A stretch of DNA of 40,385 nt from Vezdaea acicularis. Its lineage: Eukaryota. The translations under genes and the position numbers were made by a program. Numbering within the stretch: the stretch's first letter is position 1; every line of letters starts with the position of its first letter. Below are positions 1 through 40,385 of this stretch, piece by piece. Under the pieces are notes generated by a model. It did not search any database. It was given only the letters and a program-made list of their open reading frames with translations, and was not told the origin of the DNA. The DNA is taken from assembly GCA_026025075.1 (NCBI GenBank), contig JAPEUI010000031.1, positions 124,001 to 164,385 on the forward strand. Direction: 5' to 3'.

Positions 1-1852
1 AGCAATCACGGAAACCCGTGGCATGGACATGACAGTATACCGCCGCTGCGGCTTCCTCAGCCGTCGACTCATCTGACGGACGGCATCGCGACGAACCTTC
101 CTTCCAGGTCGGGACAAGCCATTGAGTCATCGACCAGCCGAATGGCGAGCCCCAGCTCTCGAAGAGCATCTCTCGCTGCACTTCAAGAGTCAGGGCACAG
201 CCAAAGCTCGAAAAGCACATCGATCATCCCGTCTCTCCAGATTCCTCCTGAGATCAACGATAGTCAAGGCAGTCTGGCGGAATTCGCTGCTCAGGTATGA
301 CGACCACAAAGGATGATTGAGGTGTGCACAGATCAAGAACGGAAGAGCTGACTATTCACTTCTAGATCACCTGTCTTTTTTGGTTCGAGACCTCCTATAC
401 CCTTCAACGAGTTGAGGAAGCGACGTGGACGCCGACTCATGTCACGCCTCTGGTGCCGGAAGCAATACCCACCCTAGGGTTCAGAAAATGGGTCACAACG
501 ATATTGACGACGACGCAAGTTTCGCAAAATGTCATCCTCCTCGCCCTGTTATTCATCTACCGGCTGAAGGCTCAAAATACGTCGGTGAAGGGCAAGGCGG
601 GAAGCGAATACCGACTTTTGACGGTAGCGTTGATGTTGGGCAATAAATGTGAGTTTGTCACTCCTCTACTATGACATTGCATATGTGCCATGCCATGTGC
701 TGAGTGCTAATTTTCCACCGTTTAGTTCTCGACGATAATACGTATACCAACAAAACGTGGGCTGAAGTATCGGGCATATCGGTGCAAGAGATCCACATCA
801 TGGAGGTCGAATTCCTCAGTAACATGAGATACAGCCTTTTCACCTCGGAAAGGGAATGGAAGGAATGGTACGCGAAGCTCAGGAAGTTTTGGGACTACTT
901 CGATCGAGCGTCCAAGGAGCCCCAGGAGGTCAAGACTCAGCTTTCAGGGCCCCTTGCGCCCCAGCTTCACATTCCGTTACCGTTGCCGTCACCTCCAGCA
1001 TCGACCCATACATCACCACCGTTCTTTTCATCAAACCAGCAAAACAATCAAAGCTACCATCACAACATGTCTGTCCCACCGCTGAATGCTGCTATCCCAT
1101 CGCCGGCCGCGTCGGTGCCGGATATCGATGCGATGTACAGAGCTAGGAAGCGGAGCTATGACGAGAGCAGCCACGAGCCACCAGCAAAACGGCTGGCACG
1201 TTCAATGGCGCCGTTACCCGCGACTTCTCAGATCTCTCGGGCACCGTCGTACACCCCAACGGCAATGCAGCACATGCCACGCTTACCCGTCCCCAATCTG
1301 TCGCTTCCGAATACGCAATCACCTAACCAATACCCCAACTACGCGCAGGCTCCGTTGCCATTACCCAGCCGTGCCATGTCCATGGTCTATCAAGGGACTC
1401 CACCACCCGTCGCTTGGTCTCAACCAAACTATACGCCCACGAGCATCGGACCGTCCGGTTTGGGCTCTCACGCTGCTGCGCCTTCATGGTCTGATCAACG
1501 AAAACCTTCACCGTACTCGTTGACCACATGTACCTCCTCGCCCTCAACCAACTTCTCCGCTACAACACCAAATCAGAGTAATCTGTCCCCATCTTTCTTC
1601 CTTACACAACGAAGCTCTCCCTATCGGCCGGTACGAAATGTGCACACGTTGTTGGTCCCGCCGCCCTCGGCATCCATGCACAATCCAAGCCAGAACCTGG
1701 GCATCAGCCAGATGCACTACCAGTCGCTAGGCCGGCCGCGAAACGAATGCAAGACAGGCGTCGTGCCGCACGTGAACCACGAGGCCTGGCCTCCGATGCA
1801 GCACCCGTCGAGGGATTGGCCGCAGTTTCCACTGCCCAACTTTAATGTCTGA
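1..1852 (+). CDS. CLG1: Pho80/PCL-family cyclin, Clg1-like; 5'-truncated. Exons <1-294, 366-648, 726-1852
   Basis: Frame 1 is open from 1 to 294. Intron 295-365 (GTATGA..GCTGAC..TAG) and intron 649-725 (GTGAGT..GCTAAT..TAG) splice to give GSLAEFAAQ|ITCLFWFE and LMLGNK|FLDDNTYTNKTWAEVSG..IHIMEVEFL, the cyclin box typical of fungal Clg1-like cyclins. A long P/S/Q-rich tail follows. Confidence 0.88.
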
Positions 1853-3293
1853 AGTCTCTTCCGATGAGCGAATTCTCTTCCAACGAATTAGCGGAGGTGT
1901 CCACATTACACAACTTTCCTTTTTGCTCAAAGACAAGATATCTGTTGTAACAGTGGCATTCGTGGGCTGGGTAGAATATCTGCTTCCCTTGGATCATTCT
2001 CTGGCGCTCAAAGCTCCCTTTCTCGCTGCTCCGCGGCTTGAGGACCATTATTGTCCCTCTCTTTCGATTTCAATTTCAAGACTAAGTTTCTGGAGGGGTT
2101 TTTTTATCGGTGGCATCGGAGGAGCGTTGAGCATGAACATGAGCATTAGCATTAGCATCTCGGGCGGCGCTTTGACCAGTTCTGCTGCATCATCATTTGT
2201 ATTTCAGAAAAACCCCTACAAAAGGGGGGGGGTGTTTCTTGTAGACGGAGCCTTTTGCTCGAAAACTCTTTCCGGACGATGGGGAAGGAGTTGCCTCCCC
2301 CTTTTTCTCTTTCAGTGGCTTCGGGGGTTGGGCTCTCTTGATCAGAGATGGGCTCTGGGAAAGGGGGTTTCGAGAGTAGGGGCTTAACACCCCTCGATTG
2401 ATTAGGAGAATCGAAGTCCTTACCCCTTCGCCGAGCTGTGTTCTGGTGCTTTTTCTTTTTTCCGCGTCCCTGGTGCTGTGCTATCTGTCAGTTCATGGTT
2501 GCACCCCCCCGCCCCTCTTTCCGTTTCTCTTCGTTCCATGAAATGCCGATCTGGATATTGAGATGCATATCATAATGCCTTTTAAACCCCCCCCCTCCCC
2601 TCCATCCCACCACCTTCCCCCAACAAGGAAAAAGAGGCCTGGAATGAAGAGCAGACGACATTCGATTTGACGCACAGCGCTGCGCTGCGCTGCGATGCGA
2701 TGCGATGAGAAGATCAGGGCAGGAAGACTGGACACGAGATAGAACCCTCGAACGGGAATCTGGTCTGGAAGGCTGAATGCTGAAGGCTTCGTGCTTTGTG
2801 CGTCGTGCTTCATGCTTCGTGCATTGTGCGTCGTGGCCCCTCCCTCCCTATCGCATCGCGCGCGGCTTCTACGATTTGCCCCCCCCCCCCCCCCCTCCCC
2901 TCCCTTTTTCTGCTGGGGTTACAGGTATGATCGAATTGACCTTTCTGCGTCTTTTTGTTGCTGGTATTTGGATTTGTGTGGAGGGATCCCCCTTGCCCCT
3001 TTTTTTGGATTTCTGATGCTGTGTGTGGTCTGTGTGGTCTGCTGCTGTGTGTGTGGTCCGCTGCTGCTGTGTGTGTATGTCTGTATATGTTGTTTTCTGC
3101 GCGACCGCTGCCTCTGCGCCGCGTAGCAGGATTGAATGGGTGCCGGGGGGGGGGAGGGATGTTGTGTATGTATATCCGGTTGCTACGGCCTACTGGCTTT
3201 CCTGGGCTAGGGCGTTGGGGACGGTTGGGGGGGAAGGGGACTAGGTCGTTCATTGGGGACGTGAGAGGGGGGGGGGACTGCGGCGGGGAGGGT

Positions 3294-3361
3294 GGAGAGA
3301 GGGAGAGATAGAGGGAGAGAGAGAGGGAGAGAGGGAGAGAGGGAGAGAGGGAGAGAGAGAG
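3294..3361. repeat. Imperfect (GA)n/(GGGAGAGA)n polypurine microsatellite
   Basis: Directly visible purine tract in the low-complexity spacer between the convergent cyclin and chs7 genes. Confidence 0.9.
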
Positions 3362-3987
3362 TGAGGGTAGGGGGTTTGGTATTAGAGTTCTGACTACGTG
3401 GCTATCTATCTGAGCTATCTGACCTGTCCGACCTGTCCGACCTGTCTATCTACATGCGGGGCTCGAGCAGGGCGCGAGAGTGTCTACGACTTCGTGCGCG
3501 CGGTCGGGAGGGGACGAGATGGGGTCGCTGGGTGGATATCGCGTTTGCTTGGGCGGGGCCCTCTTCCTTCTCCTCATTATCCTCCCTCTCTCACTCTTCT
3601 CTCCCATCTCAGGGAATACCCATCCCCCTCTTCCATCTTCCATTCCGTGCGCTTGTGCCAAAGAAAACAAAAGGCGCCCATATCCCAGAAGGAGTGAAAA
3701 CGCCATGGCCGGTGATGCGGTTGCAATCGAATGCGGACTCCTCCCCAGAACCCCCAGATGCAAGGAGAAGAAAAAAAAACCAGCGCGATTACGGGCCCCC
3801 GCCGGGTTTCCAGGGGCTTGGTGCCATTAGGCCCCGCATTTGCCACAGGATTTCCCTCAATAATTTGATGCGATGGAGGTTCGAATTATGTCGTGAATGT
3901 CATACGCAAAGAACGAGGGGGGGGGGGGCGAGCGATATGTGCCCAAGGAGCGGTCGAGGAAGAAAAAAGGACGAGCAAAACCAATGC

Positions 3988-5065
3988 TCAAATTCCGAAG
4001 CCGCCGTAGTTCGAGCCGCGGTGGTTGGAGTGTTGGTAGAGGCTGCTCGCATATTCCGACTGCTGCGTGTCTTGATAGATAGTGGTGCGGCGATCCTCTT
4101 CCGGTAGTAGCTCCTTGACCTCCCAGTTGTGCTGCTTGGTCCCGACGCTGAACTCGAGATCTTCCTTCGTGATCGAGTCCCAGTACTTATAAATCATCAT
4201 GACGGCGAGCAGGTTGCACATGGTGGCGAAGAAGAGGCCGTCGAGGTAGTGCTGGACTTGATCGCAGATCGTCTGGCTGAAGACGTACAGGATCACCTGG
4301 CCGACGACGAAGAAGAAGACGCCGAAGAGGATGTCTCCGAGTGGCCACCGGTCTTGTAGCGTGTTCACCACGAGAAGCACCTGGAGGAGGACGTAGATGA
4401 ATAGGAAGATGCCGTTGATCAGGTACAGGACGACGAAGAGGCCGATTGTGTTGGTGGGACCCAGCGAGCCGACGCTCTTGAACGTCATGATTGAGACCGC
4501 CCCACATATGAGGAACATGAAGAGGGAGGCGCCTCGGAGAAGCCACACCGACATTCTCGTCCCATCCTCATACAGCTGGAACCCCACGAACCCGTTGACA
4601 AAGAGGCAAGTCACCAGCGCGGATGTGAGTCCGTTCTGTACCGCAGCGAAGTATGGATAGGCACCCGTGCCGGGAGGAATTACGCCAGAGTCCAGGATGA
4701 GCGACCAAACGGTCAGAACCATGTAGATATAGAAGAATGTCGTGATCTCCTTCCGACCTAAATATAGCGCATGGACTTTTAGCGAAACCGACTTGGTACC
4801 TCCGAGACAAGACACGAAAACACTCACCGACGGCCGTAAACTTCGATCGCACATGGATGACCATGATGATGGTCATCAGCAGTGCGACAATGTGCATGAA
4901 GCTCGCCGCTCCTTGGAAGATGATCGTGTTGGCCAGCTCGATGCTTCGCGCATAGCATTCGGGCTGGATACCTGTCGACCCAATGATGGGAGAAGGCGGG
5001 CCGACGAGAGAGCAAAGGGGGATCGCTGTCTTGCGACATATCGATCCGAAATCCCCAAATCCCAT
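3988..5065 (-). CDS. CHS7: Chitin synthase export chaperone Chs7, 335 aa, multi-pass membrane protein. Exons 5065-4828, 4757-3988
   Basis: Motifs MGFGDFGSIC, CYARSIELANTIIF, HVRSKFTAVG|RKEI (junction made by GTGAGT..TAG intron 4827-4758), NGFVGFQLYEDGT and YKYWDSITKEDLEFSVG are hallmarks of Chs7. Confidence 0.96.
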
Positions 5066-7140
5066 CTGTGCGATGGATGACTATAGAATGTTGAGAGATT
5101 GAATGGTGTGAAAGCGGATGTAATAATGGTAATGAATGTCGAAGCTGTCGTGAAAGGCTGTTTGACTGTTGAAGACTCTAGACAGAACACGAACCCCAGA
5201 GTTGAGACACGAGAGCGGCGCGACGGCCAACAGGACCAGCGGTGATGCCTTCTACCGCAACGAGCGAAAACTCTGGTGCACCGGGAAGAGGATGATGATG
5301 GCTTCCCTGGTTGGCAGTCAGGAGAGGTTGGAGGACGAAGATGGCGAGAAGCGACGACAGGGAAAGTCACCGGAGGCCTTTCCCCTTCGCTTCGTCGCCA
5401 AACAAAAGGCGGCGTTGCCAGCGTTGGGTGGTGGTGGGCCTTCCCTGAGGCTTGGCATTCGGTTGCCCGCGAAACGAGAAACGAGAGAGCCCAAGACAGC
5501 GAGGAAGAGGCACGTGAAGGTTAGGGCAAGAGACCGCCCTCGCTTAGATCACATGCTCGTGTCCTTTCCCAACGACCCTAATGCCAGGAACACCCCGCGA
5601 ACCCCACCCCAGACTCAACCTATCATCTCCTACTGGTCAATTCCCCGCGCTCGGTCAACCCTCAGGCTTTGGCCGCCCTTTCGACATCGACCTACAAGAA
5701 GGACACAATGTTCAGGATGCAATCCTCAAAGAGCTCAACGCTTGAACCGCTCTTCGTGAGGGCATTGTGCTCTTCCCAGCGATCCGGTCATGCCATCACT
5801 CGACTCTACGAAACTACGCACACCAGCAGGAGCGGATCCGGGCTCGATGGAGATGGGCCCGAAATTGCCCGTCGAGGGGGTCGTCGTCCACCATCGATCC
5901 GTTGCCGTGCTAAACACAGCATCAGATCGATCTCTTTCCACCCAACCCTGACGCAACCGAACTGATGGACTGCGATATGCACGGTGACCCCCACAGACAA
6001 AACGCCGACTGTGACGGTTCATGAGCATTCAGGAGTTATCTCCGTCGCCCAGTGGGAAAGCAGAAAAGTGCTTGCGAGGAAGTCGGTCACGGCACATGCA
6101 GAGATGCCCATTTCAGAAAGTCGATGACGGTACATGCAGTAGCCATTCTTCCTTCGTTTCGCCCTATTGTGCCGCTGCTGGCCTCGGTCGAACGGTAGAA
6201 ACGGGATAACCGGGCTGGCCATCGCACATGGTCACCCTGTCGGCCACGCTGCCTCTTTCGCGCCTGTGGATTTTCTTAGTGGCGGGCCATCGTCCCCTCC
6301 CTCACCCTCTCATCTGTCTTTCTGCCGAACTTAATTTTTTTTTCTCTGTCAACGCCCCCCCCCGCCAAACTCCAACCTCCTCCGGCCTTCCGCCCTCCGC
6401 ACAGACGCATTTTTTTCACACTACGTTCACAAGTCTCCACGATAGATCGCGATCGGTTTGACGACGCATCCTTCGTCCCAGGATGATGCCGACGGTTCTG
6501 GCTCCATCCGGCCTAGCCTTGACCCTGAAGAAATCTAATCGGTTTCTCGGAAAATTCACATCTCCACTCCGCGTCCTCTGTCCATGGCTGCCCGTCCCTT
6601 TCGCCGAATCCTATTGAACCCTTCCTGCCAAAATAGCGCATCGCTGCACCCGGTTTCCTCACCGTCTTCCCCCCGGAAATCTCGATCGAAGGAGCCGCGT
6701 CTGCCTTTGCTGACTCCCCGATTGGCCCTGCGCTCCGTCGCGATGGCTCGCGATGGCTCGCGCCTCTTTCCCTTCGTCACATTCGAGAGACCATCGAAGA
6801 CGGTGAGATGGTAAGACCACGCCAATTGCTCCCGCCATTCCTTCAAAGTCTCTGACAGGAACCAGTAGCGTTATGCCGCATCCATCTGCCGCGTGCCGGC
6901 GGGAGTCAGAGCGCGCATGTCCCGGTTCCATCTCTGTTGACCGAGGACACTTTGGAGCAAGAGCGGGCGAGGAAGACTACCTGTCGTTGCGCGTTTTCCA
7001 ACCTCTGATCTGATCACGATAGTCGTCGAGCGGCCTTTTCCCTCTTCAACCTTCTGCTGGGCATGGGAATCGGATGCTTGTCAACCCCTCATCCAGGAAG
7101 AGCCCCGTAGTTTAAAAGTCCCAACCTTCTTTGTCTTCTC

Positions 7141-7147
7141 TATATAG
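7141..7147 (+). promoter_or_regulatory. Candidate TATA element for the microprotein gene
   Basis: TATATAG in a CT-rich context (with TTTAAAA at 7111), about 100 nt upstream of the 5'UTR intron donor. Confidence 0.4.
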
Positions 7148-7245
7148 CTCTACTGTATCGTCTTCAGTCGCCGCGACATCTCCGCTCATATCAAGCTTAG
7201 CCGGTCTGGACCGCTTCGTGCTGTAACGTTATTCGAGCTCCCCTT

Positions 7246-7354
7246 GTAAGTACATACACACCCGCTGAGGTCACTGACTATCCACTTCGTTGTCCACCCA
7301 TCATCCTACGTACTCCAGATACTTCATACTCTTTAAAAAGCTAATCCGCCATAG
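7246..7354 (+). other. Predicted 5'UTR intron of the microprotein gene
   Basis: Consensus donor GTAAGT at 7246, branch GCTAAT at 7340-7345, acceptor TAG at 7352-7354 (alternative CAG at 7368-7370). It ends 80 nt before the ATG at 7435. Confidence 0.7.
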
Positions 7355-7434
7355 ATCCTCTCTTGTACAGCATCTGATTTAATTTACTTGGCTACGACCT
7401 TCCAAACGTCGTATCAACAGCATTAGCGGTCACG

Positions 7435-7593
7435 ATGTGCCAATACTATAAGAACTACTACATCTATACAAACTGTTCAGACCCGGCCGCTCATTTCTTC
7501 CGAACGTCGATCGATGGCACAAGAGATCCGAGGTGTCCTCGCGGACCTCATGAGAGATACATCGTCGTTCAAGGAAAGTGTCCACAGTGTTAA
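7435..7593 (+). CDS. 52-aa Cys/His microprotein of unknown function: MCQYYKNYYIYTNCSDPAAHFFRTSIDGTRDPRCPRGPHERYIVVQGKCPQC
   Basis: ATG in good context (ACG-ATG), TAA at 7591-7593, upstream intron and TATA. It has 5 Cys and 2 His and ends in CxxC. From memory only, it resembles small uncharacterised ascomycete proteins with KNYYIY..C.DP.AHF and C..GPHERYIV..G.CP.C. Confidence 0.8.
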   Translation: MCQYYKNYYIYTNCSDPAAHFFRTSIDGTRDPRCPRGPHERYIVVQGKCPQC

Positions 7594-9612
7594 CAGTGCG
7601 GGTGTGGCTGCTCCGACCATCAGCGGAACACTGGCCAGAAGTCGACGGAGGATGTGAAGGAACGTCAGTAGTCGCTACCACGAATCAACGATCTCCCACC
7701 ATCAAGCGATCACACTAGCAACGGAAGGACTTATTGTGTCTGAACCTCAAACTTCCCTCTCCACGATTTCGCGATGAACCGGTCGCCCGGCATTTATCGG
7801 TGTCGTCTGATGCTTGTCTCACGGAGTCCCTTGATTCCTCCGAAGCGCCGCTTTTCGCGTGGCTGCACGGGCCTTCGATCTCCACTTTCTTCAATACCAA
7901 CCATGTCCAGCATTATTTTCCCCGGATAATTGATAATCACCATACTTCGAGCCCTTTTCTCTTTTACGACATCTTCTCGTATGGCGCGAAGCATTCTCTG
8001 ATCACGTTTGCGTAAGAACTGCTATTGAAAGAACTGGGCGGATATACCATAGAGCGGCTTTTATTAGATGGCCTTGCTTGGGAGATTTTGGGGGGGGTGT
8101 CGTTGGCGCTTTGCAACTTTGATACACTACATCGCATTGGTGGCACATTTCTTGTACTGTCCCGCACTGTCCATACCCTTTTTTCTTTAGAACGGAGGCA
8201 ACCGGCTGTCCAGGCGTTTCGCAAAAGTATCTCTGGGAAGGATTATCAACACTACATGCCTGTACCATGCGAGTCCTCTCTTCGGCTAATGTATTAAAGT
8301 TTGAGTCCTGGGTCGCATCAAAGCGTTGACGTGGCGGAAATACCGGCGGAGCAGGTTTTGGGTACATGTGAGGTGTGAAAGACAAAAAAATCGATGTGAT
8401 CTATCATATCGAGCTCTCTCGCCTTCCTCCCAACGTTCCCGGCAGATCGGCTGTTGTCCAGCGACGGAGATTAGGGTTTGGCACAGGAACAACCCTGCCG
8501 CCGTGCCGTTTCGATATATGCAACGAAAAACTTACACCTCCATCATCGTGTCATCAGAAGCCAACTCCCACCCTCCCTTTTCTCTCATCCCCCTCCCCTT
8601 TCCCCCCCACTCTGCACGCACAACAGCACGGGCAGCAGTCAGGATCAAGATATCCCACGAGATCGGAAACGATCTCATCCCTTGCCCCACAGCGGGCACC
8701 CCTGTTAGCGAACGGAATCCCTGTACCGACACGCGCTTGGCAAAAAACAAAAAGAGGCGCCCACAACGGTGCTCCAGATGCCTGATGTGCAAACTGCATC
8801 AATCTTTACCGTGTTCTGCCGATGCCGTTTTGGCTTTTGCTTCCCCCCCCCCCTTTTCGAAATCCGCCCCCCACTCGCCCCGCCCGTTCGGGACGCGTGC
8901 GTCACGCAGCTCAACCAACTGAGATTCAATCGAGACGGATGTCGCGACCTGCGGAGCTGAACGCGCGAGACAGGGAGGGAGGAAGACGGAGGGAATGGGG
9001 CGCGATGATCTCATGATCCCATTCCTCCTCCTATTCCAGCCGCCTGCGTTGTGCATGTTCTAGACCTTCCACGGAAAAGATAGAAGAGTGCTTGATTCAC
9101 TTTTTTCTAGTAAGAAGGGGAGACACAACGTCTTTGATGTTGTTCCTGCGCTTTCCCTCCCCCCCCCCACGTTTAAGGATTTTCTTTGGCGCTTGCGGGA
9201 GGGGTGGTGGGGCGGGCTTTCGAGAATGTTGGTGGAGTGTTCGGTGGACTGGTTTCCGTGCTGCGCGGCCCCGATTGGAATACTGAGCAGCGGTCCCGGG
9301 AAACCCTAGGTGCGGGAGCTACGATGGAGAGGGCCGATGCGGGCCGCGCTTCGTGGGGCGAGGGAGGTATCGGGATATTGCTGAATGGTTGGTGGGATAT
9401 GTAATTATAGGTTTAGTCTCCACTACCAAAGTCACCTACAGTAGCTTCCGCCGACCACCATGCCCCACTCGAACGATGCCAGGAATACAAAGGAGAGGGC
9501 TTTATCATCCATCAACCCTGTGCCCTAAACCTCTCCATGCATGACCCCAACAACCAGAAAACAAACGCCCTCCATTATTTCCCCACCGTTACATAGCCCT
9601 TTTCTCCGCCGT

Positions 9613-11213
9613 CTAAGCATCATGAATAAGCCTATGCACGGCCGGAACCGCGCTTGGAGGCACACTTCCATATTCTGTGATGACCATCTTGATGTACTCC
9701 GCCGGCGTAAGATCATACATGAGATTCAGCAGGTGCAGCCCCTTGACGCCCCTCCACGCCCCCAGCTCATCTCCAGCCTCCCGCACGACCAGCTCTTCCG
9801 GCGGCGCGATCTCGTTCCTGGCGATACTGTCCGCTGGCACTTCATCCGTAAACTTGATGCCTTCGCAGCACACGATGACGGGAACGCCGGCATCGTAGGC
9901 GCTCATGGCCACCTGCGCGGTGCCTACGCGCGAGTACAGCGCCCCGTCAAACATCATGGCGTGTGCGCCTAGGAAGACTTTTGTGGCGGACCTCATGGCG
10001 GAGGTCAACCCGGTGGTCAGGTAGTATTGCACTTCTATGCCATGGCTCGCGAGGGCGCGCTTGAGGTTCTTGCCCTCGAAGAGCGGGCGCGAGTCGACGA
10101 CAATCACCCTAAATGTTTTCCCGGACGCGGCGAGATCATCATAGGCTTTGATCATGGTCTGTTCCACGATGCTGCTTTTGGCGTAGGTGAGCACCACGTC
10201 ACCGCCGACTATCTGGGAGGCGGCGCTGGTGGCGATGACCTGGTCGGCGACGGTTAGGCGCTCACGGATGAAGTTGTCGATCCACATGCAGAGCTCGGTA
10301 GTGGCGCGGTTGTCGGGGGTGTTGATGTGGGTTTTGGAGATGGCGCGCTTGAGAAGGCGCATTGCGTTGGACATGGAGATGGAGAAGGGACGGCATGTCT
10401 TGAGAAATTTAATTTGGGGTGAGAAGTACGTTTGGCCGAGATGAAGGGACAGGGCTGTGCCAGGGGGTGTGGTGTAGGAAGCGATGACCTAGGGATATGA
10501 TTAGTAATGTGGAGGTAGACTTCAAGGGGTAAGAGTAAAAGAGGCCTTACGCTCTTGAATGCTAAGAGCATCGCAACGCAGCGAGCACTGCTCCCACATA
10601 TTACGTAGTGGCTTAGTTGTAGGCCTAAAGCAAGAATGCGCGGGTGGATGTCTTTTCCGGCCGTTGTAATGCTGCCCCTTTTACCTTGCCCTGGGTCCTC
10701 ATACAGATGGCTGAGCAGCTCGACATGTTTATCTTCTTCTGGAGGTTTGGTAAGCTCGTGTGAATGTGATGTAGTCCCTCGTATAGGTAGCTGAGACTGG
10801 TCGGCGCCCTTCGGCCCAAGTTGCTTGCCATGCTTCCCAGATCCTGGCGTTGGAAGGGCCTGGCCCTTTTGTGCTACTGCTTTTGCATTTTGTGGCTTTC
10901 CTGCCTCTTGTTTGGAGTTTGTTCCGTTCTGCTGTGGAGGTGGGGCTACTCGACTCGCTGCGCGCTTTGCTTGCTTTTCAGCTTGCTTCTTCTTTTTCAG
11001 CTCTGCACCAGAGATTTTCTCTTCCTTTGTTGGGGCCGGTGGTGGTTGAGGCTTCCCAATTTGTGTAGACTTTGAATCTGCTTTGGGGGGAGGTGTTTGT
11101 TCCAGCGCTGTCGTTGAGGGCTCGGCAGTGGCTGTTATGTCGAATGGAATTGTTTTGGGGACCATAGAAGCTCTTCGACTACCACTAGCGGTAGTAGTAT
11201 TCACTGGTGCCAT
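9613..11213 (-). CDS. GCD2: Translation initiation factor eIF2B delta subunit, about 512 aa. Exons 11213-10551, 10488-9613
   Basis: Motifs IHPRILALGL, VICGSSARCVAML, AFKS|VIASYTTP (intron 10550-10489, GTAAGG..ACTAAT..TAG), VVDSRPLFEG, FLGAHA, YSRVGTA and NLMYDLTP..YIKMVITEYG match IF-2B family delta. The start codon was chosen as the first ATG in good context. Confidence 0.93.
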
Positions 11214-11865
11214 CTTGCGATAGACATATGCTGTTGCTATAAGTGCCACGGCAAACGATATACAGATTGAGGCATTTGCGCTCAGTAGTGGGCGTTGCAT
11301 GTGAGTCAAGCGGAACTTTGATGTTCATCAGATTTATCTCTTCATTAGCCGAACTCAAGAACGCCGACTTCGCGTTTCCTCAAAATGCCTCTATACACTT
11401 TGGTAGTTCAGAGAGGGCGTATATATTTTGATTTGGGGTTTTTGGACAGTGTATGGACTGTTCGCCTTTTCACAGCGATGGGAAATCTAGTATCACAGAA
11501 CAGCATGGTTATCTCCGTCACCGAAGTTGTCTCAGAAAGCTGGGTTGAATGCTAGCAAGAACTTCCTTCGCGTCGACACCAGCCTTTCAGTCTAGCAATT
11601 CCGACTTAATGGCAATCAAGAGACCTGGAGATGAAGAGTTTTGGATTCTCGCAAGTTTCGCTCTTTGATGGATCTAGGTTACAGCGAGCCGCAAGCGTGA
11701 GAGAAACCCTCGGTCATGCCCACCTTCCGAAGACGTGACACAGCATTGATGAAACACATAGTCCCCCGCTACGTTATGTACAGTTTTGCCCATTTTTAAT
11801 TCCATAAGAATCACAGTGGCCGGGCTGACACCGTCAATCTGCGCCTTTTCCCTCTTTTGATGACT

Positions 11866-12217
11866 TTACGAGGTGCTTGCTAGGATGCCCACAGTCTCCG
11901 TATCATTCGCGTCTCTTTCTCTCTGAGCCTTTCTTGCACGTTTCTCCAGCAGCCTCTCTTTCCTTTCCGATAGAATCCTTGTCTGTCTCTCCTCAACGCC
12001 CATCATCCAATACCCAAAACCAGCCCCGACCCCCCCAAAGAGTGGGTACACCCAGAGAGATTGTCTCACAAAGAACGGTCTCATTTCGATGCCGAGTTGC
12101 CATGCCCGAACTGCCAGGCCTAATCAATAGAGAAGCGTTTAGCAAATGCCCGGGTCATGAAGATGAGCGAAGCCAATTCCTACCGAAGCCTGTCCAGAAC
12201 AAGACCTTATGAACCAT
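11866..12217 (-). CDS. NDUFC2: Mitochondrial complex I accessory subunit NDUFC2/B14.5b (fungal 14 kDa subunit), 95 aa. Exons 12217-12184, 12119-11866
   Basis: The spliced product is MVHKVLFWTGFG|LAVRAWQLGIEMRPFF..LWVYPLFGGVGAGFGYWMMGVEERQ, with intron 12183-12120 (GTAGGA..GCTAAA..TAG). Confidence 0.9.
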
Positions 12218-12532
12218 TGTGAGAGAAGCTTCTATCGCACACAACCGAAGAGGTGAAATTGAGTGCGCTTTTAGTGTATTGTCATCGCGTTTGCTTTCGG
12301 GTTGCTCAATCTGTTGGAATACCGTTGGATTATCTTGAAGCTGGATGTCTTTTGACGTTCGAAGCTCTGCCTCGAGCAATTAGCTGACTAATCCCTCGGA
12401 AATTGCCGCCAGGAAGTTCCATGCGCGGTCATGAAAGTGTTACTTACAGGCCCATCTTAAACACTCCCAATCACAATGTCCAGATAAGTCAGTGATGCCT
12501 AGACAACCATCCTACTACTTTCTATAGTTAGC
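12218..12532. promoter_or_regulatory. Short (315 bp) bidirectional promoter region between NDUFC2 and the Shg1/BOD1-domain gene
   Basis: Divergent ATGs at 12217 (-) and 12533 (+). Inferred from gene geometry only. Confidence 0.55.
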
Positions 12533-14809
12533 ATGGCATCGATAGAGACATTGACTCGCAAGCGCGAGCTTGAGGATGCGAAGAGCCCTCTGTCGAAGAA
12601 GATCAAAGTCTCTGATCTCCCATTGGCTAACACGCAACGATCTGCCATTGACGGACTTGTCCACAATTTCAAGAAGAATGGGTCTTTCGATGAATTGAGG
12701 AAGAAAGCATGGGCAAAGTTCGAGGAAAGCGTAAGTCTAATTCGTTGGCATGAGATCAGAGTACCTGTACTCTCGTCTCAATTCCTACGTACATGGCATA
12801 CATTAACTTCATGCCGTTCCTAGGAAGATAAAACTTCCTTCCTTAATGCTTTACCTGCAATCGCTGAAGCGAAGATTGATGAAGACCCTGCTATTCTTTC
12901 AAAGGATCGGGGCAAGGCAACTACACTTGTAGAGGGAGCGGTTGACAGAGCCAAGGTCTATGATATCGTGGGATCAAACTTCAGGGCTCTCTTCAACGAG
13001 GAATATCCAGAGGCTTTAGAGAAAGTCCGTGCAATGCGACGAAAAGACGTGGGCGAAGAGCAGGCAGCCTCTGAACAACAACGGGGCAACAAGACAGATG
13101 AAGAGTACTCGGCAGAGACAAGATCAAGGCTAGCAGAGAGGCGTCGCATTCGAGAGGAGGAAGAGTTGAAGCAACGGGAGGCAGAAAGAGCTGAAGCAAG
13201 GAGGCGTCGTCAGGAAGAGGAACGTCAACAAGAAGAGGCGAGAGAGCAGGAAGCGCAAGAGAAAATTGAACGGGATAAGGCTCGAGAAGCTGAACGAGAA
13301 CGGAGGAGAAAAGCCGAGCAGGATTACGACCGTGAAAGAGCAGAAGAGCGCGAGCGTAAACAGAGACATGAACGTGAACGGGAACGGGAATGGGAGCAGG
13401 AGGAGCGCAGAAGACGAGACAGGGACCGAGATTGGGATAGGGGTCGCCATAAGGGCAGAGATAAAGAGCTTGCTATGGAAGATACGCAGGCTTCACCCTG
13501 GCGTGTGGATGATCGCAACGATGACTATGCTAGTAGTGGAGCGGAAAGGTCAGATAAGAAGCTGCCAATAGTTCTTGCTCCAGAAGATGAGGAGGCTCTA
13601 GCTGAAGAGGCACTGAGTTTGCTGCTAAGAGAAGGCCAAGAGGCTGCTGCGAAGTCACGACAGAGACCCGAGCAGGATCGATCTGAATCTTTGGAGCCGC
13701 CAACGCGCAGGGTCGCTTCATCCAGATCGTCTCGCCGAGACAGCCTCGCACATATAAGAGGTCCTTTGGATAGGAAGAGCGATTCTCGATCTCGAAGATC
13801 TCCCATACCTACTCGTGCCACGAGTCCTAGCGTTTCTATTCACCATCGAGCGCCGGATGCAAGAAAGCGTTACGCTCGTAGTCGGAGCGCTAGTCGCAGC
13901 CGGACCCAGACCCCAGATGATCTTGGTCGAGATGATCGCAGTCATTACCGAAGCTCACGAGTGGCTGACTCCCGCAACGGGAGGACAACAGATAGAGATT
14001 GGCGAGAGCGTGACTTTAAGGAAAGCGAAAGGAGGGATAGGGGAAGCCTACGATCTCGCCGCTACAGTCGGTCAAGGAGCAGGCCTCGTCGAACACCGTA
14101 TCCTACGCACTCCGCAGAAGCTAAGGAGGAGTTTAAGCTTAGAGCAGTCGCACAGCGGGAGCGCGAAGCAGAAGCATACAAACAAGCGCAGCGACAACAA
14201 AAGGCTAACGACGCCTCGCCTGCTTCAACTCATCCAGATCGAGGAGAGAAACAAGGCGGCACCCCATATACCGAGCGAGAAAGGCTACCAGCTCGTCTAC
14301 ATTCCCCTCGAAGCCGTCCTCGATCTCGTTCTCGAGAGAGGCCGATGAAGGATAGGCACGACCGGAGCCAATCTAGATCAACCTCCCCGAGACGATATCG
14401 CGACACTGACTACCGGAGCGAGCGGAGATCTCCCACAAGGGACAGAAGAAGTTCTAAGTTCGCACCCAGCAAGGATAAACATGATGTCGAGCGTGGCGCA
14501 TATGTGCCTAGAAATCACAGGAGGCGGGGAAGTGAGAGTAGAAGCCGAAGCCCTGTGCGAAGACGAGACAGAAGGAGCAGAAGTAGAAGCCCAGTCCGAA
14601 GAAGAGAAGAAAGGCGTCGAACTCCCCCTCTACGAGAAGATAGGGATGGACGAGGCACAGATGACAGAGACCTCCGCCGTGATCGATCCGAGAGGAATAG
14701 CCACGTGAAAGACATCGATCGATACGTACCAAGTGGAAGGCATCGCAGTGAAGAGAGACCTCGCAGATCAGATAGAGAAAGGAGTCGTGACCGAGACCGG
14801 AAGCGCTGA
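12533..14809 (+). CDS. BOD1/Shg1 (COMPASS-associated) domain protein with coiled-coil and RS/RD-rich C-terminus, 727 aa. Exons 12533-12730, 12824-14809
   Basis: Motifs SDLPL..QRSAIDGLVHNFKKNGSFDELRK and LSKDRGKATTLVEGAVDR. Intron 12731-12823 (GTAAGT..ATTAAC..TAG) joins the two track ORFs in frame. Confidence 0.8.
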
Positions 14810-15043
14810 GCCGATTGAGGCACGTGTTACTCATCTGATCAAATTAGAATTTCAAGCAATTTCAGCCAGAATAACTCAGGCCAAGGCACCCAGACGGAGC
14901 AAATTATACATTAGCACAGATAGCTCTACAAATATTTTGCAATACAATGTGATGCCCCGTTCCCATCCCAACCCAACCCAATGCAATGCATAGTCCCATA
15001 AACCCCGACCCCGACCCCAGCCCCCAAATCGCCCAATACAGAA

Positions 15044-16130
15044 CTACGTGATCTTCTCCCTCCGCAAATCGTTCACAACCATATACCTGCTGACCAGGAT
15101 CCACCCCCAACGAAACCACCTCATCTGACTCTTATGGGCGCCCACCATCGCCCTCTGCGCGCGCCAATACTCCAGTGGACCGCTCACAAACAGCAACTTG
15201 CCGGCCTTGGCCGTACTGCCCTCCGTGACGCCCCCCAGCACCACAAGCGCCATACTCACAATGGCATCGAAGACGCCGGTATACTTCCTCAGCATGCTCA
15301 CGCTGCGCAGACTGTACAGCTCGACGGGACAGGCCCAGCCATCCTTCCCTTTCATGAGGCTGGCGAGGTAGGCGCGCGCGCCGTGGAAGAGCGAGGTGTG
15401 GTTGGGGTGGAGCGAGACGCCTGCGGCGTCGAAGGTGAGGAGGAGGTCGATGCTGGCTTGTGGCGGGCAGGCGCTGGCGTCTCGTGTGAAGGCGCTGTGG
15501 AGGAGTGAGGTTATTTTCGCGGCGGGCCAGTTCGTGGTCATGCTGTCGGGGAAGGAGGGGTCGTCGACGACATAGACGTCGTCGCGGTGGCGGAGGCCGA
15601 GGGTGAGGACCGAGTCGATGAGTTCTTTCTTGCGCGTCTCGCCGAGGTTTTCGGCGTTGCCTGGGGAGGTTAGGATGGGGGGTTATGTGAGGGGTGGGGG
15701 GGGATAGGGGGGGGGGCGGACCGCTACAGAGACAGAGCACCTTGACGTGATTGCCTAGCTCGCGCCGGGTCAATTCGAGGAGGGTTGGTGCGAAGAACAT
15801 TGCCTCGTCGTCTGGGTGGGCGATTAGGAGGCAGATGCGCTTGTTCCGGATGACGGGGAAGGTGCGCCGCGTTGTCGAGGCCGTGTAGAACCATGTCGTG
15901 AAGAGGAGGATGACGAACGTCGCGAGGAAGAGGAAGGAGGGGAACGAGGAGGACGGAGCGTCGTTTGAGAGAGTCGGGCGCGTGACAGGTGGCGGAGGAG
16001 GCGCGAAGGGCTTTGCGGTGTAGAGCGACTTGGACGTGGAGTATGCTTTTGTGGAGGCCGAGGAGGCCGACGGCGGGTTGAAGGAGTACGAATAAGGAGT
16101 GTATACGGGCGGCGCGTAGGGCGTCGCCAT
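15044..16130 (-). CDS. GPI12: GlcNAc-PI de-N-acetylase PIG-L/Gpi12, about 341 aa. Exons 16130-15722, 15660-15044
   Basis: A transmembrane anchor, then ICLLIAHPDDEAMFFAPT, LCSG|NAENLGETRKKEL (intron 15721-15661, GTCCGC..CCTAAC..CAG), LLTFDAAGVSLHPNH and AHKSQMRWFRWGW..SRYMVVNDL. Confidence 0.95.
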
Positions 16131-16652
16131 GATGCGTTAAGCGTATGACGCTATCGACGGAAGCTGATACTCGCCGCAGCGGACTGAGCGGACGTCAGGC
16201 CGGAGATGGGAATTGTCGTGGAATGTGATGCGTGACGCTTTCCGGATGTGCAGATGTACGGAGCGGGAGGCGGACTGAGGACACCTTGCAGATTGGCGGG
16301 TGCCAGGGGGGGGAGGGGCGCGGGGTGCGATGCGCTAGAAGCGCTTTCGCGAGATTAGAAGTAGTGGGGTGGGAATCGGTACGGCCGATTGAACATCATG
16401 TGGGAACAGACATGGAGTGATGAGGAGGTTGGAATAGGGGCAGGCTGCTAGAAATTTTGGCGAGGGGAAAGCTTGGGCCAGCATGGTGAGTTGTGGCGTG
16501 GCTCTGGAAACGTGTTCGCGGCCGACGTCACCCCCGAGAACCGATCTAGAGTTTCAACGCATGAATCAATACGTTAGTTAGTCAAATTTTTTAATGCATA
16601 GTTTCTACGCTTCTAATTTTTTTCTAAGCTTCTAGGCATGAATTGGTTGTTT

Positions 16653-18421
16653 TCATGTTTCACTCCATTCCTTAAAGCTCTTCTGGCGCTGCCTCGAGTT
16701 CCACTGAAGCGTTCTCGAGATGCTATTCACCCAGTCTTCACTTCGCCTCCCTTGTGTCATCACATTGGCAAAGGGATATCGAGATGCGGAAATGGTAACA
16801 TAGTCCCCTGGATTTAGCTCTACTCTGTTATTTGTTAGCGTGCGCGGTCGAAAGTGGATTTCCCAACGTACCGTTCTCGCCCGTCAAAGCTCGCCCACGA
16901 GCTCGTCCGCGCATCATAAGGAACACCCACCCTGAGCACGATCGTATCTGGCAGAATGATTGGACGGAAAGAAAGCGTATGCGCGCATATTGCAGTCACA
17001 AGTATGACTGGGTTTTCGGGATGGCACAGAGAGCCCCCAGCGGCCAAGTTGTAGGCGGTGGATCCTGTGGGAGTGGCAACACATATGCCATCAGACTGGA
17101 CAGTAGTGAAGTGTTCGTCATCGCCGAAGATCTCAATAGAAGACATTGCTGTATTGTTGTTAGTCTAACCTCTGTCAAAATGATTGAGGAACAATTGCCT
17201 ACTTGGATTTGGTCCTCGATCGACGACAATGTCGTTCAAGATCTCAAAGGTTTGAAATGGCTTGTGTGTCCGATGGTCGCCATGTTCCTCGCCCACGAGC
17301 TCTTCCACGAGGTCTCTTTTCCCACTGTTTTCTCTCTTTTGTGATCGCATGACAGTCCCTTCAAAGCGAAGGCGGAGAGAGACTGTGATCCCATCTCGAA
17401 AGGCGGTTGTCAAGATTGAAGGAAATGCCTCATAGTCGAACTTGGTCAAGAACCCTAACGATCCCAAGGCGAAAGAAAGGACGGGTGGAACTACTCTTTG
17501 AAACAGCCAGCTTGCATAGAGCACCGTGCCATCGCCTCCAAGCTAGTCCTTCGTTAATAATGATGTAGAGCGATTGGAACACAGAATCTTACCGTAATGA
17601 CAAAATCGAATGTCTGGGGATGCCGCTTGCAAAGCTCAACAGACCAGTATTTTAGGCGGTTCGCGTTACAAGCATGCTCAGCTATCAGGCCAGGAGCGTC
17701 AAACTTCTTGTTCTCCTTCAGGGTGTTCTCCACATAACTAAACAAGGGTCAGGTTCAATAGATTACATGTTTCCTTCCGAAAGACTTACACTGTATATTT
17801 TGTGTCCCTTTCTGGTGCCAACAGCCAACGGGCGACTTCTCTTGTGTAGATGATCAAGGTTTCATCATGGGCCTTTGTAAGAAGAAAGACATTTCGCACT
17901 TGGAGCTTCAACCTGAGACTGCCCAGCTTTTTAGATAGCTCTCTCACGCCCCAGGCCATATCAGAAAGCTGTCGCTTTGTAAGTAGCCTTGAATGTGTTG
18001 CCTGGTCGAAGTCATCTGGCTTGACCTCGTCAGCCAAACCAATCTGCTCATTGGCACCATCAGCCATATCGGCGCCTCGACCTGGATGGTCCAACATGGA
18101 ATGAACGAAGCAGGCTGAACTTCGCGATTGTTTGACTCCGGTGATTGAGGATTTCCGCCGGTGGCTATTTCCCGGGTCGAACACCACCTAGTAGTAGCTT
18201 TAGAATGAGAACTAGCCCAGGTATCGCGGGAAAAACTACTTCTAAGGCATGTTGATATTCAGATTCGCTAGCGCTTGAGCCGCCATGATCCTGAGGATAA
18301 ATGATCAGCCATCTGCTTAAAAGGCTCCGATGACGCCATGACTCACCTCATCAGGTTGTAGATTATTGAAAGCACTTGGAATCTCTGACACGGTCAAGGA
18401 GGGCACCGGCATATCTGCCAT
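16653..18421 (-). CDS. UTR1: ATP-NAD(H) kinase, Utr1/Yef1-like, about 485 aa. Exons 18421-18347, 18290-18240, 18187-17790, 17737-17593, 17542-17203, 17148-16872, 16824-16653
   Basis: Motifs [71 protein letters not shown] and [10 protein letters not shown]. All six introns are GT-AG and the phases are consistent (1458 nt in total). The first two exons are less certain. Confidence 0.92.
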
Positions 18422-19438
18422 GTTTGCAGCCACGGTACTACGTGGTCAAAGAATGGATGAACCGTGGATGGAAGTCATGCTTGTCGACGCTTGGGCATTT
18501 GCCGGATCAAGCCGCTTCCAGATGCGACAAGCAAGTGCAGTCCGGCAAACATGTAACAAGACTGATGTTCAAGTCGTGAGATCTTCTTCGTCACAAACGA
18601 ACAAGGTTACCACAGATCGTAGAGATCGTGGCATCAGCAAGAATCATGCATGAGTTTGCTTTTACTGGCCCAACGTAAGGGCGTGGGATGTCGTTGGTGG
18701 GCTAACGAGCCCAGGAACCAAACGCTGCCGCCGCTACACCGGCTATGCGCTGTCGATCACATTCAAAGCTGCACAGTGGACGCTGCCTTCATTCTGCGCA
18801 TCGAATTGGCTCTTGGAGGTTGTGACGCTCGTGCCAGAGCGTCTGATGCCCAGGATCTCAGCACAAGATGATGAGCTCCTGGGCATCATTCGTAGACTCC
18901 TCGACAGGCAACCGAGTCCGGCGGTTCGGGGACCCCCCACGAGTGTGATCAAGGCCCGCTCGCCTCGGATTGCCTGCGGAATCCCGGCGAGGGGTTACGC
19001 TAAAGATAAACGTGGCGCTAGGCCCGGACAGGATGCGGCCTCGAGACGGAAAGAGGCAGGCACGACCAGCATTCTTTCTAGAACCAGGATGGATGACATT
19101 CTAGCCCCTGAGCGGTCGGCAGCGCTGAGCATCTCGTTCGCGATCCGGTCCCACCAGACCACGGTCCTCCCCAGCACGTGGGAGGGGATTGGAGATTACG
19201 CCATCGTGCAACGTTCGAGCAGCGTCGGTGCGAGGGCAATTGCTTTTTGAGATGGCTCAGAGTTGGCCAGAGGACGATATATGTTTCGATTCCCGATCAG
19301 GAAGGTCTCTTGGCCTCGCTCTCCTCGAACATGTCTAAGGAGCAGGCCCATGGTCGTGGCTGACTCGTCCTTTCTTGTGTCCGAAAGCTTTAAAGGCAGG
19401 GCGTATGGCCGTGCGGACCACCGCTAGTAGGGCCGACC

Positions 19439-22400
19439 ATGGCGAACGGACTTAGTCTCTTTCCCTCGACTCTGACAACGCAAAAGTATCGCTGTCTGCT
19501 CGTCGAGCGTGGGAAGAGTGTATACTGTACGCACGACGGCTGTCGGAGGGTCAAGGCACCATCATGGGCAAGTCAGGCTCTGAGCGAGCCTTGCGGACCG
19601 CCTCCTTCTGCGCCTTTGCCTGCAATCCCTCAGCCTATCACAAGGCCGGATACGGCCACCACCCTCCAGCCTTCGAGGCCACCCCCCACGAACGAGGCTA
19701 CGATAGCCTTTAACACCGATCGATTTCCTTCGTTTTCGAGCTCAACCGCCGACAGCGACCTTCCGACGTTCTTAAATAGATACAATTCCACCGGAGATTC
19801 GTCTGACCGCAGGGCAGGCGTCATCCTTCCAGCGATGGAGCTCGATCGATCCTTGTCTGTGACTGTATCTCAGAATTCTTCTGCTAGAGCTTCCTACTTC
19901 AGCGCCACGAATCCAGTCTCGCCCATCACCACTTCGTACTCTGAGGAGACTGGACTGGAGCCGATGAGGGAGACAGTAGAAGTAGTGCCATCGCCGAGTC
20001 TCCGGCGTTCATCCTCCTCGCCAGATCTAAAGTGGCAGGAGTTTCCTCCGCCAAAAGAGCTTTTGATTTACGATGAAAACATTGCGCCAGAGCTTGTCAA
20101 TATCATCAAGGATGCGTTACTACAGAACGGGCCAGCCGGAAAAGCTCATAAAAGCCAACCTCAAACAATCCCAGAGCATGGCCTACCGGCGCCACCTCCA
20201 GTAATCTCGCAGACCTCCCGCACCGACAGCATGGATGGCCCCATGCTTGCTCATGAGGTAGCATTGGAGGCAGATCAGCCGGGTCTCCAGGTGGTGCGAG
20301 GTCCAGCGTCTCCACAGAAAGCAAAGACCCCTGCCCCGAGCGTCTCGTCGTCTTCGAGCATCCGATCTGTACCAGACACCCAGCGACCAACGCACCGTCT
20401 CTTCATGCGCGCCTTATCGTCGAAAAGCTCAGGGGATCACCGCCATGGAAGCAGTGAGCATAGCTCGTCCATTACGACATCTTTCATGCATAGACGTGCA
20501 AACAGTAAAGGTAGCAAGGAAGGCACGCCTAATGGCTCCGTCAGTAAGCTACTTACGCCTACCTCTCGTCGGTCCCTTTCCTAACCCTCGAACGCACAGG
20601 TACCTTGTCCGCGAAACACATCGATTCTTCTAGAACCCTAGGCGGAACCTCTATCGCTCCAGCACCGCCTAAAGAAAAGATGAGCAAAGGCAAGGAGAAG
20701 AATATTCTAGCGTGTGTATAGCCTTTGCCCCATGCACATTCCAGATCCTAACCTGCTCTTTAGTAATTGTGGATCGTGCATGGCAGAATGCAGGAACAGA
20801 AATCTGGTTATATTAGACTGCAACCACAAGTTTTGCAAAGTGTGCTTTCCAAATTTACTCCTGTAAGTCAATTCTACACGGCTCGGCTGGGGGCGTCACC
20901 AAAGCATGGCGACGTAATGTGCAGCACACCTCGAGGCAAGCCAGGCCACCATCTGACGACTCCAGAGTTCAAGGGTTTACTCTCTTTCATCGAGACTAAC
21001 GAGCGGAGTAGGAAAACAATAGATGATGAGGCAATGTTTCCTCCGGCCTGCTGCGGCCTTCCCGTTTCGATGAAGGAGATCCAAGCAAATCTTGATGCCA
21101 ACGAAAGGACGCTTTACAAGCAAAAGGAGAAGGAATTTGGCACACCGCTGGACAGTCGCCTTTATTGCCCATCCAAGAGTTGCGGCAAATGGATCGAAGT
21201 ACCTAAACGGGTCAAAAGTGCCAAGATCACCAAAGCGCCTGATGCTGTTTGCAGTGCTTGCAACACGGTCGTTTGTGTATCATGCCATCAAGAAGCCCAC
21301 CCCGATTATGATGCTTGCCCGCAAGAATTCACCGGTAATTCGAGCCCGCAAAGGACGCAGCGTAATGGTTGGCAGCAATGCCCTGCGTGCCGTGTTGCGG
21401 TCAGGTCCATTTCGGGTAGTCATCACCTCAGTTGTGATTGTGGCGCTGAGTTCTGCGGCCTTTGCGCCGCTGAATGGAAAACGTGCCTCTGTCCCGAACA
21501 TAATAGGTACGAAGAGCCGCCAGTGGGAATGGAGAAGCGTGGAAGCCTACAAAAGGATGACGCAGCCGATTCTGCCGCGGCCCTACGCGCTGTCGCCAAA
21601 ATAACATCAGCGAAAGCCCAGGAGGAGGAGCGCTTAGAAGCTGAGAGACGTGAGCAGCATGCTCAAGAGATTGCAGCACGTCGTGGCCAGGTCGAGGCAA
21701 AATTCAGAAGCTTGGAAATGCAATTGAACAGGATTCACGATCGTCAGAGAGCGCTGATGTATCAACGGCATGAGAATGAAGCAAAAGCCCTTCGTGAAGG
21801 GCAGACTGTCGACAGGTCTGATGGCTCTGAAGTTAAAGCCAGGCAAACGTCCGAGTCGCACCGCGAGAAGCTCGAAGCGCTGGAGAGAGAGCATGCTCTA
21901 GCTGTCGCCGAGATGGATGCACGCCATCAAGACGAAGAAGATGACACCTTCGTCAGCATCACACGCGCATATCGCACAAAGCCCGACAAAGACGCGAGAG
22001 TGAACAGCATGATGGAAAAACTAGCCAAGATGCAAGCAGAGGAGAGAGCAGAACTTGCTCAAACTCAGAGTGCGGAGCGCGAGAAGCTGGTGCGGCAAGA
22101 ACAAGACGAGACGGCTGAAGCGGAACGGGCACTCATCGCGCGCGACCGTTTCCGCCGTGACCAGGTCGCGCGGCAGAGCCGCATGCAGATGAAGAGGGTT
22201 TGGGCTGATGGGGAGTGGATGAATGCTGTCATTGAGACGCGCTACCGTCTGCTCGAGAATGAGCAACAACACCAGATTGCCGATGCGGTAGACGACGCGG
22301 TCAGTCAAGCCCCAGATGATAGACCGGTGTTGCCAGCCATCGACGAGAAACATCTCTATAGCTTCGTCGAGAGCCCGTTGCATCCACTTGAAGAGCAGCA

Positions 22401-22440
22401 GGAACGCAGGGTGCTCCGCTCATATGGCATTGACCACTGA
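19439..22440 (+). CDS. RBR-family (RING1-IBR-RING2) ubiquitin-ligase-like protein with disordered N-terminus and coiled-coil C-terminus, about 914 aa. Exons 19439-20543, 20600-20711, 20764-20862, 21012-22440
   Basis: Splicing restores RING1 (CGSC..LDCNHKFCKVC..L|KTIDDEAMFPPACC). IBR is RLYCPSKSC..CSAC..CVSCHQEAH..C and RING2 is WQQCPAC..HLSCDCGAEFCGLC..WKTCLC. The introns have CTAAC branch sites. The start codon is uncertain. Confidence 0.85.
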
Positions 22441-22742
22441 AAACGTCCAGCGAGGAAAATTACTCTGTACCCATGATTAGTCAAGTCGGGATAGTCAACT
22501 CCAGCTGTCGACCCACCAAGGACACACCAGGATGTAGTCCTCTATCACCATGTTCAAGGCAAAGCTCCTTGGTTAAGAAGATTGAGGGAGTTTTGGAGCT
22601 CGTTGGTGTTCGCTCGCGATACTCAATCGGCGTTGTCAGATCGGAGCTGCACGATGCTGGGCACGGGAGTCACCGATGTGGGTATCCACGGCTCGTTTAC
22701 CGAAAACTCAGGTACCATCGCTCGGCCGAGACTGGCGCCCGT

Positions 22743-22773
22743 GTTTCTCCACGTTTCTCCACGTTTCTCCACG
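22743..22773 (+). repeat. Tandem repeat (GTTTCTCCAC)x3
   Basis: Three exact 10-nt units are directly visible. Confidence 0.9.
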
Positions 22774-23391
22774 CTTTTAGCGTCCATTCGTCAATCGTGT
22801 CACAGAAACGGGACGATCCCGTTTGAGATACAGCCGACGCGCGGTTGCTTCAAAACTGAGATATTTCTTGCCACGATACACCGGCTATCAAAGCATAACG
22901 GCTGAAGTCGTGTCGGCCCGAATGAATCAAGGCCCATTGTTTCTTTGCCGCACACTGCGCGCAAGAGCTGGGTCGCGGTGGCTTTACACCGAATCCTTCG
23001 ACGATCACGGTTTAGGTTTAAAGGCCGCTGCGAAACGTGGGTGAGGAAGTCTCCTCATGAATGTGATCTCTTCCACGGGCCCGATGATGGCTCGTGACCC
23101 TCGACCACATCCTTCTAGAACACGGTATGGTAGACAGAAGTTCCCCATGGGTGGCCCGGTCTCCCGGAGCTATCTCCTTACGCCACTGGGCTGCGCGCTT
23201 TAAGCGTATCAATTGTTTAGCTCCAACATCGCCCTTCAGCTTAAGAGTTAACTGTTTTCCATTCTAGGAAAGTCCCAAGCTCCGTCTCTCTCCAGATTTT
23301 CCCTGGAATGCCACCCTGTAAATACTCCTTGTATCGGCCTCGATGATAGTCTCATGGATTGGAGTACCAGCTTCGACTCCACGCGACAAAC

Positions 23392-24468
23392 ATGCGGTTC
23401 CCTTCCTTCGTCACGGCGCTCGGCGTTGTCGTGTTCTTTGCTGATCAGGTCGTTGCTCCTTTACCCGAAGGTGGCCTTCCAGATAACTTCTGGAGCAGCC
23501 TTCCTACGATAGGAGAGGATGACGACTGGCCCGACATCTTCTCAAGCGCCGAGGCGGACATGGATCTCTCCGAAGTCTTCCCCAACGTACCGATCGACGT
23601 TTCACCCGGCTCTCTGCTCGATGAGTCACCACTCGTCCCGCTCGACATGAAGGACCAATACGCATTCATAGACTGCCCGGGCCCGCTCCCGCAAGCCTTC
23701 TTCCCCCCCGAACGCCCGCGAGAGCTCTTCAACAACCTCCAAAGCCTCTGCTCCTTCGCCGGCCTCTTCGTCTCGCAATTCTCCGTCAACATGGGCTGCG
23801 GCTGCCGCGACCCCACCAACCCCTTCGGCGGCGCCATCCACTGCTACCGACCGCCCGTCGCCGACCCGCTCCTCTGGGACGTCATCCCTCTGAGGGAACA
23901 CTGCCATCGCTTCTGCCGCTGCCGGAACGTCCCCGAAGGCACCCCCGGCTACACCGGCATCTACTACGGCGACCCCGCCATCGAGAAAGCGCTCCGCAGC
24001 TCCGGACCCATCGACCACCGCAGGCCCCGCCCCCAGCCCTCCTCCCTCTCCCGCTCCTCCTCCGACTCCGACCACTCCTCCAAAGACCTCGCCAACAACC
24101 TCCCCTCCGACTGCCTCGCCACTTCCCACTCCCACCGCTCCGCACTCACCCGCTGCCCCTCCTGCATGGACCCTTGCTCCAGCAACGCCGACTGTAATAG
24201 CCATCCCAACTGCCGCTGCGCCGCCCTCTCCCGCGTCGGCCGCGATCGCTCACACTGGCAGTCTTGGTGCGGCATCCTCTCCCCGCGCAGCGGCATCGGC
24301 CGCAGAACCCTCGACCTCGTCCCCGACCTCAATCTCGACACGCCGCCCTGCGTCTGCAATGCCACGTACGTCAGCCACGCCTGCTGCGCTGCCGACGACG
24401 GTCTCGTCTTCGAACATCCCTCCTTCAGGCTTGGCGCGCTGCTGAACGAGACGGTTCCGGATTTATGA
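23392..24468 (+). CDS. Secreted cysteine-rich protein of unknown function, 358 aa, single exon
   Basis: ATG in AAAC-ATG context, hydrophobic signal-like N-terminus MRFPSFVTALGVVVFFA, acidic pro-like region, 20 Cys in clusters, strong C bias at third codon positions, and C-terminal CVCNATYVSHACC..DGLVFE..FRLG. Confidence 0.82.
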   Translation: MRFPSFVTALGVVVFFADQVVAPLPEGGLPDNFWSSLPTIGEDDDWPDIFSSAEADMDLSEVFPNVPIDVSPGSLLDESPLVPLDMKDQYAFIDCPGPLPQAFFPPERPRELFNNLQSLCSFAGLFVSQFSVNMGCGCRDPTNPFGGAIHCYRPPVADPLLWDVIPLREHCHRFCRCRNVPEGTPGYTGIYYGDPAIEKALRSSGPIDHRRPRPQPSSLSRSSSDSDHSSKDLANNLPSDCLATSHSHRSALTRCPSCMDPCSSNADCNSHPNCRCAALSRVGRDRSHWQSWCGILSPRSGIGRRTLDLVPDLNLDTPPCVCNATYVSHACCAADDGLVFEHPSFRLGALLNETVPDL

Positions 24469-24617
24469 CCTTGGGCCCTCTTTTTCTTTTCATTTCTTGT
24501 TTTTTTAGGGGCCGCGGGTAGAAAGCCTGGGTGTAATTTTCTTGCGTGGGGTTTTTTTGGGGGGATTGGTGGTTTTTTGGGAGGGGCAGGGGCGGAGTGG
24601 AGGGGATACCTAGATCG

Positions 24618-24655
24618 TTTTTTTTTTTTTCTTTTCTTCTTCTTCTTCTTCTTCT
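24618..24655 (+). repeat. Poly(T) + (TTC)n microsatellite
   Basis: Directly visible in the 3' region between the two convergent secreted-protein genes. Confidence 0.9.
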
Positions 24656-25227
24656 GTGTATATTGTCAAGGGGATTGGTTGAGCTGGTTTTTCTTGATCG
24701 TTATTCATAGCGTAGAAGTTTTAGCGACCCACCCCTTCCCCTTTCTCCTCTGCCCCTCATATTTGCTCTTGCTCCTCCCCCTTTCGAAATGGAAGGGAGA
24801 AACTCCTGTTCCGTCAATGTCACGGGTCCGTGCGATATCAAAATCAATATCAGAATTGCATGGGATTGATAGTTTTGTTTATGGGTGTATGTTATACTAC
24901 CGCTTCCACACGGGACCTACTACACTAGAATGATCGGAGATGTAAAGCTCCCTAAGTCGTCCCATTCCCTCGTACAAGAGTGTGTCAGATCTGACTGGGA
25001 GAGGGAGCAGACGGGGCACTCCGCCCTGTCTCTCCCTGTTCCATATGCCACCACCCACCTCCCGCTACTCTCAACTATCACTACCATCTCTCCATCATGG
25101 TCAACCCCAATAAAGGTTCCAAAAGAATCTTCTTCCACACCCCCCCACATTTCCCCTAGATCCCCCTCACCCCTCCCCCCCCCATTCCTCCAGCCCCCTC
25201 TCTCCCTTCCTCCTTCCAACCCATTTC

Positions 25228-25443
25228 CTAATAGGGCTCATCACAACACGTCCCGTCCCCATTACAACAAGGACTCGTAGCACAAGTACCACATGGTGCA
25301 CAACCGGGGAGACAGTTCTGGCGCGGGAAGAGGAGTGAGAGGTTGGGAGCGGAGGCTGGCTGCGGGATAGCGGTTACGGCACTGCTGAGGATGGCGAGGA
25401 GGAGGAGGGAGAGGAGGGGGGTGATGAGGGGGGTTTTGTGCAT
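25228..25443 (-). CDS. Small secreted cysteine-rich prepropeptide, 71 aa; predicted mature peptide QNCLPGCAPCGTCATSPCCNGDGTCCDEPY (30 aa, 8 Cys)
   Basis: ACC-ATG at 25443, signal peptide MHKTPLITPLLSLLLLAILSSAVTA, short propeptide ending in PR, and TATATAAA about 250 nt upstream. Confidence 0.85.
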   Translation of the reverse strand: MHKTPLITPLLSLLLLAILSSAVTAIPQPASAPNLSLLFPRQNCLPGCAPCGTCATSPCCNGDGTCCDEPY

Positions 25444-25689
25444 GGTTGCTAGTGGTTGAGGTGCTGGAGGAGGGTTGAATGCTGGGATGGTTGGTGGAGG
25501 TGGGAGGTGTTTGGATTGGTGTAGTTGGTAGAGTTGGGTTGCGCTGGTGATCAGGACTTCTGGGAAGGCTGGCTGGGTTGGTTGGATTGGAGGGTAAGTT
25601 GTTTGAAGATTTGATTCGCGTTGCTGCCAGACTTGTATTCGCGCGGATGATGAGATGCAGCTCGACAATCAGTGTATTTAGGAAAGCCC

Positions 25690-25697
25690 TTTATATA
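25690..25697 (-). promoter_or_regulatory. TATA box (TATATAAA) of the small secreted peptide gene
   Basis: Canonical TATATAAA on the minus strand, followed by a C/A-rich leader to the ATG at 25443. Confidence 0.7.
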
Positions 25698-27271
25698 TCC
25701 ATTCCTCTCCCTCCCTAATTCCCCTTCGATCCTGATACTCCTCATCGAGGATCAAGCGCGGCACCAAGTGCCCATCCTATCGATTCACCTAGTCGAACAA
25801 TGAACCCCCGAATATGATAGTATGGATCATGAGGTTTTGCGCTTGTCGTCATAGCAGCTGGGGAGTACGAGCGTGGCGTCCAAGGCGCCAGGGAGCCGCA
25901 CTTAACTGAATCCCCAAGAGGAGGGACAGGAGAAACTTTACCCAAAGCGGCACCTCCCCATCTCCCCAACTCTTTGCCGTCCCTACAATCCTATTCCACA
26001 GCCTTTCCACATGTAGAAAAGCTTGGAGCGAAGAAGGATGCGATGGTGTTGATTAGGGCGGCACTAAGAGCCGCCCGGATCGGCATCGCTGTTTTTGAGG
26101 CGGTCCGGATAAGGCGTGTCGCATGCCCTCTTTTTCAGCCGGTTGGCGGTATAAATGGTGATTCGGCGGCTCAGGTGGTGGCGGCGCGTTTCATAGCCGG
26201 CCGGCGCGCCTAAGATCGGCCGCTAGAGCAGGTGGAGTAAGATCCCCTGCTCGGCATCTTGACAAGGATTTCGCCTACTGTAACTATGCTACTCTCGACG
26301 ACTAGAGAAACAGTCGGTCTGGCACTATGTTCGTATTGCTAGTGAATGGTCTGAGATGATCTGGTCGCGCGCCGTTTTATGTTGCTCGTATCTACGTCAT
26401 AGGGACGGCGGTTGGGCGCGGATTGTCTCGATCGATCTGTCTTTCGATCTGCTGAACAGAAAAGTAGCCGTTGGATCGCATGCTCTATGCTTCTGCTAGA
26501 AGGCTGACAGTGGTGGAAGCTATGAGCATGTTCTGATTTTGTGAATTCGACTCTGATCGCATCGCCTGAGCGACGCCTCTTCCTGCTACCACAGAGGCCT
26601 ATATATCTGTTCGCAAGAAAATAAGCTGTTGGGAAAGGCCTGGAACTTATCAACTTGAACCAGAAGTACATGGGCCAATTCCAGAAACCGGTGCACTCGC
26701 GTGGTTGACTATGCGCGGGTTCCTGTAATTTCAGGACAGTACTCTCGGAAGCAATGGTCTGAAAGATCAAATGGCCCTTGGGTAATAGAGTAGCTCTAGT
26801 TTTCGAAGGATCCAGAAAGAGCAATTCTCCACTGTGCAGTAGATTATGAACCGCGAATGCAGGAAGTGGTGACCTGACAATGCTACTTCAGATATTAAAT
26901 GAGGGATAGACCACAGTCCAACGACTTTAACAATTCCCCAAGACACAATGGAAGAACATAGCTTAGGCCAGCTATCGATAGAAGAAACTTAATTGCCAAG
27001 TATACGGCTGCAGGGGACTTTGCCCACTTGATTGAATGAGCATGACCATGACCCTTTTAGCTAAACGAGTAGAAGAGTACCGAATATAGGACGCTTAACC
27101 CCAAGATGAATGATCTATGAACTAATTCGTTGCATAGATTAATCAGCAGTAACAACTCACATGACGTGAGAGGCAAGTCAAGACGCACCCCCAAGCGCAC
27201 CCAGCAGACCAAGTGAGGCAGGAGAAACGGAGAGAATACTCATGCCACAGCATATGGCACTTGAAATGTTA

Positions 27272-27364
27272 CAGTGGGGGGGCAAAAGTCTAAATACACC
27301 TTGGCCTCGCTTCACGCGCCGAAGTTTATTCAGACTTCTCCCCCCCCCCCCCCCCCCCCCACTG
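27272..27364 (+). mobile_element. Tc1/mariner-type MITE, copy 1 (93 bp), impala/mimp-like ends
   Basis: TA|CAGTGGGGGGGCAAAAGTCTAAATA...TATTCAGACTTCT(C)nACTG|TA shows imperfect terminal inverted repeats with TA on both sides. A second copy lies at 27774-27857. Confidence 0.8.
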
Positions 27365-27773
27365 TAACAAAGTCACCGATCTCCTGAGCTAGGAGCTCAA
27401 CTCAGATGTCTCCTTTGTATTTGTTCTTAGGATCTAAGAACAAAGCCTATAGTTCCAAGAGAACTGGTCACCCTAAGATCTTCTAGAAGCCTCCACTCCA
27501 CCTGGAAGCATGTCACGCACTAAAAGAGGTGTCAAACGGCATCCAGTGCCAGTTCTAGCAACAAAAGCGGCCACTAATGTAAAAAAAAAAGTGTACGTTT
27601 TCAACGTTAAGTACATCTCATAGATCTTTAAACGTTCCTCACTAGCCTCTGCTGCTAAGGACATGATATTTTTGAAATGCGTTGCACATATAATTTAGTA
27701 GATTTCAATCATTATATGTGAACAAAAAAGTATGGGAAGGTTGGCTTCTTTTTTCGCCTTCTCCTCGTTCGTA

Positions 27774-27857
27774 CAGTGGGAGGGCAGAAGTCTTAATACA
27801 TTTCGGCGCGTGAAGCGAGGCCAAGGTGTGTTCAGACTTTTGCCACCCTGCCCACTG
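27774..27857 (-). mobile_element. Tc1/mariner-type MITE, copy 2 (84 bp), inverted relative to copy 1
   Basis: TA|CAGTGGGAGGGCAGAAGTCTTAATACA...TTCAGACTTTTGCCACCCTGCCCACTG|TA. Its reverse complement shares the exact core ACACCTTGGCCTCGCTTCACGCGCCGAA with copy 1. Confidence 0.8.
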
Positions 27858-28359
27858 TATTAGGCGACAAAACGAAGCGAATGAAGAGGCAGGGTCCGTT
27901 TATAGGCATCATCCTTTGTAGTCCAGACAAAGACACCATTTGACTTGCTAGCTGGCAACATCCCTTGAGGCCACGGTCGAAAGCCAGAGAACCCAGAGAG
28001 AACACGGATATCCGGCTTACCTAGGGTAGGAGGCATTCGATGCACTACATGGACTAACCTCTCTCCTGCACAGGATGTCATAGGATTCCTTGGGTTCACC
28101 GGAAGATGATGCCACTTGCTGGCCAAGGCGGCGAGAGCTCACCAAGGAAAATGCAGAAAGAATAGCATCGCAGCTATTCACCACGAGAAGCAAACAATTC
28201 AAAGGAGATCGGTTCAAATAGCTGGTATTTTCCATTCGACCTCCATCTTACCAGAAGCTAATCCTCGGTAGCCAACCCTGAGAAATTCCGATCCCATCCG
28301 TCCAATTGACCTCCATGCCAAGGGCCCTAAATGTCTTGGTCTCAAAAGGCAATCCGTCC

Positions 28360-29112
28360 CTAGAGGTTTGCACTAGTGATGTGGCATACAGTTGTCACTA
28401 TGCTTTCAATGGGGATTGCTTTGAGTGCATCGAACTGAAGCTGGACAACTCGAGCAATCTCCTGGGGCGCATATCCTTTCTGTGACTCTCCGAGGATGAA
28501 TATTTCAACTGCTTTGATTAATTCCGCCTCATTTTGGGGTGAGAATGTACCAGGCGTCACTGGAGGCTGCATAGCCGCAGCAGTGGATGATCCAGTCATA
28601 GGCTGAATAGCCGCAGAAGTGAACGATCCAGGATTGCTCCCGACTGGTTGAACAGTCGCGAGAATCGGTGTACTAGGCAACAACAAGCTAGCCGGAAGTC
28701 CGCCGGACATGGATTGTGGCAAGAAACCTTGAGCATTGGCCTAGATCGATAGTTCCTAATCAGCGCAAAGAACACTACAGACTTTAGAGAAGGTCAAACG
28801 TACCGGCTTGAGAGAAGGAAAGAAAACATCAAGATCTCTCGTCTGGCTTGCTCTCTGTTTCAGCTTGGCCGCCCAAGAGTACTGGTCAATGTCCTGCTCG
28901 CCGAGAGTCAAATACTCCTTGATTGTGCTAACGAGTAGATCTCGATTCTTGCCGAGAAACTGACCGCCAAAGTTGGAGATCAGCTCAGCGATTATCTCTT
29001 GATTCGTCAATTTAAGGTTAGCACCAGTTTGGACCAGAAGATATTGCTCGGGCGTCAAGGGTATAGTATGGGTGGCCAATTTGGATACTATCTTCGGTCT
29101 CGCATCTAACAT
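28360..29112 (-). CDS. Orphan hypothetical protein, about 229 aa. Exons 29112-28804, 28740-28360; both ends uncertain
   Basis: Two track ORFs join in frame through a canonical intron 28803-28741 (GTACGT..GCTGAT..TAG). An acceptor-like ACTGAC..TTAG at 29106-29120 and a donor-like GTATGC near 28389 suggest further exons. Confidence 0.55.
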
Positions 29113-29190
29113 ATGTCAGTAAAAGTCCTCTAAGACTGACTGAACGTTCACGCTCCCAGTCTCGCAACAAGTTACGCGAAATAAGATGAC

Positions 29191-29259
29191 ATGAAAGAGC
29201 AACAGCTCATGAACGTGCGAGATTAAAGGATATGAAAGAGCAACAGCTCATGAACGTGC
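29191..29259 (+). repeat. Exact 28-bp direct repeat ATGAAAGAGCAACAGCTCATGAACGTGC at 29191-29218 and 29232-29259
   Basis: Directly visible, with a 13-bp spacer. Confidence 0.92.
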
Positions 29260-29700
29260 AAGGTGACGTGACATGAAAAAGCACCACTCCACCAACGCCA
29301 CAGCTCACCGAGACCAGCACGATGAAGCCCAATGTCACTGCATAACCTCTCGCCGAACATCGTACACGAACATCCGCCAAATGAAAGAACAAAACTTACT
29401 ATACGAGCTCGTAAACGCAACCTCATGCCCCTGTTGCCCCGACATCTGCCAACCTCCATTCCCACCCTGAGCGGATCCAGCACCACCCGCACCCCCACCC
29501 TGTCCCCACTGACCAAAAGCCATTCTCACCAATCGTCAAGTGAAGTCGATTAACTTATCACCTGACAAAAAAATCTCTCAAGACAAATCACCCCTTTCCG
29601 TCGTCGGGGTCTCAAGTTTTTGGTTCAAGACACCAGAGAATGAAAGCTCACGAACTGAACTGCCTTGTGTTGGTGGAAGTTGTAAGAACAAAGAAGGGAG

Positions 29701-29736
29701 AAGAAAGAAAGAGAAAGAGAAAGAGAAAGAGAAGAA
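29701..29736 (+). repeat. (AAAGAG)n polypurine repeat
   Basis: Directly visible. Confidence 0.85.
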
Positions 29737-30430
29737 CACATGTTCGCGTAGTACGGCGGCGTATTACTCCTGGAGACGAAGCGAGGGGGGTAAAGCCCTG
29801 GTTCGGCTGGTTGGTCCACTGCTATGTCACGTTTTAGGCGGCTCACGACGTCATGGGGGAGATTCTGGAGTATTCACCATTCCACGTGTGTTAGTGCAGG
29901 TCAATTCTTGGGTTAAATTGGCCAGCATTGCGGTAAAGTTAATGAGAGGAAAGTGTTCATTTTCTATATCAAATGAAGGAGGAGTTACCACTTGCCTCTA
30001 TATCAGTATCAAAGTTACAATACATGTCCCCTTTGGGTTTATTGATTATTGAGGCAACCACCATGGGGAGTCAGCAGCAGAAAACGCCCAAAGGGGAGGA
30101 AGAGAAGGAATAAAAAGAAAAACTTGAATTCCAGGAAGGGGGTATCATTTCAGGCATGACATATTGAGAAACCAAGCATGCTTTAAGCCGCAAATCATGA
30201 TGAAGAAAAAGTAGAGTTCATCCGACTTGCCGAGAAAAAAAACTTTTATATGACCCCATGTCCAGTCCCATGTCCCTTTTCTGCGCGTTCACATCGTTAA
30301 GATGCCCCAGCCCCTGCTTTTTTTGGTCCGTATGGAGACGTATTCAGTCGAAAGACTCCTTCAAAATGCCCGGTTCGCTACTCATCCCGCTCTTTCAAAT
30401 ATTAGCCCAAACATTGCAGATCCAAACACC

Positions 30431-32443
30431 TCATTCGAACGGTTTCCAAGCGCCTCGATCTCCAAATTGAGATTCGCAGTCTTCCAGCCAGTCACAGCTG
30501 AGGACTTGTCGAATGTCCCAGCGCGCCTCCTGGTCCGTCTCCAAGCAGCCCCTGACGAGCTCGACGGCATACTCTTCGGTGCCGACAACGCCGGGGGCGT
30601 GGCGGAGATTGTCTTCGTTCCATTCGCCCCGCAGGATCATCATGATGACGCCTGGTTCGAAACGGCCTCGGAAGGGTAGGTTCCCCACTAAGAGTGCGTA
30701 CACGACAACGCCGTACGCCCAGATGTCCGTGGCGGGGTTGTGCAGGCCAGCTGGCGCATCCAGGACTTCGGGAGCGGCGTATTGGAGACTGCCGGCTATT
30801 GACGTGCTTGTGGCAGACGGTCCGATGTTTCTTGTTGACAGATGATCGGACACGGGGTCATAAGGAGGCAATAGCGCTGACTGTCGGTCGTAGGTGCTCT
30901 CGGGACTAATTGGCGCTGCCATTCCAAAGTCGCACAGGATGACGTTTCCTCCCGTCTCTTCGGCATCAGCTTCGGACTTGTCTAATAGGCAGTTCTCGAG
31001 CTTGACATCGCGATGTACGATCCTTTTTTCCTCGTGGAGGTAACAGATTGCGGAAGCAAGCTGGTACGAATACCTCCGTGCGATATCACCGCGCAAGCCT
31101 TGGCGGTTCACGCTGATCAGGTCGAAGAGTGTGCCATGGACGTAGCGTTCCATCACACAATAAGTCGCGAGAGGAGTGTAATACACTGCGATCAAAGGCA
31201 GAATATAGCGATGGTGCAGCCCTCTCCATAGTTCCACCTCTTGCTTGAAGTTATCTTGAAGCTGCTCGTTCTCGTCATCCTGCCTGCCGTCTACTTGTCT
31301 CCGTACAATCTTGACTGCACGTGTGATGCCCACGCCATTCTCCACGGTGTGGGCTTCTCGAACGGTGCTAAAGCCTCCGTACCCTATCTTCTTCCCAATC
31401 TGGTAATCGCCTACTTCCTGTTCCTCGAGCAATTGACTAGGCGAGATGGGGCTATAATTAGAGAGAAAGTCCTGTGCGGGCGATTTGGCAGACGATGATG
31501 ACTGCGCCCGAAGGGCTCCTCTACGGAGGCGGGGTTCGGTCACGCCGAAACTCTGGACCCGCCGGTTTGGATACCGCATCCTGGTTGCCGGCCAAGCCAT
31601 GGTGTCTTCCAGGGATATGGGTGGTGGAATGGATGATGTCATGGGAGAGCGGACGAAGTCCATCTGCTCGGGCTCCCGGACAGGTTCCTGTCGGTCTGCG
31701 CCGCCTTCACCCGACTGAACTTTCACCGGAGCTGAGCTCTGCATCCCTGGAGCACCGGCATCTTTCGCCGCCAGCTCATCGACCGTGGACTGCAGAAGAG
31801 GATAGTTGGCCTCCCCCTTGTGGTATTTCTGTCGCTTTTCACTGTTTTTGGTACGCCGGGATGTCCTGTTGATGTGCTGCCCGGTTTCTGGATCATATTC
31901 CCACCGGTGGGACTCGCTATGAGCTCGCGTGAGCGGTCTGTACGACATGGAGTCTGCGAGCTCCTGTAACATGGATCGGCCCCTAATTCGACGCTCTGCT
32001 TTTGGGAGGCGTTTCTCGAGCTCATATTGACCACCACCGCTCGTCGTCACATTCGGACTAAAGCTGATCGAGGTATTCCGGGATCGACGGAAAGCTTCTT
32101 CGAACGGCGAGGAGTTTTCGTCTCGATTGAGTGGTGGCGCCTCATCGTCCACAAAGGTGTCGACTCCACTGTTGGGTGGAGTTGGGACGTTGATCGGAGG
32201 GGTTGAAGTATGTTCGGATTCGCCTTCATCTGGTCCTCGGTGCGGAGAAGGGTTGCCAAGACGGTACCTGTCCAAGTACTGCTGCGCTTCTGTTCTTCGG
32301 GGTTGGCGCTCTTTGAAAGCACTCAGCCGTCCGGCCTTTCCAAACTCTTGAGTTGGGGAGACGGTAGATGACGAGGCGGGGGATGTGGAGTTGGAAGTAT
32401 CGAGCCTACGAAGCCGGGGTTTCTCCAACGGTAATGGAGCCAT
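30431..32443 (-). CDS. Ser/Thr protein kinase (CAMK-like group, probably Nnk1-like), 670 aa, single exon, C-terminal catalytic domain
   Basis: Motifs IGYGGFSTV, AVKIV, HRDVKLENCL, LCDFG, GSLQYAAPE and DIWAYGV are all intact. The subfamily assignment is from recollection only. Confidence 0.93.
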   Translation of the reverse strand: MAPLPLEKPRLRRLDTSNSTSPASSSTVSPTQEFGKAGRLSAFKERQPRRTEAQQYLDRYRLGNPSPHRGPDEGESEHTSTPPINVPTPPNSGVDTFVDDEAPPLNRDENSSPFEEAFRRSRNTSISFSPNVTTSGGGQYELEKRLPKAERRIRGRSMLQELADSMSYRPLTRAHSESHRWEYDPETGQHINRTSRRTKNSEKRQKYHKGEANYPLLQSTVDELAAKDAGAPGMQSSAPVKVQSGEGGADRQEPVREPEQMDFVRSPMTSSIPPPISLEDTMAWPATRMRYPNRRVQSFGVTEPRLRRGALRAQSSSSAKSPAQDFLSNYSPISPSQLLEEQEVGDYQIGKKIGYGGFSTVREAHTVENGVGITRAVKIVRRQVDGRQDDENEQLQDNFKQEVELWRGLHHRYILPLIAVYYTPLATYCVMERYVHGTLFDLISVNRQGLRGDIARRYSYQLASAICYLHEEKRIVHRDVKLENCLLDKSEADAEETGGNVILCDFGMAAPISPESTYDRQSALLPPYDPVSDHLSTRNIGPSATSTSIAGSLQYAAPEVLDAPAGLHNPATDIWAYGVVVYALLVGNLPFRGRFEPGVIMMILRGEWNEDNLRHAPGVVGTEEYAVELVRGCLETDQEARWDIRQVLSCDWLEDCESQFGDRGAWKPFE

Positions 32444-34697
32444 GCCAGCTGGGAGCTCTCTGAGCAGGCTGTCCGCAGCCTGCAGGCACGCTCAACGAAA
32501 TGACTCCCAGTGGTGGCGAACAAGGCAGCAAAGGATGCTCAATTCGACGTGTAGGTTTTCAATGATCGCGGAATTGATTTAATTTATTCTCGCACCCTTC
32601 CTCCTTCAAAGAGGCCCGGCGACAGGACTTTATCGGTGATGAGGCGTGCAGATCTTGGTGGAGACGGTGTATATCCGGATCGCAGATGGGGATTGCAGAT
32701 GGGACCGGATCAGGGTCGGTGATATAATGAATGAGCAAGGGCTAATGAGTCGCGAATGTTCAACTGTCGCGCTGGGTCGGATCGACGGTTGTGGCCACGA
32801 ATACGTCAGTGGAGCCAGACAAAGGCCAGAGGGGATTTCCCTCAGAGCGGACGAAGAAGGGCCAAGGAGGGTGTAGGGCTGAAGGCGATCGCGCAGGGCG
32901 AGGCATGTGGAGAGAGAGAGCGTGGAGGTTAAGAATGAGATATCGATGGCGGCGGCGGCAACGTCCACGCCCTCGAGCACGGCGCGGCGATCCTTCCTGG
33001 GGGTGGGGGAGCGTTTCGTTCATCCTGACCTGCCCTCTCCGGCCGGCCTCTTGTCGCACGTCCAGCCGAGTTTGGGGGTGACGTTCCCTTCCCCAGACCC
33101 GCCTACAGCCCCCCTGCAAAAATCTGCCCGCCGCGTGACGAGGGGCCGACGAGCTGCAACAGACCACCGCCGCGATGTACCGTGGCTCCGGGCACGACAG
33201 GACCTCATTCTCGCTGTCAGCACCGCGCCGGAAGCAGCGCCGCGGAGGATCGAGGGCACCGTTTCTGTTCGTAACAAGAACGCTCTGTTAACCGTGTCTG
33301 CGGGTCATTCGCGGAACGCGTTTTTTTGCTTGTCTTTTCTTTTTCTTTTTTTTTCTTATGCCGTAAGGATTTAGCGACATTCGTTTGCGGACAAGAAAGT
33401 TTATTCGATTTCGCTGTTAGAAGCATCGTCAATTACATTTCCAGAGCTAAACAGAACACCACGATCCACCCCATTTAAAACCCCTATTTCTGACTAAAAA
33501 AATTCTTCTCTATTTCCTGGCCTGTAGTCATGGGAAAGCGCGTAGTTGCTGAATTAATACCGTCATAGTCTTTATAATCGGCGAGCGAGGGGTCCCTGGA
33601 ATGGCTAAACAATGCTTATAGCAGCGTAAATAGCAGCAAAAAGCGCCAAAGATGAGCCAATCACGGCGGCGCTCGCCGCGCCTGTTGGAGCTGCCAAATC
33701 AAGCACAAAGACCCACGCATCGCATCTGCACCGAACGCATCCCTCTCGTTCCCCAGGATCTACATACAGAGCACGGATACGAGGCGCAAGACGGAGGAGT
33801 CGCCTATCTAATCACGGTGTTATCGTGGACGTGCTGGATCCTGACTTAAGGGCGTCCGCCGAATCGATATTTGGGCCTGTCCCGTTATAGCTCAAGCGTC
33901 TCCCCGGCCTGGTCCCATCTCGGCCGGGCTGCTGCACTCTCGATGTGCTTCCGCGCTGCGGCCGACGCCGGCGAATGAGCGGCCGCGTCGGGGCGTCTTG
34001 TGGGGGAGACCGAACGGGGCCGCGCCAAGGCCCGCCAAGGCCCGCGTCTGAAACGCCCCTGACTGGAGGGAGCCAAGCGACGGCGGGCGGGTGCCAGGAG
34101 GGACGTGTGAGGGAATGGGGGCGGCCGAGCGACGACTGACCCGCGAAAAAAGATTGCTCCACCATCGTCGGCTTCGAAAAGCGTCCCCAGCTGAAGCGGA
34201 GAGGAAGCATCGTGAACGCGCGCCGACGAAGGCCTGCTACGCTTGCCTCCGACTCTCTGGCCGTCTGTCGTGCACGCCCTCACCACGCACTGCCCTCGCC
34301 CGCGCCATTCGTTCTTTTCTTCCCGGCCTGGAAACTTGCAACAGCCTCTCCTCGACCCCAGCCGCCTTTGCCAGCCACGACCAACATTTGGTCCTTTTTT
34401 TTTTCTCAACTCGATCACGAACCAGGCCATTATCCGACGGCAAGAACTTCTCGATCGTCTTCAAGCTTGAATCACGCATTCCTTCCGACCGGCTTTGCTG
34501 CATCCACTCTTCGATCACAATAGCCCCGATTGGCAGCCTCACACGTTCACGACTTTCTCTCACTTTCAGACAATTCTCCGACACTGGCCATCAAACATCA
34601 CTAATGCGAGTTTCCTCGACTTTTTCCACTACACTCCTTCGCCCTCCACATTCACATTCGCTGCGTTGAATGTTCAACGAGCAAAGACCGAGCCATC

Positions 34698-37600
34698 ATG
34701 ACGCGACCGCAAATCATACGCGCAGGTAGGATCCCTTTGGTGGAAGAGAATTATGAACGACGCAATGTGTGCCATTTTAGCAGAACATCGCAGCTGGAGT
34801 GTGTGATGCAGCCGGGCTGACGGGTTCTGCTTTAGATACTATCGATTTACAAGATGTTGATGCCCCCTCCGCGAAAGACCATACCCGCCAGCCTACCCAT
34901 CCAGCTCCTTTGGGAGCCGGCCCACCCTCCCCCCACCAAGCAGGTGCTCTGAGACGAGCAGAAGACGATTCAATCGAGCAAAAGCAGCACAGCCCAAGCG
35001 CATCACAAGACTTCAATTCTACCGATATTCACAATCAGAATTCGATTACAGCCCATGGCGAAGGTGAAGCTGGCCATCCTCAGCAGAATGGCGGCCTCAA
35101 CGGTACGCAAGGGGAGGATGGAGAATTGGCAGATTCAGAGGGCGACGACGGTCTGGACGATGATATGCTGGACAAAATATCAAGCTCTCCGTCAATAGAC
35201 GATGGTGGGTCAAAGCTTCCCATATACTGGCCGCTTCGGAAAGACTCATTGTCTTCCTGTTCTTCTCCCAATACGCCATCATCTGCTCGTCAGATGATGG
35301 AGCTGTCTTCTTCTCCTTTTCTCTCGACGCCTCTTCATTTTCCTCTATCTTCTCATCAAGACGGTGTGGTCGAGGATCAAACAAGCCATCATCAGATAAT
35401 AGGTTCGTATAAGGCCAACTTCATCCAGATTGGACATGTCAACGACGACAAGGACGACTTTGAGGACGAAGACCGTGATCTAGTTGGCCCTCTACTCTCA
35501 GAGCAGGATCCCGGTTTTTTCAACACGCAGGAGCAGTATGAGCGCCCGCATTCCCCTTACGACGCCTCTTTCGAGGTTAACCAATTTTACAATCTTCTTC
35601 TTCCGTCCTCGGATCACCTGCTGGACGGCATTCGAGAACGGGACCTTGCCCGTTCGAGCTATGATTGGGACTCTATCTTTGATGGACGGCCGGTTCCTGA
35701 AGAACTTCCAGCATTTGATGATGATGATGATTGCTTCGATGATCCCGGCTCCCCGGATGATGAGCTTTTCTTTCCTGATGATCTTCGCTATGTCGCCACT
35801 GGATGGGGGGGAGATTGCTTACGAGAACTAGAGGATATCGATTTCGAGTTCGTCTACGCCCTTCATACGTTTGTGGCTACCGTCGAGGGCCAGGCAAATG
35901 CAACGAAAGGCGACACCATGGTCTTGCTGGACGATAGCAACAGCTACTGGTGGCTCGTCAGAGTTGTCAAGGATAGCAGTATAGGTAAACTCACTTGGTG
36001 TATGATAGACCTACGTCGCATGGCTGACTGTTTTTTGCCTCTAGGCTACTTACCTGCAGAACATATCGAAACACCGACAGAACGGTTGGCTCGACTGAAT
36101 AAGCACAGGAATATAGACGTAAGCTTGATTGAATCGCAATGGCTCGATAGTACTGACCTTCGTCAAGCTCTCTGCAACCATGTTATCAGACAATGCAGAG
36201 AAGTCGAAAAACCCCCTCAAGAAGGCCATAAGACGGCGAAATGCCAAGACTGTTCAATTCGCCGCACCAACGTATTACGAGGCTGCGGAGATAGATTATT
36301 CATCGTCAGAAGAAGACGGGGAAGGAGAGTCTCCATCGACTGATGACCATGCCGGTGAGGATGAAGAGAGTCAGAAGGACGACCGAGATGAGATCACTGC
36401 GGTTGAGCCGCTGAAGGTTCGGGCTCCTGGCAAAGAACGGGGCAATGAGGCCGTCGGTAAACCGGACCAGGCTTCAGCTACCGCTGAAGCTGAAGCAAGA
36501 GCGGCTCCCGATGTGCAGCAATTGGCTGAAGATGACGCCGACGCACAAAGTAAGCGTAGCCTAGCAGATCTTAGGAAAGCTTTACTAATGACTATTCTAG
36601 TTGCTGCTGCTGAACGAAAGACCAAAGCCGGAACCGTTCGGAATACGGATTCGTTCTTTGGTGACAGTACCCAGGAAACTCGTAAGATCAGTCTGACTCC
36701 CAAGCTACTCTCAGACGATTCTAGCAATGCATCCACCAAGTCCACCGACTCAAAAGAGGTAAGGGTCTCTCAGTCCTCAATGATCAATGATACTGACCTT
36801 TTGCGCAGCCGGTCAAGTCTAGAGGTAGCATCGAGACAGCCGAGAAAGTGGCTTCTCCTGTTGAGAAGAGTAAAGAGGACAAGAAGAAGAAAGAGAAGAA
36901 GCCTGGTATGCTCAGTGGGCTCTTCAAGAGAAGCAAAGAGAAGAAGAATAAAGCTCAGGATGAGGAAGCAGACGATGGCGTTCCTTCCGAGAAACTCTCT
37001 GGAGATTCTGCGCGGTCGTCTCCCGTCCAGAAGACCTCGGAAGACTCATCGCCGATGGAAACACAGGCGCCACTGTCCGTGATATCACCACAGGCTCCAA
37101 ACCGCCAGCCAAGCAAACTTCAGAAGCCTCCTCCCCTTGATGTTTCTACCAGTAAACCAGCAGCACAGCCTCTTGTCCGTGACGTGCAACCACCAACGGT
37201 CCAGGCTCCTGATCGTCCTGCGCCTACAATCGAGCAGGCTACGACGATGCGGGCGGTCGAGCCTGGATACGAGGATCAAGACCGCCCGGCGCCGCTGAGA
37301 ATACAGACGGGAAGTAGAAGCGGAGGTGGGGAAAGTACGCCAGAGCCGAAGAAAGAAGCCAAGGAGGGTATGTTCTCGCCGCTCACGAACATGCTCAGGT
37401 CGTCCTCGAACTCGGAACCAAAGCCCGAGAAAGTCAAGAAAGCCAAGCAGCGGGTCGAGCTTGATGAGTTTGACTCGTCGCCCGATACGGAAGAATCGCC
37501 AGAGCCTATGGCTAGAAGGCAAGGCCCAGGAAGCGGTCCTCATGAGCCTGTGCACCATACCGACCCGCTTTCGGAGTCTCCCGTGCATGTGTCCGCGTCA

Positions 37601-38056
37601 GAAGCGCAACCTTCACATCCCCCACCTCTCATGGTTGATTCTTCGAGCCAGGAGGAAGCTTCCGTCTCACCAGTTTCTCCATCCTCGTCGCCCGAACTGG
37701 TCGACAGACCGGGTGCTCATGACGATAAGATGGATACGCCAAACTCCACAGCGGAGTCATCCACACCGACGCCCACGTGGAGCGATGCGAGCTTGAGGGC
37801 CTATCTCGAGGATAGCAGTGAGGCCCGTGATTTACTGATCGTGGTCCACGATAAATCAGGTGTCGTGCCAGCGGGGCCCGATCATCCACTGATCAGCGGG
37901 CTCTTCAAGGAAGAAAAAGTGCAACTGGCGGATATGCAGACGGTAAGGTCTATTGCTGTAAGCTTTGAATAGCGTATACTAACTTTTTTCGAACAGCGGC
38001 TCGATGGCCTGCTTAATGACTTTCTCGCTCGCAGAGCTCACACACCGCGTCGGTAA
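34698..38056 (+). CDS. teaC: SH3-domain cell-polarity protein TeaC/Tea4/Bud14. Exons 34698-34725, 34836-35204, 35832-35984, 36045-36118, 36168-36549, 36601-36758, 36809-37942, 37997-38056; 785 aa, or 994 aa if 35205-35831 is retained
   Basis: Motifs MTRPQIIRA|DTIDLQD, SH3 DIDFEFVYALHTFVATVEGQANATKGD..LLDDSNSYWWLVRVVKDSSIG|YLPAEHIETPTERLARLNKHRN, PP1-binding RVxF-type KTVQF and C-terminal TWSDASLRAYL. All splice phases are consistent; intron 36119-36167 uses an AAG acceptor. Confidence 0.92.
35205..35831 (+). other. 627-nt in-frame, stop-free alternative intron (exitron candidate) in teaC
   Basis: Donor G|GTGGGT at 35205, branch-like GCTTAC at 35817-35822, acceptor TAG at 35829-35831. The length is 209 codons and the ORF track reads straight through it. 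Confidence 0.7.
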
Positions 38057-38683
38057 TAATCTTCTAAGAAGGGGAGGGGCAAGACTTTTGGTTGAGTTGG
38101 TCACGGTGGGGCGCATATACATACGACAGGCACGACTCCACACCACATACCCAGCACGCTGTATCATGATCTCCTAGACTCACACGAAACGGGGAGTTCT
38201 TCGTGGCGTTTTCTTTTTCTTGTTTCCGCGGACCGGGGGCGCGAACGGGCGGCTTTTTCTTTTCTGGGCATTCAATTCAATGCACGCAGGACTTTTTGTT
38301 ACCGTGCTTGATTCCCTTTTTTGTTTCTCTTCCGGTCTCGTTCCATGCCCGTGCTGTAAGCATGTGCTTTTTGTGGGGTTTTCAAGGTGGAGACGGACGA
38401 CGACGATAGGTTAGGCCTGCTAGTTTAGCGCCGAAATGGAAGGTTTCTTGGTCCTCCGTTCGGGAAAAGCTCCACTTGGTGGAGAGGTTCCTCCTCCCGT
38501 GAATCTCACTCAACTCTGTCTCTGGATCCGCTGTTGAATCTTTTTCGTTGGGTTTCCCAATGGGACTGGGGTCTCGGCCGCGGAGTATTTAAGAATGGGC
38601 GACCGCCCGTTTTTTTATTTCCTCTCTCTCATACTTCTTCCTGCATCGAATAACTACCCGATATCTCGATGATATCACATACA

Positions 38684-40183
38684 ATGCCTTCTCCTTCGCC
38701 TTCATCATCATCCGCAAATTCCCCCACCCCTTCCCCCATCCCTTTCTCCTCCCCCTCCTCCCCCTCCCCTCCTTCGCACTTAAGCCCGCCCACCCCCGCT
38801 CCTCTCCCTCCGCTTCCGCCCTTCCCACTCGACTGGCACGAAACGGCGCAGCACTGGAGAGATTCTGTTACTAATGTCCGCCGCGCCGTCATGATCGCCC
38901 TTGCTGCTGCGGTCCCGCCCCCGAATTCTCCTGTGTCGTCGTCGTCGTCTTTCGAGGACTTTTCGTCCGAGGCTCTGGGGTTGAGTTCTGGGGTGGGAGA
39001 ACAGGAGGAGGAGGGATATGCTTACCACCCGCCCGTCTCGCCCGGCGGAATACCCTCGAGATCGTCTTCTTCGGCTTCGGCCACTTACTCCGCGGCCTCC
39101 TCCCTCGCGTTCGGACGGGGTGAGGCGGATCATTCTAATAGCCCCGCCACCCCTCCGCCTCCGCCTCCGCCTCCATCCTTCACGCAATTCCACCCCGCCT
39201 CTCTTTCCAGGAGCACCACCAACTGCAGCACGAGCTCGGCCTCACCCACCTCCTCTCCCGCCGCCGCCTCCGCCGCAGCAGTCCAAGAAATACGACAAAT
39301 CCTATCCTCCCTCCTAGAAGAGCAGCGAAGAGTAGAATACGGGGTTATAAGGAGTATGCCACCGGCACCAACAACCTTTTCCGGCCTCTCTGCCCACTCC
39401 GCGTTCTCCGCGTTCTCCGCTCCGACCTATACGTATACGTATCCGCGTACACCCTCGACTGTTCTCCCGCGGAGGAGTCCGTCGTCTGGTCCGCGGAGTA
39501 GGTCTTCCTCTCCGCCTGCTTCGGGGACGTGGACGCCGCGGTCTCCAAGGTCTTGCTATTCTTACTCTTACTCTCGCCATTGTCAACGCGGAAGGGAGCG
39601 TGGACGGGAGCGCCGCCGCTGCTACCGTCGTGAGCATGCGAGGGGGAGTCCGCGTGCGAGGGAGAGGTATTATGGGACGGACCTGGGAGCGCAGGTTGCG
39701 TTGGACTGTGCGCTTGATCGTGCTTTGGGCGGGAGGAGGGGGAGAGGGAGTGGTGGTGGTGAGTTCCACGAGGACGAGGAGGAGGAAGACGGAGACGATG
39801 AGGAGGAGGACGAGGAAGATTTCTCCTCCGATGACGACGACGACGAGAGCATCACCCCCCGCTACTACCACCACCACCCCTCTCCTCCCCCATCTCGCTG
39901 CCCCCTCACCCGGCCAGCGCGTCGTCTCCTCTATCCCCTTCCAGCTCCCCGTCCAACTCAGCATGACTACAACACCTCAGTCAACGATCCTCGTCGCCGC
40001 CCCCCCCCTTTCTCGACCCGCTGCGCCATGGAGGGATGGACAGTACATGATGTCCGATGTTCCACAGTCTACGAGAGCAACCCCCTCCTCCTCGTCCGCG
40101 TACTCACATTCCCCTTAACCACATCCCTAACCACGCCAATGCCTTCGTTCTCCTTCTCCTCCCCGGCGGGCAACCACTCCTGA
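38684..40183 (+). CDS. Hypothetical low-complexity Ser/Pro-rich protein with acidic tract, about 499 aa
   Basis: A 1.5-kb open frame with ACA-ATG at 38684 (alternative ATG at 38669) and no recognisable domain. Low complexity and high GC make a chance ORF possible. Confidence 0.45.
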   Translation: MPSPSPSSSSANSPTPSPIPFSSPSSPSPPSHLSPPTPAPLPPLPPFPLDWHETAQHWRDSVTNVRRAVMIALAAAVPPPNSPVSSSSSFEDFSSEALGLSSGVGEQEEEGYAYHPPVSPGGIPSRSSSSASATYSAASSLAFGRGEADHSNSPATPPPPPPPPSFTQFHPASLSRSTTNCSTSSASPTSSPAAASAAAVQEIRQILSSLLEEQRRVEYGVIRSMPPAPTTFSGLSAHSAFSAFSAPTYTYTYPRTPSTVLPRRSPSSGPRSRSSSPPASGTWTPRSPRSCYSYSYSRHCQRGRERGRERRRCYRREHARGSPRARERYYGTDLGAQVALDCALDRALGGRRGRGSGGGEFHEDEEEEDGDDEEEDEEDFSSDDDDDESITPRYYHHHPSPPPSRCPLTRPARRLLYPLPAPRPTQHDYNTSVNDPRRRPPPFSTRCAMEGWTVHDVRCSTVYESNPLLLVRVLTFPLTTSLTTPMPSFSFSSPAGNHS

Positions 40184-40385
40184 CCTTCCGCCCCCTTGCC
40201 ACTCATCAAACGGCCCATACGCTCCCAATGCCGCCTCGCATCCGGGTCGTCGTATGCGACTTGGCTGGCCACGGGTCCGGGGGCGGGTTCGGCTTTCGCA
40301 GCGGTCCGCCGGCGGGCGAGGGGGTGGGCTTCGGTGTCGGGCGTGCTGCCGCGCGAGAGCGGCGTAGAGTGTGCGCTGGTGTTGC
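39967..40385 (-). CDS. Probable 3' end of an unidentified minus-strand gene entering from outside the window. Exons >40385-40108, 40020-39967
   Basis: The frame is open from the window edge (..YDDPDARRHWERMGRLMSGK..GVVRDVVKGN). A consensus donor GTGAGT at 40107 and CAG acceptor at 40023-40021 give RVEKGGGRRRGSLTEVL*. The branch site is weak. Confidence 0.45.

Follow-up and report, generated by a model that had tools for sequence, protein, structure and literature searches.

In this work we asked whether the apparently empty interval beside chs7 in Vezdaea acicularis holds a gene. The window, the whole stretch of DNA that was analysed, is 40,385 nucleotides long, and the interval is a gap of about 4.5 kb between the ATG of Chs7 at 5065 and the stop of an IF-2B family gene at 9613. 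A sequence-only reading of this DNA had named the flanking genes chs7 and GCD2. The first was confirmed by PF12271 (E 4.5e-93), while the second matched PF01008 (E 5.6e-55), which fits GCD2 but identifies the gene to the level of the IF-2B family only. An E-value scan against Rfam over 5000-9700 gave 0 matches, and therefore a known RNA gene neither accounts for the interval nor occupies the putative intron described below.

The same reading placed a real small gene in this interval, hidden by an ORF-length cut-off, and the position and quoted sequence of its 52-codon ORF were reproduced exactly (Table 1). The ORF has an A at -3 relative to the ATG. Since 60 ATG-ORFs of at least 30 aa overlap 4000-11000, an ORF of 52 aa is not in itself beyond chance. 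It is lifted beyond chance by homology, because all 11 of 11 candidates matched it full-length, with 65-75% identity, 100% query coverage and E values of 2e-21 to 4e-17, and these full-length homologues uphold the proposed gene. When nine family members were tested with tblastn, all nine aligned to the frame at 7435-7590, and no second site in the window was reached at E<0.04. The gene is single-copy within the window.

Table 1. Features of the microprotein locus, in window coordinates.
Feature	Position	Strand	Description
TTTAAAA, first TATA-like element	7111..7117	+	read in sequence; candidate promoter element
CT (pyrimidine-rich) tract between TATA-like elements	7121..7140	+	read in sequence
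TATATAG, second TATA-like element	7141..7147	+	read in sequence; candidate promoter element
ATG-free leader, 358 nt	7077..7434	+	last upstream ATG 7074-7076
Putative 5'UTR intron, 109 nt	7246..7354	+	splice signals in sequence
Microprotein CDS	7435..7593	+	ATG 7435, TAA 7591-7593; 52 aa; homology, tblastn

The similar, uncharacterised small ascomycete proteins that the sequence-only reading had mentioned do exist, as seen from both the full-length homologues and the profile searches. A profile search recovered 119 protein clusters at E<=0.01 among 587 candidates, and when 1.84 billion representatives (50% identity) were searched exhaustively with a profile, 108 matched at E<=1e-3, of which 92 also passed E<=1e-10. 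A match to P0181, a 1624-aa subtilase/PKD protein, was rejected as spurious and due to low complexity. The named family members come from Sordariomycetes, Leotiomycetes and Phylliscum (a Lichinomycete), and every one of them is labelled "hypothetical". The Chs7 of the window's organism is closest to that of lichen-forming Lecanoromycetes and their allies (79-81%), and this organism is a further lineage carrying the microprotein family. No Pfam family was found for the window protein or for the family, and a sequence profile search of the PDB gave 0 matches at E<=10. In the ESM Atlas the family forms its own cluster (0.96-0.98), accompanied by two unnamed ascomycete clusters (0.83-0.85); its 'recognition' value was 1854, which speaks against the reading, being lower than the 2300 reached by 91% of known families. 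In the parts of the literature available to searches by subject, by homologue locus tags and by motif strings, no account of the family was found. The statement that no function had been described thus agrees with Pfam, the PDB sequences and the literature searched. Judged from these comparisons, the ORF is a member of an unnamed, uncharacterised protein family of the Pezizomycotina (leotiomyceta).

The motif C-x11-C-x5-H-x10-18-C-x4-H-x9-C-x2-C was present in 146 of the 184 family proteins gathered, and 139 of these 146 motif carriers share an identical motif span of 51 residues. A Met stands immediately before the first Cys in 145 of the 146, and the C-terminus lies at most five residues past the last Cys in 123, with a tail of 0 in 10. 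The window protein fits M-C-x11-C-x5-H-x13-C-x4-H-x9-C-x2-C and terminates at C52. The positions that had been singled out as possible ligands, C2, C14, H20, C34, H39, C49 and C52, are invariant in 51 clean family members, so that homologues with conserved Cys and His, on which the proposal depended, were found with all seven positions intact. In alignment A3 the rows had been selected by the motif itself, which makes the motif invariance there circular; alignments A1 and A2 supply the evidence free of such selection. Conservation is even along residues 1-52. At the sequence level, the comparison showed that the ORF is conserved across fungal classes, as are the positions of its start and stop.

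Structure prediction, which had been suggested together with the gene, gave a confident and compact fold. With 138 sequences, AlphaFold2 reached a pLDDT of 92.7 and a pTM of 0.71, with all five models at 88.6 or above, and predicted a three-stranded beta-sheet with strands 5-11, 23-27 and 39-45. The confident model depends on alignment depth, because the 51-sequence alignment A2 gave a pLDDT of 51.5. None of the 19 matches listed by Foldseek against the PDB reached E<=1e-3 (best E 3.0, TM 0.25-0.36), the weak top matches being small ribosomal proteins, and a BFVD fold search likewise gave 0 matches at E<=1e-3. A complex prediction with two copies and four Zn, run without the family alignment, scored 0.12 against a mark of 0.32 and has no bearing on dimerisation. 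On the predicted model, the family has the look of a new zinc-finger-like mini-fold. To place the ligands, mutual information and mean-field DCA were applied; the top coupling was 3.52, whereas 30 column permutations reached up to 3.61, and 11 of the 17 top pairs fell in ladders, where the permutations averaged 5.1 and never exceeded 9. The couplings 7-41 and 4-45 weakly hint at pairing between strands 1 and 3, which would fit another ligand split than the one preferred below.

The seven invariant Cys and His residues probably hold metal ions. Among longer variants of the family, P0166, P0176, P0184 and P0175 are without C2 and C34, and two of them also without H39, and all four keep C14, H20, C49 and C52. 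In P0115, a decayed family copy, five ligands are lost together. The three fused variants P0166, P0176 and P0184 contain no Pfam C2H2 domain at E<=0.01, and are 'C2H2-like' by eye only. From the ligand invariance and the pattern of joint loss, we infer that the bound metal is most likely Zn2+. Such a metal would tie the sheet and the long loops together. In the preferred arrangement, one site would consist of C14, H20, C49 and C52, and the other of C2, C34 and H39, completed by a bridging thiolate, by the amine left free at the N-terminus of Cys2 once Met has been removed, or by an outside ligand.

The protein has a net charge of +3, is rich in conserved aromatic residues and has no residues that look catalytic. 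The highest mean Kyte-Doolittle value over nine residues at the N-terminus is 0.5, so there is no hydrophobic signal-peptide core by simple hydropathy (not SignalP), which agrees with the signal peptide having been judged missing. We regard it as probable that the locus is a stand-alone gene for a 52-residue intracellular protein, itself probably a structural zinc module, with two putative metal sites in the protein and a putative intron in the 5'UTR. The protein would probably act in the cytosol or nucleus, binding a partner protein or nucleic acid.

A bolder version, which we consider unlikely but worth stating, is that the family is a class of metal-binding mini-domain that had gone unrecognised, of new fold, in which seven invariant ligands including the N-terminal Cys would hold two metal ions at neighbouring sites. 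The strict 'MC' start would then mean that the free N-terminal Cys is itself functional. If so, this Cys could be a metal ligand or, by analogy, a redox- or oxygen-sensitive switch of protein stability. Substrates of N-terminal-Cys degrons are known from plants and animals.

Slightly more doubtful is the possibility that the gene is real and its Cys/His set serves something other than zinc, namely an iron-sulfur centre, Cu(I), thiol redox chemistry or disulfides, as in a metal or redox sensor. Two tetrahedral zinc sites fit seven ligands oddly, Cu(I) would suit a three-ligand Cys2His site, and the C-terminal C-P-x-C(-G) is a knuckle of rubredoxin type. The bacterial heavy-metal binding domain HMBD (PF19335), with the consensus C-P-M-H-P-E ... 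P-G-x-C-P-x-C-G, resembles C34-P-x-G-P-H39-E ... P-G-x-C49-P-x-C52-G of the microprotein, and 4 of 51 members matched it weakly (best E 0.095). These matches are not significant, however, and the window protein had none at E<=10, so membership of HMBD was rejected. The continuous strand predicted at 39-45 would also set H39 and C49 at opposite ends, and the variants retain C49/C52 with C14/H20 rather than with C34/H39. Neither a signal peptide nor a twin Cx9C spacing is present that would point to an oxidising compartment, and where Cys and His occur together as a set in a small cytosolic domain, they most often form a zinc site.

We compared the zinc module that we favour with known small systems. 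Like zinc ribbons, rubredoxin-like proteins and small ribosomal proteins, the microprotein is about 50 residues long and mostly beta, with the C-terminal knuckle named above, and its Cys and His residues are likewise in loops at strand ends. It has only one CxxC knuckle, however, the other pairs being C-x5-H and C-x4-H with a lone Cys2, and seven ligands in place of the four of a zinc ribbon. The classical fold, which requires two CxxC knuckles, was rejected, there also being no PDB match at E<=1e-3. The Gal4-type Zn2Cys6 binuclear cluster, in which bridging thiolates let fewer than eight ligands hold two zinc ions, offers a fungal precedent for two zinc ions on a short ligand set. The microprotein differs from it in having five Cys and two His with other spacing, in its beta-rich and not helical prediction, and in being free-standing, whereas the cluster is the head by which a transcription factor binds DNA; in Pfam, neither the window protein nor the family members showed sequence similarity to Zn2Cys6. 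A metallothionein was rejected, as the 5 Cys in 52 residues form neither CxC nor CC, and the 6 Tyr and 2 Phe add up to eight aromatic residues. A twin Cx9C (CHCH) protein was also rejected, as the Cys spacings are 11, 19, 14 and 2 and the model is all-beta and not a helical hairpin.

It is very improbable that a family which is real elsewhere is represented in this genome only by a chance or decaying remnant that is no longer expressed. The third-position GC of the ORF is 0.52, well under the 0.76-0.77 of the Chs7 and IF-2B exons. Codon-usage log-odds do not discriminate, as 10% of intergenic windows score at least as high as the ORF and Chs7 itself is near zero. The 52-aa protein is also absent from the protein collection searched (best match 75%), whereas the Chs7 ORF of the same organism is present at 100% (P0185), and P0115 indicates that decayed copies exist. 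Against a remnant, nothing has been lost of the seven ligands, the starting Met or the stop codon that directly follows C52, identity reaches 75% with members from other classes, ending at the last Cys is seen elsewhere in the family, and the ORF is preceded by its long ATG-free leader with intact splice signals.

This leader carries TATA-like sequences where the sequence-only reading had put them, separated by a CT tract (Table 1). CT tracts occur near transcription starts in filamentous fungi, and the mRNA would probably start after TATATAG. The sequence-only reading also took the wide non-coding space around the gene as a sign of heavy regulation, which may or may not be its cause. Gaps of at least 350 nt from one ATG to the next are scarce in the window (10 of 1331). 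The signals of the proposed intron are present as described, with donor GTAAGT at 7246-7251, branch GCTAAT at 7340-7345 and acceptor TAG at 7352-7354, and they resemble those of the homology-verified Chs7 intron at 4758-4827 on the minus strand (GTGAGT..GCTAAA..TAG, 70 nt). The strict pattern GTAAGT..GCTAAY..YAG occurred 2 times in the window, both strands together, compared with 0.16 expected from 100 dinucleotide shuffles, and a looser pattern 10 times compared with 4.7 +/- 2.2, the pattern having been defined only after the site had been seen. A 5'UTR intron is thus plausible from its signals, and would probably be spliced out of the leader.

We give hardly any weight to the idea that the ORF belongs to a larger gene as one of its exons, or that it acts as a regulatory uORF for a downstream gene. 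Many homologues are annotated as longer, up to 393 aa, and a few variants form the C-terminus of longer proteins. However, an in-frame stop at 7375-7377, beyond the putative acceptor, allows no upstream extension of the coding region, and the 358 nt before the start are free of ATG. Downstream there is no conserved ORF on the plus strand, the only sizeable one being on the other strand with a GC3 of 0.41. The annotated extensions are also mutually unrelated, with only 5 of 2016 pairs alike among the 64 N-terminal extensions of at least 20 aa, and in these five the extension is 59-73% identical and the core 83-100%. In two Sclerotinia species, for example, the extension is 67% and the core 100% identical. 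Because the extensions are unrelated in this way, constraint begins at ATG 7435, and 58 homologues are clean at 52-60 aa. A peptide precursor, destined for secretion or processing (a RiPP core, pheromone or small Cys-rich effector), is just as hard to credit and was rejected: the protein is small, Cys-containing and fungal-specific, but there is no hydrophobic leader (hydropathy maximum 0.5), no repeated core units visible in the sequence and no dibasic processing sites, conservation is even from residue 1 to 52, a compact whole-chain fold is confidently predicted, and no tailoring enzyme flanks the ORF, its neighbours being Chs7 and a gene of the IF-2B family.

Fungal genome annotation systematically misses small proteins, and a role is known for very few of those in filamentous fungi, according to the available part of a review (PMC11413187) that describes the fungal microproteins of <100 aa as a class. 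Like Nrs1 of budding yeast and other fungal microproteins, the protein studied here is shorter than 100 aa and has its own small gene of the kind missed by length cut-offs. It is unrelated to Nrs1 in sequence, and its family spans classes of filamentous ascomycetes and is not yeast-specific. The family is absent from the part of the review text available, in which 'zinc' and 'cysteine' have 0 occurrences. The microprotein is a clean case, conserved since the leotiomyceta classes diverged, with an invariant ligand set and a confidently predicted fold that has no solved match. Its length of 52 residues makes it a good subject for NMR and metal analysis as well as for chemical synthesis, and its orthologues in genetically tractable fungi make its function directly testable.

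The gene model starts at the conserved Met in only 71 of the 146 motif carriers, and roughly half of the family's database entries carry spurious extensions. Gene models of this family should run from the conserved 'MC' to just past the last Cys. In Sclerotinia sclerotiorum, a CFEM protein carries the locus tag adjoining that of the homologue, sscle_02g017140, in the available part of one report (PMC13030711); provided that the tags follow chromosome order, this neighbour hints indirectly that synteny with chs7 is not conserved.

The microprotein ORF between Chs7 and an IF-2B family gene, with the features around it, is given in the table below. Its plus-strand translation is identical to the 52-aa sequence proposed by the sequence-only reading, and the TATA-like sequences and intron signals claimed for it are also present in the DNA, with a CT-rich tract separating the two TATA-like elements. 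Sixty ATG-ORFs of at least 30 aa overlap window positions 4000-11000, and an ORF of 52 codons is unremarkable in itself.

Features of the microprotein locus (window coordinates)
Feature	Position	Strand	Basis
Microprotein ORF	ATG 7435, TAA 7591-7593	+	52-aa translation
Intron-like stretch	7246-7354	+	GTAAGT start, GCTAAT at 7340-7345, TAG end
TATA-like element 1, TTTAAAA	7111-7117	+	sequence reading
TATA-like element 2, TATATAG	7141-7147	+	sequence reading
Chs7	3991-5065	-	PF12271, E 4.5e-93
IF-2B family gene, other flank		-	PF01008, E 5.6e-55

All 11 candidates of a single-sequence search matched the microprotein with 65-75% identity over the whole query (E 2e-21 to 4e-17). Of 587 candidates for the profile built from these matches, 119 clusters had E<=0.01. 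When 1.84 billion representatives were searched exhaustively with a profile, 108 reached E<=1e-3, 92 of them also E<=1e-10. Similar uncharacterised small ascomycete proteins, as mentioned in the sequence-only reading, were thus found, and all names given by their sources are "hypothetical" or "uncharacterized". Judged by this conservation, the microprotein ORF is a real, conserved coding gene. Two points stand against it: the GC3 of the ORF is 0.52, compared with 0.76-0.77 in the neighbouring genes, and its codon score is indistinguishable from intergenic DNA.

The pattern C-x11-C-x5-H-x10-18-C-x4-H-x9-C-x2-C was found in 146 of the 184 gathered proteins, spanning exactly 51 residues in 139 of them. 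Met immediately precedes the first Cys in 145, the sole exception being a fragment that begins at Cys. Fewer begin at this conserved Met (71/146); 58 are clean proteins of 52-60 aa. The C-terminal end lies within 5 residues of the last Cys in 123 proteins and beyond that in the other 23 (more than 8 residues in 21 of these). Gene models of the family in databases thus look mis-annotated in about half of the cases. Among 64 annotated N-terminal extensions of at least 20 aa, only five of 2016 pairs matched at E<=1e-3, all of them close relatives (extension identity 59-73%, core identity 83-100%); in two Sclerotinia species the extension is 67% and the core 100% identical. By these comparisons the extensions are mutually unrelated, and the far higher identity of the core, used as the nearest computable substitute for dN/dS, shows that constraint begins at the conserved Met. 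In the window, two further features fix the start at 7435: the frame is closed by a stop at 7375, and no ATG occurs in the 358 nt upstream.

The 38 proteins without the motif are mostly truncated pieces or have a reading frame that departs from the family sequence midway; the others include a decayed copy, fused variants and a bacterial protein (P0181, a subtilase/PKD protein) that the profile search picked up falsely. In P0115, a partial 49-aa Leptodontidium sp. protein, M1 is Ile and C14, H20, H39, C49 and C52 are all Tyr. From these replacements it is a decayed family copy, and we take the changes to be G:C-to-A:T ones such as repeat-induced point mutation would leave in a duplicate.

The ATG-free run of 358 nt is among the longest 0.75% of the ATG-to-ATG gaps of the window (10/1331). 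On the two strands of the window together, a strict intron pattern was found at two places, compared with 0.16 expected from 100 dinucleotide shuffles, and a looser pattern at 10, compared with 4.7 +/- 2.2; one strand of a 360-nt leader is expected to hold 0.0007 (strict) to 0.02 (loose), statistics which flatter the candidate intron because the pattern was chosen after the site had been seen. The signals of the candidate are similar to those of the Chs7 intron at 4758-4827 (70 nt, GTGAGT..GCTAAA..TAG, frame-preserving), which was verified by tblastn with a Chs7 homologue. The same search placed the Chs7 start codon at 5065, so the gap between Chs7 and the IF-2B gene is about 4.5 kb; that such large flanks would mark a heavily regulated gene is a conjecture of the sequence-only reading.

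Named species with family members are Sordariomycetes, Leotiomycetes and one Lichinomycete, Phylliscum. We take Colletotrichum, Fusarium, Pyricularia, Verticillium, Xylaria, Sordariales and others to be the Sordariomycete members, and Tricladium, Cadophora, Sclerotinia, Oidiodendron and others the Leotiomycete ones; classes were checked in the taxonomy for Phylliscum and "Thermomyces stellatus" (a Microascus, thus a Sordariomycete). The best identity of the window Chs7 to named proteins is 79-81%, the nearest being from lichen-forming Lecanoromycetes and allied classes, a comparison that points to a sparsely sampled Pezizomycotina lineage as the apparent source of the window. Together with that lineage, the members found place the family across much of the clade leotiomyceta. 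Named sources of the nearest Chs7 proteins are Toensbergia, Pycnora, Chaenotheca and Schaereria, lichen-forming or allied fungi. P0189, from a Chaenotheca gracillima MAG, is publicly named "porphobilinogen deaminase"; it shares the Chs7 domain of Pfam and 77% identity with the window Chs7, and by these matches the name looks wrong. In Sclerotinia sclerotiorum, the tag sscle_02g017140, adjoining the homologue sscle_02g017150, is assigned to the 184-aa CFEM protein SsCFEM13 in a table of PMC13030711, which argues against a conserved chs7 neighbourhood in that species, provided that tags are numbered in gene order.

Among the residues invariant in 51 clean members are M1, C2, C14, H20, C34, P38, H39, E40, R41, I43, C49 and C52, which include all seven ligands proposed from the single sequence. 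These form three close pairs, C14-x5-H20, C34-x4-H39 and C49-x2-C52, and a lone C2. The microprotein lacks a signal-peptide core, as had been claimed, and should therefore be retained in a reducing compartment; Cys/His conservation there is usually a sign of metal, and we infer that these residues bind metal. Four longer variants (P0166, P0176, P0184 and P0175) keep C14, H20, C49 and C52, the sole invariant columns in a joint alignment with canonical members, and lack C2 and C34; P0176 and P0184 also lack H39. The simplest reading, which is not secure, would be two sites, C14/H20/C49/C52 and C2/C34/H39. The latter would have to be completed, as its fourth ligand, by a bridging thiolate, by water, by a partner or, once Met is removed, by the alpha-amine of Cys2. 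With covariation no stronger than in permuted controls, couplings 3-32, 1-38, 17-51 and 22/23-47 fit this split, and couplings 7-41 and 4-45 place strand 1 beside strand 3, favouring other splits.

AlphaFold2 gave a pLDDT of 51.5 with 51 close sequences, and of 92.7 (pTM 0.71, all five models at least 88.6) with 138 more diverse ones, when strands were predicted at 5-11, 23-27 and 39-45. Pfam had no match to the window protein at E<=10, and the commonest weak match among the 51 members was PF19335 (HMBD; four members, best E 0.095). No PDB chain matched the family profile at E<=10. Foldseek returned 19 PDB matches at E<=10 (best E 3.0, TM 0.25-0.36) and 42 in BFVD, none in either at E<=1e-3; with sensitivity limited for a 52-residue query, the predicted fold has no evident solved relative.

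The microprotein, mildly basic (net charge +3) and rich in conserved aromatics, is predicted to adopt a compact beta fold. It would be a zinc-stabilised module without catalytic residues, whose role would be to bind another protein or a nucleic acid. The variant domain is C-terminal in proteins of 230-393 aa, or internal in one of 366 aa. A Clr5 domain (PF14420, E 1.7e-5) was found in P0175, P0166 and P0176 have the conserved stretch RADNFRQHCQRLHP in common, and the C2H2-like look of the other longer variants was unconfirmed by Pfam. The C-terminal placement and the Clr5 domain give a weak hint of a nuclear or chromatin setting. The four variants may be true fusions, and could hint at the partners of the domain.

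The family is listed in public databases as "hypothetical protein", without a Pfam model or solved structure, and our literature search, judging from titles and abstracts, found no paper on it, in agreement with the earlier statement that no function was described. The words "zinc" and "cysteine" are absent from the available part of a review of the fungal "hidden genome" (PMC11413187). The window microprotein is missing from the protein collection, where the Chs7 ORF of the same organism is present at 100% (P0185, an unnamed 288-aa entry); the gene is a new, apparently unannotated family member. Small Cys/His metal-binding domains are already known as a class, to which the microprotein would belong by its putative metal binding; its ligand pattern is new, and its predicted fold is without a solved match.

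All nine family members used in tblastn align to 7435-7590 only, so there is one copy in the window. An Rfam scan of 5000-9700 gave no RNA family at E<=1. A 121-aa ORF with several Cys lies at 8002-8367 on the minus strand, convergent with the microprotein gene. Its only Pfam match, to a double zinc ribbon, is sub-threshold (E 0.37), and it is probably non-coding because its GC3 of 0.41 is under even the intergenic level. An intron-like GTRAGT..CTRAY..YAG pattern is found upstream of it (8451-8535, minus strand). The flanks contain long pyrimidine and poly-C runs (6300-6420, 8570-8610, 8830-8880 and 9150-9175), and tcgcgatggc is exactly duplicated in tandem at 6743-6762, with a near-repeat extending to 6766.

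Follow-up and report, generated by a model that had tools for sequence, protein, structure and literature searches.

Serine in place of the catalytic RING2 cysteine in an RBR protein of the fungus Vezdaea acicularis: a candidate pseudo-ligase

Introduction

The catalytic cysteine is the residue that defines the mechanism of the RBR E3 ubiquitin ligases. Elsewhere in the ubiquitin system, the UEV proteins such as Mms2/UEV1A are E2 variants without catalytic competence, and these serve in complexes. Two RING proteins, BARD1 and TRAF2, have been termed pseudo-E3s (PMC13061254). For the RBR ligases themselves the catalytic Cys is termed essential in PMC9834252, and the concept of a catalytic triad is set out in PMC3709503 and PMC9834252.

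The closest described systems are laboratory mutants. According to PMC3549971, engineered parkin C431S is folded and carries a NaOH-labile ubiquitin oxyester, with no substrate polyubiquitination, and the Cys-to-Ser mutants of HHARI and HOIP are likewise charged with ubiquitin as oxyesters. A different kind of active site is that of HOIL-1 (RBCK1), an RBR that makes ester bonds. As described in PMC9834252, this enzyme has a Trp at the His position and a C-terminal His that completes the triad; it esterifies substrates with Cys460 as its own nucleophile, and the C460A mutant is inactive. We found no description of a natural RBR without the catalytic Cys in the literature that was searched.

Here we describe a gene of the lichen-type fungus Vezdaea acicularis, deposited as the MAG protein KAI9859861.1 (P0152), that lies in a window of 40,385 nucleotides (contig JAPEUI010000031.1, positions 124,001 to 164,385); all coordinates below are those of the window. 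Like ARIH1/HHARI C357S (2m9y) and parkin C431S, the encoded protein has a Ser at the exact catalytic position, intact zinc ligands and a His at +2. Unlike these laboratory mutants of active enzymes, its Ser is natural, and it adds about 30 lineage-specific changes in the linker and RING2, including a Glu-to-Arg change in the active-site loop. RING2 identity to ARIH1 is low, and the V. acicularis protein has no Ariadne or Ubl domain.

Results

A serine at the catalytic position

The initial annotation had read RING2 with a Ser in place of the catalytic Cys, and this observation is confirmed. The RING2 sequence is CPACRVAVRSISGSHHLSCDCGAEFCGLCAAEWKTCLC, with the Ser encoded by AGT (Table 1). In a phmmer comparison with the PDB this residue pairs with the Cys of GGC-N-H-M-V-C in ARIH1 (7b5m_H residues 342-381), which is C357 in full-length numbering. 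The top PDB sequence match is the NMR construct 2m9y, and the printed 2m9y sequence has Ser at the same position. When the protein is aligned with 149 cluster representatives of its family the corresponding column is 99% Cys. Among 265 other family proteins, a set to which one Ophidiomyces cluster contributes some redundant entries, the residue is Cys in 262, Glu in two (from one cluster), Tyr in one and Ser in none. The V. acicularis protein consequently departs from an RBR-type E3 ubiquitin transferase in the one residue, the Cys of the RING2 G-C-x-H motif, that would carry the ubiquitin. No spare Cys was found in RING2 and no other conserved position for a catalytic one: the remaining eight Cys all occupy the family's eight zinc-ligand columns.

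The AGT codon is one base from TGT (Cys). A-to-I RNA editing as a means of rescue was rejected on first principles, as the edited codon would be GGT (Gly) and not Cys.

We consider it extremely improbable that the gene really reads TGT, with the AGT of the window due to faulty sequencing or assembly or to a rare variant, somatic or of one strain. The window does derive from a metagenome assembly, the word depths of the contigs are low (9.1, 5.5 and 4.4), and the base was compared with assembled contigs rather than raw reads. However, three run contigs that are 99+% identical to the window (X1, X2 and X3, all from one study) span position 21418, and at this contig level they differ from the window by A>G, G>A and G>C only, with no A>T. 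P0002 (a CPTC haplotype protein) and P0152 (the NCBI MAG protein), which are listed independently, both read GSHH. The window, the three contigs and both proteins all agree, and the loop around the Ser holds many other lineage-specific changes, beyond what a single-base error yields. In the relative X5, which is about 92-94% identical, two A>T changes lie somewhere within 20700-22500; of the 129 differing places in the contig comparison, 40 are listed individually.

A four-exon gene model

The exon that bears RING1 is absent from the deposited model KAI9859861.1. The initial annotation had noted neither this omission nor the position of RING1 on an exon of its own. A model with four exons (Table 1) gives a protein of 915 aa in which the RING1-IBR-RING2 module is complete, at about residues 400-620, and includes the His and Glu of the triad besides 24 zinc ligands. 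Two further statements of the initial annotation, that the structural Zn ligands and the ORF are otherwise intact, hold for this model, in which all 24 ligands are present and the frame is open.

The exon that the deposited model skips aligns gap-free to RING1 of the V. aestivalis protein KAI9894851.1 (P0003) and to the family consensus; RING Pfam models match it below their curated cut-offs. The RING1 end lies in exon 4 and reads FPPACC (Cys codons 21049-21054). Together with CGSC...CNH..C..C of exon 3 this makes eight out of eight conserved C3HC4 ligand columns. At the two ends of the protein, exon 1 encodes several short motifs that the V. aestivalis orthologue also has (APEL, QPGLQVV and, close to the N-terminus, C-x12-C-x-H-D-x-C), and the alignment of exon 4 to P0003 extends to the common C-terminal HPLEE...YGI motif.

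An alternative acceptor for intron 3, at 20923-20924, is less likely. The resulting short intron was rejected, given that it adds 28 residues that are absent from the orthologue and that X5, altered at positions 20920, 20923 and 20924, lacks the acceptor. The model with the long intron aligns to P0003 without this 28-residue insert.

Table 1. Positions, in the window, of the features of the V. acicularis RBR gene.
Feature	Position	Strand	Remarks
Exon 1	19439..20543	+	ATG, Ser/Pro-rich N-terminal region; ORF; matches the KAI9859861.1 N-terminus
Intron 1, 56 nt	20544..20599	+	GTAAGC...CTAAC...CAG; junction identical in deposited model P0152
Exon 2, ends ...KEKMSKGKEKNILA	20600..20711	+	
Intron 2, 52 nt	20712..20763	+	GTGTGT...CTAAC...TAG; missing from the deposited model
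Exon 3, first six RING1 ligands (CGSC...CNH..C..C)	20764..20862	+	Skipped in the deposited model
Intron 3, 146 nt	20863..21008	+	GTAAGT...ACTAAC...AG
Exon 4	21009..22440	+	RING1 end, IBR, RING2, ~300-aa helical C-terminal region, stop; open frame
IBR domain, eight C6HC ligands present	21166..21318	+	Pfam PF01485, E = 1.1e-11, 45.1 bits vs cut-off 24.3
IBR-RING2 linker	21319..21378	+	Family consensus D.GLeATLeeAE..GW -> EFTGNSSPQRTQRNGW
RING2, eight zinc-ligand Cys present	21379..21492	+	Conserved columns, AlphaFold2 model
AGG (Arg) replacing the family Glu of the V-E-x-x-x-G-C loop	21403..21405	+	
AGT (Ser) at the catalytic position	21418..21420	+	Residue 165 of P0001, in the frame of the long exon
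CAC (His), triad His position (Cys+2)	21424..21426	+	Column invariant in alignment A1 (H139), 98% His among representatives
GAG (Glu) in A-E-F-C	21448..21450	+	Column Glu 161, Gln 92 of 265 proteins
C-terminal helical region, family-wide	21493..22437	+	Motifs H.DEEDDTF..IT, HPLEE...YGI

Fold and active-site residues

The AlphaFold2 model has a mean pLDDT of 85.3. A Foldseek search with it found 46 matches in the PDB (E<=1e-3); those listed are all parkin, HOIP, ARIH1/2, HOIL-1 or RNF216, with high rmsd values because the domain arrangement differs. The RING2 match to Pfam IBR_1 falls short of threshold (E = 0.28). On the strength of its predicted fold and its descent the V. acicularis protein belongs to the RBR superfamily. 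A long helix begins directly after RING2 in the model, and for the C-terminal helical region that follows no Pfam family was found above threshold. In a BLAST search with this region P0003 scores 1.9e-34, followed by many further members of the family with values of 1e-17 or weaker.

Conservation reaches 85% or more in 38 columns of the family alignment. The V. acicularis protein departs from these at the catalytic Cys and at the loop Glu only, the latter column being Glu in 92% of the 149 representatives and in 251 of the 265 proteins, and keeps 24/24 ligands. Both triad partners, a His and a Glu/Gln, are present. The Glu is that of A-E-F-C, which by its position is the likely equivalent of parkin E444.

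Orthologue and family

The closest relative of the protein, V. aestivalis KAI9894851.1, keeps the catalytic Cys in G-C-R-H-M-T-C and is collinear with the V. acicularis protein along its full length. In BLAST searches with the flanks it is the best match by far on both the N-terminal side (3e-15 vs 1e-3 for the next) and the C-terminal side (2e-34 vs 9e-18). A tree constrained to pair the two Vezdaea proteins has a log-likelihood 13.55 above that of the free tree (p-AU 0.78). By collinearity, flank BLAST and the constrained tree, KAI9894851.1 is identified as the orthologue. The free RBR-only tree pairs the V. acicularis protein with the Cys-less P0022; this pairing was flagged as long-branch attraction and rejected with the help of the constrained test and the flank BLAST. 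The branch lengths are 2.78 for P0022 and 2.25 for the V. acicularis protein, with a median of 0.61.

The N-terminal motifs, the RBR module, the C-terminal region and the orthology to KAI9894851.1 all place the protein in a Pezizomycotina RBR family with an FPPxCC RING1 and a helical tail, whose members are named 'RBR-type E3 ubiquitin transferase' or 'IBR domain-containing protein'. Like its relatives, e.g. KAI9894851.1 and PGH11444.1 of Polytolypa hystricis, it shares the architecture and a collinear sequence, along with every zinc ligand and both triad partners. Unlike the family, with Cys in 262/265, it has Ser, and its RBR module has evolved 3-5 times faster than that of the orthologue. 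No experimental papers on this family were found in the literature searched.

Is there a second copy with the Cys? A protein search of close relatives with the V. acicularis RBR region returned its own protein only, and a second one, set up for partial ORFs of short length, returned nothing at E<=1e-20; the X5 protein is therefore absent from that collection. A scan of metagenome contigs gave one locus, L001, at 33% identity, which is the level of a paralogue, and this locus was left out of the analysis. A search with the V. aestivalis RBR gave 143 hits, and no V. acicularis name is among the 120 listed, which is weak evidence against a Cys-bearing twin because the V. acicularis protein itself is likewise absent there. 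A Cys-bearing second copy elsewhere in the V. acicularis genome is conceivable.

Evolutionary rate and constraint

The rate of evolution differs between the RBR module and its flanks. In a Tajima relative-rate test with the Thelocarpon protein P0034 as outgroup, unique changes in the RBR module number 41 in V. acicularis and 8 in the orthologue (p=2.4e-6); with five other outgroups the counts are 31-38 vs 11-16. The flanks are symmetric, with 24 vs 28 unique changes on the C-terminal side and 25 vs 29 on the N-terminal side, and here the test has limited power to detect relaxation because the flanks are poorly conserved everywhere (identity is 19-30% in all species). By these counts the RBR module alone was accelerated relative to the Cys-bearing orthologue.

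Across the module 112 of 191 positions differ between the two proteins. Departures unique to the V. acicularis protein number 29, vs 8 for P0003, and are found mostly in the IBR-RING2 linker and in the active-site loop of RING2, where MVEL..GCRHiTC has become AVRS..GSHHLSC; further on, FCYTCG has become FCGLCA. By a hand count, 20 of the 30 non-ligand positions of RING2 differ from the orthologue, vs none of the eight ligands (hypergeometric p about 9e-4). From this comparison we infer that the zinc fold is under constraint.

The comparison with X5 covers a shorter time. Intron 2 differs at 8/52 bases and intron 3 at no fewer than 24/146, whereas exon 3 differs at 6/99 (four synonymous and two non-synonymous differences), and overall X5 divergence is about 2.5 times lower in exons than in introns. 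This points to recent purifying selection relative to X5, with the estimate for exon 3 based on six differences, and part of that selection may be older than the Cys-to-Ser change.

These results bear on the possibility of early decay, i.e. that the Cys-to-Ser change is recent and effectively a loss of function, and that a gene the fungus can spare, one of a multi-copy family, is turning into a pseudogene with no role. The family is indeed large (3284 hits at E<=1e-3), the Cys has been lost at least two times elsewhere in it (P0022 and the P0139 cluster), the RBR module has many extra substitutions, and RING2 is below the Pfam IBR_1 threshold. That said, the 915-codon frame is intact, as are three well-signalled introns, and every zinc ligand is kept although more than half of the RBR positions differ from the orthologue. 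The rate in the flanks equals that of the orthologue, and the exons are about 2.5 times less diverged from X5 than the introns, with differences that are mostly synonymous. Moreover, roughly 30 excess changes in the RBR module argue against a very recent shift. Taken with this evidence, early decay is unlikely.

Discussion

The explanation that we favour, and consider likely, is that of a lineage-specific pseudo-ligase that keeps the zinc fold and a non-catalytic role. The initial annotation had named a pseudo-ligase as one branch of its interpretation; the acceleration confined to the RBR module and the excess of changes in the linker and RING2 loop support this branch, with early decay still a rival to it. 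The three forms that the annotation gave for this branch, scaffold, E2~Ub decoy and ubiquitin trap, are indistinguishable by sequence. As expected of a pseudo-E3, the protein lacks a residue that is central to catalysis and that its active homologues have retained.

The gene is the V. acicularis representative of an RBR E3 ligase gene that occurs throughout the Pezizomycotina and encodes a long helical tail, and the RING2 nucleophile has changed from Cys to Ser in the V. acicularis lineage. RING1, IBR and RING2 would remain folded around their 24 zinc ligands, with RING1 perhaps still able to bind an E2~ubiquitin. A thioester relay, on the other hand, would be unable to run, and the most to be expected would be a stable oxyester of ubiquitin on the Ser, slow to form. 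The protein would probably be retained for a non-catalytic job as a scaffold, adaptor or competitor, carried by the conserved N-terminal motifs, the zinc modules and the coiled-coil tail. Here we infer the loss of ligase activity by analogy with the engineered Cys-to-Ser mutants, and likewise a retained non-catalytic role. Two observations sit less easily with a pseudo-ligase. Both triad partners remain in place, although a fully dead site would have no need of them, and acceleration focused on the linker and active-site loop would also fit adaptive remodelling for a new chemistry.

Could the Ser instead be an active nucleophile? A hydrolase-like Ser-His-Glu triad might accept ubiquitin from the E2 as an oxyester, which we regard as quite improbable. 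It is also quite improbable that the ubiquitin would then be passed on, slowly or to hydroxyl or otherwise unusual acceptors, or be held as a long-lived, hydrolysis-resistant charged state with a signalling role. The initial annotation had offered altered chemistry as its other option, and what stands of this is the retention of the His at +2 and of the Glu of A-E-F-C; nothing else that we tested supports it. Such a chemistry would be compatible with the charging of engineered Cys-to-Ser RBRs with ubiquitin as oxyesters (PMC3549971, PMC3305615), with the clustering of lineage-specific changes near the active site and in the linker, as remodelling would produce, and with the fact that Ser keeps a nucleophile, unlike the Tyr or Glu of other Cys-less members. 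However, the oxyester of the engineered mutants is reported to lead to no ubiquitination of the substrate. Arg replaces the loop Glu that 251/265 members have, and Gly replaces the conserved aromatic residue of F-C-Y/W-x-C. Ser is found in 0/265 other members and is one base from Cys, hence also the likeliest accidental replacement. If this alternative were true, a Ser-His-Glu RBR would give the E3 ligases a third kind of nucleophile, and adaptation, not decay, would account for the remodelling of the linker and the active-site loop.

Returning to the pseudo-ligase, the gene illustrates that Cys-less RBRs exist, and that their zinc scaffold can persist even as drift affects the linker and the catalytic loop. 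The Cys-bearing orthologue of the sister species is a built-in control, making this a clean natural experiment on which parts of an RBR serve functions other than catalysis. According to PMC13616976, isolates of a new Vezdaea species have been established. It also provides a ready-made test: does the native Ser site trap ubiquitin? The scope of these statements is one lineage of an obscure fungus, in a family for which no studied member was found, at the level of sequence.

In common with BARD1, TRAF2 and the UEVs, the V. acicularis protein is a homologue of ubiquitin-system enzymes without catalytic competence, here as a prediction from its residues. Those proteins have RING or UBC folds and shown partners, whereas the present one is an RBR known from its sequence. 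HOIL-1 offers another comparison, as an RBR with an unusual active site that is tied to oxyester chemistry, a tie that is putative for V. acicularis. Unlike HOIL-1, with its Cys nucleophile, the V. acicularis protein has an oxygen, that of Ser, at its own nucleophile position.

Gene structure and annotation

The product of this gene is deposited as KAI9859861.1 ('MAG: hypothetical protein M1824_003641 [Vezdaea acicularis]', 946 aa; exact look-up). In that model ...KEKNILA is joined directly to the frame of the long ORF, so that the RING1 exon is missing and intron sequence (LQPQVLQSV...GHHLTTPEF..., window 20700-21010) is translated. A four-exon model, with introns of 56, 52 and 146 nt that each carry GT...CTAAC...AG signals, encodes 915 aa and regains a complete RING1 (CGSC...CNHKFCKVC...FPPACC), which aligns without gaps to the V. 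aestivalis protein KAI9894851.1. From the sequence, this splicing pattern appears to fit the evidence better than the deposited one. Compared with the window, a sequencing run with a relative (X5) has changes at 8 of the 52 bases of intron 2 and at least 24 of the 146 of intron 3, against 6 of the 99 of exon 3, four of them synonymous. An alternative acceptor for intron 3 at 20923-20924 was rejected, as it is destroyed in X5. Together, these differences and the lost acceptor support the four-exon borders.

Exons of the RBR gene and neighbouring features in the window
Feature	Position	Strand	Basis or remark
Cyclin	704-1852		ORF family match
Chs7 chitin-synthase chaperone	3988-4854	-	ORF family match
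eIF-2B family	9613-10374	-	ORF family match
PIG-L	15132-16130	-	ORF family match
Exon 1	19439-20543	+	four-exon model
Exon 2	20600-20711	+	four-exon model
Exon 3 (RING1)	20764-20862	+	four-exon model
Exon 4	21009-22440	+	four-exon model
369-aa Cys-rich ORF	23359-24468	+	just 3' of RBR gene; hydrophobic stretch at start; no Pfam match
Protein kinase	30431-32443	-	ORF family match
SH3 protein	34799-36343		ORF family match

The neighbourhood consists of ordinary fungal chromosomal genes, with no cluster linked to the RBR gene.

Domains and the catalytic position

The ORF carries an IBR domain (Pfam E = 1.1e-11, 45.1 bits vs a cut-off of 24.3), and RING2 matches Pfam IBR_1 weakly (E = 0.28). The part of the protein encoded by exon 4, modelled with AlphaFold2 (mean pLDDT 85.3, pTM 0.53), has 46 PDB matches at E<=1e-3, and all of the matches listed are parkin, HOIP, ARIH1/2, HOIL-1 or RNF216. 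The family is large: HMMER against 1.84 billion representatives returned 3284 proteins at E<=1e-3, of which 1106 reach E<=1e-10. Its named members are Pezizomycotina proteins, annotated either as 'RBR-type E3 ubiquitin transferase' or as 'IBR domain-containing protein', and our literature search found no experimental paper on this Pezizomycotina family.

The initial annotation proposed that serine replaces the catalytic RING2 cysteine, and the alignments bear this out. Codon 21418-21420 (+ strand) is AGT in the frame of the long open exon, and the translated product includes CPACRVAVRSISGSHHLSCDCGAEFCGLCAAEWKTCLC. In phmmer searches of PDB sequences, the RING2 stretch aligns to human ARIH1 (7b5m_H residues 342-381), with the serine opposite the Cys of GGC-N-H-M-V-C, residue 357 in full-length numbering; the best match, the NMR construct 2m9y, itself has Ser there in its printed sequence. 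The same column is 99% Cys in an alignment with 149 representatives. Among 265 other family proteins, a set that holds some redundant members from one Ophidiomyces cluster, it is Cys in 262, Glu in two (one cluster), Tyr in one (Choiromyces venosus RPA98372.1) and never Ser. The zinc ligands are intact, as had been claimed, with all 24 present. Since each of the eight remaining RING2 cysteines occupies one of the eight ligand columns, there is no further Cys that could substitute. Across 38 columns conserved at 85% or more, the protein deviates at two, the catalytic Cys and a position in the V-E-x-x-x-G-C loop where 92% of representatives have Glu and this protein has Arg.

Could the serine itself do the chemistry? 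It is still a nucleophile, and the His and Glu of the triad are retained (Ser-His-Glu, where 161 of the 265 have Cys-His-Glu and 92 Cys-His-Gln). Against this, the near-invariant loop Glu is Arg, none of the 265 uses Ser, and the oxyesters of engineered mutants are dead ends. We therefore regard Ser-based chemistry as rather improbable.

Two other family clusters are without the catalytic Cys, the C. venosus protein (Tyr) and the pair P0139/P0154 (Glu); unlike the window's protein, these have also lost the triad His.

Verification of the serine codon

Contigs from three runs of one study (X1, X2, X3; contigs and not raw reads, word depths 4-9) span 21418 at 99+% identity and differ from the window solely by changes of the types A>G, G>A and G>C. 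TGT would require A>T, which none of the three contains. These contigs are not copies of the window, since position 21385 is GCG (Ala, CPAC) in the window and the NCBI MAG and ACG (Thr, CPTC) in X1-X3, X5 and the protein P0002. Both P0002 and KAI9859861.1 read G-S-H-H, and the serine is thus common to at least two haplotypes. The X5 relative differs at 81 of 985 and 50 of 759 bases, with two unplaced A>T changes in the 1.8 kb compared (40 of 129 differing sites listed). With four concordant assemblies reading Ser, and many changes adjoining it, a sequencing or assembly error is scarcely credible.

Orthologue and relative rates

The V. aestivalis protein KAI9894851.1 keeps Cys (G-C-R-H-M-T-C). 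That protein is collinear with ours from the N-terminal C-x12-C-x-H-D-x-C to the C-terminal HPLEE...YGI, gives much the strongest BLAST hit for both flanks (N-terminal 3e-15 vs 1e-3 for the next; C-terminal 2e-34 vs 9e-18), and a tree uniting the two has a log-likelihood 13.55 above the free quick tree (p-AU 0.78); we therefore take it to be the orthologue. A shared-word search with its RBR region showed no Cys-bearing V. acicularis twin among 120 listed of 143 matches. The free tree instead grouped our protein with the Cys-less C. venosus protein, a grouping flagged as long branches meeting (end branches 2.25 and 2.78, the longest, vs a median of 0.61) and less likely than the constrained tree.

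The speed-up is limited to the RBR module. In Tajima relative-rate tests with a Thelocarpon outgroup protein (P0034), the module has 41 unique changes against 8 in the orthologue (p 2.4e-6), and 31-38 against 11-16 with five other outgroups (p 0.029 to 1e-4). The flanks keep the orthologue's pace (P0034; C-terminal 24 vs 28, p 0.58; N-terminal 25 vs 29, p 0.59). Lineage-only departures, scored against the other Vezdaea protein together with seven or more of 12 outgroups, number 29 here and 8 in the orthologue. They lie mainly in the IBR-RING2 linker, where D.GLeATLeeAE has become EFTGNSSPQRTQ, and in RING2, where the loop MVEL..GCRHiTC reads AVRS..GSHHLSC and FCYTCG reads FCGLCA. The zinc scaffold is protected despite this fast change: by hand count, 20 of 30 non-ligand RING2 positions differ from the orthologue and none of the eight ligands (hypergeometric p about 9e-4).

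A fast linker and active-site loop, protected ligands, normal flanks and exons better conserved than introns are what lifted catalytic constraint with retained use would be expected to produce. Early decay of a dispensable member could be argued from the size of the family and its two other Cys losses, but the intact 915-codon frame, the intact ligands and the contrast between exon and intron divergence make it unlikely.

A probable pseudo-ligase

In active RBRs, E2~ubiquitin binds RING1 and ubiquitin passes to a RING2 Cys thioester and then to substrate (PMC9834252). Two other papers (PMC3305615, PMC3549971) report that Cys-to-Ser mutants of HHARI, HOIP and parkin are able to take up ubiquitin as an oxyester, and that parkin C431S neither polyubiquitinates its substrate nor supports mitophagy. 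In those proteins the serine was made by hand, whereas here it is natural. By analogy, the thioester relay would not run in V. acicularis, and at most a slow, stable ubiquitin adduct would form; catalytic constraint would have been removed some time ago while the protein remained useful. The protein is thus probably a pseudo-ligase peculiar to this lineage, in which a non-catalytic role has been retained. The initial annotation had offered a pseudo-ligase or altered chemistry: the former is the best-supported reading, through the RBR-only rate excess, and the latter is improbable. Conjecturally, the helical tail could serve as a scaffold, RING1 could bind E2, or the protein could compete with active paralogues. 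No natural Cys-less RBR was found in print, in main texts from a literature with few subscription journals. The main value of the locus is the natural Cys/Ser orthologue pair.

Regions outside the RBR module

A helical region of ~300 aa after RING2 (21493-22437), with the motifs H.DEEDDTF..IT and RVWA..EW.NAV, matches no Pfam family above threshold; its conservation extends to many members of the family, with BLAST E values down to 1e-17. The N-terminal C-x12-C-x-H-D-x-C motif (YRCLLVERGKSVYCTHDGCRR, window 19487-19549) has no Pfam match either; its equivalent in the V. aestivalis orthologue is HRCQL...LCWHDHC, and the motif possibly forms a small zinc knuckle.
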